Positions 1 to 64,000 of a stretch of DNA of 64,000 bases are shown here, piece after piece. Source of the DNA: Wickerhamiella versatilis. Its lineage: Eukaryota. Made by a program: the position numbers and the translations under genes. The notes below the pieces were generated by a model. The model was not told the DNA's origin and searched no databases. It saw only the letters and a program-made list of their open reading frames with translations. How positions within the stretch are numbered: position 1 is the first letter of the stretch; every line of letters begins with the position of its first letter. Location: the NCBI GenBank assembly GCA_030867685.1, contig JAQOWU010000008.1:1302001-1366000 (forward strand), given 5' to 3'.

Positions 1-1466
1 ATGGTGATCCGGTCCATATTAAATTCTGCGACTGTATCAGCAAGCACAGAGGTAAATTCCAGGAAAACAGAGCACCTTTCGTTAAGAACTAATATCCGTT
101 GATCAATTTCGAGATATTCCCTTATGGCTGCGTATAGTGGATAAAGGGAGGGCTCGCTAGTCCAGAAAAATTCAGGAGTATCCAGCACGTTCGAGCTTAG
201 GTTGACATCCACCCGAAGCTTGAACAATTTTCCACTGAATTGCAGCACTTGTTCTCGATTCAGTCCTAGACGACCTGTCAACGCCAGTATCTTTGGCAGA
301 TTCTTGACATCATGCATGTTGGTCTGCATACGATCTTCGAAGCCACAGAGTTTGGTTGACTGTGCAGCGGCATGAGACATGGCTAACTTGATCATATGGT
401 TATTATTTGTGAGCGTTATGATGTCATTAAACACATGAGGTTTCTCGTCATTTGTTGCGGCATAATGGAAGAGCAAGTTTTCAGTCTCGATATCTTGGTC
501 ACCACGAGGACGAATTGCAAGATTTTTACGACCTCCTATTGTCAAATCAGCCAATATCGACTTTTCTTGCTCTTCACTGAAATTCCAGAATACTATCACA
601 CCGTAGCTGAAGACAAATATTTCTGCATGCGACATATATTGCTGCAATTTTCGATCTCTTTTTGCGGCGCTTTTCTTGGCGTCCACATCATCTTCGCTCT
701 CTGAAGAAGTAGCTGCCATCGATTCCAAGGTCACAGAAGGCCGTGGACTGAAGTCTTGGGGCTCAGAAGGGTCAAATTCGTCGTCATTCATGCCACTTTG
801 GTGCTCATTAGATGACCCATCTAAACTGCTGAAATATTCATAATGGTGATCGCCTTGCTCGCTGATGTCTATCATCCGTTCCATACGTCGATTATCACCC
901 AACGAGCTCTGCGCACGGTATTGATACCCATCCCCCGGCTGCAATGGCAGGAGATAGTCTGCAAATAGTACCTCATCGTAAAGTCGTACACGTGCTTTAT
1001 GCCATTTCTTTAAATAATCTGCCACCTTTTCAAGGTGGTAGCCCTCAGCAATAAAATAAGATGTCACCCGCGGATATCTATCGATATCATTTTGGTCCAC
1101 ATTAGCTACAGAATGGTGTCCATACTCAAGGTCCGTATTAACCAGGGCCTTTCCACCAGTTTCCTTTGTTCGAAGACGTTGCTGGTCCTCATCTGGAATA
1201 AGCACAAGTCTTTGACTGTTTTTTGACGCACGGCTAGGCAAACCCTGGTACAGTCGGGGAACCGGCCTCACTTGCGGATTCTGTGGACGTGTGACACGCT
1301 GCCTCGCAGAGGGAATATCACTTGTATTCGATAAAACCTTATCAACAGAGACATTATCTAGACGCCGAACAAATGGTGCTGAATGCCCCCGCTGGTTTCG
1401 CACATCAGTGACTAAAATTGACGGGCTACGTTTCGAATTGGACGCATATCGCGGAGGAAGCGACAT
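1..1466 (-). CDS. RMD8: Rmd8/Sif2-like DUF155 (RMD1 family) protein, 3' end runs off the window
   Basis: Not in the ORF track (no stop in window). Hand translation from ATG 1466: MSLPPRYASNSKRSPSILVTD...SQRLVLIPD...YPRVTSYFIAEGY...FSYGVIVFWNF...KLAMSHAAAQSTKL...KLRVDVNLSSNVLDTPEFFW...EYLEIDQRILVLNERC, typical of Rmd1/Rmd8. Confidence 0.88.
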   Translation of the reverse strand, partial: MSLPPRYASNSKRSPSILVTDVRNQRGHSAPFVRRLDNVSVDKVLSNTSDIPSARQRVTRPQNPQVRPVPRLYQGLPSRASKNSQRLVLIPDEDQQRLRTKETGGKALVNTDLEYGHHSVANVDQNDIDRYPRVTSYFIAEGYHLEKVADYLKKWHKARVRLYDEVLFADYLLPLQPGDGYQYRAQSSLGDNRRMERMIDISEQGDHHYEYFSSLDGSSNEHQSGMNDDEFDPSEPQDFSPRPSVTLESMAATSSESEDDVDAKKSAAKRDRKLQQYMSHAEIFVFSYGVIVFWNFSEEQEKSILADLTIGGRKNLAIRPRGDQDIETENLLFHYAATNDEKPHVFNDIITLTNNNHMIKLAMSHAAAQSTKLCGFEDRMQTNMHDVKNLPKILALTGRLGLNREQVLQFSGKLFKLRVDVNLSSNVLDTPEFFWTSEPSLYPLYAAIREYLEIDQRILVLNERCSVFLEFTSVLADTVAEFNMDRIT

Positions 1467-1903
1467 GGAGAAGTTCGCCTTCGCCAAATTAGGTAATGAA
1501 GAATGATTTTCAGAAAGACATGGCACCGTTTTAGGCGGTAGTTGACCGGAACCATTGAAAATTCTCGGGTGCAAAGTCAATAAAAAAATTGCTATTAACA
1601 TCACACATTATAATTATAATTAATATTAATATAATTATTTCTTACAGCACCTGATCAGGTTAGGCGTAATTCTGTTGATGCAAGTAAGCTAAGGGTCAAG
1701 GGATACAAGTCTCTGTATTTTTTTGAAATATGGCTATTCAATTTCCCAATCAATGACTTTGAAAAGATGCCAATATCCTCCATGGCCTCTCGTAAATTAC
1801 TTAGAGAGCACAGGGAACTTGCTTAGTGTTACAACAGACTCCCTGGCTGCAGGAGATTTTTTACATAATCGAAGATTGACGCGTGACGTTGAAACCTCGA
1901 CAA

Positions 1904-3127
1904 ATGCACCGCCGGCTTCATTCAGGTTCACTCTTTCGTGGGAGGCGTAACCAGCGAAGAACAAACAGATTCAATCTTTTAGTTGCTGGAAATGGAGGCT
2001 CAGGAAAGTCCACATTTATCAACACCTTGTGCGGGCATGAGGTTGCCCCGACCTCTGAGTGGTTAGATGAGGACCCCGCCCGCGCTGCGGTTGAGCCTTC
2101 CCTACGTTTACAGGTTTATACCGAAGATATCGCGGACCCGGAACTGGGTAACCTCACGTTAAGGCTGGTGGAGACGTGCCACTTGGGTGATCGCTTCGAT
2201 AATTCTTCCTCTGTGGATGCCATACAAAGGTATGTGGAGACACAATTTGATGAAGTTCTTGCTGAGGAAAGCAGGATTAGACGAAACCCGCGATTCACTG
2301 ATAATCGTCTACACGCGTGTATTTATCTCATTGAGGCCACGGGGCATGGTTTGGGTGAACGCGATATTGAATTTATGAGCCGCCTGGGTGAGCTCGTTAA
2401 TGTTATTCCTGTTCTCGCCAAGAGTGATGCTCTTACCCAGCAGGAAAAATTAACGAATAAACGCCTTATTAGCGAGGACATTGAACGTTATCAGATCCCC
2501 ATCTTCCAGTTTGCGGACTTGAGTGATGGTGAAGAAGAAGATGAAACAGATGAAAATGCTGGGGTGGGCCGACGTGTGGTGCTTGATTCAGTACAGGAAG
2601 CCCTACCTTTCACAATTATCGGTTCTAACAACCATGTGACTACAAGCGGCGGCCACCAGGTGCTTGCTCGCAGTTATCCATGGGGTACGGTAGCTGTGGA
2701 TGACCCCCAGGCATCGGAATTTCCCGTTCTTCGAAACCTGCTCCTGGAAAGTCACATGGAGTATATGAAGGAGACAACTTACGATGTTTTGTACGAAAAC
2801 TACCGTACTCAGCGCCTTTCTCATGATACTCATGCGCTAAAACTAGCAAATGATGATGCGACGCTGTCATATGCGCGAGGAAGCGCAGTACCTCAGGCTA
2901 CTAGCACGACCTCTTCTGCCAACCCCGGGACACAGCAGCAACCAGCGTATGTTGCTCGTGAGAATAGACTAAGGGAAGAGGAAGAGCTTCTTCATCGTGA
3001 TGAGCGTTTGCTGCAGTCAGAGCTCGATCAAAGGAAGCTCGAACTTGCCCAGAGAGAGGCAGAGTTGCAGAAGCTGGAGGAACGTCTGAAACAGGAGGCC
3101 AGTGAGGCTCCTACCCCTATTGGTTGA
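1904..3127 (+). CDS. SHS1: Septin of the Cdc11/Shs1 group, probably Shs1 (407 aa)
   Basis: P-loop GNGGSGKST, EESRIRRNPRF, VNVIPVLAKSD, RSYPWG, C-terminal coiled coil. N-terminal LFR plus basic patch resembles Shs1, and it lies next to PTP1 (both in the same S. cerevisiae YDL22x-23x block). First ATG at 1904. Confidence 0.75.
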   Translation: MHRRLHSGSLFRGRRNQRRTNRFNLLVAGNGGSGKSTFINTLCGHEVAPTSEWLDEDPARAAVEPSLRLQVYTEDIADPELGNLTLRLVETCHLGDRFDNSSSVDAIQRYVETQFDEVLAEESRIRRNPRFTDNRLHACIYLIEATGHGLGERDIEFMSRLGELVNVIPVLAKSDALTQQEKLTNKRLISEDIERYQIPIFQFADLSDGEEEDETDENAGVGRRVVLDSVQEALPFTIIGSNNHVTTSGGHQVLARSYPWGTVAVDDPQASEFPVLRNLLLESHMEYMKETTYDVLYENYRTQRLSHDTHALKLANDDATLSYARGSAVPQATSTTSSANPGTQQQPAYVARENRLREEEELLHRDERLLQSELDQRKLELAQREAELQKLEERLKQEASEAPTPIG

Positions 3128-3669
3128 ATCTCATGAATTTTTAAAAGTTCTTTCGAGCCCAGACACATTTGCGGTCTGGAGGAGGAACGATTTTGGAATA
3201 TACTTAAAGTAATATATACTCTTGCAGGAGTTGTGAGGTTAAGACACTAATGTGCAGTTGTTGTGCGTGTTTTATCAGAGTAGCTTCAAGCACATTTTTT
3301 TCTATTATTTTCTTTTTCTTTACTCATGATAGGCTAGCAATTGTTAGCTAAGAGTAACACATAAATAGTGAAGACATACATACGCAACAACTTGCAAGTT
3401 ACTTTTCTTTCTATTAATTAGTACTATACTACAATAGCCACAGAAACTGAATTGGTTCGAATGACGGGTACCTAAACGGTTTAGTGTACCTTTCGCGTTC
3501 TGTGCGCTAGTTTAAGCATCTTCAGAGAGGATCTTAATAATACGACGTCCCGCGATGTATCGTGATCAGTCAGCGAATACCTGACTGAGATGTTTGATTA
3601 CAAACACCAAGACTCGAATCGTTAGTGGGTATTCCCACCCCCACCAGTGCTGAAAAGAGTCCATAATTT

Positions 3670-5469
3670 ATGGGCATTTTTCGAAGTCAAAGTAGCTTAA
3701 AAGCTAGTTCGGTCACTAGCAGAAAGTCATCAGTGCCCTCTTCCTCTACTCCTTCTGGGCCATCCTTGAATTACTTGCTGCCGGAAGACCCCTCTGGAAA
3801 ATCACAGGAGCGATGCCATTGCGTCGCTGATGTGTTATTAGAAAATCGTTATAACTTGTTGCGAGCCGAGGAGCATGCCAGGTTTGAAGGGAAGTGTGGC
3901 CCCTTATGGTCTCGCGAGGTAAGTGAAAGGCCAGAGAATGCTGATCGTAATAGATACGCATCGGTTAGGCCCTGGGATCATTCCCGTGTGATACTTCCGG
4001 TTGAAGATAGTGAAAATGACTATATAGATGCTTCGTGGATTCAGCTGGGTTCGCGGGTTTATATCGCCGCCCAAGGTCCTCTGCCGTCCACCGTTGGTGA
4101 TTTCTGGCACATGGTATATGCTTATGGTGGTGAGCCTTCCCTTATTGTCATGTTAACCCCTCTCTATGAGCATTCTATCGAGAAGTGTTCCAAATATTGG
4201 CCAGATTCCAAAAATGAGCCTAGAGTGATACATGCTGAGCGCGGTTTCCATTTTGGATTTGGTATACATCTTGTTGGGTCTAAAGAGTATGAAAATTATA
4301 CATGGTCCACATTGCGCATTGTTCCAAGCGATGTATCCCGTCCCACCCGTACAGTGAATCATGTTTATTATCATTCTTGGTTGGACTACTCGAAACCCAA
4401 TGCAAATTCCGATCTCCATTCCCTAATTCACTTTCTTAACAATGATTTGAGGAATCAGGGCGCTCCTCCAATTGTGCATTGTTCTGCCGGGATCGGAAGG
4501 ACAGGTACCTTTATTGCCACCGATGCGTTGATGGCTAAAGTTGATATAAGCATCGAGCCATGCTACGGACCGGAAAATGGACCTGTTTGGCGTTGTCCAC
4601 CAAGTCAATTTGCATACCGGCCGACGCTTTTTAGCAATCATGAAGACAGCCGTCGTGGTTCGTCTGCTCCTGGAAGTCCGAACACCGTCAATATGCTGTC
4701 TAAGTATGACTTATCGTCCACAAAAAGCTTGAAAAGTCAATCGTGTGTATCTGTCAAGTCAAATGACAATGATAATGAGGCTGGTGACATACCTACGACC
4801 AAGAGGCCAGTGCCTAAGAGGTCCGCTGTGAGAAAAAGTGCACTTTCAGAAGCTATCAAACGGTCAGAGCCAGATGCCCAAGCTCTACAGGAACTAGTTG
4901 AAGATCAAGAATCTTGTGACTGTGATGCGCCATCACAAAGTAAGGCCAGGAAAGCGACAAACACCGAGCCATCTACAGAAAGTGGCGTAGAAGAGAGTAA
5001 TACACGGCCATCTGCCGTATCAGCGCTGCGTGGCCCTCCAATCAAGCACATAAAGGCTCGCACGGTAGAGGTTCCACCAGAAGAGCTTAGAGAGACCCCT
5101 GAGACTATTGATGTGAACAAGTGGTTTGATCCGTCCGATCCAGTTATGTCTTGTGTTCGTTGTATGCGAAAGCAAAGACCGAAGATGGTTCAAGGTAAAG
5201 AACAACTGGGCTATATTTATGATCAATTTGAAGTCTCCCTACAGTTATCCCGTGTTTCCAATGATAATAATAATGGCACCAAAAGTGGAGCCGCCTCTCT
5301 CAAAACCGCGGTTGCTGAATCGGGACCACAAAGCGTTTCGAGTAACAGTTCAGACATTTCATCTCGTTCCCAGTCAAAGAAGCAGGGTCTAAAGAACTTC
5401 TTGTTCCACGGAAGTTTTAGTTCTGTTAGAAGTACACACAGACGCGGCAGTACAGTTTCGAATCGATAG
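3670..5469 (+). CDS. PTP1: Protein tyrosine phosphatase Ptp1-like (599 aa)
   Basis: NRY, DYIDAS, YIAAQGP, KCSKYWP, WLD loop, VHCSAGIGRTGTF, Q-loop RKQRPKMVQ...EQLGYIY. Confidence 0.88.
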   Translation: MGIFRSQSSLKASSVTSRKSSVPSSSTPSGPSLNYLLPEDPSGKSQERCHCVADVLLENRYNLLRAEEHARFEGKCGPLWSREVSERPENADRNRYASVRPWDHSRVILPVEDSENDYIDASWIQLGSRVYIAAQGPLPSTVGDFWHMVYAYGGEPSLIVMLTPLYEHSIEKCSKYWPDSKNEPRVIHAERGFHFGFGIHLVGSKEYENYTWSTLRIVPSDVSRPTRTVNHVYYHSWLDYSKPNANSDLHSLIHFLNNDLRNQGAPPIVHCSAGIGRTGTFIATDALMAKVDISIEPCYGPENGPVWRCPPSQFAYRPTLFSNHEDSRRGSSAPGSPNTVNMLSKYDLSSTKSLKSQSCVSVKSNDNDNEAGDIPTTKRPVPKRSAVRKSALSEAIKRSEPDAQALQELVEDQESCDCDAPSQSKARKATNTEPSTESGVEESNTRPSAVSALRGPPIKHIKARTVEVPPEELRETPETIDVNKWFDPSDPVMSCVRCMRKQRPKMVQGKEQLGYIYDQFEVSLQLSRVSNDNNNGTKSGAASLKTAVAESGPQSVSSNSSDISSRSQSKKQGLKNFLFHGSFSSVRSTHRRGSTVSNR

Positions 5470-5713
5470 CCTTTATGCCTACTTTGATAAAGAATAATTT
5501 AAACTGCATAGTACCTGAATCACAGATTTCCTTTTCGTTGGACATGTGGTACCACGAAATATTTATGTGTACAGTGCAAAATCAATGCTTAAAGGACCGT
5601 CTTGCTTTTCTGTTCTCACTGACTCACTAAACATATCCCTAAACTGAAAGCAGCAATGGGTTTATAAATGACTGCTAAAACTAATTCATAATACGACAAA
5701 ATTTAGAAAAAAA

Positions 5714-8290
5714 CTAACCAGAGCACATCTCACACGCACCTGGGTTATTGATTGAGCATTGAATAACCTCGTCAGAAAAGATATCATAATCACCCTTACG
5801 CACACCAGAAGTATCTTGCTCGACGCTTGTGTCTGGGGTTGCTTCAACCTTTGGCGACACAGAACGTGAGGTCTCTACCGATACAGAAGACAGGTCCTGC
5901 TGCTCAGTCGTCATATGCGCCATGCGATTAGTGACATCATCAAGAGACGAACGTGGGACGTACTTCTTACGATAGAGAGGCTTAATCTGAGCATGACCAT
6001 CAGCATTAGCCACGCGTTCCTGATCAACAGTGAATTGAATAGGGGCAGATGCAGCCTGAGTACGTAGGTAATACATACCTGTCTTCAATCCCTTTGACCA
6101 TCCATAGAAGTGCATCGACGTAAGTTTTCCAATGGTCGGTGCTTGCATATGAATGTTAAGACTCTGTGACTGGTCAATATATGGGGCTCGCTCTGCTGCC
6201 ATATCAATAATAGCCTTCTGGCTGATCTCCCAGACCGTCTTGTAAAGCTGTTTCATGTCATCGGGGATATTCCTGAGATTTTGAATTGAACCACCCTCAG
6301 CAATTAGGCGATTTTTCATGTCTTCATTCCACAAACCCATGTCAACTAGATCTTTCAAAAGGTAGGGGTTCACGATTTGGAACTCTCCTGCAAGCACACG
6401 ACGAGAATAAAGATTAGAGGTATAGGGCTCAAAACATTCATTAAATCCCAATATCTGTGACGTAGACGCAGTTGGCATCGGAGCCACAAGTAGTGAGTTA
6501 CGCAAACCATACTTAGCCAATTTCTCCTTTAGTTCATCCCAGTTCCATAAATCAGTAGGCTCACGACCCCATAGGTCAAATTGCAATAAACCCTTGGAAG
6601 CAGGGCTACCTTCGTAAGTTTCGTAAGGACCAAACTCCCTCGCCAATTCAACACTTGACTCGAGTGCGGCGTGATAAATTGTTTCGAATATCTGGATGTT
6701 CAGCTGTCGAGCCTCAGGGCTGTCAAATGGAAGGCGTAACTCAAAGAAAGTGTCGGCCAACCCTTGAACACCTAGTGCAATTGGACGGTTCTTCATGTTT
6801 GAACGCCTAGCTTCCTCCACAGGATAGTAGTTACGATCAATAACTCGGTTGAGATTCCGTGTGATGATTTTGGCCACATCATGAAGTTTTTGGAAGTCAT
6901 ACCAGATTCCATCACCAGTAGCTTCTACGAAACGCGGCAAGGCCAGAGAGGCAAGATTGCACACTGCAGTCTCCTCTGGGGACGAGTACTCAACGATCTC
7001 GCAGCAAAGGTTTGATGACTTGATCGTACCAAGGTTTTGCTGATTAGATTTGCGGTTGCAGGCATCCTTATACAGCATAAATGGGGTTCCAGTCTCAGTT
7101 TGAGCCTCTATAATGGAATACCATAGCTTCTGAGCTTTAATGGTGCGACGACCTCTGCCCTCCTTTTCATATGTCGTATAAAGTTTTTCGAACTCCTCAC
7201 CGTAAACATCAGAGAGACCTGGGCACTCATTGGGACACATTAGAGTCCAGTCCCCATTATCTTTCACCCGCTGCATAAATAAGTCGGGAATCCAAAGTGC
7301 AACGAAAATATCACGGGCACGAATCTCTTCCTTACCATGATTCTTGCGCACATCAATGGTATCAAAAATATCATCATGCCACGGCTCAATATACATCGCA
7401 AAGGCACCAGGTCGCTTGTTACCACCCTGGTCAACATAGCGAGCAGTATTATTGTAGACACGCAACATGGGAATAAGCCCATTGGAAGTACCATTTGTAC
7501 CAGCGATGTAAGAGCCCGTGGCACGAATGTTGTGAATACTGAGGCCAATTCCTCCGGCATTCTTTGAAATCAAGGCACATTCCTTGAGCGTATCATAGAT
7601 ACCATCAATACTATCATCCTTCATCGTTACCAAGAAGCAGGAAGACATTTGTGGCTTTGGAGTTCCTGCATTGTAGAGGGTTGGACTGGCATGAATGAAG
7701 TATTTTTGTGACATCCATTGGTAGGTTTCGAGAACAGCTGGGATATCCTCGCCATGGATACCCACGGCAACTCTCATTATCATGTGCTGAGGTCTTTCCC
7801 ATACCTTACCATTATACTTCAGCAGGTATGATCGCTCCAATGTCTTGAATCCGAAGAAATTGAAATTGAAGTCTCGATCATACACTATTGCCGAGTTTAG
7901 TTCCTCAGCGTGCTTCACGACAGTGCCATAGAGCTCCTCCGATATCATTGGACTATGCCGACGGTTTCGCGGATTAACGTATTCATAAAGATCTTTCATA
8001 ACCTCGCTAAATTGCTTTTTCGTCTGCTTGTGCAGGTTCGAAACCGCGATACGAGCTGCAAGAACGGCATAATCAGGGTGAACGGTAGTCATATAAGCAG
8101 CAGTTTCGGCAGCTAGGTTGTCTAGTTCAACTGTGGATACTCCGTTGTAAACGCCAGAAATCACACGCTGGGTGATCGCGACTGCGTCAATATGATAAGG
8201 GTCGAGCCCATAGCACAGTCGCCTCACACGAGATGTGATTTTGTCGAACTGAACTGGTTCTGACCGTCCGTCACGCTTGAATACTCGCAT
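5714..8290 (-). CDS. RNR1: Ribonucleotide reductase large subunit (858 aa)
   Basis: ATP cone [40 protein letters not shown]-terminal CEMCSG. ATG at 8290. Confidence 0.97.
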
Positions 8291-8324
8291 TCGGCGTTCT
8301 GTGTAGAGGTGGTGATGGGAGAAC

Positions 8325-8335
8325 ACGCGACGCGA
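8325..8335. promoter_or_regulatory. Tandem MCB-like elements (ACGCGA x2) just upstream of RNR1
   Basis: acgcgacgcga lies 35-45 bp upstream of the RNR1 ATG, next to a minus-strand TATATAAA. RNR1 is a classical MBF target. Confidence 0.5.
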
Positions 8336-8902
8336 CTTTATATAATTGGCGTGTCTCGCCCAAGCCCTAAATTCCCTTGGGCTTGGGAAGGCGATTTGAG
8401 GTCCATATTGCTCATTAATTAGTGTTTAGCGTCTACGATCTCATTAATTTACACTTGCACTCTACGAGAGGACCGTGAATTGCAAGCGGTGGCAAATTCG
8501 GTGATATACACGTCTTCAATTAAAACGCGAATTTACTTAATCATCGCAGACTCATCATTTTTGAATCAGCATTATAATTGCAAATGGTTTGTGCAAAGCA
8601 TGTGTGTGTTACGGATAGTAAGATAAATAGAAAAAACAAATAGACAAGCAAATGAATATGTGATGGTCGAGCGTAATATTTCTTTTATTCTTCTCAGTAC
8701 CAGCCTCGAGTGCACCGGGGCTTTAGCATCAATAGGCTTCTTAATTCTGTCTTGCTGAATAGACTAGCCATACTGCAATTGCCGGCTCGATTGCCAGAGG
8801 AAAATATCATAAAAGTTGTAGAATCGATGACTACTCGCTTACAGGAACCTCATACATACAAGATTCAAGCGATTCGCGCTACCCAAGTGTTCAAGTCATA
8901 AT

Positions 8903-10789
8903 ATGGCAGATCATGAGGTGGATTCTCAATCAAGTAGCTCTGATGGTGAATCTGTAGGGCCTGAGAATAGAAGGGTGCCTGTGCAGGCTACCTCTAAGTT
9001 GTACGGTGGAGGTAATCAGACCATCGTTGAGACCTTGGAACCAGCGAGCGACCTGGGAAATGATGCTGACTCTATGGAGCTAGACTCATCTCAGCGTCAA
9101 GAATTGATCAATGATATCAATGAGAATAGCAAGTTTGTTGCCGTGAAGGAGGTTCTTGCTGCAAGGCGCCGCCAATTAGAAGAGATTTTGAAACTTCGAG
9201 CAAAAGAAGAAAGATTACTTGTGGAAGAACTCAAATACCAGAGACAATTTAATAATAAACAGGCTCGTGCATTGTTCGAGATTTCGCAGCTGAGAAGTAA
9301 CTCATCTGGCCGTTTCACGATTGCTGAAACTATTCTGATGCTTCGAATATTGCGCCAATGGGGCGGTCATCGTAAACAGAAAGACATAGGAGATACTATT
9401 TTTGATGGTCTAAAGGAGTGCGGCTGGCAGATTTCTGAACTAGATCCTGATGAAGAATCGTTACGCGTACGCGTTGTCAAGCGCCTTGCAAGGGTATCTC
9501 AGCAGAGTAAAGACAGAATATTGGAACTAGGCTCGGTTGGCCATGTAAACTATCCTTGGGATGCGGAATTTTATGAGCGCGTTGAGAAATTGGTTGACGA
9601 TAAATTGCGTTCTGCAAATCCTATCTCACGACACATATCGAAGCCTGTAACAGATAGGAGAACACTTGCAAATAATTTGAAGCGTATTGCATATCAACCA
9701 GCAGAGCTACAGATGTTCCAGAACTGGATTGTGTCACTAAAACTTCAAGTAATCGAGAGAAAGGTTCGAAAAGCGTACAGCGAGCATCATAATGTCCGCA
9801 AACCCTCAGATGTCATAAAGAAAGTCAAATTTATGGCAGAGGATATGAAGGCTGGTCGAGGCTATCCTAGTAAACTTATCGCACCACAACCCGATACGCA
9901 TTTTGATAGGGACTGTGAAGGTCTAATTGCCCAAGGTCCTATTCCTGTAGCAATCTATGATCAATTTTATCAGTGTTTAGACTCTCTTGTTGAGAGTCGC
10001 ACTATAGAAAATCAAACCACAACTAATTTGAATCCGCCTTTGTCGGATGGAAGTTCAATTGTTAGTTATGATTCTTCAGATGAGAACGAGATGGCAGTTG
10101 AGTCCTCACATGGCCATGAGCATTCAGTGATTGGAAACAGCGAAGAACATTCCGATGATGCTGGTGATCTTCCTGTTTCGCAGAAAGCGATAAAAGATAT
10201 GAGGACGCTGTTCACAGAAGCATACCTGCGTCTAGATGATTTTTACGATAGTATTTCTGCCGTAATTTCGCGGAATGATGGGGTATCTAACCCCGCCGTT
10301 AGTGATTGTGGAACCTTTTCTCTTGCATTGCAGGGTCTGGCACAAGAAATGATAGGCCAATTTGTGGTAGATCTGCCAGTAAACCCAGACAGTGTTTGCG
10401 ATAACACTTTCCTGAACCGAATAAAAACCCAACTTACTATGAAAGCTAATCAACTGAGGAATAAAATTGAGAATATGCTTGTTGAAGAGGATGAGTCTGC
10501 ATGCCCGTCAAGCGATCGACACGATAGTAGCCCTGGCAATCAATCTAATGAGCTAGACTCGATAAGGGAAACCTATACGTCAGTTGTTGAAGAGTCATTC
10601 GAAAATGGGAATAATGAGGAGATATCCGAAAATCCGAACAAACGCCCTGCGGAGACAACCGAGATTACCCCACATCGACAAAACAAAACCAAGCGTACAT
10701 TACGCTCACCTCGTACCCCTGAGGACCGTGCAATTGAAAGAGAAGCAATGGCGTTTAGCGGAAATTCGATTCCACGTCTGGGAAGGTAA
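8903..10789 (+). CDS. Hypothetical protein, 628 aa; coiled coil, possible Myb/SANT-like segments, basic C-terminus
   Basis: Long ATG-initiated ORF; no family recognised. Confidence 0.75.
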   Translation: MADHEVDSQSSSSDGESVGPENRRVPVQATSKLYGGGNQTIVETLEPASDLGNDADSMELDSSQRQELINDINENSKFVAVKEVLAARRRQLEEILKLRAKEERLLVEELKYQRQFNNKQARALFEISQLRSNSSGRFTIAETILMLRILRQWGGHRKQKDIGDTIFDGLKECGWQISELDPDEESLRVRVVKRLARVSQQSKDRILELGSVGHVNYPWDAEFYERVEKLVDDKLRSANPISRHISKPVTDRRTLANNLKRIAYQPAELQMFQNWIVSLKLQVIERKVRKAYSEHHNVRKPSDVIKKVKFMAEDMKAGRGYPSKLIAPQPDTHFDRDCEGLIAQGPIPVAIYDQFYQCLDSLVESRTIENQTTTNLNPPLSDGSSIVSYDSSDENEMAVESSHGHEHSVIGNSEEHSDDAGDLPVSQKAIKDMRTLFTEAYLRLDDFYDSISAVISRNDGVSNPAVSDCGTFSLALQGLAQEMIGQFVVDLPVNPDSVCDNTFLNRIKTQLTMKANQLRNKIENMLVEEDESACPSSDRHDSSPGNQSNELDSIRETYTSVVEESFENGNNEEISENPNKRPAETTEITPHRQNKTKRTLRSPRTPEDRAIEREAMAFSGNSIPRLGR

Positions 10790-10992
10790 TGTCCATTTTT
10801 TTTTATGTTTCGAATATTTTTTTGTCTATTACTAGAAAGGTAGCATCATTTTCATGACAGTCTATATAGCTACTTTATTTCTAAGAAGCTGTCAACTCAA
10901 CCTTAAATGTGCTTTAGCTTTTGACCAAGGTTAGGCATCACAAACTATATGGTATTATATTAAGCAAATGGGTGCGTACAAAATATATACAA

Positions 10993-11958
10993 ATGATCTC
11001 TGTGATATTTTCTGTACTTTGTTCTCAGCTGATATTCGTTCAAGCACAAGATGGGTTATATCTAAACCTCATATCATCAGCTGTTGTGAATACAGCACCT
11101 AGCTACCGTCGGTCAAATGTGCCAGAAGCAACTGCAAGCTCTATCGCTAAAAATGCGATAGATAGATTGAACGCAATGCCTCAATTCACTGGGATTGTCA
11201 ATGAGGCGGTCCAAATAGGTATTCAAGGTGGTGGAAATATCCAACCATCACAAGCCCTTTCACTTGTTCGTAGGGCCTCTGTTTCATTGGAAAATGCCCG
11301 TCCAGAGCCTAGTTATAGCTCTCTTTTGGCATACGTGAGCCAGATGTTACCCAGCTTCGATTCTACGCCATTAGGTGAAGCGCGTCAGACTGGCGCTGGA
11401 CAAGGACAACAGCAAATGAGCCGAGGAATTGAGTTTTACAATTCATTCACCCGCAATAGTGACGGATACTCTGCAGTTGTGACTGCAATGCATATGGGGC
11501 GCGAGATTGTGCACGATGCGCACTTACCTGAGCCTACTATTCTCGAGGGTAACACTCCGCCCTCTTTTGGCCAGCAGACGACGCATAGAGAAAATGCTCA
11601 TAGAACTGAAAATGCAGTGAGTAAATCAAATTCAAGGTATCCGACGACTTCGCAGCAGCAGTCTCCTCCACAAAGTAGCCAGTCGTATAATCCATACTCG
11701 GCCTATAGTGGGGCACCGTATAATCCCTACGGTCAACCTCAGTATAATCCATATGGGCAAGCCACGGCCCCGTACAACCCATATGGACAAGCAACCGCCC
11801 CATACAATCCATATGGACAAGCTCCTCCACAATATAATCCATACGGACAACCTGCACCCCAGTACAATCCATACGGACAATCACCTAACTACTACAATCC
11901 CTATGCTCCGCAAGCGAATCCGTATCAGAATGGCCCTTATCATCCTTATGGCCATTAA
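10993..11958 (+). CDS. Putative secreted protein with C-terminal YNPYGQ repeats (321 aa)
   Basis: First ATG 10993 gives signal-peptide-like MISVIFSVLCSQLIFVQA-QD; the C-terminus has Tyr/Pro/Gln repeats. Confidence 0.75.
   Translation: MISVIFSVLCSQLIFVQAQDGLYLNLISSAVVNTAPSYRRSNVPEATASSIAKNAIDRLNAMPQFTGIVNEAVQIGIQGGGNIQPSQALSLVRRASVSLENARPEPSYSSLLAYVSQMLPSFDSTPLGEARQTGAGQGQQQMSRGIEFYNSFTRNSDGYSAVVTAMHMGREIVHDAHLPEPTILEGNTPPSFGQQTTHRENAHRTENAVSKSNSRYPTTSQQQSPPQSSQSYNPYSAYSGAPYNPYGQPQYNPYGQATAPYNPYGQATAPYNPYGQAPPQYNPYGQPAPQYNPYGQSPNYYNPYAPQANPYQNGPYHPYGH
11686..11955 (+). repeat. Coding tandem repeat, about 30-bp units encoding YNPYGQxxxx
   Basis: tataatccatatgggcaagccacggccccg / tacaacccatatggacaagcaaccgcccca / tacaatccatatggacaagctcctccacaa etc.; 8 YNPY units plus degenerate copies. 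Confidence 0.9.
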
Positions 11959-12102
11959 AATGTCTAAGAATTTTGGCAAAAGGAGATAGGACACTCAGTG
12001 TATTGATTAAGATATCTCAATATATGATACTATATCCTAAGCTAAAGAAATAAGTTTCATTAGTGTATTAAGTGCTGGATGATGGTAAAATGAAGGCCAA
12101 AC

Positions 12103-14148
12103 TTAGCCCCCTCCAGTTCCGGGAGGACGTTTTGACTCTCTGACCTCAACAACCTGCCTGGATAGAAGAAGTCGAACATCATCAGGTATGTGAGGCAAAT
12201 CTGTACGGTGCTTTCTAGATACCTGGTAGTCCACTAATTCAATAGTCTTACGCAGATGATTGAAAAGCTGCTCTGCTCGCACAAGAACTGCTTCAAGGTC
12301 CAGCGACATTCCAAGATCGTTAATGTATTTCAATATTTCGTCAAAATGATGCAACCTATTCATTATCACCTCTTTGTTGAGGTCCAGAATAGCTAACGCA
12401 ATGAGTAAATGGAACTGAGAAGACAAGTAGTCAGTCCATAGTACCTCCCATAACCTCAAGCAGTCGTCCCAATCAAATTCTCGTTTATACCAAACTAGCA
12501 GCATGCGGAAAAAGAAAAAGAAGTGCGTAGAATCCGCTTTTGCGAGATGCTCATAAAGTCTGGGTAACATCAATTGCACAAGGTGATCTAAACATGTGAG
12601 CTGGTCACGCATGCCCGATTGATCCCTCACAAAATTCCTCTCCATTCTGCGCATGAATGCACAAAACGCACAAAATGCCAGGGAATCATCCTGTAAAACA
12701 ACATAAAGTGGGCTAAGAAGATCCGTCATTCCCTGCACATAACCAAGGTTCTCATTATATTCGTTGTAGGTTATCAACAAGTCCTTCAGTTGTTCCAGAT
12801 GCGGATTAGCGCCAGAAGAAGCAAATCGTGAGTCTGGATCTGGGTGAGGAATATCGGATTGACCAAAAATTTCTAGCTGTCGATCGGTTCGTAGAACATC
12901 TTTTTCAATGCGAGATTTTTGATCTTTCCAGAAATCGTCATTCGCTTGGCGTTCAGTGTCATCCCACCAACGCCGCTTCAATCGATAGTACTCATTACGC
13001 TTATCAGCAACAATTGCTACTCTCTCCTTAGCTGTAGAATGCCAAGGATACACGCCAAGTAGAAAAAGCCAGGCTTCTGGCCTTGCGGGCGGCTCTAATC
13101 CCCCATGGAAAATTCGCTCAAGAATTTCGTCGACAGTGACTGAGATTTGACCTGCCATACCAAAGAAACTCTTCCATTCTGCTAAAGTGACAGGATTACG
13201 TCGTTCCACTCCGGAATGCATACTCACAAATGAGAAATCCTCGTCGCCTAGTAGGTTGTCGTAACCATCGGTCCATACAACGTCATACTTCTTCTTATCC
13301 CGATCCTTAGCAATTCCCACAGCCCATTCCGCAAGATAAGCTTTTGCACTGTCGTAATCTTGGCTCAATTGCTCCACTTCTGGTATATTAAGCATAGACT
13401 TCATGGGTGCTGGCGTACGGTCAATAACATGTCTTCCCGCAGTGCGCGAAAGTTTCGTCACTTGAGCTAATTTCTCGAAAATACCCCATTTCACGTCTTC
13501 CCAACGTTTTGAAGATGCGTTATTTCCTGAAGAAGGCTTTGCCCTCATTTCTGTCAGATCTGGATTCACCAAATAAACACCACGTTCCTTCTGTGGTGAA
13601 GAAACAACTTTAGCATACTTCTTCAACGCTGCCATAAATGAAGCACCACCCCAGGGAAGCTGGTCATCTGTGAATGGATCAAAACTAGCAGCACGCTTCT
13701 TGCGCTCCTGCTGAACAGCCTGGTTCTCTGAGTCATGGAAATAGAGTGTAGGGAGTGTATCTGAGCCACGGGTAATCAATTGAATGCTGCCATACCACCA
13801 GCCGAGACTGGGTTCTCTTACTTGGATCGAATATATATCCCTAATTGACACACTGAAAGCATGAGAACTAAGTGTGGAAGTAGGGGGTGGTGAAACCAAC
13901 GGCTGCTGAGAAGATATTTGAGGTGATCCAGAGTCATCCAAATCTACCTGTACATAAGATTCAAAATCCGTTTTGCTAAGTCGAATGAGACTCTCCGGTA
14001 CCCAGGATACCAGCATATCAGAATTCCCTCCATTTAAAGGCCTTACAAGGGCTATATAGCCACATATTTGATCCTTGGAAGATTTAGTAGGATGAATATA
14101 GACCTTCGACTTCGAAAATAGTAGTTGCACCTGTCCGACAGCGACCAT
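12103..14148 (-). CDS. GYP7: Rab GTPase-activating protein Gyp7 (TBC domain)
   Basis: N-terminal LLFSKSKVYIHPT; IEKDVLRTDR, GYVQGMTDL, FFFRMLLVWYKREF. Confidence 0.93.
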   Translation of the reverse strand: MVAVGQVQLLFSKSKVYIHPTKSSKDQICGYIALVRPLNGGNSDMLVSWVPESLIRLSKTDFESYVQVDLDDSGSPQISSQQPLVSPPPTSTLSSHAFSVSIRDIYSIQVREPSLGWWYGSIQLITRGSDTLPTLYFHDSENQAVQQERKKRAASFDPFTDDQLPWGGASFMAALKKYAKVVSSPQKERGVYLVNPDLTEMRAKPSSGNNASSKRWEDVKWGIFEKLAQVTKLSRTAGRHVIDRTPAPMKSMLNIPEVEQLSQDYDSAKAYLAEWAVGIAKDRDKKKYDVVWTDGYDNLLGDEDFSFVSMHSGVERRNPVTLAEWKSFFGMAGQISVTVDEILERIFHGGLEPPARPEAWLFLLGVYPWHSTAKERVAIVADKRNEYYRLKRRWWDDTERQANDDFWKDQKSRIEKDVLRTDRQLEIFGQSDIPHPDPDSRFASSGANPHLEQLKDLLITYNEYNENLGYVQGMTDLLSPLYVVLQDDSLAFCAFCAFMRRMERNFVRDQSGMRDQLTCLDHLVQLMLPRLYEHLAKADSTHFFFFFRMLLVWYKREFDWDDCLRLWEVLWTDYLSSQFHLLIALAILDLNKEVIMNRLHHFDEILKYINDLGMSLDLEAVLVRAEQLFNHLRKTIELVDYQVSRKHRTDLPHIPDDVRLLLSRQVVEVRESKRPPGTGGG

Positions 14149-14555
14149 GTGTGGCGGCAGGTGCTAGTCAGCTGGGCAAGGATTTGCGGTATGGATATGT
14201 TTTTGTGGAGCAATTTCACACAGGCCGTCTATTATAAAATTTTGATATTAATACATATCTAGCTCCATTGTGACCTATTATTGTCACTGTATAAGCTCAG
14301 CTACTTTTTTCTTTGAGTTGTCTGTGGTAGACTACAATCTATTCTTAGAGAATAAGTCTTCATTTTGAGGCCACATAAAAATTGATTCAAGCATAATTAC
14401 TCTGGTCTAATTAGTCTATCATTGGCTGGTGCTTTTTTTGTCACGCTTCTCACAACAACAGCTATATTCCTCTAAATCATGATCGGGACAAACTTGCTGA
14501 CATAGCACACGCTGGCCTCTGAGCTCCTCCATTTCTTACTCTCTGCATAGGTGAC

Positions 14556-14666
14556 ATGATTTCAGATTCACAGCTTTCTAGCATTGTCACAATACTTGGA
14601 ACCGCCGCAGTTGTTTTGATACTGGTATATCAGTTTATTTCTCAAAATCCAGAGAGTTTTTCCTAA
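14556..14666 (+). CDS. OST4: Oligosaccharyltransferase subunit Ost4 (36 aa)
   Basis: Hand translation MISDSQLSSIVTILGTAAVVLILVYQFISQNPESFS*, matching the Ost4 pattern MISDxQL...G....LIV.Y. Below the ORF-track cutoff; adjacent to GYP7 (near neighbours in S. cerevisiae). Confidence 0.92.
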   Translation: MISDSQLSSIVTILGTAAVVLILVYQFISQNPESFS

Positions 14667-14841
14667 GTCAGAAGCATGAACTTATAAAAAACAACGGAAA
14701 AAGGCGGGGCCACGTCGATCTGACCGATAGAGAGTGATCAGATCCTTTAAAGTCACACATTTAAAAGTTACTTCATAAAGGATTCTACATTATTTAGATT
14801 CTACGTACTTGGTGATAGTTAGGTACTTACTTAATTAATGC

Positions 14842-15081
14842 ATGTGGCGAGAACGGATACATCATTATCTTGTTGACTGGTTCTTGAATTCACCAGCCTT
14901 TCATCGCTTCGTTGCATTTACCAAGGGCGCTAATTATACGGCACAGGTGCGTCCTGATTCGGCCTTATTCCGAAAGTTAAGAAACCAAGAGCATCTTGTA
15001 GCTCAACGACGAAGACGCATGTTCTGGCAATTATTTAAACAAGAAATGAGATATGAGATATTTCCTTATCGTAGAAAATAG
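14842..15081 (+). CDS. MRX7: Mrx7-like small mitochondrial protein (79 aa)
   Basis: LNSPAFHRFV motif and F..LFKQE; convergent with VID27 as YNL211C/YNL212W are. Confidence 0.75.
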   Translation: MWRERIHHYLVDWFLNSPAFHRFVAFTKGANYTAQVRPDSALFRKLRNQEHLVAQRRRRMFWQLFKQEMRYEIFPYRRK

Positions 15082-15084
15082 TTC

Positions 15085-17271
15085 TCAAAGGTTGTTTTTG
15101 TTGGGTTTTCTTAGTGCTGCTTTGGATACTATGCTGACGTCGTTCTCGAGAGCTACGACCATGCGCTTGTCTGTACCGAACTTGAAATTCTCTGCTGTAA
15201 TATCCGAATCATAACGCTTTACAAGATACGCGTCTGATTCACCGCGTAATACGCGTCGAAGGTTCCAAATGACTAGGTAAGGACCAGTGCTAGTAATTAT
15301 AGCTTCTTCCTTGACCGAAGGCCCAGTATTAAATCGAGCACTGGTAAAAGAAATGGGTTTTCCTGTTTGAATTCGCATATAACTAGCATTTTGAGGTGAA
15401 ATCCTCAGTAATATCGGCCTTGGTTTGCTATCCTTAGCCCAGCTCTTCGTAAAGCCATTATGCTCTTGGGTGGCTGTTTCAACCAATAGAAGGTAATCCT
15501 TACATGTAGCCAGCACAAACCTTCCATCTGCAGTTACGTCTATACCGATGAACCCACGACCCAAACCAGGGATATGTGTTTTAGCTACACGTCCAAGTTT
15601 ATCATAGAGTCGAATATCGCCCGTTTCGGCACCTACGACCATGTATCCGCTTTCCGTTGTCGCTAACACATTGAGCGCCATCTTTGACTTGTAAAGTTTC
15701 TCGTTGTCTCCCACCACCTTAGAACCACTAAGACGGGGATCAATTTGAAACATAGACTGGCCACTCACACCAAAAAGACTTTGTTCGCCAGTTGTTTGCG
15801 CGAACTTGGATATGGGTGCAAAATCATTCACATTACGATCACCCATTTTCCACTCGTCAACGATCTTTCCGTATTCGAGATCCATACGGTAGAGTTTATC
15901 TTTCTCATTACCTTGTAAAACCAATGCACGGTCTCTCTCATGGAGCATTACCCGGGCAGGGTCTAACTCTTTGCCACCAAAAGTACGCACATTGTCAATA
16001 GTGGTTTGATACTGCAAGTTTTGATCATCTTGCTTAAACACCCCGATTCTGTTTCCTCGCACAACGTAAGTTCGATCGTTTGTGTGGCCAACTTCAAGGG
16101 CTGAATTGCGTGCATTCAAGCTGGCGGTTCCCTCTATAGGCTGAGCGAAAGCTAGAGATTCTGATGTTGCTACATCATCTTCCTCGGATTCAGCAGAGGA
16201 ATCCTCTTCATCAGAGGCACTCTCTGCATTATCTTCAATTGTTGCGTTATTCATAGCATTTGTGACATATTCTTGATCGACCTCACCAAGATCCTGCCAG
16301 TGACGACGGTTAATGCGCTCCCACTCGGCTATGGCAACACCGTTCTCGAATCGGTTTAACGATTCGACAGATTTGAATTGGGCTAGATATGACAGCATCA
16401 ATCCCTTTTCTGTCACGTAGTTAAATATCAGAGCACGCTGTCCAGGATGGGAGTACGGGTTGAGTTCGTCAAGGATCGAAGTTCCCAAACAGGCGAATGT
16501 GCTGTTCCGAAATTCCAGCCAGTACTCGTAGTTACCTTGGTCAAGGACTACTGCAGTAACATCTTCGAATTGGGGTATGAATACTTCCTTGGTGCTGTCA
16601 AAGAGGCATAATGTGGCATCTTCACTGGCAATAACCTTCCCTTCGGAACATGGCATTCTGGAGGCACCTTGGTTTGTTACCGTGTCCAATGAGCCTATTC
16701 CTTGCACTGCTGGCGTACCTGAATCCTTAATAGAATCACTTTTAGAGCCCTCAACATTCTTAGATGAATTGGCCTCTGAACTATAATCGAATTCGAATTC
16801 TTTAAAATCAGCATTTTTGGGGGGTGGCTGTTTATATTTACGCTCATATTGCGCAACGCATGCCATGTCATAAAAGGTATCGAGAGACTCAACAGAAATT
16901 GATGAAGAGCAAACGAATTCATACCTGTCACCATCATCGCCACTTAAATCGAGCCAGCTAATGATAGGTCTGTCCTTACTACCGTAGTAACCAATTTGAA
17001 TAGCCTCATCAACAAGAAAAGTACGCTCATCATCTTCTTCTTCGCCCTCTAAAGAATCTGTCTCTGTCACTTCCTCATTGATTCTACGGACTACAAGTTC
17101 GTAACAGAATTCTTGAGACGTCTTAGCTAAAGTCAATTCAGCTTCTGGGAATATACACTCGTGCCGGCCTTTAGGCGTTTTTTCATTTCTTAGAATATAA
17201 ACCTCTCCTGGCGCAAGCGTCACAATGCTCGTGGGCGACGTCCGAGGTAGGAACTTCGACAGTAAATTCAT
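15085..17271 (-). CDS. VID27: Vacuolar import and degradation protein Vid27
   Basis: LYRMDLEYGKIVDEW, FQIDPRLSG, GDIRLYD...AKTHIPGLG, DVTADGRFVLATC. Confidence 0.93.
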   Translation of the reverse strand: MNLLSKFLPRTSPTSIVTLAPGEVYILRNEKTPKGRHECIFPEAELTLAKTSQEFCYELVVRRINEEVTETDSLEGEEEDDERTFLVDEAIQIGYYGSKDRPIISWLDLSGDDGDRYEFVCSSSISVESLDTFYDMACVAQYERKYKQPPPKNADFKEFEFDYSSEANSSKNVEGSKSDSIKDSGTPAVQGIGSLDTVTNQGASRMPCSEGKVIASEDATLCLFDSTKEVFIPQFEDVTAVVLDQGNYEYWLEFRNSTFACLGTSILDELNPYSHPGQRALIFNYVTEKGLMLSYLAQFKSVESLNRFENGVAIAEWERINRRHWQDLGEVDQEYVTNAMNNATIEDNAESASDEEDSSAESEEDDVATSESLAFAQPIEGTASLNARNSALEVGHTNDRTYVVRGNRIGVFKQDDQNLQYQTTIDNVRTFGGKELDPARVMLHERDRALVLQGNEKDKLYRMDLEYGKIVDEWKMGDRNVNDFAPISKFAQTTGEQSLFGVSGQSMFQIDPRLSGSKVVGDNEKLYKSKMALNVLATTESGYMVVGAETGDIRLYDKLGRVAKTHIPGLGRGFIGIDVTADGRFVLATCKDYLLLVETATQEHNGFTKSWAKDSKPRPILLRISPQNASYMRIQTGKPISFTSARFNTGPSVKEEAIITSTGPYLVIWNLRRVLRGESDAYLVKRYDSDITAENFKFGTDKRMVVALENDVSIVSKAALRKPNKNNL

Positions 17272-17326
17272 TCAATTGTTATGATGAAGCTGGAAGTAAA
17301 TAGATTACAAATAATATATTTATTGT

Positions 17327-17911
17327 ATGAGCCATCTAATAAGAAGATATTGGCATTGGCACCCGCTTAATAGCATTTGCACAAGAAATATACGTTTTTT
17401 TGCAACCAAACGTACGGTTCCTTACGTCCGCAAAGGGATGTGGAATCTCCTTGAGATCCCCACCGAAAAATTTCAAGCTTCCTCTCTTGAGTCTGAAGAG
17501 CCCAATACCGACCATCCGGACACGCCTAACGTCTCATTAAATCTTCCTAAAAATTGGAGAAACTCCTATGGTTTACCGCAGTGGAAGCGCCAAAACTTCG
17601 CACTTCGTGAAAAGTTCCCCGAGGGATGGCGTCCTCGACGTAAGCTAAACAGAAATGAAATGGACGAACTACGGGCATTGAAGAAGGCTCAGAATTCTCT
17701 TTCCAATGATTATTTGGCAAACCATTTCAAAACAAGCCCAGAGGCAGTTAGGCGCATAATAAAGTCTAAGTGGCGACCAAGTGAAAAGGAGGCAAAGAAG
17801 CAAAACGAGCGCTGGAAACGCAGGGGTGAAAAGTTGAAGAAACGTACTCCGCCTAATACTTCCCCATATTCTTTGGGTAGAATAGAGGATTCTGGCGACA
17901 AAATATTTTAA
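17327..17911 (+). CDS. RRG9: Rrg9 / neugrin-family mitochondrial protein
   Basis: LPQWKRQNFALREKF..GWRPRRKL, LANHFKTSPEAVRRIIKSKW; presequence-like N-terminus. Confidence 0.9.
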   Translation: MSHLIRRYWHWHPLNSICTRNIRFFATKRTVPYVRKGMWNLLEIPTEKFQASSLESEEPNTDHPDTPNVSLNLPKNWRNSYGLPQWKRQNFALREKFPEGWRPRRKLNRNEMDELRALKKAQNSLSNDYLANHFKTSPEAVRRIIKSKWRPSEKEAKKQNERWKRRGEKLKKRTPPNTSPYSLGRIEDSGDKIF

Positions 17912-17934
17912 TGCTTTTATATATATATATAATG

Positions 17935-18528
17935 CTATATGGATAGTAATGCCCCTTTAAATGACCTAATTTCTTTCATGAGTTCAGATGTTGCATTCCT
18001 AAGAGGCGTGTCATTAGAAAGTTTGGAGCCAAACAGCTCTGAGCCTTTCGGTCCCAGGTAATAACCCTTGTTGTACATCATCTGTCGAAGTGACTGAGTG
18101 AACTCTTCAGTTATATTTACAATAGGATTCTCATCAGAATTTCCCAAAATTTCATCAGTATTAAATAGAGCGTTGAATTCGGCCCAGTTCTGAGGCCGTG
18201 GTTTCCGTCGAAGGAACTGATCTCTAGACTCTGGGGTGGCTTGAGTTTTGGTATCAACATATCCGCGTCGCCTGTTTTCAAATTGCGGAACTTCTGAAAC
18301 TATCTTCTCAATCTGTGAGTTCAATTTTTCGAGCCTGTGTCGAGCTTCTGTGGCATAGACACGTCGATCGAAGGTTAACTGGTCATGGAGTGGCTGGACA
18401 ACAAACTTCGACAAGAGAGTTAGGACTCCAGCAATCCCTCCAAAAACATAAACAATCCCCACAACCTGCCTGAATGCCAGTGGTCTGCGCGTTTGAGGCA
18501 GGCGCCCTGTAGTTTCGGGAAACGTCAT
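17935..18528 (-). CDS. PEX17: Peroxin Pex17 (Pex14/17-like), 197 aa
   Basis: TM segment followed by SKFVVQPLHDQLT..R, C-terminal KEIRSFKGALL; lies between RRG9 and IES2 as in S. cerevisiae. ATG at 18528. Confidence 0.8.
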   Translation of the reverse strand: MTFPETTGRLPQTRRPLAFRQVVGIVYVFGGIAGVLTLLSKFVVQPLHDQLTFDRRVYATEARHRLEKLNSQIEKIVSEVPQFENRRRGYVDTKTQATPESRDQFLRRKPRPQNWAEFNALFNTDEILGNSDENPIVNITEEFTQSLRQMMYNKGYYLGPKGSELFGSKLSNDTPLRNATSELMKEIRSFKGALLSI

Positions 18529-18560
18529 TAGTGAGTGTGGAACGTAAGCAATTTGGGGTA

Positions 18561-19163
18561 ATGTCTCGCCGGCTAAAGGCCATTGACGATGAGGAGGAAC
18601 TCTCTGAGGATTTGGACCAGGGAGGAGAACCTGAAAGAAGTTCTGAGGAGCCTGAATCGTCAGATGAGGAGGAATTGGAAGATGAAGAGCTCGATGATAT
18701 TGAGGAGGACGAGGAAGACAACGCCGAGGATGGACTGCCTTCAGACGAGGAGGAAGGATCAGTATCAAATGAAGAAAATCTCACCGCACGTCAACGTGCG
18801 AAGATTAATGGCAGTGACGTCCATGTACCCGATTTAGCTGACCTGACTGACCGATCTTTTGGTGGCCGTAAGAAGAAAGTATTGAGCGTTGAGGAGGAGA
18901 AGATAAAGCGTGCAGAGCTTGCAAGACGACGGAGAAATCTCAGCGAGCGACGATTAGAGGAGGAAAAGCAGGGTACGCTCGATAAGCTGCTTAAAAGACG
19001 TGCAACCAAAACACGAAAAGATGAACAAACCCAAGCGCAAGGTGAGGCCAAGCCAGATGCCGCTAAACGTCACCCAGCATTATCAACATGGCGTTCCTCC
19101 AGGAGTGGCATGGCTTTATCAGTTGCACAGGAGCGAGCAGATTATATGTTTCCTGGTCTATGA
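18561..19163 (+). CDS. IES2: INO80 complex subunit Ies2 (PAPA-1 domain), 200 aa
   Basis: Acidic N-terminus, LTARQRA, KRAELARRRRNLSERRLEEEKQGTLDKLLKRRA. Confidence 0.88.
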   Translation: MSRRLKAIDDEEELSEDLDQGGEPERSSEEPESSDEEELEDEELDDIEEDEEDNAEDGLPSDEEEGSVSNEENLTARQRAKINGSDVHVPDLADLTDRSFGGRKKKVLSVEEEKIKRAELARRRRNLSERRLEEEKQGTLDKLLKRRATKTRKDEQTQAQGEAKPDAAKRHPALSTWRSSRSGMALSVAQERADYMFPGL

Positions 19164-19301
19164 ATATAGCAAGCGTTATTAAATGAAACATAATGCTAGG
19201 TTTAAAAAAATATATTAGCTCTTTAGTGATTTGAAGATATGAAAGCCCTTGTTGTCATTGCAAATGCTGCGAACCTGCGCTGAAGCCCGCTTTGTAATGC
19301 C

Positions 19302-20486
19302 ATGGAATTCACAGACCAGCCCACGCTTTATTTTGTTCTCAGTTGTTCAGGAAAGCCTGTGTATTTCTCAAAGGGCAGAGAGGCAGAAATTGCCAGCTAT
19401 ATGGGGATAATTCACACGATAGTCTCTTGCTTTGATCAGAAGGATGGCCAATTAGAGCAATTCCACGCCAAGGATAGCCTCTTTGTTATATATCAGCGGT
19501 CATGTTTGATAGCGATAGCTATTGACAAGCTCGGTAAAAGTGAGTCCCAGCTCCGTGGCCATCTAGAGCTATTGATCAATCAAATATTGTCCACATTGAC
19601 TGGTACACAATTGGAAAAGGCATTCAGGCAGCGACCTAATCTAGATCTTAGGGCAATGATTGGTGGAACTGAGAAGTTTCTTGCTGCCTTAGTCCGCAAT
19701 TTTGAGTTATGCATGCCATGGTGCTGGACAGGTGCCCTCGAAAGCTTAGATTTGCCAAGGCATGTACGTAGCCAGCTCAACGCGGCTCTATTAGACTCAC
19801 GAAGCCATAACTTACTGTATGGCCTCATTGTAGCGGATGGAAGGTTTAGTAGCGTCGTACGCCCTCGAAAGCACAGTCTCCACCCCCCTGATTTGCATCT
19901 AGTTTTCAGCATGCTGTTCAACACCAACGCTTTTGAGGAAGGAGAGCATTGGGTTCCTATATGCCTTCCACGATTCAATTCCAATGGATTTTTATACGCA
20001 TACATTAATTTTGTTGCACCTTCAGTTGCGCTTGTTCTAATATCGCCTGACCGTACAGGATTTTATGAAATGAAACAAATGCATCTACGTGTTATGGAAC
20101 AGCTTGATCTATCACCTCTGGTGCAGAGCCTGGATAGAGGGAGGATCAAGACATCTGAAATTAAAGGTGCTGGTGCCATTGAATACTTTGTGTATAAGTC
20201 AAGGACCAATGTTCAGTTCATACAGTCCCAGAGAACTCCAGGAACCGAGGATGCTCTTCTCACTTTTACACAATTACAGGAATTCATGAGCAAGCACCAA
20301 TTGAGGATATGCTATCGCAATTCAACATCTAAGACGGCACTTGGCTGGCACACTCCTGCATTCGAGCTGTATTGCATCACTAACTCAGACGATAAGGAAG
20401 AATTGAGTAGTGCAGTGAAGCGATTAATTGCATGGGTACGCAATCATGAATCTAGGTTATTTATTGTAGATGGAGCCATGTTCTGA
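19302..20486 (+). CDS. MON1: Vacuolar fusion protein Mon1
   Basis: FVLSCSGKPVY, VRPRKHSLHPPDLHL, EHWVPICLPRFNSNGFLYAY, WVRNHESRLFI..GAMF. Confidence 0.93.
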   Translation: MEFTDQPTLYFVLSCSGKPVYFSKGREAEIASYMGIIHTIVSCFDQKDGQLEQFHAKDSLFVIYQRSCLIAIAIDKLGKSESQLRGHLELLINQILSTLTGTQLEKAFRQRPNLDLRAMIGGTEKFLAALVRNFELCMPWCWTGALESLDLPRHVRSQLNAALLDSRSHNLLYGLIVADGRFSSVVRPRKHSLHPPDLHLVFSMLFNTNAFEEGEHWVPICLPRFNSNGFLYAYINFVAPSVALVLISPDRTGFYEMKQMHLRVMEQLDLSPLVQSLDRGRIKTSEIKGAGAIEYFVYKSRTNVQFIQSQRTPGTEDALLTFTQLQEFMSKHQLRICYRNSTSKTALGWHTPAFELYCITNSDDKEELSSAVKRLIAWVRNHESRLFIVDGAMF

Positions 20487-20737
20487 ACACGGATTCCTGT
20501 ATTAGTTAGATTAATGGCAGGAGGTCTTGATTTCCTATCTATTATAATTAAAACACTCCCGATTATTTCTAAACAGGACAAGAGGCTACTTATCTTTACC
20601 GTTAAGTATTTAATTCGCAGATAAGTTTTTTTTTCGTTGTTGTTGTTGACAACAAGGTGTATAGATGTATGCTTAGATCATATTACTAGCACTTCGCACA
20701 TTTCGCAACGGTGTGATTTCCGACCAAATAGTACATC

Positions 20738-21412
20738 ATGACACTCACTAATACTAAATGTGACAGTGAACGAAATATTGCTGATGTGGCCAGGGACCTC
20801 GCGTCTCAGATGATGCACGGGTTTGATTCCAGCCACGATATGCTACATGTATCCCGAGTAGAAAATACTGCACGTAAATTGGCAATGGTTGAAAAAGATA
20901 TAGATATTACTGTCGTACAGCTTGGCGCCATCTTACATGATGTTCTGGATCATAAATACTGCAAAGAAACACTGACTGAGAGTCGACTCTCCTTAGTGAA
21001 ATACTGTCTTACAATTAACGGACTTGAGCCCTTGAGAGTTGAACAGGTCTTAAAAATTATTCAAAATGTAGGCTTTAGCCTCGAGAAGAAGCTCAAGCGG
21101 AGCGGCAACTGGAGCTTGTGGCACGAAACATGCAAGGAGTTTCACTGTGTTCAAGATGCTGATAGACTTGACGCAATTGGCGCGATGGGGATTTTTAGAG
21201 CCGCAGCATATTCATGTGCAAAGCAGCAACCACTCTACAGTCCGAATCCGGAGGTTAATTCAGCGTACCAACATTTCTATGATAAATTACTTGGAATCAA
21301 AGATAATCTTAGAATGCCTGCTGCGCAACGAGCAGGCAGACAAAGACAGCTAATAATGGAAGAATTTCTCAAAGCAGCTGATCAAGAATTCCTCGGAGCT
21401 GATATTTTTTAG
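20738..21412 (+). CDS. HD-domain metal-dependent phosphohydrolase (YpgQ-like), 224 aa
   Basis: DSSHDMLHVSRV, GAILHDVLDHKY, CVQDADRLDAIGA, HFYDKLL. Confidence 0.88.
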   Translation: MTLTNTKCDSERNIADVARDLASQMMHGFDSSHDMLHVSRVENTARKLAMVEKDIDITVVQLGAILHDVLDHKYCKETLTESRLSLVKYCLTINGLEPLRVEQVLKIIQNVGFSLEKKLKRSGNWSLWHETCKEFHCVQDADRLDAIGAMGIFRAAAYSCAKQQPLYSPNPEVNSAYQHFYDKLLGIKDNLRMPAAQRAGRQRQLIMEEFLKAADQEFLGADIF

Positions 21413-21456
21413 CATATATTGAGGTTCAGCTTTCGCGCTGACTACGCGAGACAAAA

Positions 21457-23499
21457 ATGGGGGAAGATGTTACAGCGGAGCACCGTGCTCTGTTTACTAG
21501 TTTGATGTCTCTGATTCGAAGTGCAAGTGCAATATTTTCTCTAGATGTGGATTTTATAAGAGCTGCTGATCGTGAAGTAGGAGAGGAGCTAGATGTGCAG
21601 AGTGCGCGCATTTTAACGCTCGTCAATCGAATACTCGGGGCAAGTACCGGTGAATCGCCAAATTTTAAATCATTAGAAGACTTGCTAAGGCGCTGGAATA
21701 TTGTTGAGCAGTGCTTTGACTCTCTCGCGGATAAATTCGAAGTCGCGCTGAAGGAGCCTTCTGCATTGGTAGGTCAAAATGTTCCTAAACCTCCAACATC
21801 TCAACCCCAGAATAAAGCTAATAATATCCCTCGGCCGCAAGACAGTTTCTCTGTTCCTCCAAATAATTCACATGGCCCTTTTCGCCCTCTTTTAACTCAA
21901 AAGCCGCATGCCCTAGTAAACCTTGCCGAGTCTCTCAAGCAGCGTCCTCCTGACAGTGACCATGCCGATTTGTGGTATTCTCATCCGTATGAAACAGAAA
22001 TAAATGAACAACCTCTCCCGAAAAGGGCGCGAAGATGGCGCGAACCCATCCCACCAAGTGATTGGAACTCTACACCATTTACCTTTGTGGATAAGCCAGC
22101 CCAGCTCACAAAGCTTGTTAAAAAACTTCGTAATGCTGGCGAGATCGCCATTGATCTGGAACATCATGAATATAGGTCCTATCTTGGATTAGTGTGCTTG
22201 ATGCAGATAAGTACTCGGACGGAAGATTGGGTGATTGACACGCTTGCTCTTCGCACAGAGCTTCAAGTCCTCAACGAGGTTTTCTGTGACCCACATACCA
22301 TTAAGGTTTTCCACGGCGCTTTCATGGATATCCTGTGGCTTCAAAGAGATTTGGGATTGTATGTGGTAAACTTGTTTGACACAGGTGTGGCGTCAAGATT
22401 ATTGGGGAAAGCGAAGCACTCACTTGCTTATTTATTACAGTCATACTGTAATTTCACTGCGTCAAAGCAGTATCAGCTCAGTGATTGGCGCGTTAGACCC
22501 CTTCCCTCAGAGCTCTTAGCTTATGCCCGGGCAGATACACATTTCCTGCTTTTCATATATGATAATTTGCGAAATGAACTACTTCGTGAGGGCAAACTGG
22601 ATAAAGCTTTCGCTGAATCGCGTGAAGTGTCGTTGAAACGGTATGAAAAACCACTTCATAACGAAAATCCTGAAGAGCCTTCTTGGCTTGGTATTGCTTT
22701 CAAGTATCACATACCTCATTCTCAAAGGGGTCTTCTCAAGGCTCTTTACGAGTGGAGGGATAATGAGGCCCGAGAGGCTGATGAGTCTCCTCGTTTTATT
22801 ATGTCTCCGCAAGTGCTCGCTGCCTTGTGCTCTGTTCAGCCCGAGACTGCCTCCGGTGTTGTGAATGTAACTCATCATGTAAGTCCATATCTGCGGAACC
22901 ATGCGGTTTCCGTTGCAAATCTCATCAGTGAGTACAAGTCCCAACCAGAAGCCCCCGCGACAAGTCTATCTCAACAAGACTTATTTTCTCCAGAAGCGCT
23001 TGATGCTGCTAGCAAATTACGTTTGCAAACCCCCGTTCTTTATTCGGACCCTCAACAAAGCAAGATTGCCACTCCTCTTCTGATTTTACCAATTGTAAGT
23101 CCTTCAGATCTTGAGAAGATCGTGGAGTTTTCGAGGAAAATCCAAAGTAACTCAGTGTCGAATGTCGAACAGGAGCATGAAGTTGAGAGTGCTGAAGACG
23201 AGAATACTCCTCCTAAAAGAGAGGATCTGGAGACGTCAGGTCATCATGAAAGACGTAAAGGGAAAAGGGTAAATGTTGTGGATACAACGGATGATCTGGA
23301 GGCTGGTATAGGTACTCCCCCTAAAAAGAAATCCAGGCAGCTTCATGATGAGCCTGCATTTGATTTCGCATCCGTTAAACCAAAGCGACCGGAAGTTCAA
23401 CAGGCAGATTCAGTTAAGATTGGAGCAAAGGCGACAGGACCAAGGGCGGCGCGGGCGCCGCGTAGGGGTAATCCTCGATCCAGAACCTTCCATAAGTAA
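21457..23499 (+). CDS. RRP6: Nuclear exosome exonuclease Rrp6
   Basis: EIAIDLEHHEYRSYLG, KVFHGAFMDILWLQRD, YQLSDWRVRPL, YARADTHFLL, HRDC domain. Confidence 0.95.
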   Translation: MGEDVTAEHRALFTSLMSLIRSASAIFSLDVDFIRAADREVGEELDVQSARILTLVNRILGASTGESPNFKSLEDLLRRWNIVEQCFDSLADKFEVALKEPSALVGQNVPKPPTSQPQNKANNIPRPQDSFSVPPNNSHGPFRPLLTQKPHALVNLAESLKQRPPDSDHADLWYSHPYETEINEQPLPKRARRWREPIPPSDWNSTPFTFVDKPAQLTKLVKKLRNAGEIAIDLEHHEYRSYLGLVCLMQISTRTEDWVIDTLALRTELQVLNEVFCDPHTIKVFHGAFMDILWLQRDLGLYVVNLFDTGVASRLLGKAKHSLAYLLQSYCNFTASKQYQLSDWRVRPLPSELLAYARADTHFLLFIYDNLRNELLREGKLDKAFAESREVSLKRYEKPLHNENPEEPSWLGIAFKYHIPHSQRGLLKALYEWRDNEAREADESPRFIMSPQVLAALCSVQPETASGVVNVTHHVSPYLRNHAVSVANLISEYKSQPEAPATSLSQQDLFSPEALDAASKLRLQTPVLYSDPQQSKIATPLLILPIVSPSDLEKIVEFSRKIQSNSVSNVEQEHEVESAEDENTPPKREDLETSGHHERRKGKRVNVVDTTDDLEAGIGTPPKKKSRQLHDEPAFDFASVKPKRPEVQQADSVKIGAKATGPRAARAPRRGNPRSRTFHK

Positions 23500-23646
23500 G
23501 GACTCATTTCCTTTGTTCTTGTCGTTATTTTATTCATAAAGAATAAATTATGCTAGCATCATATATATCGAGTAACTCGCAGCTATAATCCTAATCTTGT
23601 CACAAAAATTTCATTCACCACGTAATAGTAGTCTACGTTACCTTAA

Positions 23647-26424
23647 TTACTTGCTGTTTTGTCCTCCTAGATAAATATCATTATAGAGCGGACAAGACTT
23701 ATTTGTCTTAATGTGACCGATTGCACCGCAGGTCGCACATTTCCGAGTTGTCGCCCTAGATCCTGTATTATCACCTTCGCCCTTCGTAGCTTTTCGTGCT
23801 TGGCGGCGATCCTGATTTCGTTTCAACCGCGCCAGCTCTTCCTCCAAAATCTTGCGACGGCGGCGGTTGATCTCTGCATCATTCGTTACCGCAATTTGGT
23901 CAGGCTTTACCTGTGAATCCTCAAGCTCCTGGCGCCGCTTCATGTAGGCACGAATTACATTTGCATCGCTAACTACCTCAGTTTTACGCACAAGCACATC
24001 ATTAGAGTCTTTCACCACACGTGTGATACGAAGCACCTTATGAGATCCAAGTTCATCGTCTTCAGCAATACCGAGATTTCCTCCACCAAGTTTGGACCCG
24101 ATCTCTTGCTGAGCTTGCTTTTCCACACGCTTATCTGGTACAAGCTTCGATGTATCTGTAATTTGAAGACTACGAGCCTGTGCATACCAAATTCTCTTTA
24201 TCTCTTCGTCATATGCTTTCTGTTGAAGAGCTACATTGTAAGAGTGGCCCCCAAGCTTGGACCTGTCTATTTTGTCATCTACAGCAGACTTGAATCCTCC
24301 TTTCATTGATGTTCGCAAAAAGCTGAATCCTTCACCACGGGCTGTAGGATCACCCTCACCATGTAACTGAAGCATTGCTTTTCCTTGGATGGCATTAATG
24401 AAATTTCTTGAGATATTCCATGGTGCGAGCTGCTCTTCAAGGCTCTCACCATCTTCTTCGTCCTTTGGATCATCGTCGACAGTTTTGCCATAGCCTGAAT
24501 CTTCTAGATGCTGCTGACCCACCTGCATTGCTTCAAGCATTGCAACATCCTCTGGAGTTACAAGCTGTCGGATTTGCTCTTCGCTCAACAGCGCGTCACC
24601 TGGTTTGAGCTTCCAATATCCCTGATCTTCTCCAGAACGTTGGTACTCCATAAATTCCTTCAGCCTCTGTCTATTTTGCATGTCATTTTGATCAGGGAAA
24701 TGGCCCGAAATGTCTTTCACTTGTAGCCTATGATGCTGGTTCTTGTTAAGTACGCGGTAGACAATCATTTTGAGGCGATTTTTAGATGCCGTTGTAACTT
24801 TTCTGGAATGAGGACCAGGAATCTGAGTGACCGGATACGTTTGTCCCGCAACGAATAAATATGGTACCGGTCGCAAAAAGTATCTCTGACCTCGAGACTT
24901 GCAAGAACTTCGAACAAGCAAAAAGTCCGTCTCATTAGGTTCATGCCTGAAAACCGGGGCACGAATCATTTGGTTATAGAGAGTCGGTACAACGCGCCCA
25001 GGCTCAACAAATCCGAAATTCCAAAATGCACTTCGATCTTGAACATCAAGTACATGCGTCTCGCCCAATGGTAACTTAGGACGGCTTGTATCATCAGGAT
25101 TTTTTTTCCGGTAGTAGTTAATTATTTTGGACCCCATTCCATAGTTTGATAAAACTAATGGAAATTCCTCAGAATATTCAACAAGAAATAATGGGGCTGT
25201 GTCACCTAGCGTAAGATCTCCTGACTTCGCCAAGAGCTGAGTTATAGGCTTATGCTTGTCCTTCTTCTTCTTTCGTACTTTAAGAGGCTGGAAATTAATC
25301 GTGGTTCCAGCTCTAACTTGGAATTTCGGACGATGCCAAGACCGCATCTGTGACTTTGACAATCGTACTTTGTAGAATGGACTCTGTAGCCGTAACGCCA
25401 AAAGAGAGTGATCAATATTAAGGCTTCCAATAGTTGATCTGACTTTCTTCTGGTAATTTTCACGGAGCATTTCATAAGACCGATCATTGGAAATATTATA
25501 CCGAGGTTCTAGCAACCTACGACGATGGATTGTGGATGACGCGGTATCTTCTATGAAAAGAAGGTGAGGATCATTCATGTCAACTTGAGCCTTAGGAGCT
25601 GCAAGCGTAAATTTTTCGTTGAGAATCGCGTTCTCTACATCAGAATTGTATATATCATCCTCATGCATAACTACAACGCCTCCGTCATCGATTTGAGGAC
25701 GCTTGGGGGCACTCTCCTCACCAAAGTCGAGCTCTGCAAGTTCATCTTCAATATCGTCATCAGAATGAGGGGTATCCACATCTAGGACCTTGTCCCAGTC
25801 TGCTGCTACCATAGCCAGCTTCTCCTCTTCGTGAGTTCTTGCGGTATCTGTTTCTGGCACTACTGTGGTACTACTGAAGTCGCTTTTTTCATTGATTTTT
25901 GGTTTATTTTCTTGCTTCACGTGAACAATATCACGTCGAGAACTCAGAGGGGGTGGAAGATCAATTGGACTTCTCCAAGAAAGCCTCTGGTCCATATCTA
26001 CATCTACGCGCTGCCGACTGGGAACACAGGGGCGCGATGCATTTGGTTGTGGGGCAATATAATGCGCTGGCTTTGGTCCAAAGAGGCGGTTCATCTTGAG
26101 TACAACATGAGGTTCATAGTCCTTGTACCAGCTTTTTAGTTTAGAAAGCGTTGCACTTTCATCATCCTCTGATTCATCTCCCTCTTCACCATCTGAACCA
26201 GCTAGATCTTTCAGCCAGTCTGCATCATCTCCCCTGGCGCCACCCACGGCTTCATCATCCACAACAGAATCTTCCTCTTCTGCCAGCTCATCCTCAGACT
26301 CGAAGTCTTCTGCATCATCAGCATGCTCTATCTTGTCTTTACCGCTGAGGTCTTGCGGGATTAGGCTTTCGAGATTGTGACCCGATTGAAGTAGCTTCGC
26401 CAAATCATCATCTTCTGAGGTCAT
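23647..26424 (-). CDS. TAF1: TFIID subunit Taf1
   Basis: DAEDFESEDELA, EYSEEFPLVLSNYGMG, IPGPHSRKVT, zinc knuckle RKCATCGAIGHIKTNKSCPLY. Confidence 0.95.
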   Translation of the reverse strand: MTSEDDDLAKLLQSGHNLESLIPQDLSGKDKIEHADDAEDFESEDELAEEEDSVVDDEAVGGARGDDADWLKDLAGSDGEEGDESEDDESATLSKLKSWYKDYEPHVVLKMNRLFGPKPAHYIAPQPNASRPCVPSRQRVDVDMDQRLSWRSPIDLPPPLSSRRDIVHVKQENKPKINEKSDFSSTTVVPETDTARTHEEEKLAMVAADWDKVLDVDTPHSDDDIEDELAELDFGEESAPKRPQIDDGGVVVMHEDDIYNSDVENAILNEKFTLAAPKAQVDMNDPHLLFIEDTASSTIHRRRLLEPRYNISNDRSYEMLRENYQKKVRSTIGSLNIDHSLLALRLQSPFYKVRLSKSQMRSWHRPKFQVRAGTTINFQPLKVRKKKKDKHKPITQLLAKSGDLTLGDTAPLFLVEYSEEFPLVLSNYGMGSKIINYYRKKNPDDTSRPKLPLGETHVLDVQDRSAFWNFGFVEPGRVVPTLYNQMIRAPVFRHEPNETDFLLVRSSCKSRGQRYFLRPVPYLFVAGQTYPVTQIPGPHSRKVTTASKNRLKMIVYRVLNKNQHHRLQVKDISGHFPDQNDMQNRQRLKEFMEYQRSGEDQGYWKLKPGDALLSEEQIRQLVTPEDVAMLEAMQVGQQHLEDSGYGKTVDDDPKDEEDGESLEEQLAPWNISRNFINAIQGKAMLQLHGEGDPTARGEGFSFLRTSMKGGFKSAVDDKIDRSKLGGHSYNVALQQKAYDEEIKRIWYAQARSLQITDTSKLVPDKRVEKQAQQEIGSKLGGGNLGIAEDDELGSHKVLRITRVVKDSNDVLVRKTEVVSDANVIRAYMKRRQELEDSQVKPDQIAVTNDAEINRRRRKILEEELARLKRNQDRRQARKATKGEGDNTGSRATTRKCATCGAIGHIKTNKSCPLYNDIYLGGQNSK

Positions 26425-26949
26425 TAAAGCTTAATAACCTAAGCCACCGTTGTTGACATTTTGTCGGTTAGTTATTGATTGATCAAAATGCCTCCATTAT
26501 TGCTGGAAAAAACCACTTTACACTGAATTAGAATTTATTGGGCACTGTACTGTCAAATTTCCAATTATTGCATTCAGTGCTGTAAATCCACGCTCGCTAT
26601 CTTGGGATACAATACCTGTACTATTTGTACTTGCGCTTGGACAAATAAAGACCTTTATGTGGTCTTCCTTATTCTCTTAGGCAGATAAAAGGTTCTCTTT
26701 AGCTATAAATACTTCATATTGCTTGAAAGTCGCCAAAACATTGATATGTACACTCATCAAATCTTACGAGGCAATAGGTTGAAGCTGTCTGACTTGTATG
26801 ATTAGTTTCTAATCCTGCACTCAGTTGCACTCGGTTTTAGAGAAAAAAAAATCCATACTTCTCTTTCCTAGAGCAATTTTCTAACCCTAAGCCTAAAGAC
26901 TGATAAGGCTCTTGTTTGTCTTGCATCTGTCAACTTAACACACTTGGTG

Positions 26950-27132
26950 ATGGAATTTAACGCAGAACTACAAAACAGGGATACTGAGCAAAGGCGAAAG
27001 AAGGAAGAGATTTTTGCGCCCGTCATGTCGCCATCGTGGTCAAAGAGCTCACGTCGTAGCGCTAAAAAGGCTGCGGAGACAAAGAAAGAAAATTCCTCTC
27101 TGAAGGACAAGGTGAAAAATTTTTTCTCCTAA
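26950..27132 (+). CDS. Possible small basic protein (60 aa)
   Basis: ATG-initiated ORF MEFNAELQ...SLKDKVKNFFS, sitting in an otherwise empty ~1.1 kb gap of a very compact genome. Confidence 0.45.
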   Translation: MEFNAELQNRDTEQRRKKEEIFAPVMSPSWSKSSRRSAKKAAETKKENSSLKDKVKNFFS

Positions 27133-27513
27133 GACCTTCAGTAGGCAATTTGTATTTGTGGGTGGTTTTCTAAAACGGCCCTACGGAGAAATACGTTCTT
27201 AATAGATCTAGGTATGTGATCTGTAGCAATTCTAGTAATAATCTAATACTTGACTGAACGGTCCTTCAACCTTTTATCTGATAATATTACTGGTTATGTC
27301 GCCGCTAGGGTATTCACCTGGTGCGGACGATAGAGGCAGAAGACAATTACGGTCTAAAGCACGTAATTCCGCTTTTTGTGTGACCTTGAGGCACCCGATA
27401 CGTATGAGGTGCAATCTGTTTACTTCAACTTTTATCAATATAAAGCTAAAAACAATGAGGCTTTCCCAAATATTCAGTAAATAGAGATCTAATGGGGTTA
27501 AATATATTAAAGT

Positions 27514-29736
27514 TCAAAAAGCACTTATTCTGCTGAGTTGAGGCCACTCTCGCTTATACAATGCCATAGCTATAACATCTTGAGCCTTTATCTTGCGGTC
27601 AAATGTAGCTTTGAAGTTACCATGAGTTCCCAACGCTTCCTTTATAAAACCATGAGCACCTGATTTTGTGAATAAGGGAACTGCCTGGAACCATGATATA
27701 TCCTCGGAGTTGAATAACATGTAGCGTACAGTGACAAGTTTGCGATGTATTTTCACTGGGAAGCCAGTGAGGATTGCGGTCTTGACTATGACTCGGTCAG
27801 AATCTGTATCTATCAGTGAGCCTGTCCCCACAATCCTTGGTTCGCTTGGACTAGGAGAGAAGTACACGACGGGTGCATTACCAAAGAATAAAGGTGCCAT
27901 CATGGTAGCACTGGCGTTGAGCCCTAAATGAATGAGCCGGTGTAGCTTGTAGATGTCGTTATCATGATGACCCGACTGACTGAACAAAGGATTAACTATC
28001 AGTCTTCTAGGACCATGTTGCATTAAGAGCTCAGATTTGGATTTAAGTGGCTCTGTGAATTCACTATCAAGATTGAATGAAGTCGAAACCGTCGCGAGCT
28101 TTTGTTCACCAGGAAGCAATCCGTATAAGGCGCTTGAAGTTAGTTTGGATGGGTTGATGCTTTCAAAAGACCTGTTTCCGCGGAGCTCTACTATAACTCG
28201 TGTTCCAACAGGAGCCCCAAACCCTTCTATTTCCTTGCGAATATGATTCCCCACGGCAGTCGTATTTTCTGGCCGTGCGAGCCTTGTGAACTCTGCAGGT
28301 GTCTTAAGATCTTTTTCGTTTGGATCCCACTCAGCAGATTTGAAGTCCAGAATACCCCTATAACGGCTTAGTCTAGCTTTTCCACTTTCTCTGGGGTCAA
28401 GCTCGATTTCGTCAGGGAAATCTAGTTCATCCTGCTGTTCCCGCTGCTCTCGTGCCTCGTTCAGTTCTGCATCATCAACTTCCTGATCCAATTCCATTTC
28501 ACCTGCTTCATCGTTGCCATCTTCTTCAATTAACTCACCCTCCTCATCACTCAATAGCTCATTGGGTTCTTCCACTTCGTCGTCTGAATCCATACGGTAA
28601 TCTTCGCCCTCCAGCATCCAAGTGGCCTGGTAATCTGAGACGCCTCGAGGCTTGCTTTTGAGAGGTTGGTTATTTGCGAGGTCTTTCGTCATCGACTCTG
28701 TGATATACGAATGTCCAATGACATTTATTCCTTTATCAGAATTTTGATCAGGATCATGAAGTTCTACAGATTCCTCGCATAATGGATCCAGTGACTGTGT
28801 GTTCTCAGGAAGCCAGTTTTGCGGGTCCACGTCCATACCTGCATTACCAACCGGAACTTCCCGTATACTCTCAACAGCAAGGTCACCATATGTTACTAGG
28901 TGTAATAAGTGACTAGGGGAAAGAGGTTTACCACGGACGAAACCCTCAACTGCCAAAGTTTGCGAGTCCGCATTAACTTCAGCCTTTTCTATAACCAGCC
29001 ACGGACGTTCATCACGCCAGTTAATACCTCGAGGAGATTTCTGGCATAAAGTACGGATGCAATTTTGGGTTTCTGAGGGATTATCGACAGATATGATTTT
29101 TTCCCCTGCGAAGAAATGGCTAAACCAGCTTGAGAGACTTTGTCTAATCTGAGTTTGGCGTTTGGCACCACCACTAACTTGTGAAAGATTCTGTACAACC
29201 CCCAGGGAGGTGGTAACACCTTGAGACGCTATACATCTGATAACTTGCTCACCATAATCATCAATTTCTTTTTCTGCGGAGAGTGCAAAAACTACAAAGT
29301 CCGCACCACGGGCTGCATCAAGCATTTCATAAAAAGATCCATATGAGGGCAAAAAAAATCGAAGTCTCTGTCTGAATCGTGATATCCAGGCAGTATTAGG
29401 TATATCAGGGTCGACCTCACCCTCAGACACCTCAATTAGTCGCCGACCAACTGCTGTAGAATCGATATCATCTGTTAGTGGCACGATAACCACATTTTTA
29501 GGTACTCCATGCCGACCATCAAATATTTTTGTACGTTCATAGGCTTTTGATTGCTTTACTGCTTTTAGCTGATTTGACAAATTACGCCGATCATGTTTCG
29601 ACAAAGTTCCTCCCTTCAATCCAGATTTATGTCCTGCAATTCTACCCTTGTTCTCATCCTTTATGGAACCTTTTGAGGAATGCCGAGTCTTAAAAGCCTT
29701 TTGCTTCTTTTTCAAGGTTGGCCTATGCACTGCCAT
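27514..29736 (-). CDS. TSR1: Pre-40S assembly factor Tsr1 (740 aa)
   Basis: MAVHRPTLKKKQKAFKTRHSSKGSIK start, DELDFPDEIEL, C-terminal GFIKEALGTHGNFKATFD..IKAQDVIAMALYKREWP. True ATG at 29736. Confidence 0.95.
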   Translation of the reverse strand: MAVHRPTLKKKQKAFKTRHSSKGSIKDENKGRIAGHKSGLKGGTLSKHDRRNLSNQLKAVKQSKAYERTKIFDGRHGVPKNVVIVPLTDDIDSTAVGRRLIEVSEGEVDPDIPNTAWISRFRQRLRFFLPSYGSFYEMLDAARGADFVVFALSAEKEIDDYGEQVIRCIASQGVTTSLGVVQNLSQVSGGAKRQTQIRQSLSSWFSHFFAGEKIISVDNPSETQNCIRTLCQKSPRGINWRDERPWLVIEKAEVNADSQTLAVEGFVRGKPLSPSHLLHLVTYGDLAVESIREVPVGNAGMDVDPQNWLPENTQSLDPLCEESVELHDPDQNSDKGINVIGHSYITESMTKDLANNQPLKSKPRGVSDYQATWMLEGEDYRMDSDDEVEEPNELLSDEEGELIEEDGNDEAGEMELDQEVDDAELNEAREQREQQDELDFPDEIELDPRESGKARLSRYRGILDFKSAEWDPNEKDLKTPAEFTRLARPENTTAVGNHIRKEIEGFGAPVGTRVIVELRGNRSFESINPSKLTSSALYGLLPGEQKLATVSTSFNLDSEFTEPLKSKSELLMQHGPRRLIVNPLFSQSGHHDNDIYKLHRLIHLGLNASATMMAPLFFGNAPVVYFSPSPSEPRIVGTGSLIDTDSDRVIVKTAILTGFPVKIHRKLVTVRYMLFNSEDISWFQAVPLFTKSGAHGFIKEALGTHGNFKATFDRKIKAQDVIAMALYKREWPQLSRISAF

Positions 29737-29788
29737 TAGTGTACCAAAAAATATTACATAATTTTTAGTATTACTGTTTAGTGTAATT

Positions 29789-29801
29789 TTAGGGCTTAGG
29801 G
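29789..29801 (+). promoter_or_regulatory. TTAGGG-C-TTAGGG, Tbf1/telobox-type site in the TSR1-RPS29 divergent promoter
   Basis: Two direct TTAGGG repeats in the 129-bp intergenic region. Confidence 0.5.
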
Positions 29802-29865
29802 TGTTAGTAAAGAATGCTGCCTCGTCGACGTGCCGCGAGCACGGTACATTTCGCTTAGATACAAG

Positions 29866-30036
29866 ATGGCTCACGAGAACGTTTGGTTCAGTCACCCACG
29901 CCGTTACGGTAAGGGCTCTCGCTCGTGCCGCATTACTGGCTCCCGTAATGCCCTCATTCGCAAATATGGCATCAACCTCTCTCGTCAGTGCTTCCGTGAA
30001 AAGGCTGCTGACATCGGCTTCGAGAAGCACCGCTAA
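29866..30036 (+). CDS. RPS29: 40S ribosomal protein S29 (uS14), 56 aa
   Basis: [56 protein letters not shown]; strongly biased codons; divergent from TSR1 like RPS29B. Confidence 0.96.
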
Positions 30037-30349
30037 ATCTATATGAGAGCAGGCTAAAAATAAGTTGCTTCGCTCCAACCACCCATCAGGGTTGATTTGA
30101 TACTCATTTAGTGTATATACGCATGAGTATCTTTGCAAAGTGGCGCTAGCGATAACAAATTAGCGAAAATTCGCAAATATATAGGTAATGTAGCCCCTTG
30201 AATTCTCTATTCGTCTTAAATAGCAATTGCTCGGAACAAGTTCATTATTGTGCTAACAGGGTAGACTAGGTGTACCAGGTTGGTTCGATCCTTTTCCATA
30301 TATTAGAATTAGGTAATTGTTCAACTTCTTATTTTCTCTTGGTTACACA

Positions 30350-31543
30350 ATGTCGGCTGAAGCTGCAATAAGTTTCACATGTAATACTTGTGGCCTCGGG
30401 TTTAGGACCGCTGAATATCAGAGAGAGCATATGAAGACTGATTGGCACCGTTACAATCTAAAACGTCGGGTTGCTGATTTGCCGCCTATACCCTCTGACG
30501 TTTTCGCTGAAAAGATGGTCCAACAGCGCACACTACAGTTAGATCAATTGAAAAAAGATAGCAATAGGCGGCAAGTGACCAAAAAAGATTTGCGTCGGCA
30601 AGAGAAGCAACGTGCTCGCGAAGCAAATGCGCCCAGAACGAAATCTCCGTCAGTCGCTTCCCGAACTTCAAGCCTTACAAGTGCTGTATCAGGGTTTTCT
30701 TTAGACGATCCAGTTCAAGAGCTTCCCAGTGATATGGACTCAGATACGGAGGCGTTTTCGCATCCTCCCCAAATTCCTGAGGAGGAAGAGGAGGTTGGTG
30801 AGACAGGCGACGCTGTTGATGCTCTGCTCAAAGAAAAGCAGGCCACAATGGTTCAGATCCCACCTAATGTATGTTTCGTTGACGGTAAGAAATTCGAGTC
30901 AGTAGATGAAAATGTGAAATACCTGGAAAGACGCTACGGTATGGTTATTCCAGATCGCAAGTATTTGGTTGATCTCGAGGGTTTGATTGAGTACTTCAAT
31001 GAAAAGGTAGGCATTGGAAACTGCTGTCTTCATTGCACTTACATGGGTCGATCACTTGAGGCAGTTAGGTCGCATATGCTGGACAAGCAACACATTAAAA
31101 TTCCTTATGAATCAGACCAAGACAGAGATGAACTAATGGACTTCTATGACTATTCGGATACACAGGACGATGAAGGTTGGGAGGACCTTGGCGAAGATGA
31201 AGATGGTGATGCTGGTCCTGTAGTGAAGGAAGAGGATCTCAATTCTGAGGGTGACGTATTTGTTAATGGATACGAACTTGTTCTAGGTGACAGTGGGCGT
31301 ACTGCTGGACACAGATCGCTGCAGCGGTATTTCAAGCAGCGATTGATGCCTGTCAAGGAGCAGCCCAAAGGCCAGAAGGCTGTTCGACTTATTGACAACC
31401 GCTCACCCGGTATCGGGGAGAGGCAAGCTAACAATATGGTCAAGTCTGAGTGGAGAGAGAGACAAAGAATGCTTCGTGTCGAGGCTCGCGGTAGAAAACA
31501 GCAAAATTTCCAGAAGCATTACCGAGATGAACTCCTTCAGTAA
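30350..31543 (+). CDS. REH1: Pre-60S factor Reh1/Rei1 (C2H2 zinc fingers), 397 aa
   Basis: FTCNTC...QREHMKTDWHRYNLKRRVA, AGHRSLQRYFKQ, C-terminal NFQKHYRDELLQ. Lies between RPS29 and VAC14 like REH1; the sequence alone cannot separate REI1 from REH1. Confidence 0.85.
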   Translation: MSAEAAISFTCNTCGLGFRTAEYQREHMKTDWHRYNLKRRVADLPPIPSDVFAEKMVQQRTLQLDQLKKDSNRRQVTKKDLRRQEKQRAREANAPRTKSPSVASRTSSLTSAVSGFSLDDPVQELPSDMDSDTEAFSHPPQIPEEEEEVGETGDAVDALLKEKQATMVQIPPNVCFVDGKKFESVDENVKYLERRYGMVIPDRKYLVDLEGLIEYFNEKVGIGNCCLHCTYMGRSLEAVRSHMLDKQHIKIPYESDQDRDELMDFYDYSDTQDDEGWEDLGEDEDGDAGPVVKEEDLNSEGDVFVNGYELVLGDSGRTAGHRSLQRYFKQRLMPVKEQPKGQKAVRLIDNRSPGIGERQANNMVKSEWRERQRMLRVEARGRKQQNFQKHYRDELLQ

Positions 31544-32134
31544 GTTGCGAGATCAATCAGGTTTATTATTTCGTCACTATATTCATAGAGTATCGCTTTT
31601 TTTTTGTTATTAGTTGAGGTATTATCTATTTAATGGTTAGCATCTTTATAACATTTTTTGTTCAACGCTGATGGACATGCTTGAAATTATTTGTGCTAAT
31701 TAAGGTTCATACCTGTATGTAAGTGATCTTCACGTTTGCAACATTTATAAACATTTTAATTTCCTATCTCATGTATTGCAAAAGGCCCACAGTAATTGCG
31801 TTATCTCTTAACTTGTACTTTTCGCGTCAATGTCGTGTCTTAGCCTGAGAGAAAAGGCATAGCGGTTACATAATCACATAGTATAAGATACATTCACTTC
31901 CTACGTTAAAGCCCCTGAATATGACCGAATTTCTCTAGTCAATTACAGGATAATATAAAAAGTCAGTCTTTATTGCTCAAAACCTCTTCTGAAACCTCTT
32001 CCTGTACAAGATTTTAATAATTGAATCGGTGCAATACCACCCTAACCCGGATCTCGACGTATCGGGTTGGAAGACGCGTCGGGCTTACTTGATGATCTTA
32101 TAAAGACGCCCCCTTCGAAGATTCCGATCTAATT

Positions 32135-32329
32135 ATGTCGTTTGTGGATAAAATCCATAACAAAATTGAACATCGGAGGTTGATGAATCATTATGGAAAG
32201 AGGCGAAAAGATGCAATCCAGGCAACAAGACGGGAAGTAGCAGGTTATGACGTTGAGGATGATGGCGACTGCATCAATTACTCCAAGCCGGCAATGCCCC
32301 AAATGCTAAGGCGCCTCACACATATTTAA
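32135..32329 (+). CDS. Small basic hypothetical protein (64 aa)
   Basis: ATG ORF preceded by TATAAA (32099) and ACGCGT (32074); its stop is 4 bp from the VAC14 stop. Confidence 0.55.
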   Translation: MSFVDKIHNKIEHRRLMNHYGKRRKDAIQATRREVAGYDVEDDGDCINYSKPAMPQMLRRLTHI

Positions 32330-32333
32330 GTTA

Positions 32334-34509
32334 TTATTGTGATTGAGGAGGCAAATGAAGTTTACGAAAACCTTCTAGTAAGCCGTTCCAATCTACCTGA
32401 GCGCTTGGTGCTCGTAACTGACTTGCAGATTCTGGGGTGCTACTGCTGGGAAGTGGCAACTGTCCAATTGACACCACAGATTGCAAACGAGTATGTAAAA
32501 TCTTAAATGCTGAACTCTGTGGAAGAACCATCAATAGACCATAGAGTGTTTTGTAGAGATACGGATAATCCCTCGGCTCCAATAGATGCAAACGTAATGG
32601 CGCAAAAACAGGCCCCTCTATCAATTGAATCAGGCGATCGATCTGTACGAGGGTGCTAACCTTGACATCTAAGCTTGCTAGAATCTGAAGCACCGCGAAG
32701 GCGTGTTCGTAAGCCTCGGCCAAGAGACACAAAGCCAGTGCCGATACACTATTGCAACCCCATGCTTTAAATAGCTGCGTGAACAATGCAGCGCCTTGTG
32801 GTAGCCATAAGCTTTTGAGAGTCGAACGTAAGGGTGCCAGGTCAGGCACCATAATTAGAATATTCGTTAAGTTCTGAACCATGACGCTAGCGAAATCACG
32901 GTCTAAGTAGTCCTCCCGCAATATGTCTGCACTTACACGGTAAAACCGTTCGGGATTCAGAGAAGTTGCCAAGGACGAGCAAACCAGTTTACCTCTCACG
33001 GTCAAAAAATCCCGATTGCTTTCAAACTCTTTAAACAGTTGCCGCATGAAGTTTTCAAACTCAGAATCGGGAGCTGCACGGAGGACTTGTGAAAGCAAAT
33101 CTAGATCTTGAGATACGACTTCTTCACTGGAATCTGACAGAGGTCTTAATAGTACAACCAAGGTACTGCCAAAGAAATTAGCCAATCCAGCCTTCTGCAG
33201 GGTACCAAGCCAAACTAAAGCAGCCATCCTTGTTATCTTCGACTCGTTGTTGAACTGCAAAGTAAGTGCGTTGACGGTGGCTTCCTCGTCTATGTGATAA
33301 TTAGAAGACCCCAAACCGTTTAGAAATTGGCGCACATTTTCACTTAGGTGTTGTCCAACTGGGCGAACTTCAGGCGAAGACTCATCACTTAAAGCCGGTA
33401 AAAGAACAGAGACCAGGTGAGGCAAGTTGGATACTACGTCCTCTGGGCTGACAGTCAAAAAGACATCAAGCCATTCTAATACGACCAACTGGATTTCTTG
33501 ATGGCCACTGTCCAAGTTGTCAAGAAGTGTATTAAGGATTTTTGCATAATCAATTTGCATATCTTGTCCGACTTTATACAGACCATCCTTTGATGGTTCC
33601 GGTTCGTGCTTCAATGCAGCGATAACGCGAATTTCTTTAAGAAAGCTCGTCAAGGCTGAGCGTGTTAAAGCACGTACTTCTCGATTAGGATCACTCAGGA
33701 AATGCAGTAAACCCTCCAGAAATTCAGGGAGGAAAACCACTAACTCTAAATCCGGTATACTATCCAGGAGCATTATCCACTGAATCAAAAACATTCTGGT
33801 CGATGGATTTATCACGTATATACGTTCAACGAGCAATGGGATGAAACTTCGGAGGGAAAAGTGATTAGCATGCTGACCATCTGTAGTTTGATACTGTGGA
33901 CCATTGTCACCGTCTGGAGCCGTTGCCGCCTGAGGTGCGCTGGGCATTTCCCTTAGAACTTGAAAGGTATAGGTAGCAGCTTTCTCTGCAACAATATCCT
34001 TGATAAGATGATCCACCAGATCAGCACCATTCCGCACTCCTTCCTCGCTGTCCGCAATCAACTTGCTTAACACGTCAAAGATCTCATTAAAGTACTGCAG
34101 AATTTCGCCCTTCGCAACTTTAGCAACATTATAGAGGGATTCGCAAGCGTAATATCTCACACGTGAATCGGCATCTCCAAAACACGCTAGAATAGGTTGA
34201 ATGATATCATCTAAAAATGCGGGTAGTTCCTGTTGACCCAAGGCGATCGCAACGCCCGCTAGGCCAATAAGACCACCATTTCTATAGTTAGGATGTCGGA
34301 CGGCGTACGCAAAGTCCTGACATAGCTCGTTTATAACAGCTTGAATGTGGTCTCGGTCTCCTGACGCCAAGTCATCCCGAACGACTTGCTCCAGCTCTAG
34401 AGCTGCGAGCTTTCGCTTGTCATAGAGCCGTTCGGACAATGTCTTCTTCAGGTCACGGTCTGCGTTAGTTTTGTTCCCTCAACATTAAGGCTTTGGTATA
34501 CCTACCCAT
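32334..34509 (-). CDS. VAC14: PIKfyve/Fab1 scaffold Vac14; exons 34509-34506 and 34459-32334
   Basis: Splicing gives MDRDLKKTLSERLYDKRKLAALELE; RNGGLIGLA, RVRYYACESLYNVAK, QIDRLIQLIE, LYGLLMVLPQSSAF. Confidence 0.93.
34460..34505 (-). other. 46-nt spliceosomal intron in VAC14
   Basis: GTAGGT donor after ATGG, branch AACTAAC, acceptor GCAG; removal restores an ATG start in frame. Confidence 0.88.
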
Positions 34510-34683
34510 ATCCCTAGGTGCTGACCTCAGCAAGTTGCCTTCTCCATTACTTAGACAACCACTTATGACAAGATATTATAGGAATATAATGAGAAGCTAG
34601 ACTACATAGAGCTCTAATTCTAGAGCTTTTGCAACTCTTGCTGCGATAGTGATTATGCAGTACCACATTATGACTAATTGCAT

Positions 34684-37035
34684 ATGAACCACTCCCCGCG
34701 CAAAGGCAGTCTTCGTTTGCTCAAAGGTACAGCAAGTATAGCCAATTATCGAGTTCAAAAACATTCAGATCGATATTCGTCTGGTTCTACAAATATACAA
34801 AATACTCATGAGATTTTGGCACGTCCTGTGAAGGAAGAATTACAACGGTTACGAAGTGAGGCCTGCGAGTGGGCACTAGATAGGCAAGTTCTTCAGTCCG
34901 AAATAGGTTCAAATGAAGCAACAATTCAGGAATATCGAAAAAACTTGGAGAACTTGGAAGCTGAGAACAATAGACTTCGCCAGGAGGCCATTGATGTTCG
35001 ATTAGATGGGCAAGCGCAGGCAGCTATGGAACAAGAATTGGAAAGCTTGCGTGATGAATTGGGAGTGGTGTCCCATCAATTTGAAATCTACAGAGTGTCC
35101 ACTGGGAATGATATGGAGCACTTACAACTCGAGCTAACAGAGATTGAAGGTAGGTGGAAAGAGGCTGATAGCGAATGTAAGATGCTACATAGCAACCTCA
35201 AATCATGTGAGGAAAAAGTGGAGGAAAAGTCTGAGCATATAGAGAGGTTGGTCAACAGCCTAAGCCAGATGGAAGATGATCTTAAAATGGAAAGGCAGGA
35301 AAATGAAGATATGCAAGCCAGATTTCAAGTTAACGCAGATTCGAAAAACGCACAGTTGCTTGTTCTTGGGTCGAAAATTCGTACTCTAGATGAAGATGTA
35401 CAAGCACTGCAACAACAATTGTTGTTTGAACGTGATGAGCATGCTAGACTCCTGGGACAAGACTGCATGAACGATTTTCTGAAAATAGAGAAACTGGATA
35501 AGCACTATCAAGCAATCGTTGCAAACTTAGAATCCCAGATAAGTGGACTCGAACACAAATTGGACCATGAAAAAGATAATTCTGAAAAATCTAAGCATGA
35601 AGAGGATCGTATGAGAGCTTCAATGAGAGAAATGGAAATGCAGTTGGTAGACTATTCGAATGTCATAGAAAAACTTCGCATTGATATCTCGGAAAATGGA
35701 AAAAGATCGGCACTGGTATCGGCTCAAAACCAATTATCAGCAAAAGAGACCGAGAATCTTCGTAGCGATATCAAAACTTCTCATCAACAAATCATTAGCC
35801 TCACCAAAGAGCTGGAGTCTTGTCGCAGCTCTTTGGATGAGGCTCAATGTGCATATTCTAAAGCAAACTACGATGCTGCGATGTCGCGCGTCGAGCTTGA
35901 AAACTCAAGGATGACGATTTCTTCACTTGAGGGGCGTAATAGAGAAGTAGAAGCAGCATTAAGAACTCAAGCAGGGCTTGAGGCAGAAGCTGCCGCCAGA
36001 AGATGTGCAGAATTACAAAGGGATATTGGAGCGCTGCAAGAACTCCTCATTAATGAGTCTCAACAGAGAAGAAAGCTTCTACTAGAACTTCAGATCATAA
36101 AGGGTAACATTCGTGTTGTTACAAGGATTCGTCCAGGCAGTGATGCGACATCTCAGCTTGCTGCGAAAGGGAATACTATTGTGACTGGGCAGCATAGATT
36201 TTCTTTCGACCGTGTCTTTGGGCCAGATACAAGTAATGGTCAAGTTTATGATGAGATAGAGTATCTGGTAACAAGTGCTCTAGATGGCCGTCGCGTGTGC
36301 ATTTTCGCGTACGGTCAAACTGGGTCAGGGAAAACATATACAATGAGCTCCAAGGATGGCATTATTGAAAGATCACTGCAAACAGTTTGTAGTGTCAAGC
36401 AGGAGTCTACAGTGCTCACTGCGGAGTTTGTGGAGATATATAATGAAACTATTATTGATCTTTTGGCCTCTCAGAACTCTAATCAAACGCAAAAAATATG
36501 TATTCAAAGAAATTCGAATGGGGAACTCCAACTCGCTAAAAATACACGCGTACGTGTGACTAGCTGCGAACAGGCTTTAGCACTTATAGCTGAGGGCCAA
36601 AGAAGACGATCTGTCGCAGCCACCAAATGTAATGAGCGATCTTCCCGGTCACATAGTGTTTTCATTTTAAACATTGAGCAAAAAGATCCAATTACTGGAC
36701 AACAAGTCTCACGAGGGGCACTTACTTTGGTAGATTTGGCAGGAAGCGAAAGATTGACCCATAGTCAAGTTACAGGCGAAAGACTCCGAGAGACTCAAAA
36801 TATCAATAAAAGCTTGAGTTGCCTAGGAGATGTTATACATGCACTGGTCAAACGTCCCAGAACACATATACCCTTTCGAAACTCCAAACTGACTTTTTTG
36901 CTACAAGACTCATTAAGCGGTGACTCAATGGCAGTTATGCTCCTACATTTGGCACCAGAGCCACAGCATATGTCCGAGACAATATCAACGCTGCGTTTCG
37001 GATCCAAGGTGACCGCTGCCAAGTTAAAGCGTTGA
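34684..37035 (+). CDS. KAR3: Kinesin-14 minus-end motor Kar3 (783 aa)
   Basis: Long coiled coil then C-terminal motor: KGNIRV, IFAYGQTGSGKT, NERSSRSH, LVDLAGSER, HIPFRNSKLT. Confidence 0.9.
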   Translation: MNHSPRKGSLRLLKGTASIANYRVQKHSDRYSSGSTNIQNTHEILARPVKEELQRLRSEACEWALDRQVLQSEIGSNEATIQEYRKNLENLEAENNRLRQEAIDVRLDGQAQAAMEQELESLRDELGVVSHQFEIYRVSTGNDMEHLQLELTEIEGRWKEADSECKMLHSNLKSCEEKVEEKSEHIERLVNSLSQMEDDLKMERQENEDMQARFQVNADSKNAQLLVLGSKIRTLDEDVQALQQQLLFERDEHARLLGQDCMNDFLKIEKLDKHYQAIVANLESQISGLEHKLDHEKDNSEKSKHEEDRMRASMREMEMQLVDYSNVIEKLRIDISENGKRSALVSAQNQLSAKETENLRSDIKTSHQQIISLTKELESCRSSLDEAQCAYSKANYDAAMSRVELENSRMTISSLEGRNREVEAALRTQAGLEAEAAARRCAELQRDIGALQELLINESQQRRKLLLELQIIKGNIRVVTRIRPGSDATSQLAAKGNTIVTGQHRFSFDRVFGPDTSNGQVYDEIEYLVTSALDGRRVCIFAYGQTGSGKTYTMSSKDGIIERSLQTVCSVKQESTVLTAEFVEIYNETIIDLLASQNSNQTQKICIQRNSNGELQLAKNTRVRVTSCEQALALIAEGQRRRSVAATKCNERSSRSHSVFILNIEQKDPITGQQVSRGALTLVDLAGSERLTHSQVTGERLRETQNINKSLSCLGDVIHALVKRPRTHIPFRNSKLTFLLQDSLSGDSMAVMLLHLAPEPQHMSETISTLRFGSKVTAAKLKR

Positions 37036-37116
37036 AGTATTCAGTTGATACTTGGTATTCTTGCAAATATTTTAATCATAATAATCGATATATTTTGAAA
37101 TGCTATGTGGAATAAC

Positions 37117-39027
37117 TTATTGTGGGTGACAGCGATTATAACTTGGCCATGAGGTTTCTTGACTGCTCTGAACCCCTTTTTCTTCCTCGGAAGAAGACGA
37201 AATGATTACATTAGAATTCAAACGAGCAAATGATGATATTTTTCTTTCTAATATGTTAAGTCGATCAGAGACTTCGGTACCGAAATTTGCTAAAGCCGTA
37301 AGGTCATCATGGCAAACTCCTGGAGTATGAGAATTTGATACTTTGCTAGAAAGTGATTCAACTGCATTGAAAAGTGACTGATAATAACGGTAAAGATCAG
37401 CAATTTGATTAGGATAAGATTTACTATCAGCCTTGGGATCTTCACTGACAATATCGGCCCCAATGCCAGTAGATACGCCTCTTTGATTGGAGGAAGAATC
37501 TACGCTGTCCACAGAACTGTAGTTAAGATCTCCAAGTCGACGCTGATCTGGTGGAGCTTGATTCTTCTTACCTTCTTGACTTAGTTTTTCAACAGCCCTA
37601 GTAAGATCTAAAACCTTTTTTTCGGTGCGGCTTTGGTAGTTATCAAGCTTATCCTCGAGCAGCCCTAGTCGTCTTTCAAAGTCCATAGATGCATTTGATC
37701 CTGTACAATGTAGCTGTGAATCGTGACGAGAGGATGAAATAGAGCGTTCAACGGACTCTAAACGGCAAGTTATCCGCTCAAGGGCGTTGCGACCACTTTC
37801 CACAAGATTTCTGAACCTTTCGTTAACTAATTCCTCCGAAAATTTTACGGTTGTTTCAAAGTTTGCTCGAATTTGTTGTATTTCATCAAGGAAAACATTA
37901 GATTCTTTAGTATTCTCACGATTTACCTGGGGATTGTCAGATTCTTGGGTCAAAATATTAAGAGATTCTGAATCGGTTGTGTTACCCGAATCTACTGCTT
38001 CTCCTACAGGTATAGAAGTGATTCTGTCATTGGACTCGATACGCTTTTCTGAATTATTTGCTGCCTCTTTATCTGGTGGTGGTATCCATGAACCCCCAAA
38101 TTTTTCGGTCAATTCACGACAACGATTCGTAGACAGCACCTCAATAGATGATTTCACAGTAAGGTTGATAAATCCATTTTTGATAGAAAATTGAGCTCGC
38201 AAGAGAATAACCTGCCCTGGAAGCAAGTTTCGAGCTAGAGAAACCTTATTGTCATAGAAATGCAATGTGCAGCGATTTAAAGCGGAATTATCTCGAACAG
38301 CTTTCTTGTTGCACATTGACAAGAAATCCTGGACCACTATGTCTACATGCTGTGGTCCATAGTGCCGTACCTCAGATGATAAAAAGAGAGAAAAACTGCT
38401 TAGGCTCGGTTTATTTCCTTTATAGCAGTCCGAAAGAGGAACGAGCTCAGAAATCTCCGGAACACCTAATGTTTCCATGCCCCGAATATCACGTGGACTA
38501 TTTTGCGGCAACTTTAACCACTCATCGAAAGCAGACTCTACCCAGGAGCCGCTGGGAACCCCGCTGGGAGGTCTCTTATTCTCGGCATATACAACCATAG
38601 TTCCAGGCGTGGACCAAAAAAAAGAATTTCCCATTGGTTTCAACGCTGTGATAAGAACCATCATGTTAAGCTTTATAGATGCGGATTCTAACACAGGATA
38701 GCATTCGGACATATCTAGAAGGACTGAAACAGGATACGAATCTCCTACGAGAGAGAGTCGTAATCTCAGAGCTTTAACATCACGATTTTGCACCAAGAGG
38801 TTTTCAGGGAATACCTCATTACGAACTACTCCAGCTATTGCCTTTAGTTGGCCTCTCGAGCCTCCCAATAACATGCTTTGATCGATCACTACATGGTCAC
38901 GCGATGGTAGCTCATCCCGCTTCGTACGGACCCGCTTCGAAGGTTTTTTAGACTGATTAACATGTCCTTGCTTTGGTATGGTATAATTGCCGATGCCGCG
39001 CCCACCATTTGGTGGTGGGCGTTTCAT
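37117..39027 (-). CDS. Hypothetical 636-aa protein; possible Pot1-like OB folds followed by coiled coils
   Basis: Long ATG ORF with a beta-rich N-terminal half (VDIVVQDF, TLHFYD...ARNLLPGQVILLR). Confidence 0.7.
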   Translation of the reverse strand: MKRPPPNGGRGIGNYTIPKQGHVNQSKKPSKRVRTKRDELPSRDHVVIDQSMLLGGSRGQLKAIAGVVRNEVFPENLLVQNRDVKALRLRLSLVGDSYPVSVLLDMSECYPVLESASIKLNMMVLITALKPMGNSFFWSTPGTMVVYAENKRPPSGVPSGSWVESAFDEWLKLPQNSPRDIRGMETLGVPEISELVPLSDCYKGNKPSLSSFSLFLSSEVRHYGPQHVDIVVQDFLSMCNKKAVRDNSALNRCTLHFYDNKVSLARNLLPGQVILLRAQFSIKNGFINLTVKSSIEVLSTNRCRELTEKFGGSWIPPPDKEAANNSEKRIESNDRITSIPVGEAVDSGNTTDSESLNILTQESDNPQVNRENTKESNVFLDEIQQIRANFETTVKFSEELVNERFRNLVESGRNALERITCRLESVERSISSSRHDSQLHCTGSNASMDFERRLGLLEDKLDNYQSRTEKKVLDLTRAVEKLSQEGKKNQAPPDQRRLGDLNYSSVDSVDSSSNQRGVSTGIGADIVSEDPKADSKSYPNQIADLYRYYQSLFNAVESLSSKVSNSHTPGVCHDDLTALANFGTEVSDRLNILERKISSFARLNSNVIISSSSEEEKGVQSSQETSWPSYNRCHPQ

Positions 39028-39155
39028 GATAGTTCGTCTCGTCTGTCTCTGTCAGCTGCCAGTCTCTCCACATTCGGTTGCATGAAATAAAATATTTGAA
39101 CATTGCTGGGGTCGCGACACTAGCTATATACTCTTCATTTTAGTAGAATTCTTAA

Positions 39156-39953
39156 TTACTGCATAGGACAATTAGGCTCAGACCCATCAGAGAGCGAACC
39201 GATTAATTCGTCAGGAGGATTCCCACTTCGCTGCATGGCTTCCATTCGCTCTGCTATATACTGGCGACATTTTGAATCGGTATCACTATAATCGGCAGCC
39301 TCAAACTTAGCCACAATCTCAGACACAACTTTACTCTGGCCTCGGTATCTTTCAATCTCAGGGTCATCAGCATGTTTAACAAGAAAAGCGGGATATTTCT
39401 CATTAAGTTCACGAAGAGGCTCGTACAATATATCCTTTGATTGGAGCTCTTCCATCAGTCCAGCAAGTAACGAGTCGACATCGCCACCCGCGGTATTCTG
39501 TAGCTCACCCAGCATCTTTGACAGGAATTCATCAGAGTTTGGCTGATTCATGGAATTACCCTGCTCATTGAGTCTGTTCATTGTCTCATTAATAGTATCT
39601 TTAAAATCCTTTGAATCAGAAGATCTGCTTCCTGTGGGGTCGACCTTCCCTTGAAGGTCTGCCATTAGCGTCTCAAACGCCTTCTGGGCCTGGGGATCAT
39701 CATTCATCTCCTGCATTAACTGATCCATATCGGTTTGAAGTTTTTTAGAAAACTCTTCGTCTTGTGCTGCAGGCGGATCATCAAGCCGTAGATCAGAAAG
39801 AGGTGGTGGCTCGTCATCTTCTTTCAAGTTGCGTTCATATGTCTTTTCGTCTTTCTTATTTGCAGAACCAGGCGCCTGGCTCAATATCTTTTCATGAAGC
39901 TCAAAATCATCCAAAAGGTCGTCAAGATCATCGTGATTCGAGTCCGACCCCAT
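39156..39953 (-). CDS. PEX19: Peroxin Pex19 (265 aa)
   Basis: DDLDDLLDD N-terminus, SKDILYEPLREL..KYP, MQRSGNPP, CaaX CPMQ. ATG at 39953. Confidence 0.93.
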   Translation of the reverse strand: MGSDSNHDDLDDLLDDFELHEKILSQAPGSANKKDEKTYERNLKEDDEPPPLSDLRLDDPPAAQDEEFSKKLQTDMDQLMQEMNDDPQAQKAFETLMADLQGKVDPTGSRSSDSKDFKDTINETMNRLNEQGNSMNQPNSDEFLSKMLGELQNTAGGDVDSLLAGLMEELQSKDILYEPLRELNEKYPAFLVKHADDPEIERYRGQSKVVSEIVAKFEAADYSDTDSKCRQYIAERMEAMQRSGNPPDELIGSLSDGSEPNCPMQ

Positions 39954-40009
39954 TATAATAATTGTAAAGGTGGGGGGCAAGAACCAGCGCTGATTCAGCA
40001 GAAGTATCT

Positions 40010-40483
40010 ATGAGCAGTTTGTGCCTCACGCGCTTGCAACAGGAACGAAAAAACTGGAGAAAGGATCATCCGTTTGGCTTTTGGGCTAAACCAAAAAAAG
40101 GTGCTGATGGGGCTTTAAACCTCATGGAATGGTCAGTCGGTATTCCTGGTAAAGTGAATACTGACTGGGAGGGTGGAATTTATCCAGTCACAGTACGCTT
40201 CAGCCAGGAGTATCCCTCGAAGCCGCCAAAATGTCAATTTCCTGCAGGTTTTTATCACCCTAATGTTTACCCGTCGGGCACTGTTTGCCTAAGCATCCTT
40301 AATGAATCGGAAGATTGGCGACCTGCTTTGTCTGTGAAACAAATATGTCTCGGGATCCAGGAGCTACTAGATACCCCTAATCCAAAGTCTCCAGCGCAAA
40401 TGGACGCATATACGGAGTACATGAGGAATAAGGACAAGTACGCAAGAAGGGTCAAAGAACAAGCGAGACAATATACAGATTAA
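40010..40483 (+). CDS. UBC9: SUMO-conjugating enzyme Ubc9
   Basis: [33 protein letters not shown]. Confidence 0.97.
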
Positions 40484-40587
40484 AAAAAAATAAACGCTTT
40501 AATTTATGTCTATAATCCTTTAATATCTTCTAATATAAGAACGGGTATAGATAAGTTCTCATTGTCACATTACTTATCAAAGAGCTT

Positions 40588-41472
40588 ATGGACCGCACGG
40601 TGCTGTATCGGGAACTCGTTAAGCTTGTGAATCCAAGGGTAGAAGAAGGAGTGGCACCAGAAGTAAATAATGACGATCTTACGAACACATGCAAGGAAAT
40701 CGCTCACTCTGTACTGAAAGTAGGTGCGTATCTTGCGGATGTCAGGCCGCAGTATCTTGCGGTGTCTGGTAACGAGAAACAGCGCGATGATATAGACTTT
40801 GAGGTTAGCCGTGTCATTCAGATGGAGAAAAAAAAGATAAGGCAGTTGGAAATGATTGAAAACGAGCGGTTTGAAAAGTCGCAGGTCACAGGGTTCCGAA
40901 AAATGATCAGCGACCCTCGCATTCAGAAGGTAAATGAGACCCTACACGCACATCGTCAGGGAATATTTGTGTACTTGAATACTCAGCTCCAACGGGTCTC
41001 TGCTAGCCAAGCAGATGCTCAGCATGTGAGGCTCGCCCGACAAGTGCCACTGAAGGAGAGCTTCAATTCATCTTTAAAACCGTCCGCAAATGAGAAACCC
41101 ATTAGCCTTGAAGAGATTAAGGATGAGAACGAAAAAATACCGCAGGACGGTGAGCAGGATAGCGAGCAAATGCTGCTTCTTGCTGAGAATGACGAGCTGA
41201 TGACCGAATTGAATGAGACCCTAGAAAGGGCGAGGAAGGCTGAGCGATCTATTCGTGATGTTGCAGAATTGCAGGCAGAGTTATCTGCGCATCTTGAATC
41301 CCAAACTCAGACCATCAACCTGCTTGCCAGTGACGTGGAACAATCCACCGCAGATGTGGGGAGTGCAAATGAACAGCTTAAACGAGCCAAACAACGGAAC
41401 AAGCGCGCATCAAAGTTTATTGTATATGGATGTGTGGCCAGTGGTCTACTCTTGTTATTTTTTAATCGTTAA
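40588..41472 (+). CDS. UFE1: ER syntaxin Ufe1 (syntaxin-18-like)
   Basis: HRQGIFVYL motif, t-SNARE coiled coil, C-terminal TM anchor; next to HBS1/SKI7, as UFE1 is next to SKI7 in S. cerevisiae. Confidence 0.82.
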   Translation: MDRTVLYRELVKLVNPRVEEGVAPEVNNDDLTNTCKEIAHSVLKVGAYLADVRPQYLAVSGNEKQRDDIDFEVSRVIQMEKKKIRQLEMIENERFEKSQVTGFRKMISDPRIQKVNETLHAHRQGIFVYLNTQLQRVSASQADAQHVRLARQVPLKESFNSSLKPSANEKPISLEEIKDENEKIPQDGEQDSEQMLLLAENDELMTELNETLERARKAERSIRDVAELQAELSAHLESQTQTINLLASDVEQSTADVGSANEQLKRAKQRNKRASKFIVYGCVASGLLLLFFNR

Positions 41473-41627
41473 GAAACCCATAATTATAGGATAAGATAAG
41501 TCGAATTGCGGATAGCATTTAAAATATTTACTCGAAGAAAAAAGTGCACCTGATTTTGCTTGAGTGTTTTAGAGATTTCCCTTCTAAAAAACAGAGGACT
41601 AAGGATAATCTATGTTTAAACTTTATT

Positions 41628-43688
41628 TCATGCGCTCTCCACAACACCACCACCGACAGTCCTACCGTTCAAACGGAGAACGAACCGACCTAACTCTTTG
41701 CAGATGTTGGGAGTGGTTAAGATCGTGGGCTCTTCCAACTCAAGTTCAACTTTTGCAGCTTGACCTTTTATAATATGACGCGGAACTTTCGGTAGTGCGT
41801 TACCATGCTTGTCCAGTCCGGCTAATATTTTCGACACTCTCGCCATCTGATTGTGTCTGCCCATATAAAATGAGAGCTTCGTTCCTACTAAGAGAGGCCT
41901 TGGGATGTCAAATAGAATCAACCTAGACTCAAACTTCTTCATAGCATCGAGTTTTCCGTCTGGTGCTGTGATCACGTCTCCAGGACGTATCTCTACCGAA
42001 CTTCCAATTTCAAGCGTTGCATGGCTTCCTGCAACAGCGTAACCGCCAGACTCTACTGATTTAACCACACATTGCGTATCGTTCACCACTAGAGGATCAT
42101 TTTTTTCCGCTATTCCACTGAGTACACGCCCGAAGCATTGGATTGTGGACCGATATGCCTCTGGAAATGCGTTACTCACAAGGAAGCGAAAGGGTCCTTC
42201 AATATTTCTTGGACTGACCTTCACCGATTCCAGAGAATGTACTAGGGTGGGCCCATTATACCAAGGAATATCATTTGATGACGGCTTGACAATATTCACC
42301 CCCGTCTTACCGCTAGTTGGCACGTATGTCACGTTATTGAATCCAACATTTTTCTGGAGGAAAGGTTCCAGTTGGGCCTTAATGTCTTCGAAGCGGTCTT
42401 GGGACCAGTCTTGAATATCGAGCTTGTTTATGGCCACAATCATCTGGTCAATGCCCAGACCTCGAGCAAGAACTGCATGCTCCTTCGTCTGCCCATCAAG
42501 AGAAAAACCAGATTCAAATGCGTTTGTCGCGGCATCTACAACTAGCACAGCTACCTCAGCCTGCGAAACACCAGCAATCATGTTAGGGACATAATCACGA
42601 TGTCCCGGAGCATCCACCACGCTGAACCGGGCCTTGGGTGTTTCAAAGCTAGCCTCACCAAAATCAACAGTGACCCCACGCTCTCGTTCTTCTTCTGTGG
42701 CATCCAGTAGCCATGCTAGGGCAAAACTGCCTTTGCCAATTTTCGAGCTTTCTTTTTCATACTTGTCTACAAGTTTTGATGGAATCGCCCCAGAATCAAG
42801 CAGGAGTCTCCCCATTAAAGTTGATTTTCCAGCATCTACATGCCCAATGACGACAAAGCTAATATTGGGCTTCAGGCTCAGCGAGTTCAATTGGGCAATC
42901 ACACCATCTTTCGGCTTTGTCTTGGTCTTAGGAACGGATGCGGTTGCAGGCGTTTTAGCAACGTTCTTCGTCTTCGACTCTTTAGCAGGTTCAAAGGCTT
43001 CTGACTGTGCCGACAGAACCTGCTCATCAGGACTGGGCTTAGAAAAAGCTTCTTTGGCCTTCGGGCCCGCTGGTACTGCTGTGTTAGCATTCGTGCAACC
43101 GATCGCAAAATTACCGCCCATTAACAACCCAAGAGTTGATGGCTCACAAAGAACAACCTTGCTCCAGCTATAATCAATCTCAGGCTCCGATTTTACTGAT
43201 TTTGGTGCATCAGTGAAACTATCAGCTTCCTTATTGGACAGTTCGCTAGGTTCGTCAATGCTATCTGCGTTAACCCCATGCGTTGCAACATGCTGCTTCT
43301 GTCTTCGAAATCGATCTATAATGCCACCTGCAGTATCCGCATTATTGCTTTTATTATGCCGCTGGACAAGGCGCGCCAGCGCACCTTCCGAGCTGTTGTC
43401 CTTCTTCCCATCTCCCTGGCGTTTTTGAGCCAATAATTGTAATTTTGATAACTTACCCTCAGTTTTTTGTGATGCAGCTGGCTTAGGCGCAGACTTTTGA
43501 GCTTGCTTCGCCTGTTTTGAGGCCTGTAGACGCTTCAGTTCTGCGATGGCTGCATCCACGTCATAGTCTGTATGCTCTAGTGCCGTTAATGCTTCATCCT
43601 CAGATATTCTTGGTTTAGAATTCCGGAATACAGCAAGTACCTCATCTAGAGACTCGTCATAGTCGTCGTAGTCGTCGTCAAGCTGCAT
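41628..43688 (-). CDS. HBS1: Hbs1/Ski7 translational GTPase; 686 aa unspliced, 560 aa if the internal intron is removed
   Basis: GHVDAGKSTLMG, ERERGVT, DAPGHRDYVPNMI, NKLD; Hbs1-type N-terminus plus Ski7-like SKLQLLAQKR and FSKPSPDE motifs. Confidence 0.93.
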   Translation of the reverse strand: MQLDDDYDDYDESLDEVLAVFRNSKPRISEDEALTALEHTDYDVDAAIAELKRLQASKQAKQAQKSAPKPAASQKTEGKLSKLQLLAQKRQGDGKKDNSSEGALARLVQRHNKSNNADTAGGIIDRFRRQKQHVATHGVNADSIDEPSELSNKEADSFTDAPKSVKSEPEIDYSWSKVVLCEPSTLGLLMGGNFAIGCTNANTAVPAGPKAKEAFSKPSPDEQVLSAQSEAFEPAKESKTKNVAKTPATASVPKTKTKPKDGVIAQLNSLSLKPNISFVVIGHVDAGKSTLMGRLLLDSGAIPSKLVDKYEKESSKIGKGSFALAWLLDATEEERERGVTVDFGEASFETPKARFSVVDAPGHRDYVPNMIAGVSQAEVAVLVVDAATNAFESGFSLDGQTKEHAVLARGLGIDQMIVAINKLDIQDWSQDRFEDIKAQLEPFLQKNVGFNNVTYVPTSGKTGVNIVKPSSNDIPWYNGPTLVHSLESVKVSPRNIEGPFRFLVSNAFPEAYRSTIQCFGRVLSGIAEKNDPLVVNDTQCVVKSVESGGYAVAGSHATLEIGSSVEIRPGDVITAPDGKLDAMKKFESRLILFDIPRPLLVGTKLSFYMGRHNQMARVSKILAGLDKHGNALPKVPRHIIKGQAAKVELELEEPTILTTPNICKELGRFVLRLNGRTVGGGVVESA
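43079..43456 (-). other. Candidate in-frame retained intron (378 nt) in HBS1/SKI7
   Basis: GTAAGT donor at 43456, TGCTAAC branch at 43089-43083, ACAG acceptor ending 43079; length is a multiple of 3 with no stops. Confidence 0.78.
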
Positions 43689-43832
43689 AACGAATTTACT
43701 AACAACTTATATGATCATCCTAATAGATAGAGTATAGCATGGTTCTCTGAATAGCCCACATAGATAGTGCTAAATTATCAAAAGAAAAAAAATAAAAAGA
43801 CGTTGGACTGATATATGATTTTTTGTTACTAT

Positions 43833-44423
43833 TCAAAGTTGTTTCACGATATTTTTCGCTGCTTTTGAATTTAGGGAGGCGTTTACCACCTCGGCCTCGT
43901 TTATTCCCCAAGCTGCACGTAATTCCTCAAGTTGACGCTTCCCAAGCCATCCTTCACCTGGAATAAATACCCGGCGATACCCTTGACGTTCAGCCAGATA
44001 GTCTATCATCATGGAGCGAGTAAAGAAATCTTGAGCTCTGCGCGGAGATGTTTCAGGACTGCTCATCTTGCCAGGGCCACCCCTACACTGCTGGTGCTGT
44101 GGGAGTTTCGACAACCTCATTTCTGCACGAATGGCATCCAGGGCCGCCTGAGTTTGACAGTTCAGCTCCTCCTCAAGGTCTCGGGCAAATACATCGAGCC
44201 GCAAAGTCTCAGTGCGCGCCCCCTGCCTTAGTGTTGAACGCAGCATCACGATCGCAAACGTGAAGCCAATGATACAAAAGGTTGATAATATAGTCTCTAC
44301 TTGTTTTGCTGCTATGGTCGAAGTCAATTGCTGCATGCGATGCTCGAGTAATTTCTTCACCACTGCGCCGCAACTCCCGGCTAGAATAAGGGTGACTGCC
44401 ACATTACGAGCAAGAAATTCCAT
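43833..44423 (-). CDS. Hypothetical membrane protein (196 aa)
   Basis: ATG at 44423; two hydrophobic segments; C-terminal GYRRVFIPGEGW. Confidence 0.65.
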   Translation of the reverse strand: MEFLARNVAVTLILAGSCGAVVKKLLEHRMQQLTSTIAAKQVETILSTFCIIGFTFAIVMLRSTLRQGARTETLRLDVFARDLEEELNCQTQAALDAIRAEMRLSKLPQHQQCRGGPGKMSSPETSPRRAQDFFTRSMMIDYLAERQGYRRVFIPGEGWLGKRQLEELRAAWGINEAEVVNASLNSKAAKNIVKQL

Positions 44424-44843
44424 TGTTATAAAGTAACAAGTATCAGTCAATGGTGTCTTGAGGTGCGACTCAAGTCTCCTGTGTACTTGAATTATTTTAA
44501 AGCCACCAAATGGCGATACATACCGAATGGTTTCGGTTTTGTCATTGTAGCTCTATTTTAGTCGGAGGTAAATAATAAGCTAATAAACATACTCACAAGA
44601 TGATATCACTGAAGGCAAAAGGGGGGATACAAAAAGCAAGAGTGAACTCGCTATCATGCCCTCTTGGGCAACAAGTGGTTCAGACTCCCGGCGATAAGGT
44701 TCAGATTGTTCTTTGAAACAAGAATAGGAAAAGACTAGCTATAGTACGCGTGACGTCATAAGACTAAGAAGGTCGTAACAAGTTCAAGGTTAGGGCTCTT
44801 CGTTAGGTGCGAGAAAACAGCATCGGCGACGAGGTGGACGGCC

Positions 44844-45395
44844 ATGGTTGAGTTTACGGCCGTGGCAAATGTCTATAGAGTCCCTCCACCATCACACCAT
44901 CGCAGCTATGCTCATGATTGGGATCTGAGGGATCCCCTCTTTTCCTGTTTGGTTCGAGTGGATCCGGATGCCGGCGACGCTGATGACCCACTGCGGGTTC
45001 GTTTAGAGGATCAGAATGGCCAGATTATAGCAGTGGCGCCTTATGATGGTATGAATGGAATTGCGCCGGTTGCGGACAGCCCGCAGCACTACGTGTTAAT
45101 TGTCTCGAATGGAACGCTAGATGCTGAATTGGGCGTTGGCTTCGTAAATGCCGAGGATAGTGTTGAGTTTAGTCTTACTATCCAAAAGTTTATGCGTCGG
45201 CGGATGACGGAGCAGCGTCTCGGCTCAGGAAAGTGGAGCCAAAGGCTTGTAAACAAGCTTGACCAGGCAAGGGAAAAAGAAAAAGTAGATATACAAAAAA
45301 AGACCCCACCGCCTGTGTTAGAAGGTCCCCCTGAAAGGCCACAACCAACACCGAGTACCTCGAGCGAAGACGAGGACTTTGGCGAGTTTCATTGA
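44844..45395 (+). CDS. NECAP-like adaptin ear-binding protein (PHear/DUF1681)
   Basis: VYRVPP...YAHDW, IAPVADSPQHYVL, LGVGF, C-terminal EDFGEF. Confidence 0.78.
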   Translation: MVEFTAVANVYRVPPPSHHRSYAHDWDLRDPLFSCLVRVDPDAGDADDPLRVRLEDQNGQIIAVAPYDGMNGIAPVADSPQHYVLIVSNGTLDAELGVGFVNAEDSVEFSLTIQKFMRRRMTEQRLGSGKWSQRLVNKLDQAREKEKVDIQKKTPPPVLEGPPERPQPTPSTSSEDEDFGEFH

Positions 45396-45728
45396 TACTA
45401 TATATTTTCAGCTGGAATGGCTTCCCCGCTGGTTCATCGTGGCTTTATCGTCACTCGGAGAAGCATTATTCCGTTGTGACTTAATTTAAAGGCAATTGAC
45501 GTGTTGAACATGTCTAAGTTGCAATGGCTTTTGCTATTTGGAGGTTAACACTACCGCTTCATGAAATAGGTCTTTAGTGTGCAAAATGTAAGGAGAAATA
45601 TTCTTTTTCTTTTTTCTATATCACAGTGCTTCCGATTTTTATAAACCTATGCGAATTTAACTAGAAGTATCTGTTAAGGCCCGTCCAACACTTTACTCAT
45701 ATATATTTACAAAGTGGCCCAACCGGTC

Positions 45729-46262
45729 TCAAGCGTCCCTAAGCCAGTAAAACTTGCGTTGTTGTCTATGGGCTCTTGCTCGTGCACGTTTATCGTTCCA
45801 CATGCCTTTGATAGTTTCAAGGCGAGCATGCATTTCAGATGCTCTAGCCGGATGTGATGACGAAACCATACCAATAACTGCCTGAGAAACTCCAAACTTT
45901 TCGGCCAAGGCCTTTCGTGTCCACTGATTAGGATCTTCCCACCTCAAACGCTGTATCTCCGCAGCATCGTCTTGAGATAGGTGATACGTTCGGGTAGGTC
46001 TGGGACTCAACGCAGGCATTTGGTGAACAGGGTAGTCTTTACTATCCTTTACATAGCTGCGCTTATCTTGTGAAGGCAGAAATGCAGCAGGCGTTTCAAA
46101 CGGTGTTGGTGGTGCCGGTGACGGATTATAAGCGACGCCTTCTGGGGTAATAATTTTTTGCTTGTAGGCGCTACGAATAGGATTAAATTTTGTGGGAAAT
46201 CGAGCCTTAACCGGCGTCCTGTGAGCACCTCTGGCCGCTAACCTTGGAGCTGAGGGTAACAT
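45729..46262 (-). CDS. MRPL20: Mitochondrial ribosomal protein mL58
   Basis: YNPSPAPPTPFETPAAFLP..D.R, YHLS..DAAEIQRLR..DP.QWTRKALAEKFGVS. Confidence 0.9.
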   Translation of the reverse strand: MLPSAPRLAARGAHRTPVKARFPTKFNPIRSAYKQKIITPEGVAYNPSPAPPTPFETPAAFLPSQDKRSYVKDSKDYPVHQMPALSPRPTRTYHLSQDDAAEIQRLRWEDPNQWTRKALAEKFGVSQAVIGMVSSSHPARASEMHARLETIKGMWNDKRARARAHRQQRKFYWLRDA

Positions 46263-48669
46263 GCCTACTGGAAAAAGGCTTATTAAGAGTGTATCATGTG
46301 ATATGGCAGTGGATCGTTCTTGTCATGAGATCGATTCACGCGCGACCGGCCAGCGTATTGAAACGGCAACAGAGGATCAAAATAATATAGAGACTGAACG
46401 CAGAATATTTGTTTTAGATGCCAAACCTCAATTCCTTCAAGGCCATGTTAGCTCCTCTTTTCCCCAAGTAGAGTATTCGACAATTAAAGAGCCACAGGGT
46501 AGGATGGCTATTGCGGCGAGGCAAGGTTCTGCTCTTGTTCATAACCTTAGATCGTTGCGAGAACGCCAGAAGAAAACTCGAGAAGCAGTTGGAGTTAGTG
46601 ATGATAGGACCAAACACAAAAAACTTGGCAATACGGATGGCTGGAACAAGTTGACAGCAGAGGAGAGCCGGAGACAAAGAGAGAGTTTACCTGCTGCGAA
46701 GTGTAGGGAAGATATATTGAATCTCGTAAGAGAAAATCAAATTGTCATAGTGGTTGGTGAGACAGGTTCAGGAAAAACTACTCAACTTCCTCAATTTCTG
46801 TTCGACGCAGGGTACAAGAGCGTTGTATGTACACAACCACGTCGTATTGCGGCAAGAAGTGTGGCCGAACGCGTGGCAGCGGAGCGGGGCTGTGACATTG
46901 GATCTGAGGTTGGCTATTCGATCCGGTTTGAGGACCGCACCTCTACAGAGACCAGTATAAAATTTGTTACGGATGGTATACTTATTCGAGAAATATTGGG
47001 AGATTCTGTACTCGATAGATATTCTTGTGTTATTATCGATGAAGCTCACGAGCGTTCTCTCAATACAGATATACTGCTCGGTCTCACAAAACTTATGCTC
47101 CAAAAACGAAGTGACTTGAAGGTCCTAATAACTTCTGCCACTTTAAATTCCAACCTATTTGCTAGTTACTTTGGCGGAGCTCCCCTATATACTATTCCTG
47201 GACGGACTTGGCCTGTTCAAACTATGCATGTTGATAGCCCTGTTGACGATTATGTGGCTTCTAGTGTACAGCAGGCACTCAAGATACACCTTTCTGAGCC
47301 TTTGGGTGGTGATATACTTGTATTCATGACTGGACAGGATGATATCCAGGCTTTTTGTGATGATATTACGTCTAAATTAATCGACCTTGAGGTTGGAACG
47401 CCCATGGAAGTACTTCCTTTTTATTCTCAATTGCCTAATGACCTCCAGGAAAGGGTATTTTTCAAAACGCCTCCTGGAGTCAGAAAGTGCGTGGTCTCAA
47501 CAAATATTGCTGAGACCTCAATTACAGTTGACGGGATTAAATATGTGATTGACAGTGGATTTGCCAAGCTGAAGGTATATAAGCCTTCAATGGGACTTGA
47601 TGCCTTGCAAACTGTTCCTATAGCACGGTCCAATGCGCTTCAACGTTCAGGAAGAGCCGGAAGAACAAGTAAAGGCTGGGCATTTCGAATGTATACGAAG
47701 GCCGCAGAGGAAGATGAAATGTATGAACAGCAATTACCAGAAATTCAGCGTGCTAACCTTTCCTCTGTGATACTTCTTCTGAAAAGTCTCGGGATAGATC
47801 CCATTCTGGACTTTCCTTGGTTATCTCAACCCCCATCGGCAAGTTTAGTAGCCAGCTGTTACGAACTTTGGGTCCTAGATGCACTTGATTCTAAAAGCGG
47901 CGCAATTACGAAACTAGGGCTTGATCTCGTGGCATATCCGATGGATCCCTCGATGGCACGAGTCATTATTGCAGGCATCGAGGCTAATTGCGCCTCTGAG
48001 ATTTTAACAATACTTGCCATGCTCTGTGTACCTAGTGTGTATGTTAGAACATCAGAAAGGGCAAAGCAAGCTGATCGTGCACACGAGAGGTTCATAGTTT
48101 CTGGCAGTGATCATTTGACGCTGCTTAATGTATATGATCAATGGGAAACCAATAGAAGATCAAGCAATTGGGCATCTGAGAATTTTCTTCAACCCAAATC
48201 TCTATGGCTCGCTGCTAATGTACGAGAACAACTTATAGGACTGGTTGGCTGGAAGGGTGTCAAGAAATCACGAAAATCAGATTGGGAAAGACTTGTTAGG
48301 AGATCTATCTGCAAAGGATATTTTCATCATGCCGCTCAAACACGCGGCCTAAATGGTTATACAGGTCTCAGGAATAATGCAGATCTCAAAATCCATCCGA
48401 CAAGTGCATTACACGGGATAAGCTCAAGTTCACCCTATGTAATTTATCACGAACTTATTTTGACATCTCAGCAGTATATGATGGTGGTTACTGAGGTCGA
48501 CGCGGAATGGCTGCTTGAGGATGGAGCAAAGTTTTATTATACCGAGGGCTCTAAGCCTATGGACTCAGTTGATGAAGCAGACGAGGAATATAGCAAACCT
48601 TTGAAGCGACCTCGCTTTGAGCGGAAGCGAGCCAGATTGCCAAAACGGACAGTATTTCGAGGCGTTTAG
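46261..48669 (+). CDS. PRP16: Splicing DEAH-box helicase Prp16 (start may be ATG 46303)
   Basis: MAIAARQGSALV, GETGSGKTTQ, DEAHERSLNTDIL, QRSGRAGR; divergent from MRPL20 as in S. cerevisiae. Confidence 0.88.
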   Translation: MPTGKRLIKSVSCDMAVDRSCHEIDSRATGQRIETATEDQNNIETERRIFVLDAKPQFLQGHVSSSFPQVEYSTIKEPQGRMAIAARQGSALVHNLRSLRERQKKTREAVGVSDDRTKHKKLGNTDGWNKLTAEESRRQRESLPAAKCREDILNLVRENQIVIVVGETGSGKTTQLPQFLFDAGYKSVVCTQPRRIAARSVAERVAAERGCDIGSEVGYSIRFEDRTSTETSIKFVTDGILIREILGDSVLDRYSCVIIDEAHERSLNTDILLGLTKLMLQKRSDLKVLITSATLNSNLFASYFGGAPLYTIPGRTWPVQTMHVDSPVDDYVASSVQQALKIHLSEPLGGDILVFMTGQDDIQAFCDDITSKLIDLEVGTPMEVLPFYSQLPNDLQERVFFKTPPGVRKCVVSTNIAETSITVDGIKYVIDSGFAKLKVYKPSMGLDALQTVPIARSNALQRSGRAGRTSKGWAFRMYTKAAEEDEMYEQQLPEIQRANLSSVILLLKSLGIDPILDFPWLSQPPSASLVASCYELWVLDALDSKSGAITKLGLDLVAYPMDPSMARVIIAGIEANCASEILTILAMLCVPSVYVRTSERAKQADRAHERFIVSGSDHLTLLNVYDQWETNRRSSNWASENFLQPKSLWLAANVREQLIGLVGWKGVKKSRKSDWERLVRRSICKGYFHHAAQTRGLNGYTGLRNNADLKIHPTSALHGISSSSPYVIYHELILTSQQYMMVVTEVDAEWLLEDGAKFYYTEGSKPMDSVDEADEEYSKPLKRPRFERKRARLPKRTVFRGV

Positions 48670-48757
48670 TTCAGGTAACTAAATATATCTGATTTATTAC
48701 AAAAGAAACTGCTCAAAACCATGCACTTCTAGTCATACGCAACATTACGATAGCCCA

Positions 48758-49642
48758 CTATGGGAATACGATATTGTCTATTAGACGTACATGCTTGTGA
48801 GATGAAGATTTGATTACGATTGCTGCGCTCAAAGCAGAATTAGGCCGCAGTTCTTCCAATGGTGCGAAATTTTCGAGATCGTTTATTGCAATATATTCAA
48901 TATTTTCCACAATGGGATTTTGAAGCTCTGAACGAACTAATGAGAGAAGAACTTCTGACTTGGATTCTCCAGATACATAAGCACTTTCTGCTTTCCTCAG
49001 TGCATTGTAGAGAATTGCAGCATTTTGTCTAGTGTTTGCGTCAAGGTAGGTATTGCGAGATGACATGGCTAACCCGGACTCCTCTCTCACGGTTGGCACA
49101 ACGACGATTTCAATAGGCATCAATAAATCGCGTACCATCTGCTTGATCACAACACATTGCTGGATATCTTTTTGTCCAAAATAGGCCCTATTTGGCTGAA
49201 CCGCGTTAAAAAGTTTGTTGACCACTGTTGCCACGCCTCGAAAAAAATTTGGTCTTGATGCACCTTCCAATGTTTCACTACATCCAAGAACCTCTACAAA
49301 TGTGCCTTTCTGAGAATTTCGATCAAGAGTTATCGTTGATGGATACATCTCCAGTACAGGCGGAACAAATACCACGATAGGATGACCTCCCGCAATGGCC
49401 TCAATGCGGGCCAGGTCGTCATCTAAAGTTTTTGGATATTCCTCAAGATCTTCATGAGGAGCGAACTGGCTGGGGTTCACAAATATTGAGATAACCACCA
49501 CGTCATTTTGTGCAAGCGCCTGCCGCAGCAAGGCTAAGTGTCCATCATGTAGTGCTCCCATTGTAGGAACAAAGCCTACATATTTATTCTGGTGAGAATT
49601 TCTCCAAGCTCGCAATTGTGATACAGTTCTTAAAACTTCCAT
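48758..49642 (-). CDS. PAN6: Pantoate-beta-alanine ligase
   Basis: GFVPTMGALHDGH, SIFVNPSQF, RPNFFRGVATVV, FGQKDIQQ, GLAMSSRN, RLIDN. Confidence 0.96.
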   Translation of the reverse strand: MEVLRTVSQLRAWRNSHQNKYVGFVPTMGALHDGHLALLRQALAQNDVVVISIFVNPSQFAPHEDLEEYPKTLDDDLARIEAIAGGHPIVVFVPPVLEMYPSTITLDRNSQKGTFVEVLGCSETLEGASRPNFFRGVATVVNKLFNAVQPNRAYFGQKDIQQCVVIKQMVRDLLMPIEIVVVPTVREESGLAMSSRNTYLDANTRQNAAILYNALRKAESAYVSGESKSEVLLSLVRSELQNPIVENIEYIAINDLENFAPLEELRPNSALSAAIVIKSSSHKHVRLIDNIVFP

Positions 49643-49876
49643 TCCAAAATTTCAACGGTCAACGAAATATTAGTAATAATAATTCGTTATCCCGACGTGG
49701 TAAAGTGGAGATGAATTTATATGCTGCTCGGGCAATTGATATATTTTGAGAATAGCTAGTTGGCAGGATTTGATCTTTCGCCACTATATTTCATGGTGTT
49801 TGGCATGCCTAAAAGAAGAAAAAAAAATATTATCTAATTACATCACTTTTTCGAGCTCTACCATCTGCAAGGGCCT

Positions 49877-50950
49877 ATGGTCAAAGCGAATCAGGATATA
49901 CTGAATGAAGTTGGTGCTTATCTAGAGGCAGCAGGGTTGAAGAAAACCGTGAATTCACTGAAACGCGAGTTCAGCAGCTTGAATTATGATGAAGATGACG
50001 GTGAAGCGCTGGTCAAGCGGTTCAGGGTAACTCGCCAACCAAAGTCAGTCAAAAAAGCACAGCCTCACAGTAGTACAAAGGCTGCTGCTTCATCGAATTC
50101 AGATTCAAAAACCAGCTCGGGGACAGATAGTTCCTCAAGTTCTAGTTCTAGTTCTAATTCAGGATCAAGTTCAGAATCGGAGTCTTCTAGTTCCAGTAGC
50201 GATTCTGAAAATGATGAAGACTCAAGTGACTCCTCTAAGTCAGAATCTGCCTCCGACAGCAGCTCAGACTCAGAAGACTCCTCTAGCTCCGAGTCAAGCT
50301 CAAGCTCAAGCGACAACGAGTCAGATTCAAGTTCAAGCAGCTCCGAGTCAGATAGTTCTTCCAGCTCAGACTCCGATTCCGATTCCGATTCCGATTCTGA
50401 TTCAAGCAGTAATTCTGAGTCAGGGGACACATCTAATTCGGACTCTAGTGGTGATTCTGAGTCTGATAGCTCATCCAGCTCTAATTCGAGTTCGAGCAGT
50501 GAATCCGACTCGGATGATTCTTCTAGCTCGGATTCTGACTCTGAATCTGATAACTCTTCAGATGCTAATTCCAGTAAGAAACCAGTTTCCAATTCCTCGA
50601 GGGATAGTGCAAAATCTGTTTCGAATGACGAAACTGGCAATTCGTCTGGTACCTCTGAGGAACCATATGAAAACTCTTCTGCTCAATCACACGCTTTAAA
50701 TCGTGCAGATGAGGGTAAAAGGCATTATTTTTCGCGTGTTGATCAATCTAAAGTCCAATTTGCAGATCCGACATTAAGAGATAACACTTACAAGGGTGCT
50801 GCGGGTAATTGGGGAGAAAGAGCAAATGACAGACTTACAGCGGTCAGAGGAAAAAACTTTACGAAGAACAAGAACAAAATGAAAAAGGGTAGCTACCGAG
50901 GAGGTAAAATTCTGTCACACCAAGTTGGAAGCTACAAGTTCGAAGATTGA
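49877..50950 (+). CDS. SRP40: Nucleolar Ser-rich protein Srp40 (Nopp140-like)
   Basis: LisH-like N-terminus, S/D/E tract, C-terminal FSRVD...WGERANDRL..VRGKNFTKNKNKMKKGSYRGG. Confidence 0.92.
   Translation: MVKANQDILNEVGAYLEAAGLKKTVNSLKREFSSLNYDEDDGEALVKRFRVTRQPKSVKKAQPHSSTKAAASSNSDSKTSSGTDSSSSSSSSSNSGSSSESESSSSSSDSENDEDSSDSSKSESASDSSSDSEDSSSSESSSSSSDNESDSSSSSSESDSSSSSDSDSDSDSDSDSSSNSESGDTSNSDSSGDSESDSSSSSNSSSSSESDSDDSSSSDSDSESDNSSDANSSKKPVSNSSRDSAKSVSNDETGNSSGTSEEPYENSSAQSHALNRADEGKRHYFSRVDQSKVQFADPTLRDNTYKGAAGNWGERANDRLTAVRGKNFTKNKNKMKKGSYRGGKILSHQVGSYKFED
50090..50570 (+). repeat. Low-complexity Ser/Asp/Glu coding tract in SRP40, including (GATTCC)n and (TCAAGC)n
   Basis: ctccgattccgattccgattccgattc near 50371-50398; tcaagctcaagctcaagc near 50294-50311. 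Confidence 0.85.
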
Positions 50951-51127
50951 TTGATATAATAATCTTAAGTACTTAATCTGCGTAATCATATTAGCTACAC
51001 GAATCATTTATAAAACGTCTTATTTGAGCAGATCATAATCATGTATGTGCCATATATATCTTGTGTGATATAGTTGAATTTGTAATCGTAGCCTACATAG
51101 CAAACTTACGCCAAGACAAGTTGAGCG

Positions 51128-51463
51128 ATGGGGCTGATAGCCGTCGCGGCTGTAGGCCTTGCTATTATGTTGAAAATTACTTTGACCCTTGTTGTCAACG
51201 AAGAATCTATTCTGATGACAATCACTAAGCGTATTAGAAGGGATCCTGTGAACATGCCATTATTACCATTTCATGAAACATTACAATACCAATCTCATGG
51301 CAAACGTTCAGATGATATGGCAGATACATTATCCATTTCAAGTTTGCCTTCGTTAATAAGTGGCTCTCATTTTTCAGAATCAGACGCCGAAGCAGCCTCA
51401 CTGCTTTCTTATCCTAGTCAGGCCGGTGACCCTGGCATTATCGTGAGTCACTTTGACTTATAG
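51128..51463 (+). CDS. Possible small protein with hydrophobic N-terminus (111 aa)
   Basis: ATG ORF filling an intergenic gap; no family recognised. Confidence 0.4.
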   Translation: MGLIAVAAVGLAIMLKITLTLVVNEESILMTITKRIRRDPVNMPLLPFHETLQYQSHGKRSDDMADTLSISSLPSLISGSHFSESDAEAASLLSYPSQAGDPGIIVSHFDL

Positions 51464-51737
51464 AGCACCAATTGCCTGCTCTTCAATTATCCTGGATATT
51501 TAAATGGCACTGGATATAATAAGTATTTTTGTTCTCTAATGACTGCGGCATGGTTTCGTGAGATAGCACAGTTTGGCTTTGGAGCTCTCTAATTATACGC
51601 CGTTTTATCGAAATTCTGAATATAGCAAAATACTCCACTTAATATTTATCTTTTAAAACCTAGTCCTGTGATAGTCACATGATGCAAAAGGCGATGATGT
51701 TTGATTACGACGCCACTCAATCATCATCACCTGAAGC

Positions 51738-52172
51738 ATGCCGTTGCCCTACGCTGCAATTATTGGTACAGGCGCTTTGGTGGGACTAGGATATTTCGTG
51801 GCATCACATTGGGAGGAGGTTCAATACCATTGGAATGGAATAAAGGCTCATATTGAGACTGAAAGACGTAAAGCAAAGATGCTATCATCCGATCAAAGGG
51901 GTAATATATTTTTTGGAGACTTAGATGATGAATCTGTTACTGAGACCGAAGACAATGGAGAAATTGTTGGTGAGAGTAGCTGGCGGTCCGATAACAATGA
52001 ATTGAGGCTCAGGCAACTTACGATGCCAAGGACCATAGATTCCGTTCATTCTTCACAGCTGACTTTACGCACAATGGAGGGTAGTGACGACGATTCACGT
52101 GGTTCTGATGCGCCTTCTAGTTTTGCCGTTATATCCAGTGATAGTGAGTGGACAACAGATGGTATCTCGTGA
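51738..52172 (+). CDS. Hypothetical signal-anchored protein with acidic Ser-rich tail (144 aa)
   Basis: N-terminal TM segment AAIIGTGALVGLGYFVA. Confidence 0.65.
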   Translation: MPLPYAAIIGTGALVGLGYFVASHWEEVQYHWNGIKAHIETERRKAKMLSSDQRGNIFFGDLDDESVTETEDNGEIVGESSWRSDNNELRLRQLTMPRTIDSVHSSQLTLRTMEGSDDDSRGSDAPSSFAVISSDSEWTTDGIS

Positions 52173-52271
52173 GAGGTTCGTGAGAATTGGGATGATGAAA
52201 GCTGATAACATAAAATTTTATGGCGTTTCATAAGGCCAAACATATATGATAGATAATATTTAAGATGCCTT

Positions 52272-54593
52272 TTACTTCTTGCGATAGTAGAGCTTTTTGA
52301 TGATCGGATTATGCTTCCGGAGTTCCTTGTTTTTGCTTTTATTGTACTCCACATAAGCCATGTCCTCCCCACCTGCCAGGGAAGCAAGAGAGCCTTTAAC
52401 ACTCTTGACACGAGGTTTCGCCACGGGTGCAGCACTATCTCCAAGTTCTATACCGGCTGCGTCTTCATTTTGGAGAAGCACCAACTGTAGTAGCTCTTTG
52501 CGTTCCGCCAAAGTTGAATAGACTAGATTTGGTAGTTTTTCCATACCAGCAAGATGTGTAATGACTTTGAATGTGTATCCTTGGTCGACCAAGAATGCTT
52601 GTCGCTTGGTTGAGTACTGCATCTCCTTTGTATCCTTGGACACGAGAGAATAGAAAAACGCATTAAAGCCCTCGTCGTTACGACGCTTTGCACGTAAAAT
52701 TCGACCCAGTCGTTGTGCTTCTTGTCTTCTTGAGCCAAAGTGGGAGGAAATTTGAATTAGGCAGGTAGCTTCAGGAAGGTCGATGGACGTGTCACCGACT
52801 TTAGAAAGGAAAATAGTATTCACCGCATCGTTAAATTGGAAGTTCTTAAGAATCTGCATTCTTTCCTGTTGCGGGGTTTCACCGTAAATAAAAGGCCTGT
52901 TAAGCTTGAGTGCGTAAGCTTTCAACGCATAGACATTGTCACTGAAAACAATGATCTTGTCTCCCCGAGTTTCGTGGTATTCAAGAAGAAATTGGCACGC
53001 TTGAAACTTCGTAGGATTCATAATAGGTAATAATGTTCCGCGAACCTTATCACTCAGAAGATACTCCTGGTAGAACTCAGTGGTCATAGGACACCACACT
53101 TCAGCGCATTGAACTTTAGCGATGTGACCTTTCTGGGCTAGATCCATCCAATTAGCCTCATAGAGCTTCGGTCCAATTAAGAAATTCAAGTCTTGGATCT
53201 TGTCATCTTCGCGTACCAAAGTAGCAGTAAGTCCTAGCTTCGTGTGAGCCGCAACCGTGGTGACAACTCTACGAAACATTGCAGCGGGAACGACATGTAC
53301 CTCATCTAAAATAATAAAACCCCATTCACGTGAGGTGAGGAAGTCCATCATTTTTTGAGCGTCGTAAGACCGATTGCCCGTATTAGCTACCATTGTGTAT
53401 GTCGATACGACAACTCCAGCGTTACCACTAAATTTCTCCTTCGAGTCTGAGGTGAAAACACTGACTTCTTCTGGCTTTATAGTTGACCACTGTAAGAATT
53501 GCTGTCTCCATTGCATCACACTCACAGAGGAGGTGCACAGCACAATACAACTCTTTCGTATAGTGCAAGCTGCAGTGATGCCTACTAAAGTCTTACCTGC
53601 ACCACATGGTAATACGATAATACCGGAACGCGCTCTTCCATTTCCAAACATTTTAGACAAAGATCGCTCTTGATATGGCCGGATCTGCGTCGATGGCTTC
53701 AAGTCAATATCGAGATCAGGATTACGCTGATCATTTCGAAAATCGTATTCCTCCAGAACTGGGTAATCAATCTCTTGGCATCTTTTCTTCACAGCCTCAA
53801 CGCTTTCAGCTGCAATTTCAAATGAATGGACGTCACCATCGTCCTCGACCCGTTCAACGTTTATGAGGATATCTTCATTATTTTCTTGGTTATTTTGCTG
53901 CGTGGTGTCTTGAGCAGCCTGATCATTCGCGTTCTGGCCGTCTTTATTGTGCTTTGTACCGCTTATAGTGATATCCCCTCGGGGTGCAGGCTCGTGCACG
54001 ACGTCCTGAGTTAAGCGTAGCTTGGAAATCTCCGGATCACGAAGAAGCATTTGTAAAATATCTGCATAAGATGACTCCACAAAATAACGGTTGTGTTTGA
54101 GCACCAATTTGACTTTACCATAGGAGGCTGTGCATGCGTGGATGAAAGCAACCGTGGTTCTGGGAACGGGGACCTTCGAGAGCCGGTTTAACACAGAAAT
54201 GATGTCTTCAGTTTCTAAGCCGACTGATACTGCTGCATAAAGCGAATACGCAGTTATACGATATTCGTGGATGTAACTAGGCCGACTAATAGGTTCGGCG
54301 ATTGTGATCAGGAAGTCCTGTGCCTGTTCAGCCAGTGGGGAGAAGAATTCGAGTACAATAGTTCCATCCTCCGGGCAGATCCATAGCGGCCGCTGCTCAT
54401 GGTCAGGCTTGAGATGAAGGTACGAATAATCCTGACTGCCAAATAGCGAGGAGGTGTTGTTCCCAGTGACATCTGAATCAGATCCAAGCTTCAACCGGAC
54501 CCGTGGAACCGGTTTATCTACCAATTCATCGTCAATGCTGTCCACACTAGCATCCGAATCACTACCAGAGTCTGGGTCATTCCTCTTTGACAT
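52272..54593 (-). CDS. SSL2: TFIIH helicase XPB
   Basis: [44 protein letters not shown]. Confidence 0.97.
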
Positions 54594-54922
54594 AGACTGG
54601 TTGATTAATCAGTTGGTAAGAGTAATAACAGGAAAGTGGCGTTAGATAGGTAGAATGACAGTGCACTTTTGCGGTCTTTCTGCAAAGGGTTTTCCGCGAA
54701 GAACTTTGTGTGCAATAAAGTAAGCTTATTGCTTTCTGAGTACTAATAACAAACCTAGATGCCCTGATGAACACGATGGCTCTATTATTTTAGGCTATTT
54801 TACATAGTTTAACTTCTGTAAGTCTATTAAGTCTCAACAGAAAACGAAATAAAGCCCGAAAATATATCGTCTTCACGAATATTGGTACCTTGGTACGTGC
54901 ACACCCTTACCTCATAGTATTG

Positions 54923-56341
54923 ATGCGGCAGCGGCACCAGCTTTTTCTAGCAGTGTTCATATTTCGTTTGGTGAATGCATTTACCTTGAAAACGTTCTTT
55001 CAGCCCGATGAGTTTTATCAAGCATGGGAGCCTGCGAATCCAGGCGGCTATCTTACTTGGGAATGGGAACTGGGTATTCGTACATCGTTAATTCCGTTGA
55101 TATTCCACGCGATCATCGTAGTGAGCAGAACTCTTGGCTGCAGCCATTTGATAATCGGGAACATAGTTATGGCTCTTGTTGCTGCATCTGCTGATATGGC
55201 GTCAGCCCTAGTTGTTTCTCGTTTTGCTGGTCCAGGTACATTCGGGAAGGGGCTTGCTTTGAGCTTGGGCTCGGGATTTAACTGGATGTGCTCTACGAGA
55301 CCATTTTCTAATACGTTTGAGTATGCATTGACCGCTCTTGCTCTTGCCTTATGGCCTTTGAGAGAAGGTGGCTTTCGTTGGCCTAGATTTATCATCGCTA
55401 ACTTATTAGCCCAACTTTCAATCGCATTACGACCAAGTAATGGTCTTTATTGGACAATACTTGGTATATATTCACTTTGGATTTATCGTGACAGTGCTTG
55501 GAAAGCAATTCTACTCATATCTGGAAGTGTTGGTTTGATAACACAAGGCATAATTTTAGTTACAGACATGGCTTGGTACAATAGGCCTGTTTGGCCTTTC
55601 TGGGCTTTTCTGAAAACAAATTTTGGTGACCATGTGAGTGAACTTTATGGTGTGATGCCTTGGCATTTTTATGTGAGTCAGGCACTTCCTCTTCTTCTAC
55701 TAGGATATCTTCCGCTGGCATACCTCGGCATTAAAACCAGTAAACGTATTTTATTGGTGACTGTAGGTATCAATCTATTGGCATTCAGTATGGTCGCGCA
55801 TAAAGAGCTGCGGTTCATATACTTTCTTTTGCCTTCGCTTGAGGCTATTGCAGCCGGTGCCCGGACAAAATACTGGTGGCGCTGGTTCACCCTCCTTTTG
55901 CCATTGAATATTGCTTTTGGTCTATATTTCGGTATGGTACATCAACGTGGCGTAATGGACGTAATGCCAATCCTGCGGGACGATCCAAGTCTTTTAGAGG
56001 TCTCTTTTCTCATGCCTTGTCACTCTACTCCATGGAGCGCTCATTTGGAACGCCCCGACGTAGCTGCAAAGTCTCTTTCATGTGATCCGCCCTACTTCGT
56101 CTCTGATAAGACAAACTATGTGGATGTTGCCGACCAGTTCTATATAGACCCAACAGCGTTTCTTTCTCGACATCCCGAATATCTCAGTCAAACAGTTGTT
56201 GCATTTGAATCTCTCAACTTTCAGAAAATCGCAGACCAATTGGATATGTCCTACAGTTTACAAAAGCGCTTGTTTAATAGTCACTTCCATGATGATTGGC
56301 GACGTAAAGGCGACGTGATAGTATATCGTCGTAATTACTAG
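54923..56341 (+). CDS. GPI10: GPI mannosyltransferase III (PIG-B)
   Basis: TFFQPDEFYQ, LTWEW, HKELRFI, FLMPCHSTPW, FNSHFHDDWRRKGDV. Confidence 0.92.
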   Translation: MRQRHQLFLAVFIFRLVNAFTLKTFFQPDEFYQAWEPANPGGYLTWEWELGIRTSLIPLIFHAIIVVSRTLGCSHLIIGNIVMALVAASADMASALVVSRFAGPGTFGKGLALSLGSGFNWMCSTRPFSNTFEYALTALALALWPLREGGFRWPRFIIANLLAQLSIALRPSNGLYWTILGIYSLWIYRDSAWKAILLISGSVGLITQGIILVTDMAWYNRPVWPFWAFLKTNFGDHVSELYGVMPWHFYVSQALPLLLLGYLPLAYLGIKTSKRILLVTVGINLLAFSMVAHKELRFIYFLLPSLEAIAAGARTKYWWRWFTLLLPLNIAFGLYFGMVHQRGVMDVMPILRDDPSLLEVSFLMPCHSTPWSAHLERPDVAAKSLSCDPPYFVSDKTNYVDVADQFYIDPTAFLSRHPEYLSQTVVAFESLNFQKIADQLDMSYSLQKRLFNSHFHDDWRRKGDVIVYRRNY

Positions 56342-56507
56342 ACGTCTTAACGCAGCGAATCCACCCTCAATCCTTCCAAGAATTTTGATTCTGCCTCGAA
56401 AATCATGTTAATTTGCGTTAATTTTTCGCTGCCAGTCTACAGATGCTTTATTATTATTATTTTTACCAGCTTTATTTGGGATTACAAATCAAATTATTTT
56501 TTCCCGT

Positions 56508-56930
56508 ATGACGGATCCTGATGCTAGTCCTTTAACGTCTACAGGAAATTTGCATAACGCAACTATTACGGTACGATGTATTCGCAGTTTTGAGTATCGT
56601 ACTATTAAGAACCATGTCTTTAAGAACATGGATCTCACAAAAGTGACGGTGGGCCAGTTACTTGGTGAGGTCAAGTCAATTGCTCAAACTGCACCAGGAT
56701 GGAGACCATATCGAACAGTCAACTTCGATACACTTAAAATTTATACACATGCACATTTAACCAAGACGCAGAATCTGGCAATTAACCTTGATCATGAGGA
56801 CTGGATCCTATTCGATCACAATAAAACCCTTGCGGAATGCGGAATTCTCAATGAAACAGAGCTTTCATGTTTTAATATGGAATTATACCGACAGTATGAG
56901 GCGAATCCAGTTGATAAGTGGGATAACTAA
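56508..56930 (+). CDS. AIM29: Aim29 / UPF0538 (C2orf76-like) protein
   Basis: ATITVRCIRSFEYRTIKNHV, FDTLKIYTHAH..KTQNLAINLD, NETELSCFN. Confidence 0.9.
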   Translation: MTDPDASPLTSTGNLHNATITVRCIRSFEYRTIKNHVFKNMDLTKVTVGQLLGEVKSIAQTAPGWRPYRTVNFDTLKIYTHAHLTKTQNLAINLDHEDWILFDHNKTLAECGILNETELSCFNMELYRQYEANPVDKWDN

Positions 56931-56980
56931 CTCCTTCAAAAGTTCCGCAGTTGACGCGGGGCTTTTGAATTTGAACCACT

Positions 56981-58270
56981 TTATGCATCTAAGCCATTGA
57001 GTTGTTTAAGCATATTCCAAGCGGCAAGAGACCAATCTTCCACGTCCCGGCTTGTAAATTTCGCAGTAGGAAGACGCTGCCCGTGTTCTACTGCTCTCTG
57101 TAGTAAACCACTTAAAAAGCCGTAATCTATGCAAACACCGCGAAAAAATGCGGTACCCATGGCTTGGTGAGCCGCGGGCCTCTTTCCTGGATCAGGATTG
57201 AGCATTGCTTTAATTAAATCAACCAACAATTCGGGGACACGACAACCTCGTGCTTCCTCAGGAAACGGTATTTTTCTGCATTTCACCACATCATACGGCT
57301 CTACTCTCCGTCGTTTATCCGGAGTTGCACCCAAAGATGCAGCCACAGGTGTCACGCCATAAATAAGTTCGTAAAGAATGCATCCAACACTGTACATATC
57401 GGAGCCACAGGTAACGGTATATATATCGTCTTTCTGACGTCGGCGAAGTGTTTCGGGTGCCATATATGCGACGGTTCCCACAGCAGCAGCTCGATGAATT
57501 GACCGTGTATTTTCGGGCATCGCATTTGATATTCCAAAATCTATCAGCTTTAAACTCCCGTGTACCACAAGTAAGTTTGCCGGCTTAATGTCTGAATGCA
57601 CTATTTCGTGGTCGTGGACGGCTGCAACGCATTTCAGAACTTCAAGGCCCCAATATCTGGCAAACTCAATATCAAGTGGTTTTTTTGAGTTCAGACGAAT
57701 AATTTTAGCCAAGTCGCCGCTACCGAGCTCCATCACCATGAATATTCGGTCACCGATGGAATCACTCTCAATCAATTGTATAACCCGTGGTTCATCGCGC
57801 AAACTATTGAGCAAGTTAACTTCCCCTTTAAGTTCTGCAACTATTGAATCTTTCTCTTGTCTTTTGCAGTCAACTATCTTTAGTGCATACTCCTCTTTGG
57901 TTTCTGGATTGCATACTTTGTAAACTCGTGAATAACCCCCAGAACCTAGAATCTCTCCGAGGGCGAAGGTGCTACCGCTCACTTGAATCATAGATGGCTG
58001 GCCATTGAGGGACAAACTCGGGTTCAAACTATTTTTCTCCAAATTAGGTTTCTCTTGAATCCCTGCATTTTCTTCTCGACGCTGGCGAATACTCTCTAGA
58101 CTGACGCGCGTGAAGGATCTATTCGCAGACCCCACGGATGGTATCGCGTTCTGCTTTCGCATACTATCTACAGAGTCAGAAACCGCCTTGGGGGTGGGAT
58201 TTTGAAGATAGTTAATCCCTGGAGATGGATTGACCCTGAGCCTATCCTCAAGGCGCTGTCGATGAATCAT
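56981..58270 (-). CDS. MPS1: Mps1/TTK-family protein kinase with short N-terminus (429 aa)
   Basis: GSGGYSRVYKV, IVHSDIKPANLLVVHGSLKLIDFGISNAMPE, GTVAYMAPE. First ATG at 58270, with TATAAATA about 55 bp upstream. Confidence 0.78.
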   Translation of the reverse strand: MIHRQRLEDRLRVNPSPGINYLQNPTPKAVSDSVDSMRKQNAIPSVGSANRSFTRVSLESIRQRREENAGIQEKPNLEKNSLNPSLSLNGQPSMIQVSGSTFALGEILGSGGYSRVYKVCNPETKEEYALKIVDCKRQEKDSIVAELKGEVNLLNSLRDEPRVIQLIESDSIGDRIFMVMELGSGDLAKIIRLNSKKPLDIEFARYWGLEVLKCVAAVHDHEIVHSDIKPANLLVVHGSLKLIDFGISNAMPENTRSIHRAAAVGTVAYMAPETLRRRQKDDIYTVTCGSDMYSVGCILYELIYGVTPVAASLGATPDKRRRVEPYDVVKCRKIPFPEEARGCRVPELLVDLIKAMLNPDPGKRPAAHQAMGTAFFRGVCIDYGFLSGLLQRAVEHGQRLPTAKFTSRDVEDWSLAAWNMLKQLNGLDA

Positions 58271-58557
58271 GCAGCGATAGTTAGTATATGTGGATCCCGG
58301 GCAAGGGATTTGAGGCACCGGATATTTATAATCGTGTTCTCAACCCATCCGAAAGAAATAAAAATTTATGGCTTTTGAGTAATAAATATATAAATTGTAA
58401 AGCTACTTGTTTCGTTTCGTGCGTGAGACTTGTTTTGTCTTTTTACTGGTGAAAATCATTTCTCTGTGACTTCTTATGATGGGAAAGGCTTTCAATACGG
58501 AAAGGAATGGACAGTTCAGGAACTACTTGGATCTGATCAGCGAAAAAAAGCCAACTG

Positions 58558-60477
58558 TTATAGCTTGAGGTGAGTAGCAATTGGCCTACATGATTTTAGG
58601 CGAGCATGCATCGGTGCTAATAGTCTTGGATACCGCCTAAACAGCATTTTTGAATCTTCTCCTGTTGAATTGAAAAAGTACTTCACAGGAGTAAGGTTCA
58701 GGTCATCTGATGTCGAGACAAATAATCGTTTCCGTGCTCTTGTAGCACCTACGAATAACAATCTTCTTTGGAAGTCATGATCTTTAGAAGTTCCGAAAAA
58801 GGTATTATTGTTATATGTGAGAAAGACCACAGGCCACTCCCATCCTTTTGCTGAATGAATTGTTTGGCATGTGACACAGTTATTATGGTCAAAAGTAACT
58901 GAAGAGTCGTGGAGTGCCGCCACCAGCTCAGGCAACAGAGGCAAGGTTGGATCACATTCAGATTGGATGCTTCGTAAAAATAGTAAAAGCTCTTCAAATT
59001 TTTGCGAGAAACCTGGCATTTCGTCGCTATTTATTTCATTATCTTTGATGCTGGTGAGGGACCTCATACCTCTATCCCAAACCTCCTTTGCACTTTGAAT
59101 TCGACTCTGGAGTTTGGCCTTTCGCATTGTAAGCATGGCACAGTTAGTACTATGCCCTATTTGATCTACCGAAAAAGCCTCAGAGAGTGTGCTGGTCAGT
59201 TTAGGTAGGAATTCTTTGCTGAAAAATTCAACATCATACGCACGTCGAGGACTGCGTTCCAGGGATACTATATCATCGAGGTGTAGAGTTGGGTTTTTTA
59301 CTAGCTGTTCATATGCATTTCGGGTCATGACAGGTGCTACAGGGCTTCTCAGTATCCACCTGAAAAGATTAGGATGCGGCTGAATGGCATACTTCCATAG
59401 AGTGTATGCAAACGAATTCTCAGCATGTCGTAGCGCATGCCTGCGACCAATGAATTGATTTGAGCTTATATTTAGGTTGTTAAGCTCCGCTGTGAAGGCC
59501 TGCACTTCACGGTTTGTGAGGAACAGACATGCAATATCTCCAGGACTGTACACCCCATCCTGCAAGAGTGATTTTATTTCCAATGCTGTTGATCTTAATT
59601 GGTCAGAGCCCATGAAAGGAGTCACCTGTGCATCATAGCCATCTGTGGCGCTTGGAGCCGGTAGTTGTGGTGTATTTGAGATCCGAGAAGTATCCGCGAT
59701 AAGCCTTCTGGTTGACCGGTAATTTGTACGTAGCCGCAACTGTGCAGCCGTGGGGAACTCATCACGAAGGCGCTGGAAGGGATTATGCAAGTGATCTGGA
59801 CGGAAGTTGTATATTTCTTGCTGTCGATCTCCCACAACGGTCAAGGTATCTGGCCTTAGCATTCGCAAAAGGCGCCAGGTGCTTTCTGTTGTGTCCTGAA
59901 ACTCGTCTACAAAAATATGTCGGATCCCGCAATCTATATCTTTTGCGATTTTATATGCTAATTCCAATGACATGTCAAAGTCATACAACTTCTGCGATTT
60001 GAGAATATCCCTATAGCGTGACATTGAGCTTCGAGTCTGACTGGGAGAAAATCTCGTGAGACCAAAATCCTTCAGAAAGCGTGGCTGGTCATATTGATCG
60101 AGCAATGTCCAGACAGGTGGACCGATTCCTAATAATTCAAGCCCGCGTTCTTCAAGTAAACTTAAACTGAAAGAATGAAAGGTCGATATTCGGATGGCAG
60201 AGACTTTACTGGATTCTAGAGGCCCAACGATATCAGCCACACGTGAATATAGCGCATTACGTGCTCGTGAAGTATAAGTCAAAGCTAGCACAGACGATGG
60301 ATCTACACCGTTTGCAAGCATGCTTGCAATTCTGGAAGCCATTACAATCGTTTTTCCTGTACCAGGTCCAGCCTCAATAGAGAGTACTGGTGATTTGCAA
60401 TTGACTGCAGCATCCTGATCAACATCAAGAGCCATGCTTCCTCTTGACGCGAATTTAGGATGAGGAACCTTACTCAT
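58558..60477 (-). CDS. HMI1: UvrD/Rep-family helicase, Hmi1-like (mitochondrial)
   Basis: AGPGTGKT, TFHSF, FVDEFQDT, VVGD.QQEIY.F, NYRST, TIHSAKGWEWPVVF, RLLFVGATRA; short, with a basic C-terminal tail. Confidence 0.72.
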   Translation of the reverse strand: MSKVPHPKFASRGSMALDVDQDAAVNCKSPVLSIEAGPGTGKTIVMASRIASMLANGVDPSSVLALTYTSRARNALYSRVADIVGPLESSKVSAIRISTFHSFSLSLLEERGLELLGIGPPVWTLLDQYDQPRFLKDFGLTRFSPSQTRSSMSRYRDILKSQKLYDFDMSLELAYKIAKDIDCGIRHIFVDEFQDTTESTWRLLRMLRPDTLTVVGDRQQEIYNFRPDHLHNPFQRLRDEFPTAAQLRLRTNYRSTRRLIADTSRISNTPQLPAPSATDGYDAQVTPFMGSDQLRSTALEIKSLLQDGVYSPGDIACLFLTNREVQAFTAELNNLNISSNQFIGRRHALRHAENSFAYTLWKYAIQPHPNLFRWILRSPVAPVMTRNAYEQLVKNPTLHLDDIVSLERSPRRAYDVEFFSKEFLPKLTSTLSEAFSVDQIGHSTNCAMLTMRKAKLQSRIQSAKEVWDRGMRSLTSIKDNEINSDEMPGFSQKFEELLLFLRSIQSECDPTLPLLPELVAALHDSSVTFDHNNCVTCQTIHSAKGWEWPVVFLTYNNNTFFGTSKDHDFQRRLLFVGATRARKRLFVSTSDDLNLTPVKYFFNSTGEDSKMLFRRYPRLLAPMHARLKSCRPIATHLKL

Positions 60478-60644
60478 CTCTGTTTATTTAGAGATAGGTA
60501 GGTCTTCATTTCTTGTTTATTTTGAGTGAATTTGATCGTAAGACCACACCGTCAAGCCTTGTAATAACCAGGAAAATAAATATTAAGCATCTCATCAGGG
60601 AAGCACAATGTACAGGGTAAGGGTTGGTATTGTATAGTGAACAG

Positions 60645-61508
60645 ATGCCAGATGTGTGGTTTCAGGCAGGAGGATTTACTGATGGGAGCCTAGATTCATC
60701 TGGCAGGTATCTTGCAGTAGCTAATACTGATTGCAGCCTGTCAGTATGGGATGTGATAGCAAGAACGGAGAAGTTAAAAGAACGACACCACTTGTGTCAA
60801 ATCAATTCTGTGGCTTGGAGTCAGGACGGCCGCTACATTGTTTCTGCTGGAAATGATAAGCTTATTATTGTCATGGACTCTCGTGATTTGAAGATTTTGC
60901 GCATATTGAGAGGACATACAGCCCCAGTAACCTCTGCTTTATTTAGTCCAAAGGGTAACACAGTAGTGTCTGGAAGTATTGATGAAACGGTAAAAATATG
61001 GGATATCAAAGGAGAACGCTCAATCATGACTCTTAGTGCCCACTCAGACCCCATAATTTCAATTGATATATCTTATGATAACCGATATGTTGTTTCAGGA
61101 AGCCATGATAGTACATTTCGCATCTGGGAAATTAGGACTGGTCGCTGCTTACATTCAGTGCTAGGTTCAGCACTAGGAAAGCCCGTACTATCCGCATGCT
61201 TCTCTCCGAATGCTCGATTCGTTGCTATTAGTATGGGTGATGGTGAAACAAGACTCGTCGACTGGGCAGAAGAAGCATTGAAAAAAAGCTATAAGCTTCC
61301 AAATAATGATAACGTGGGACGGGGAATAGGTTTCTTTAAGGACTCTATCCTTGTTGGATCACAAGAAGGTATAACTATTTTCGATTTACAGACAATGCAG
61401 CTAAAAGAGACTCTTACTGTTGATGGTGGGGTCTTTGCCATATCAATTCATGATGGCATCATTGCAGGTATCGGACCAAAAAACATAGCTTTATGGCATT
61501 GTGAATGA
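60645..61508 (+). CDS. SWD3: WD40 protein, WDR5/Swd3-like
   Basis: LRGHTAPV...FSPKGNTVVSGSIDETVKIWD, LSAHSDPI, FSPNARFV. Start uncertain. Confidence 0.65.
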   Translation: MPDVWFQAGGFTDGSLDSSGRYLAVANTDCSLSVWDVIARTEKLKERHHLCQINSVAWSQDGRYIVSAGNDKLIIVMDSRDLKILRILRGHTAPVTSALFSPKGNTVVSGSIDETVKIWDIKGERSIMTLSAHSDPIISIDISYDNRYVVSGSHDSTFRIWEIRTGRCLHSVLGSALGKPVLSACFSPNARFVAISMGDGETRLVDWAEEALKKSYKLPNNDNVGRGIGFFKDSILVGSQEGITIFDLQTMQLKETLTVDGGVFAISIHDGIIAGIGPKNIALWHCE

Positions 61509-61572
61509 TATTATATTTAACTAAAAAGAAGCCTCGCATTGCGAGTTATTACAATCTTGAGGCTCCAGATAC

Positions 61573-63693
61573 ATGTATAGACATTTAGTAATTCCTTTAC
61601 TAACCACTATGCGCCTGACGCCCATATTCCTCCCTGGCATCATAGCCAGCGGGGTGATGGACTGGGTATATCATGGTGGTGAGTTCGCTGATAATGATGC
61701 ACTTGAGAAATTCGTTACTCCTATTTCGAATCCCTATCCACCTTATGCCCTAGAAAGATATCACTTGACGACCACGCTGTCACTACTAGTTGAAAAGATG
61801 TGGCCAAGAACTCAAAGAAATGCTACGGATATGTCGATTGAGACGAAAAATTTCGCTGAAAAGTATAGGCTTGGTGAAGCATACTTTTATGGCATCACAT
61901 TGCCTCGTGACTTATCGAAGGCTCTAGCTCTGTGGGAAGAGGTAGCAGCTTTTGGCAGTGGTGAGCCTGCAGCAAATGCACAGTTCATGCTTGGTGTTAT
62001 GTGGGCTCAAGGACTCGGGGTTCCTCATGTTGATGAACCTAGGGCTATCCTGTATTACACTGCATCAGCTAGTAATGGGGGCGTACGAGGCCTTGCGGCT
62101 CTAGCAAATCGACATTTAACAGGCCGTTTTGTGCCCAAAGATGATGACCTGGCATTACAATATATAAGAGCTGCAGCTGATATGATTCTTGGAGAGTCTG
62201 TAAGTATTGATCAGATCTTTCACCAGTACAATTATGTATTAGCAGCAGAATCAGGCACAGGTGTATATGGAAGCGCAGCATATGCTTCCAATCAGCTTGG
62301 AGGTGCTGATACCGTTTATCATGGGACACGGTCGCGAGCTCGCATATATGTCAATCATATGGGATTGTCTGATGAAACAACGTTGGACGCTCTTGATTCT
62401 CTTGAATTTCGAGCAGATGAAGAGAGTGATCCAGCGGCAATGTACTGGCTCGCTCGACTTTACTCAACTGGTGTGGCGCCTTATCCGCCAAACCCCGAGA
62501 AATCTAAACTTTATGCATTTCAGTGTATTCAGGCAGCACGTGATGACCCCTACACAATTCCGTCCTTGCGAAATTTGTTGGAATCACTTTGTAGCTCAAT
62601 TTTGGGCGACTATGCTCTGGGTCTGGGGAATGTCGATATTGCTTCCGAATGGTATGACCATGGAATAACACTGGCAAAGGAGGTAAGTGAGACATGCCCT
62701 ACTTGTACTTCCGGTAAAGTACGAGTGCTTCTAAAAAACAAGCAATATGATCAAGCTTTTGAGCTGGCTTTCAGCAATCCAGACTCAATAATTACACCAT
62801 CAGCACTCATAGGTTTAGCAACCGAATTGCTGATAAATGACAATGAGGAGAAGGCACATGATGTTCTTCAACGCTGCTGGAAGAAACATAAATATCGCGC
62901 GCCTCAATGTGCATACTTACTAGCCAGCTTGGATGACCAGGCGGCTAAGCCAGCTCGCGATGTAGCCGAAAAATATTTTGCTGCCATCAGAGGGGCTGAA
63001 GAATTATGGATCCCTCAAAGATGGGCCCAACGGTCGTACATAAATGGTGATCCGGATTCGGCAATCATTGGCTTCTTAATCGCGGCCGAAGTTGGATTCA
63101 ACGACGCTGCAGCAAATGCTGCAGATCTCCTAGATGTGCGTCATGGATCTCTACAAATTTTATCGAAATGGCCTCAGAATATTGTAGAGGAATCACGTCG
63201 TGCAGAGCTTGCATTAAAACTATGGGTACAGGCATCTGAAAGTTATAATGCAGACGCACGTGCGCGGGCCGCCGACTACTTGCTCGAAGGAATTGGTACT
63301 CAAAGCTCTCAACCACAAAAAGCAGCTGAATTTTATAAGCTACTCAGTAAAATGCGTATGGGATACGGATATTATATGCTTGGGTGGCTGCATGAATATG
63401 GTGTGGGATTGCGTAAGGATGTCCATCTGGCTCTCCGTCACTATGAGTATGCCCTCCAGACACCAGGAGGTTGGCTCCCCAGCCATGTTGCAATTTTGAG
63501 ATCCCACCTGAAGCTTTTTCTTGGTGGTGCTGAGGCTGCAGCTGACGAGCCAAGAAAACCTTTGAAGTCTTGGGGTGCTATTATATCCTCTTTTCGTAAC
63601 AATGAGAATTCAGAGAAATCTATCTGGACAGACAAGCTCGTGCTAGCAGGCATAATTGTTGCTTTAGCAGGCGGTGCTTGGCTCAACCACTAA
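61573..63693 (+). CDS. HRD3: ERAD SEL1-repeat protein Hrd3
   Basis: Hydrophobic N-terminus, SEL1 repeats (AQFMLGVMWAQG, AAEVGF..AAANAA, LGWLHEYGVGLRKDVHLALRHY), C-terminal TM. Confidence 0.8.
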   Translation: MYRHLVIPLLTTMRLTPIFLPGIIASGVMDWVYHGGEFADNDALEKFVTPISNPYPPYALERYHLTTTLSLLVEKMWPRTQRNATDMSIETKNFAEKYRLGEAYFYGITLPRDLSKALALWEEVAAFGSGEPAANAQFMLGVMWAQGLGVPHVDEPRAILYYTASASNGGVRGLAALANRHLTGRFVPKDDDLALQYIRAAADMILGESVSIDQIFHQYNYVLAAESGTGVYGSAAYASNQLGGADTVYHGTRSRARIYVNHMGLSDETTLDALDSLEFRADEESDPAAMYWLARLYSTGVAPYPPNPEKSKLYAFQCIQAARDDPYTIPSLRNLLESLCSSILGDYALGLGNVDIASEWYDHGITLAKEVSETCPTCTSGKVRVLLKNKQYDQAFELAFSNPDSIITPSALIGLATELLINDNEEKAHDVLQRCWKKHKYRAPQCAYLLASLDDQAAKPARDVAEKYFAAIRGAEELWIPQRWAQRSYINGDPDSAIIGFLIAAEVGFNDAAANAADLLDVRHGSLQILSKWPQNIVEESRRAELALKLWVQASESYNADARARAADYLLEGIGTQSSQPQKAAEFYKLLSKMRMGYGYYMLGWLHEYGVGLRKDVHLALRHYEYALQTPGGWLPSHVAILRSHLKLFLGGAEAAADEPRKPLKSWGAIISSFRNNENSEKSIWTDKLVLAGIIVALAGGAWLNH

Positions 63694-64000
63694 TTTGGTC
63701 AAGCTATATTACCGATATCTGTCATTTTTTTTTAATCTACGAAACACTATAACTATTTTTTGGTACTGGCACGAATTGGAAAATATTGAGAAAGCAACCA
63801 ATGAGTTCTAGTACACACGAAATGCTATTTGGAGCTGTGTATCTTATGAATAGCATAGCTGCAGAAGGCGAGAATCTCAGAACAAAAGTTACAACACATG
63901 CATAACCAGAGCATGGCTCTTCCCTCGGTTCGTGCAAACCGATGGGGAGTGTTCGTGGAACCCTTCATAAAAAGTATAGCAAACTAATAGGAAAAAGAGT

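Follow-up and report, generated by a model that had tools for sequence, protein, structure and literature searches.

A highly expressed cytosolic uS14 (Rps29) retaining two of four zinc-ligand cysteines in a Dipodascales yeast, and the spread of ligand loss among fungi

Genes at the locus

The window, by which we mean the whole 64-kb stretch of DNA analysed here, carries a gene for ribosomal protein uS14 (Rps29, gene RPS29) at positions 29866..30036 of the forward strand. Its translation is an uninterrupted protein of 56 residues, encoded by 56 codons followed by TAA, and the extent and intron-free structure of the coding sequence are supported by the open reading frame itself, the Pfam match, full-length matches to solved chains and RNA reads free of splice joints. 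The protein matches Pfam family PF00253 (Ribosomal_S14) over residues 7-54 with 46.4 bits (cut-off 27), and its residues 1-56 align with residues 1-56 of S. cerevisiae Rps29 (chain 3j6x_29), the best match among solved chains (E = 1.4e-27), as well as with residues 1-56 of the solved eukaryotic chains 3j80_d, 7pzy_e and 9axt_Aj. The family match and the full-length alignments to eukaryotic chains confirm a sequence-only reading of this DNA, which had called the protein a eukaryote-type cytosolic uS14. The gene is an ordinary cytosolic uS14 gene of a Dipodascales yeast, and its product would belong to the 40S subunit.

The divergent left neighbour (27514..29736, reverse strand) encodes the 40S biogenesis factor TSR1 and contains the Pfam domains RIBIOP_C, Tsr1_G-like and AARP2CN, so that the position beside TSR1, also claimed from the letters alone, holds. 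We take RPS29B of S. cerevisiae to adjoin TSR1 as well. The TSR1 protein of the window has one identical database counterpart and one relative at 70% identity; its nearest named relative is TSR1 of Wickerhamiella sorbophila, at 49%. According to the ORF coordinates, TSR1 and RPS29 are separated by a divergent intergenic region of 129 bp (29737..29865), the shared promoter region of the two genes. Downstream of RPS29, on the forward strand, lies a gene for a C2H2 zinc-finger protein (30350..31543; Pfam zf-C2H2_2, 109.6 bits), which is presumably REI1-like.

Upstream of its ATG, the TSR1 reading frame continues without a stop codon through the intergenic region and then, in antisense orientation, through all of the RPS29 coding sequence (29737-30138, reverse strand), and this antisense extension is used by an 874-residue TSR1 model in the protein collection (P0121). 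The window Rps29 is itself absent from that collection, probably because P0121 runs antisense through its gene. P0121 differs from the antisense translation of the window by a single residue, V to G, which implies a change of A to C at 29894; on the sense strand, the conserved His10 of Rps29 would thereby become Pro. The letter occurs in none of the four runs aligned to the locus; the contig from which P0121 was derived probably contains an error here, or else a rare variant.

No second copy of uS14 is present within the 64 kb, and a Pfam scan of the 35 window ORFs of at least 120 residues revealed no other cytosolic zinc ribosomal protein (eS26, eS27, eS31, eL37, eL43 and others). For zinc-responsive elements of the Zap1 type we used a consensus that we take to be that of S. 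cerevisiae. No such site, with up to two mismatches allowed, lies in the 129-bp region between TSR1 and RPS29, and the 29 sites found across the window compare with 27.6 expected by chance; the S. cerevisiae consensus may not apply to this yeast, and both counts should be read accordingly.

Zinc-ligand positions of the protein

S. cerevisiae Rps29A/B is an orthologue of the same length (56 residues), aligns with the window protein from end to end at 77% identity (P0009) and differs in having all four cysteines (CRVC...CRQC); according to the available part of Table 1 in PMC13090322, it is annotated as zinc-binding. In the alignment with chain 3j6x_29, these four cysteines face Cys21, Thr24, Ser39 and Cys42 of the window protein. 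By codon reading and alignment, the first ligand position is kept at codon 21 (TGC, 29926..29928) and the fourth at codon 42 (TGC, 29989..29991); the second is lost to Thr at codon 24 (ACT, 29935..29937) and the third to Ser at codon 39 (TCT, 29980..29982), all on the forward strand, and for the two lost positions the sequencing reads agree. Neither replaced position carries His, Asp or Glu. With Thr24 and Ser39, the protein lacks the C4 ("C+") signature of two CxxC knuckles at positions 21/24/39/42. That only Cys21 and Cys42 are left of the four ligands had been the central observation of the sequence-only reading, and it stands on translation, on the alignment to S. cerevisiae and on the reads.

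Read support and expression

Reads were aligned over the 1001 bases from 29400 to 30400 of the window, using two raw RNA runs (X21 and X24) and two DNA assemblies; this same 1001-base stretch is present whole in 14 public runs from 10 studies, and the RNA runs carry the species label of one DNA run among them. Within the RPS29 coding sequence, none of the four data sets contained a differing letter, an indel or a splice joint. The RNA runs do differ from the window at four fixed positions, all outside the coding sequence: 29491, 29498 and 29725 in TSR1, and 30114 in the 3' UTR of RPS29 (2400/2402 and 5411/5414 reads in X24). These four differences show that the RNA runs represent another strain and are therefore independent of the window assembly; they amount to strain-level variation inside one species label. 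The possibility of an assembly error, which the sequence-only reading had itself raised, was thereby checked, and the Thr and Ser codons are upheld by the RNA of another strain and by two DNA assemblies.

Over most of RPS29, RNA depth per read direction is approximately 2900-6300 in the poly(A) run X24 and 1000-1850 in X21, and over TSR1 it is below 10 in X24 and approximately 18-110 in X21; between the two genes, at 29740-29841, it falls close to zero. The RPS29 mRNA extends over 29857..30220 of the forward strand. Its capped 5' ends are marked by loose ends of template-switch oligonucleotide before 29853-29863, with 2587 reads at 29857, the main start, and poly(A) is added at approximately 30215-30220, as judged from loose poly(A) ends in 29 reads behind 30215 and 106 reads behind 30220. 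The leader is very short, with most capped ends lying 9 nt ahead of the ATG.

The codon usage of the gene is strongly biased, as had been claimed. Third-position GC content is 0.64, whereas 37 other window ORFs range from 0.33 to 0.49; all nine Arg codons are CGC or CGT, compared with a background of 39%. RNA depth in the thousands, capped and polyadenylated ends and codon bias together place expression at the level of ribosomal protein genes, and in this respect the gene resembles a principal ribosomal protein gene.

Ligand loss among fungal uS14 proteins

A search with the window protein returned a fungal-dominated set of homologues, and the four ligand positions were read in an alignment of the 120 listed clusters. 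All four cysteines are present in 86 of these clusters; 28 lack two or more ligands, three lack one, and another three, which look like gene-model errors, have a first knuckle with Trp or gaps. The database proteins P0109, P0110, P0118-P0120, P0111, P0115 and P0117, with Trp or a gap at positions 21-27, look like mis-spliced models at an intron near the first knuckle rather than real variants. The four-Cys form is kept in Lachancea, Saccharomyces, Hanseniaspora, Komagataella, Lipomyces and many Pezizomycotina. The closest homologues of the window protein are eukaryotic uS14 proteins of 73-88% identity, with four-Cys forms among them, and the nearest, P0001 (88%), has the same ligand pattern as the window protein.

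Among the depleted forms, Zygotorulaspora mrakii (P0005) reads C-T-C-S at the four ligand positions, S. pombe (P0026) C-T-S-S and Kluyveromyces marxianus (P0256) C-S-D-S, the latter two retaining only Cys21. The S. pombe protein, 75% identical to that of the window, is identical in sequence to PDB chain 9axt_Aj (3 entries), and the K. marxianus protein, 73% identical, to chain 3j80_d (17 entries); we take the species labels of these PDB entries to be S. pombe and Kluyveromyces. Like the window protein, both have 56 residues and a degraded zinc ribbon, and both are present in solved ribosome structures; they differ from it in having lost three ligands, not two, and in belonging to other fungal lineages, in which the losses would be independent. 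On taxonomic grounds, the losses in S. pombe, Kluyveromyces, Zygotorulaspora and Dipodascales can be considered separate events. In the available part of Table 2 of PMC11508205, K. lactis and S. pombe are each credited with one uS14 gene, which indicates that those yeasts live on a Cys-depleted uS14 alone.

The sequence-only reading had treated the variant as a rarity, and this part of it has to be given up: the loss is widespread in fungi, with 28/120 clusters affected, and it occurs in Starmerella, Yarrowia, Nadsonia, Zygotorulaspora, Kluyveromyces and S. pombe. That reading had also asked whether the variant might be both widespread and already described in yeasts. Widespread it is; a description is another matter, and no printed account of Cys-depleted uS14 in yeasts or fungi was found in the literature searched, from which subscription journals and supplements were excluded. 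PMC13090322 (2026), in the portion available, states that Rps29/uS14 maintains its CxxC motif in diverse eukaryotic species, comparing six model organisms, and in its section 2.5 uS14 is, as usual, treated as a zinc-binding ribosomal protein conserved in eukaryotes. The paper has S. pombe data elsewhere, and the available part of its Table 1 has no S. pombe column. The methods of PMC8807834, likewise available in part, mention that E. cuniculi has a zinc-coordinating and a zinc-free gene for some ribosomal proteins, whose names are not given there; the available parts of PMC10522483 and PMC11508205 mention only bacterial paralogues. The window protein adds one more case to the Cys-depleted uS14 proteins of fungi, a widespread class that is public as sequences and apparently little discussed.

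Relation to zinc-free S14 of bacteria

Bacteria use zinc-free S14 paralogues under zinc limitation, as described in the available parts of PMC13090322 and PMC11508205. These bacterial C- forms, for example in the Zur-regulated pair of B. subtilis, belong to the same family, PF00253, and likewise lack the CxxC pairs. The bacterial C- protein is a paralogue that is induced when zinc is limiting and exists alongside a C+ form, whereas the window protein is of the eukaryotic type, highly expressed, probably the sole copy and of independent origin. Its independent origin follows from its 77% identity to the four-Cys Rps29 of S. cerevisiae; descent from the bacterial C- lineage is at odds with nearest relatives that are all eukaryotic (73-88%), and the ligand loss arose within fungi. 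The proposed convergence with bacterial zinc-independent S14 accordingly survives insofar as the replacements are similar and the origins independent, and fails insofar as it implied a rare event. Disrupted Zn-ribbons in bacterial ribosomal proteins were reportedly described by Makarova, Ponomarev and Koonin in 2001.

Sequence signature of the depleted forms

A second search started from 15 aligned Cys-depleted proteins and enlarged the collection to 177 clusters, in which depleted forms are over-represented by design; with this enrichment, 109 of the 177 clusters still have all four cysteines. The same enrichment applies to the 161 unique 56-residue cores extracted from the set, 99 of which are four-Cys, 56 lack Cys24 and six are unclear. 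Cys21 is kept in 55 of the 56 depleted cores, even in cores without any other ligand. Thr occupies position 24 in 44 of the 56 and Ser occupies position 39 in 44, and Gly25 is found in 53 of the 56 depleted cores as against 14 of the 99 four-Cys cores. To judge from these alignments, unrelated lineages have arrived at Thr/Ser-Gly repeatedly, which suggests that a knuckle without metal is stabilised in the same structural way, and Cys21 may have some function besides metal binding.

An AlphaFold2 model built from a 15-row alignment was too poor to use (mean pLDDT 52, pTM 0.35). The identity of 73-77% to solved chains suggests that the window protein would have the zinc-ribbon fold.

History of the loss in Dipodascales

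By taxonomy, Starmerella bacillaris, Yarrowia lipolytica, Nadsonia fulvescens and Wickerhamiella sorbophila all belong to Dipodascales. S29B of Starmerella bacillaris (P0286), a protein of the same order, has the same Cys21-Thr24-Ser39-Cys42 as the window protein and shares a stretch of 14 residues with it, and the representative of its cluster (P0004) is 81% identical to the window protein; P0286 differs in its length of 59 residues, in another N-terminus as annotated and in coming from another species. Yarrowia lipolytica (P0290) and Nadsonia fulvescens (P0003, 86% identical to the window protein) have Thr24 as in the window, so that the first knuckle is broken likewise, and they differ in keeping Cys39, in having Ser42 (C-T-C-S) and in having Asn25 in place of Gly25.

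Thr24 and the stretch RNA(L/V)IRKY are common to every named Dipodascales sequence seen, which indicates that the loss of Cys24 in the window genome was inherited. The second lost ligand varies within the order: it is at position 39 in the window protein, P0001, P0285 and Starmerella, and at position 42 in Yarrowia and Nadsonia. This distribution would be accounted for most simply if Cys24 was lost once, early in the order, and another ligand then decayed independently in different branches. Since the second ligand differs among close relatives, relaxed constraint after the first break is more likely than adaptation, and a neutral second loss would be expected once the site had ceased to bind zinc. 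The order thus probably has a zinc-free uS14 that was inherited, not newly evolved in the window genome.

Pairs of uS14 forms in Dothideomycetes

Both a four-Cys and a Cys-depleted uS14 were observed in several Dothideomycetes, namely Paraphaeosphaeria sporulosa (P0084 and P0280), P. minitans (P0059 and P0282), Zopfia rhizophila (P0107 and P0277) and Hortaea werneckii (P0060 and P0251/P0267). The depleted proteins of these fungi have roughly 58 residues and mostly read C-T-S-A at the ligand positions. Many further Dothideomycetes have comparable depleted forms, as do Exophiala spinifera, a Xylariales isolate and a cluster that includes Diaporthe vaccinii. The two forms in Dothideomycetes resemble the C+/C- paralogue pairs known from bacteria.

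Interpretation

Taken together, these observations make it likely that the window gene encodes the main uS14 copy of its genome, that the protein is zinc-free, that this condition was inherited and that the second ligand loss was not specifically adaptive. The gene would be the constitutive, very highly expressed main uS14 gene of a Dipodascales yeast close to Wickerhamiella and Starmerella, and, we infer, the only uS14 gene of that genome. Its product most likely no longer holds structural zinc; the two hairpins would be kept in shape by contacts within the 40S head or with rRNA, together with small polar side chains that take the place of the metal.

Adaptive zinc sparing, proposed in the sequence-only reading as a possible cause, would mean that selection for a lower cellular demand for zinc removed the site from an abundant ribosomal protein. 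RPS29 is among the most abundant transcripts at the locus, so that each site counts in bulk; ligand loss is repeated across several fungal lineages, with comparable replacements (Thr/Ser-Gly at 24-25, Ser39), and such recurrence can indicate selection; and the zinc-free S14 paralogues of zinc-limited bacteria, as presented in the available parts of PMC13090322 and PMC11508205, provide a precedent. The recurring pattern of replacement is, however, equally explicable by structural constraint, and the differing second ligands of close relatives fit drift after inactivation of the site. Moreover, uS14 is one of about nine CxxC-type ribosomal proteins in the available text of PMC13090322 (section 2.5), so the saving would be small unless the others had changed too. 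We regard zinc sparing as an unlikely cause of the loss in this yeast.

It is also improbable that a residual metal site persists, formed by Cys21 and Cys42 with water, the backbone, an rRNA group or Ser/Thr oxygens. The window protein and that of Starmerella do keep one cysteine in each knuckle, and the presence of Cys21 in nearly every depleted core suggests that this residue continues to matter. Its retention can equally be explained by packing, however; the replaced positions offer none of the side chains (His, Asp or Glu) that might substitute for cysteine, and relatives with cysteines at 21 and 39, or with Cys21 alone, still build ribosomes, so the protein does not depend on any one pair. 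We also considered a disulfide between Cys21 and Cys42 as a substitute for the metal and rejected it as unlikely in the reducing cytosol, the more so as relatives keep other pairs or a single cysteine.

Comparably doubtful is the proposal that the window gene is the Cys-depleted member of a pair, with a four-Cys uS14 encoded elsewhere in the genome as in bacteria and some Dothideomycetes. The named Dothideomycetes with both forms show that such an arrangement occurs in fungi. Against its application here, the window copy adjoins TSR1, is very highly expressed in two RNA studies and is strongly codon-biased, as would be expected of a main copy, and the 64-kb window holds no partner. In addition, one Cys-depleted gene suffices for K. 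lactis and for S. pombe, according to the available part of PMC11508205.

Finally, there is virtually no chance that the true codons specify Cys and that an assembly or sequencing error has altered them: thousands of RNA reads from another strain and two DNA assemblies have identical letters and refute this explanation, related species have the same residues, and the Thr24 codon ACT lies two base changes away from a Cys codon (TGT).

Implications

Our preferred reading, that of an inherited, zinc-free main uS14, leaves the locus with little importance of its own: it holds a normal uS14 whose degraded site is common to the order and to model yeasts with solved ribosomes. The fungal-wide pattern deserves a short comparative study, as 28 of the 120 clusters deviate from a zinc-binding status that is considered "conserved", and this pattern, the paralogue pairs above all, would be the more interesting if it were linked to zinc.

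One broader scenario, which we consider speculative and rather improbable, is that zinc-independent uS14 arose repeatedly in fungi, and in either of two modes. In the first mode, outright replacement, the single gene would have been replaced in all named Dipodascales seen and, separately, in Kluyveromyces, Zygotorulaspora and S. pombe. In the second, a C+/C- pair would have been kept, in Dothideomycetes and some other Pezizomycotina, and could allow switching with zinc supply as in bacteria. If zinc economy did drive the losses, they would represent a eukaryotic counterpart of bacterial zinc-responsive ribosome remodelling; we found no account of this kind in the literature searched.

Whatever drove it, the loss of ligands bears on estimates of the share of cellular zinc that is held by ribosomes and on any role of Rps29 cysteines in sensing redox state or zinc, and it raises the question of whether zinc-responsive switching between ribosomal paralogues may take place in eukaryotes.

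What the first reader, a model, noticed from the sequence alone, without database searches (positions are those of the whole stretch)
43079..43456. Hidden in-frame intron in HBS1 encoding a Ski7-like segment: a possible Hbs1/Ski7 switch by intron retention
Seen: inside the continuous 686-aa ORF there is a perfect donor (GAG G|GTAAGT, 43456), a branchpoint TGCTAAC (43089-43083) and an ACAG acceptor (43079). The branch-to-AG spacing is identical to the VAC14 intron. The interval is 378 nt (126 codons), stop-free and phase-compatible, giving ...QKTE-A-VPAGP (560 aa). A NAGNAG alternative acceptor at 43076 is also in frame. The removed part begins with LSKLQLLAQKR, which resembles the Ski7 N-terminal Ski-complex-binding motif. 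Known: pre-duplication yeasts such as Lachancea make Hbs1 and Ski7 from one gene by alternative 3' splice sites. Inference: here the long form needs no splicing, so the switch would be retention of an exitron. The Ski7-type PSPD motif (FSKPSPDE) lies downstream of the acceptor and would stay in both isoforms.
Basis: partly seen in the sequence, partly recalled or inferred. Interest (0 to 1): 0.85.

Follow-up and report, generated by a model that had tools for sequence, protein, structure and literature searches.

The report
Ski7/Hbs1 switch by intron retention
A yeast gene for RNA-surveillance factors carries a translatable, in-frame intron that is removed from about half of its transcripts, so one gene probably makes both a long Ski7-like and a short Hbs1-like protein, a new way of doing a known switch.

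Summary
In four runs from three studies, reads or a contig join 43457 to 43075. That removes 381 nt (43456..43076, GT..AG on the minus strand). Unspliced RNA is about as abundant: in X8 the intron bin has depth 52.7 against 110.6 in the next exon bin, with 51 junction reads.

The retained 127 codons look like coding sequence. They are stop-free, have normal codon usage, and stay open in all 17 full-length relatives aligned, down to 39% identity.

The gene is a single SKI7/HBS1-type gene. An N-terminal profile hits only S. cerevisiae Ski7 in the PDB. The acceptor sits just upstream of the Patch-4/S3 motif, where the known SKI7/HBS1 alternative intron ends (PMC3597508).

The difference from Lachancea is that there is no proximal 3' splice site. 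The long, Ski7-like form needs no splicing. This is a new variant of a known switch. The functions of the two isoforms are inferred, not tested, and a separate SKI7 gene could not be excluded because no genome is held.

The parts
41628..43688 (-). SKI7/HBS1-type gene; continuous 686-aa ORF, which is the unspliced long isoform
   Evidence: ORF. Pfam GTP_EFTU 274-467 (E 1.9e-45), GTP-eEF1A_C 585-684, and a weak HBS1_N match at 4-61 (E 5.5e-4, below cut-off).
43457..43688 (-). Exon 1 coding part (aa 1-77 plus the first base of codon 78): acidic N-terminus and HBS1_N-like domain, shared by both isoforms
43451..43456 (-). 5' splice site GTAAGT, phase 1, lying inside codons GGT AAG TTA (G78 K79 L80)
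   Evidence: Sequence; junction reads.
43076..43456 (-). 381-nt in-frame, stop-free intron (exitron). Retained, it encodes 127 aa of the long isoform; removed, it gives the 559-aa form ...QKTE-V-PAGP...
   Evidence: Joint 43075|43457 in 4 of 4 runs. Frame and products. Only 4 of 20,000 shuffles were stop-free, and codon-usage score was 0.217 against an in-frame mean of 0.199 and an off-frame maximum of 0.112.
43419..43451 (-). LSKLQLLAQKR (aa 80-90), an S1-like motif directly behind the donor
   Evidence: Conserved as [ST][KP]LQxLAQxR in P0001-P0013. Aligns collinearly but not significantly with Ski7 MSLLEQLARKR.
43359..43385 (-). GALARLVQR (aa 102-110), a second copy of the LAxL..R-type motif
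   Evidence: Conserved island in the alignment. Aligns with Ski7 SLLERLHKNR, not significantly.
43119..43145 (-). EPSTLGLLM (aa 182-190), a candidate 'SKI7-like motif' (exosome-binding type), present only in the long isoform
   Evidence: Conserved as PSxFGALL in relatives. Compared by eye with the consensus A+PShFAahL quoted in PMC6143672 (passages seen).
43083..43089 (-). Branch-point motif TGCTAAC, lying inside codons GCT AAC (A-N)
   Evidence: An [A/T/S]-N dipeptide stands at or next to this column in 19 of 19 aligned rows.
43079..43080 (-).
   Evidence: No 378-nt joint listed (threshold 3 reads).
43076..43077 (-). The 3' splice-site AG that is used
   Evidence: table 5.
43005..43046 (-). 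FSKPSPDEQVLSAQ (aa 215-228): Patch-4-like / S3 motif, present in both isoforms
   Evidence: F215, S219, D221 and Q228 are invariant in 19 sequences. This stretch drives the profile match to S. cerevisiae Ski7 residues 198-240, E 2.2e-5 to 3.3e-4.
41637..42869 (-). Translational GTPase core (aa 274-684), with GHVDAGKS and DAPGH (catalytic His kept)
34460..34505 (-). Control, not part of the gene: the 46-nt VAC14 intron GTAGGT..AACTAACGCAG directly after ATGG
   Evidence: Joint 34459|34506 in X8 (1 read), X11 (3) and X12 (6), plus loose ends at 34460. Sequence. Vac14_Fig4_bd Pfam hit.

Best explanation
This is the single SKI7/HBS1 gene of a budding yeast related to Wickerhamiella. Its transcript has one intron of 381 nt (43456..43076). 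The intron is a multiple of three in length, has no in-frame stop, and encodes real protein.

About half of the transcripts keep the intron. They encode a 686-aa long form in which the shared N-terminal domain is followed by Ski7-type short motifs: LSKLQLLAQKR-type repeats and a PSxLGLL motif. By analogy with Ski7, these should tether the Ski complex and the cytoplasmic exosome. The other half are spliced. They encode a 559-aa form that lacks those motifs and should act as Hbs1, the GTPase partner of Dom34.

Both forms keep the Patch-4/S3 motif and an intact GTPase. Unlike Lachancea and most ascomycetes, no proximal 3' splice site is involved. The ratio of the two forms is set simply by whether the intron is spliced or not.

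Shown: the junction, co-existence of both RNAs, the coding character and conservation of the retained part, and Ski7 affinity of the N-terminal region. Inferred: translation of both RNAs and the Ski7/Hbs1 division of labour.
For: RNA evidence:
- The joint 43075|43457 appears in 4 of 4 runs from 3 studies: X8 51 reads from 31 starts, X11 5 reads, X12 10 reads, X1 one contig at depth 11.5.
- Intron bin against the next exon bin: X8 52.7 vs 110.6, X12 17.7 vs 34.0, X11 5.7 vs 36.5. X1 has an unspliced 440-nt contig at depth 9.18.
- X11 and X12 are poly(A) libraries.
- The control VAC14 intron was found in the same lay.

Coding character of the retained part:
- Only 4 of 20,000 shuffles are stop-free in frame.
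- Codon-usage score is 0.217. In-frame windows of other genes average 0.199 (sd 0.079, n=181); the off-frame maximum is 0.112 (n=362).
- The other two frames of the intron carry 3 and 18 stops.

Conservation:
- I aligned 18 of the 120 listed hits.
- 17 of those 18, down to 39% identity, read as one open frame through the region. P0024 starts downstream of it.
- Conserved islands lie at S1, at PSxFGALL and at Patch-4.

Ski7 affinity: a profile of the N-terminal regions gives 4 hits with E below 0.001 out of 8 hits with E up to 10. All 4 are S. cerevisiae Ski7. No Hbs1 chain appears.

Position:
- The acceptor is 10 codons upstream of Patch-4/S3. PMC3597508 (Results read) states that the alternative intron ends 'just upstream of motif S3'.
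- Comparator L001 has the conventional layout. Its donor G|GTATGT is at the same place and its TACTAAC lies in 'TN' codons at the aligned place (hhalign probability 94%, E 1.2e-7). Its intron has in-frame stops ahead of MSKLEQLARSK.
Against: - The significant Ski7 match lies in Patch-4, which both isoforms keep. The match of the retained part to the Ski7 N-terminus is collinear but weak (4.3 bits, i-Evalue 370).
- A single-sequence PDB search of aa 60-240 found nothing.
- hhalign against L001 aligned only 40 columns around the branch and Patch-4.
- The PSxLGLL likeness to the published SKI7-like motif was judged by eye.
- No protein data exist. Unspliced reads could partly be pre-mRNA, and the libraries are unstranded.
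- No genome is held, so a separate SKI7 paralogue is not excluded.
- Splice-signal conservation in relatives is inferred from amino-acid footprints. DNA was seen only for the window, its near-identical strains and L001.
Confidence: 0.75

Rival explanations
1. The intron is an ordinary, inefficiently spliced intron. Only the spliced 559-aa Hbs1-like mRNA is functional, and the unspliced RNA is pre-mRNA or a harmless by-product.
For: Intron retention is the commonest fungal splicing variant and is usually non-productive (PMC3597508 Introduction; PMC2911113 abstract and passages). The libraries cannot tell nuclear pre-mRNA from mature mRNA.
Against: A 127-codon stop-free frame is very unlikely for non-coding sequence (4 of 20,000 shuffles). 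Codon usage is coding-like. The frame stays open in 17 of 18 aligned relatives, with conserved motif islands. Retention is about 50% in poly(A) libraries. PMC2911113 reports that stop-free 3n introns are counter-selected in Yarrowia.
Confidence: 0.06
2. Splicing here is spliceosomal noise on a coding sequence (a proto-intron). The 686-aa protein carries out all functions and the short form has no role of its own.
For: The donor/branch/AG triple is not rare by chance (34 in the window). NCBI annotates the W. sorbophila orthologue only as the long, unspliced form.
Against: About half of transcripts are spliced in 3 independent studies. The splice sites sit exactly where the conserved SKI7/HBS1 alternative intron begins and ends (PMC3597508; L001). 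Amino-acid footprints compatible with the donor stand at the aligned place in 15 of 18 relatives, and footprints compatible with CTAAC in 19 of 19 rows. In L. kluyveri the long form does not complement hbs1 (PMC3597508).
Confidence: 0.09
3. Both isoforms are made, but they do not divide Ski7 and Hbs1 functions. For example, a separate SKI7 gene exists elsewhere, and the isoforms differ in regulation or localisation only.
For: The genome could not be searched. Independent SKI7/HBS1 duplications are known in WGD yeasts and Schizosaccharomyces (PMC3597508).
Against: The retained part carries the motif types that define Ski7-specific exons, and the catalytic His is kept as in undivided genes (PMC3597508). 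Duplicated lineages lost the alternative splicing, whereas here it is active.
Confidence: 0.1

Closest known systems
Lachancea kluyveri SKI7/HBS1 (alternative 3' splice sites; Marshall et al. 2013, PMC3597508, Results read)
   Same: One gene. Exon 1 encodes the Hbs1 N-terminal domain. A Ski7-specific segment with S1-type motifs is removed to make Hbs1. The distal 3' splice site lies just upstream of motif S3/Patch-4. The GTPase is intact. Both RNAs are present.
   Different: In L. kluyveri the long form needs splicing to a proximal 3' splice site. Here no proximal site exists: the Ski7-type segment follows the donor directly in frame, and the unspliced mRNA encodes the long form. Only one joint is seen.
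Candida albicans-clade SKI7/HBS1 (single distal 3' splice site plus an internal promoter; PMC3597508)
   Same: The proximal 3' splice site is lost and only the distal site is used for the Hbs1 form.
   Different: Candida makes the Ski7 form from a separate transcript that starts at motif S1 and lacks exon 1. Here the long form keeps exon 1 and arises by non-splicing. I did not test for an internal start here.
S. cerevisiae PTC7 (a 3n, stop-free intron; spliced and unspliced mRNAs both encode proteins; described in PMC3597508)
   Same: The same mechanism: retention of a translatable in-frame intron gives a second functional protein.
   Different: An unrelated gene. The PTC7 intron encodes a transmembrane helix that changes localisation, not partner-binding motifs.
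Plant HBS1/SKI7 cassette exon (Brunkard and Baker 2018, PMC6143672, passages seen)
   Same: [quoted passage not shown]
   Different: Plants skip a cassette exon between two introns. Here there is one intron that is itself the coding segment.
Metagenome contig L001 (unnamed yeast)
   Same: Donor in a G codon after ...K-G (G|GTATGT). TACTAAC lies in T-N codons about 15 aa before FKKPSPDD. An S1 motif, MSKLEQLARSK, is present.
   Different: In L001 the stretch between the donor and S1 has in-frame stops, so it is a true intron with a likely proximal acceptor. That is the conventional alternative-3'-site layout, inferred from sequence only.

Membership tests
Undivided SKI7/HBS1 gene (Marshall 2013) | C-terminal Hbs1-type translational GTPase with the catalytic His kept | tested here: met
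   GTP_EFTU E 1.9e-45. DAPGH and GHVDAGKS are invariant. The best named hits are HBS1 / EF1-alpha-like proteins of Saccharomycotina.
Undivided SKI7/HBS1 gene (Marshall 2013) | [quoted passage not shown] | tested here: inconclusive
   HBS1_N matches aa 4-61 with E 5.5e-4 and 20.7 bits, below the 26.4-bit cut-off. Several relatives carry PF08938.
Undivided SKI7/HBS1 gene (Marshall 2013) | [quoted passage not shown] | tested here: met
   FSKPSPDEQVLSAQ starts 10 codons after the acceptor. The profile match to Ski7 198-240 has E 2.2e-5 to 3.3e-4.
Undivided SKI7/HBS1 gene (Marshall 2013) | Ski7-specific motifs (S1/S2, SKI7-like motif) confined to the alternative segment | tested here: inconclusive
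   Conserved islands LSKLQLLAQKR, GALARLVQR and EPSTLGLLM lie inside 43076-43456. Their alignment to the Ski7 N-terminus is collinear but not significant. The SKI7-like motif was compared by eye with PMC6143672.
Undivided SKI7/HBS1 gene (Marshall 2013) | Two mRNA isoforms that differ by the alternative segment | tested here: met
   Junction reads plus unspliced coverage in 4 of 4 runs.
Undivided SKI7/HBS1 gene (Marshall 2013) | Long form complements ski7 only and short form complements hbs1 only | not testable with these tools
   Needs yeast genetics.
Undivided SKI7/HBS1 gene (Marshall 2013) | Only one such gene in the genome | not testable with these tools
   No genome is held for this window.
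Alternative-3'-splice-site type of SKI7/HBS1 switch (most ascomycetes) | A proximal and a distal 3' splice site used with one donor | tested here: not met
   Only one joint from this donor is listed. The frame is open from the donor onward, and S1 follows it directly.
Translatable retained intron / exitron (PTC7 type) | Length a multiple of three, no in-frame stop, internal to a coding exon, both RNAs present | tested here: met
   381 nt with 0 in-frame stops. Coding-like codon usage. Both RNAs seen.
Yarrowia-type intron architecture (branch point abutting the 3' splice site) | CTAAC within a few nucleotides of the AG | tested here: met
   VAC14: CTAAC+2 nt+AG. This gene: CTAAC+5 nt+AG. Both are confirmed by joints. 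[quoted passage not shown]

The most novel reading that the evidence does not exclude
In the Wickerhamiella/Starmerella lineage the ancient SKI7/HBS1 alternative-3'-site switch has been rebuilt as a pure splice-or-not switch. The proximal intron was lost, and the donor (in G-K-L codons, which may form the start of the Ski-complex-binding motif) and the branch point (in A/T-N codons) became doubly constrained as protein and as splice signals. The Ski7:Hbs1 ratio is then set only by the kinetics of one weak intron. That ratio could be tuned, or fed back on, by the state of RNA surveillance or by stress.
Probability: 0.3. Interest if true: 0.65.

Novelty: new variant of a known kind. Interest (0 to 1): 0.5.

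Why it matters
SKI7/HBS1 is the reference case of one gene making two RNA-quality-control factors by alternative splicing, and of subfunctionalisation after duplication. Alternative 3' sites, an internal promoter, exon skipping and duplication were the routes I could find described (PMC3597508, PMC6143672, PMC7491326).

A lineage in which the Ski7-specific exon is itself the intron adds a further route. It gives a rare, RNA-validated functional "exitron" in a budding yeast. It also shows that current annotation records only one of the two products: the W. sorbophila orthologue is annotated as the 708-aa long form.

Finally, it offers a simple system. With one donor and one acceptor, one can ask how a cell sets the ratio of exosome-tethering activity to ribosome-rescue activity.

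Tried and rejected
- Whole-genome search for a second SKI7/HBS1 paralogue: not possible, because no genome is held.
- The look-up of sequencing runs: no RNA holder listed by the index. Raw RNA runs with the same species label were laid instead.
- Strict short-range pattern GTAAGT..TGCTAAC..AG: 0 matches. My gap limit of 20-50 nt excluded this 381-nt intron, so the result is uninformative.
- Single-sequence PDB search with aa 60-240: 0 hits at E up to 10.
- Word-based search with region 72-240: only the two closest relatives, P0001 and P0002. The segment evolves too fast for this tool.
- Metagenome scan: 80 loci. By their N-terminal sequence most look like eEF1A or other distant translational GTPases. 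I examined only L001 further, as a SKI7/HBS1 comparator. No close relative's DNA was obtained, so splice-signal conservation in relatives rests on amino-acid footprints.
- Earlier findings of this scan: nothing relevant.
- Marshall et al. 2018 (PNAS, PMC6055164) is not held. I could not check whether it already describes an intron-retention version. Supplementary alignments of PMC3597508 (motifs S1-S3) were not seen.
- Literature searches for this variant found none. Hurtig et al. 2020 does not mention Wickerhamiella, Starmerella, Blastobotrys or Trichomonascus.
- No structure or complex prediction was run.
- Rejected reading: acceptor at 43079, giving 378 nt and a TE-A-VPAGP junction. It is not supported by reads.
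Full report
OBSERVATION. The minus strand holds a continuous 686-aa ORF at 43688..41628. The donor is GAG G|GTAAGT, with the intron's first base at 43456. The branch motif TGCTAAC lies at 43089-43083. It is followed by ACAG (AG at 43080-43079) and a second AG at 43077-43076 (CAGCAG). Removing 378 or 381 nt keeps the frame and gives 560-aa or 559-aa products.

On sequence alone this is not remarkable. A loose scan for donor, CTAAC within 1 kb and the next AG gave 34 triples on the two strands of the window. Being stop-free also follows trivially from lying inside an ORF.

RNA EVIDENCE. No genome is held. However, raw RNA-seq runs labelled with the same species as the best DNA holders were offered. 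I laid three of them (X8; X11 and X12, both poly(A)) plus the contigs of X1 on window 34000-44500. That stretch also contains the predicted VAC14 intron as a positive control.

Only two joints were listed in the 10,501 nt:
- 34459|34506, the 46-nt VAC14 intron (GTAGGT...AACTAACGCAG, directly after ATGG). It has 1, 3 and 6 reads in X8, X11 and X12, plus loose ends at 34460.
- 43075|43457, which skips 381 nt with GT..AG ends. It has 32+19 reads from 31 starts in X8, 3+2 in X11, 4+6 in X12, and one X1 contig at depth 11.5.

The intron is therefore real, and its acceptor is the AG at 43076. No 378-nt joint using 43079 reached the threshold of 3 reads. The spliced product reads ...QKTE-V-PAGPKAKEAFSKPSPDE....

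Unspliced RNA is about as abundant as spliced RNA:
- X8: the intron bin (43126-43476) has summed depth 52.7, against 110.6 in the next exon bin, with 51 junction reads.
- X12: 17.7 against 34.0, with 10 junction reads.
- X11: 5.7 against 36.5, with 5 junction reads. This run has a strong 3' bias.
- X1: an unspliced 440-nt contig (43047-43486, depth 9.18) stands beside the spliced one (depth 11.5).

Roughly half of the transcripts are spliced. This is a rough estimate from depths, and the libraries are unstranded.

The RNA strains differ from the window at many fixed positions. None of the listed differences touches the splice signals. The nearest listed difference is at 43014. 154 less well supported rows were not shown.

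THE RETAINED INTRON IS CODING SEQUENCE. Three results support this.
- In-frame stop-free status was reached by 4 of 20,000 mononucleotide shuffles of the 128 codons. The intron's other two frames carry 3 and 18 stops.
- A codon-usage log-ratio was trained on 23 other ORFs of the window. It gives 0.217 per codon for the retained part. That is inside the in-frame distribution (mean 0.199, sd 0.079, n=181) and above every one of 362 off-frame windows (maximum 0.112).
- Of the 120 best hits listed, out of 7,169 with E up to 1e-10, I aligned 18: the top 13 plus P0017, P0018, P0020, P0024 and P0031. Seventeen of them, at 39-98% identity, read as one open frame from the N-terminal domain through this region into the GTPase. 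P0024, the 554-aa Sugiyamaella model, starts downstream.

Conservation within the segment is island-like. It is high at GKL[ST][KP]LQxLAQxR, at a second LAxL..R motif, at PSxFGALL and at the following AFxKPSPDDxVLxAQ. It is low in between, as expected for short binding motifs in a disordered linker.

WHAT THE GENE IS. Pfam finds the translational GTPase core (GTP_EFTU, E 1.9e-45) and a sub-threshold HBS1_N match in exon 1. The GHVDAGKS and DAPGH motifs are intact. Named relatives are HBS1 / EF1-alpha-like proteins of Trichomonascus, Blastobotrys and Sugiyamaella. The cluster of P0003 (53% identity in the alignment) contains the 708-aa 'HBS1-like protein' of Wickerhamiella sorbophila. The window therefore comes from a yeast related to that group.

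A profile of the N-terminal regions only (13 sequences) was searched against all PDB chains. It gave eight hits at E up to 10. The four with E below 0.001 (2.2e-5 to 3.3e-4) are all S. cerevisiae Ski7, and no Hbs1 chain appears.

The significant stretch in those matches is Patch-4 (Ski7 198-240, NFNRPSPDDIIQSAQLNAF). The same alignments place Ski7's N-terminal MSLLEQLARKR...SLLERLHKNR collinearly on the GKLSKLQLLAQKR...LAKLAKKR part of the profile. That piece alone is not significant (4.3 bits).

The conserved PSxFGALL island (EPSTLGLLM here) resembles, by eye, the 'SKI7-like motif' consensus A+PShFAahL. PMC6143672 (passages seen) describes that motif as necessary and sufficient for exosome recruitment of human SKI7.

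POSITION OF THE INTRON. Marshall et al. 2013 (PMC3597508, Results read) show that L. kluyveri, Aspergillus and Saitoella use one donor after exon 1 and two 3' splice sites. The segment between the two sites carries Ski7 motifs S1/S2. The distal site lies 'just upstream of motif S3'. The long form complements ski7 only, and the short form complements hbs1 only.

Here the donor follows exon 1, and the acceptor lies 10 codons before the PSPD motif. That is the same place.

A metagenome contig, L001, gives a DNA-level comparator with the conventional layout:
- exon 1 ending ...EKG with G|GTATGT;
- then in-frame stops;
- then MSKLEQLARSK;
- then TACTAAC inside the codons for 'NTNTV', 15 aa before FKKPSPDD.

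hhalign aligns exactly this stretch to the window's 'TNANTAV...FSKPSPDE' (probability 94%, E 1.2e-7, 40 columns).

In the window, by contrast, the S1-type motif follows the donor directly and in frame (GGT AAG TTA TCA AAA TTA...). There is no proximal acceptor, and the only joint from this donor goes to 43076. The long form therefore needs no splicing.

FOOTPRINTS IN RELATIVES (inference; no DNA seen).
- At the aligned donor position, 11 of the 13 closest relatives have G-K-L. P0005 has G-K-S and P0013 has G-E-F. Trichomonascus has G-M-L and Blastobotrys has G-M-S.
- These residues can be encoded by G|GTAAGT, G|GTGAGT or G|GTATGT. That makes 15 of 18 relatives at the aligned place. P0017 has GKS three residues away, P0031 has none, and P0024 lacks the region.
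- An [A/T/S]-N dipeptide (nCT AAC) stands at or next to one column in 19 of 19 rows.
- In P0001-P0013, S1 follows G-K-L directly, as in the window. In P0017, P0018 and P0020, 20-35 residues intervene.
- The proximal-intron-less layout may thus be specific to the Wickerhamiella-like group.

MECHANISM. One pre-mRNA has one weak intron. If the intron is not spliced, the result is a 686-aa protein. [quoted passage not shown]

If the intron is spliced, the result is a 559-aa protein without those motifs. It would be the Hbs1-like partner of Dom34.

Retention creates no premature stop, so the unspliced mRNA should escape NMD. This is the opposite of the usual design of yeast introns. PMC2911113 (abstract and passages seen) reports that stop-free 3n introns are under-represented in Yarrowia. 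The same paper reports that the branch point and 3' site are juxtaposed there, as in both introns confirmed here.

The RNA facts are shown. Translation and the division of labour are inferred by homology with L. kluyveri.

AGAINST AND OPEN.
- The only statistically significant Ski7 similarity lies in the part shared by both isoforms.
- The S1 and SKI7-like-motif similarities are weak or judged by eye. Single-sequence searches of the segment found nothing beyond two close relatives.
- Some of the unspliced reads may be pre-mRNA.
- A second SKI7 gene cannot be excluded without the genome.
- It is unexplained why the first AG (CTAAC+2, the spacing used in VAC14) is skipped in favour of the second (CTAAC+5).

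NOVELTY. The SKI7/HBS1 switch itself is known. The routes I could find described are alternative 3' sites, an internal promoter in the C. albicans clade, exon skipping or cassette exons in basidiomycetes and plants, and gene duplication (PMC3597508; PMC6143672; PMC7491326, passages seen).

None of the accessible texts or six literature searches describes a version in which the unspliced mRNA encodes the Ski7 form. Marshall et al. 2018 (PNAS) and all supplements could not be read, so prior description is not excluded.

The closest mechanistic analogue is PTC7 of S. cerevisiae. I rate this as a new variant of a known kind, of moderate interest.

Noticed in passing
window ~43674 (minus-strand codons 6-7 of the HBS1/SKI7 ORF): There is an 18-nt in-frame length difference in the acidic N-terminus. 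RNA runs X8 (64 reads), X12 (7) and X1 (1 contig) carry extra letters here (table 7). They match the 692-aa P0001 (MQLDDDDLVDYDD) against the window's MQLDDDYDD. This is a strain polymorphism or an assembly difference.
   Followed up: partly
window 34460-34505 (-): VAC14 (ORF 32334..34478 plus ATGG at 34509-34506) has a 46-nt intron directly after the first four coding bases (GTAGGT...AACTAACGCAG). It is confirmed by junction reads in three RNA runs.
   Followed up: yes
window 39971-40000: Loose read ends in X11 and X12 carry a constant oligo-like sequence (GTATCAACGCAGAGTACATGGG and its complement). I recall this as a template-switch adaptor. It would mark transcript 5' ends of the divergent PEX19-like (39953, -) and UBC9-like (40010, +) genes only about 10-30 nt apart (table 7).
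   Followed up: no
window 34684-37035 (+): The kinesin-motor ORF (Kinesin E 2.2e-95) is almost silent in all three RNA runs, at depth mostly below 1. Its neighbours are at 10-100 (table 2).
   Followed up: no
window 2230-2646 (+), inside the septin ORF 1904..3127: This is another donor/branch/AG triple of 3n length (AAG|GTATGT ... TTCTAAC +15 nt AG, 417 nt) inside a coding ORF. It lies outside the stretch laid with reads, so it is untested and may well be chance.
   Followed up: no
P0124 / cluster of P0003: The NCBI model of the Wickerhamiella sorbophila orthologue (HBS1-like protein, 708 aa) is the uninterrupted long form. If the same splicing occurs there, the short Hbs1-type product is missing from the annotation.
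   Followed up: no
L001:1059-1960 (+): A metagenome contig of an unnamed yeast shows the conventional SKI7/HBS1 layout: donor G|GTATGT, an intron with in-frame stops, MSKLEQLARSK, and TACTAAC before FKKPSPDD. It served as the DNA-level comparator. A second contig from the same record set, L003, looks like an intronless Hbs1-only gene without a PSPD motif.
   Followed up: partly
window 43076-43080 (-): In the CAGCAG tandem acceptor only the downstream AG is seen in use. Yet the upstream AG has the same CTAAC+2 spacing as the confirmed VAC14 acceptor. Relatives mostly have N-T-V where the window has N-T-A-V, so the extra GCA codon may be a recent 3-nt duplication.
   Followed up: partly
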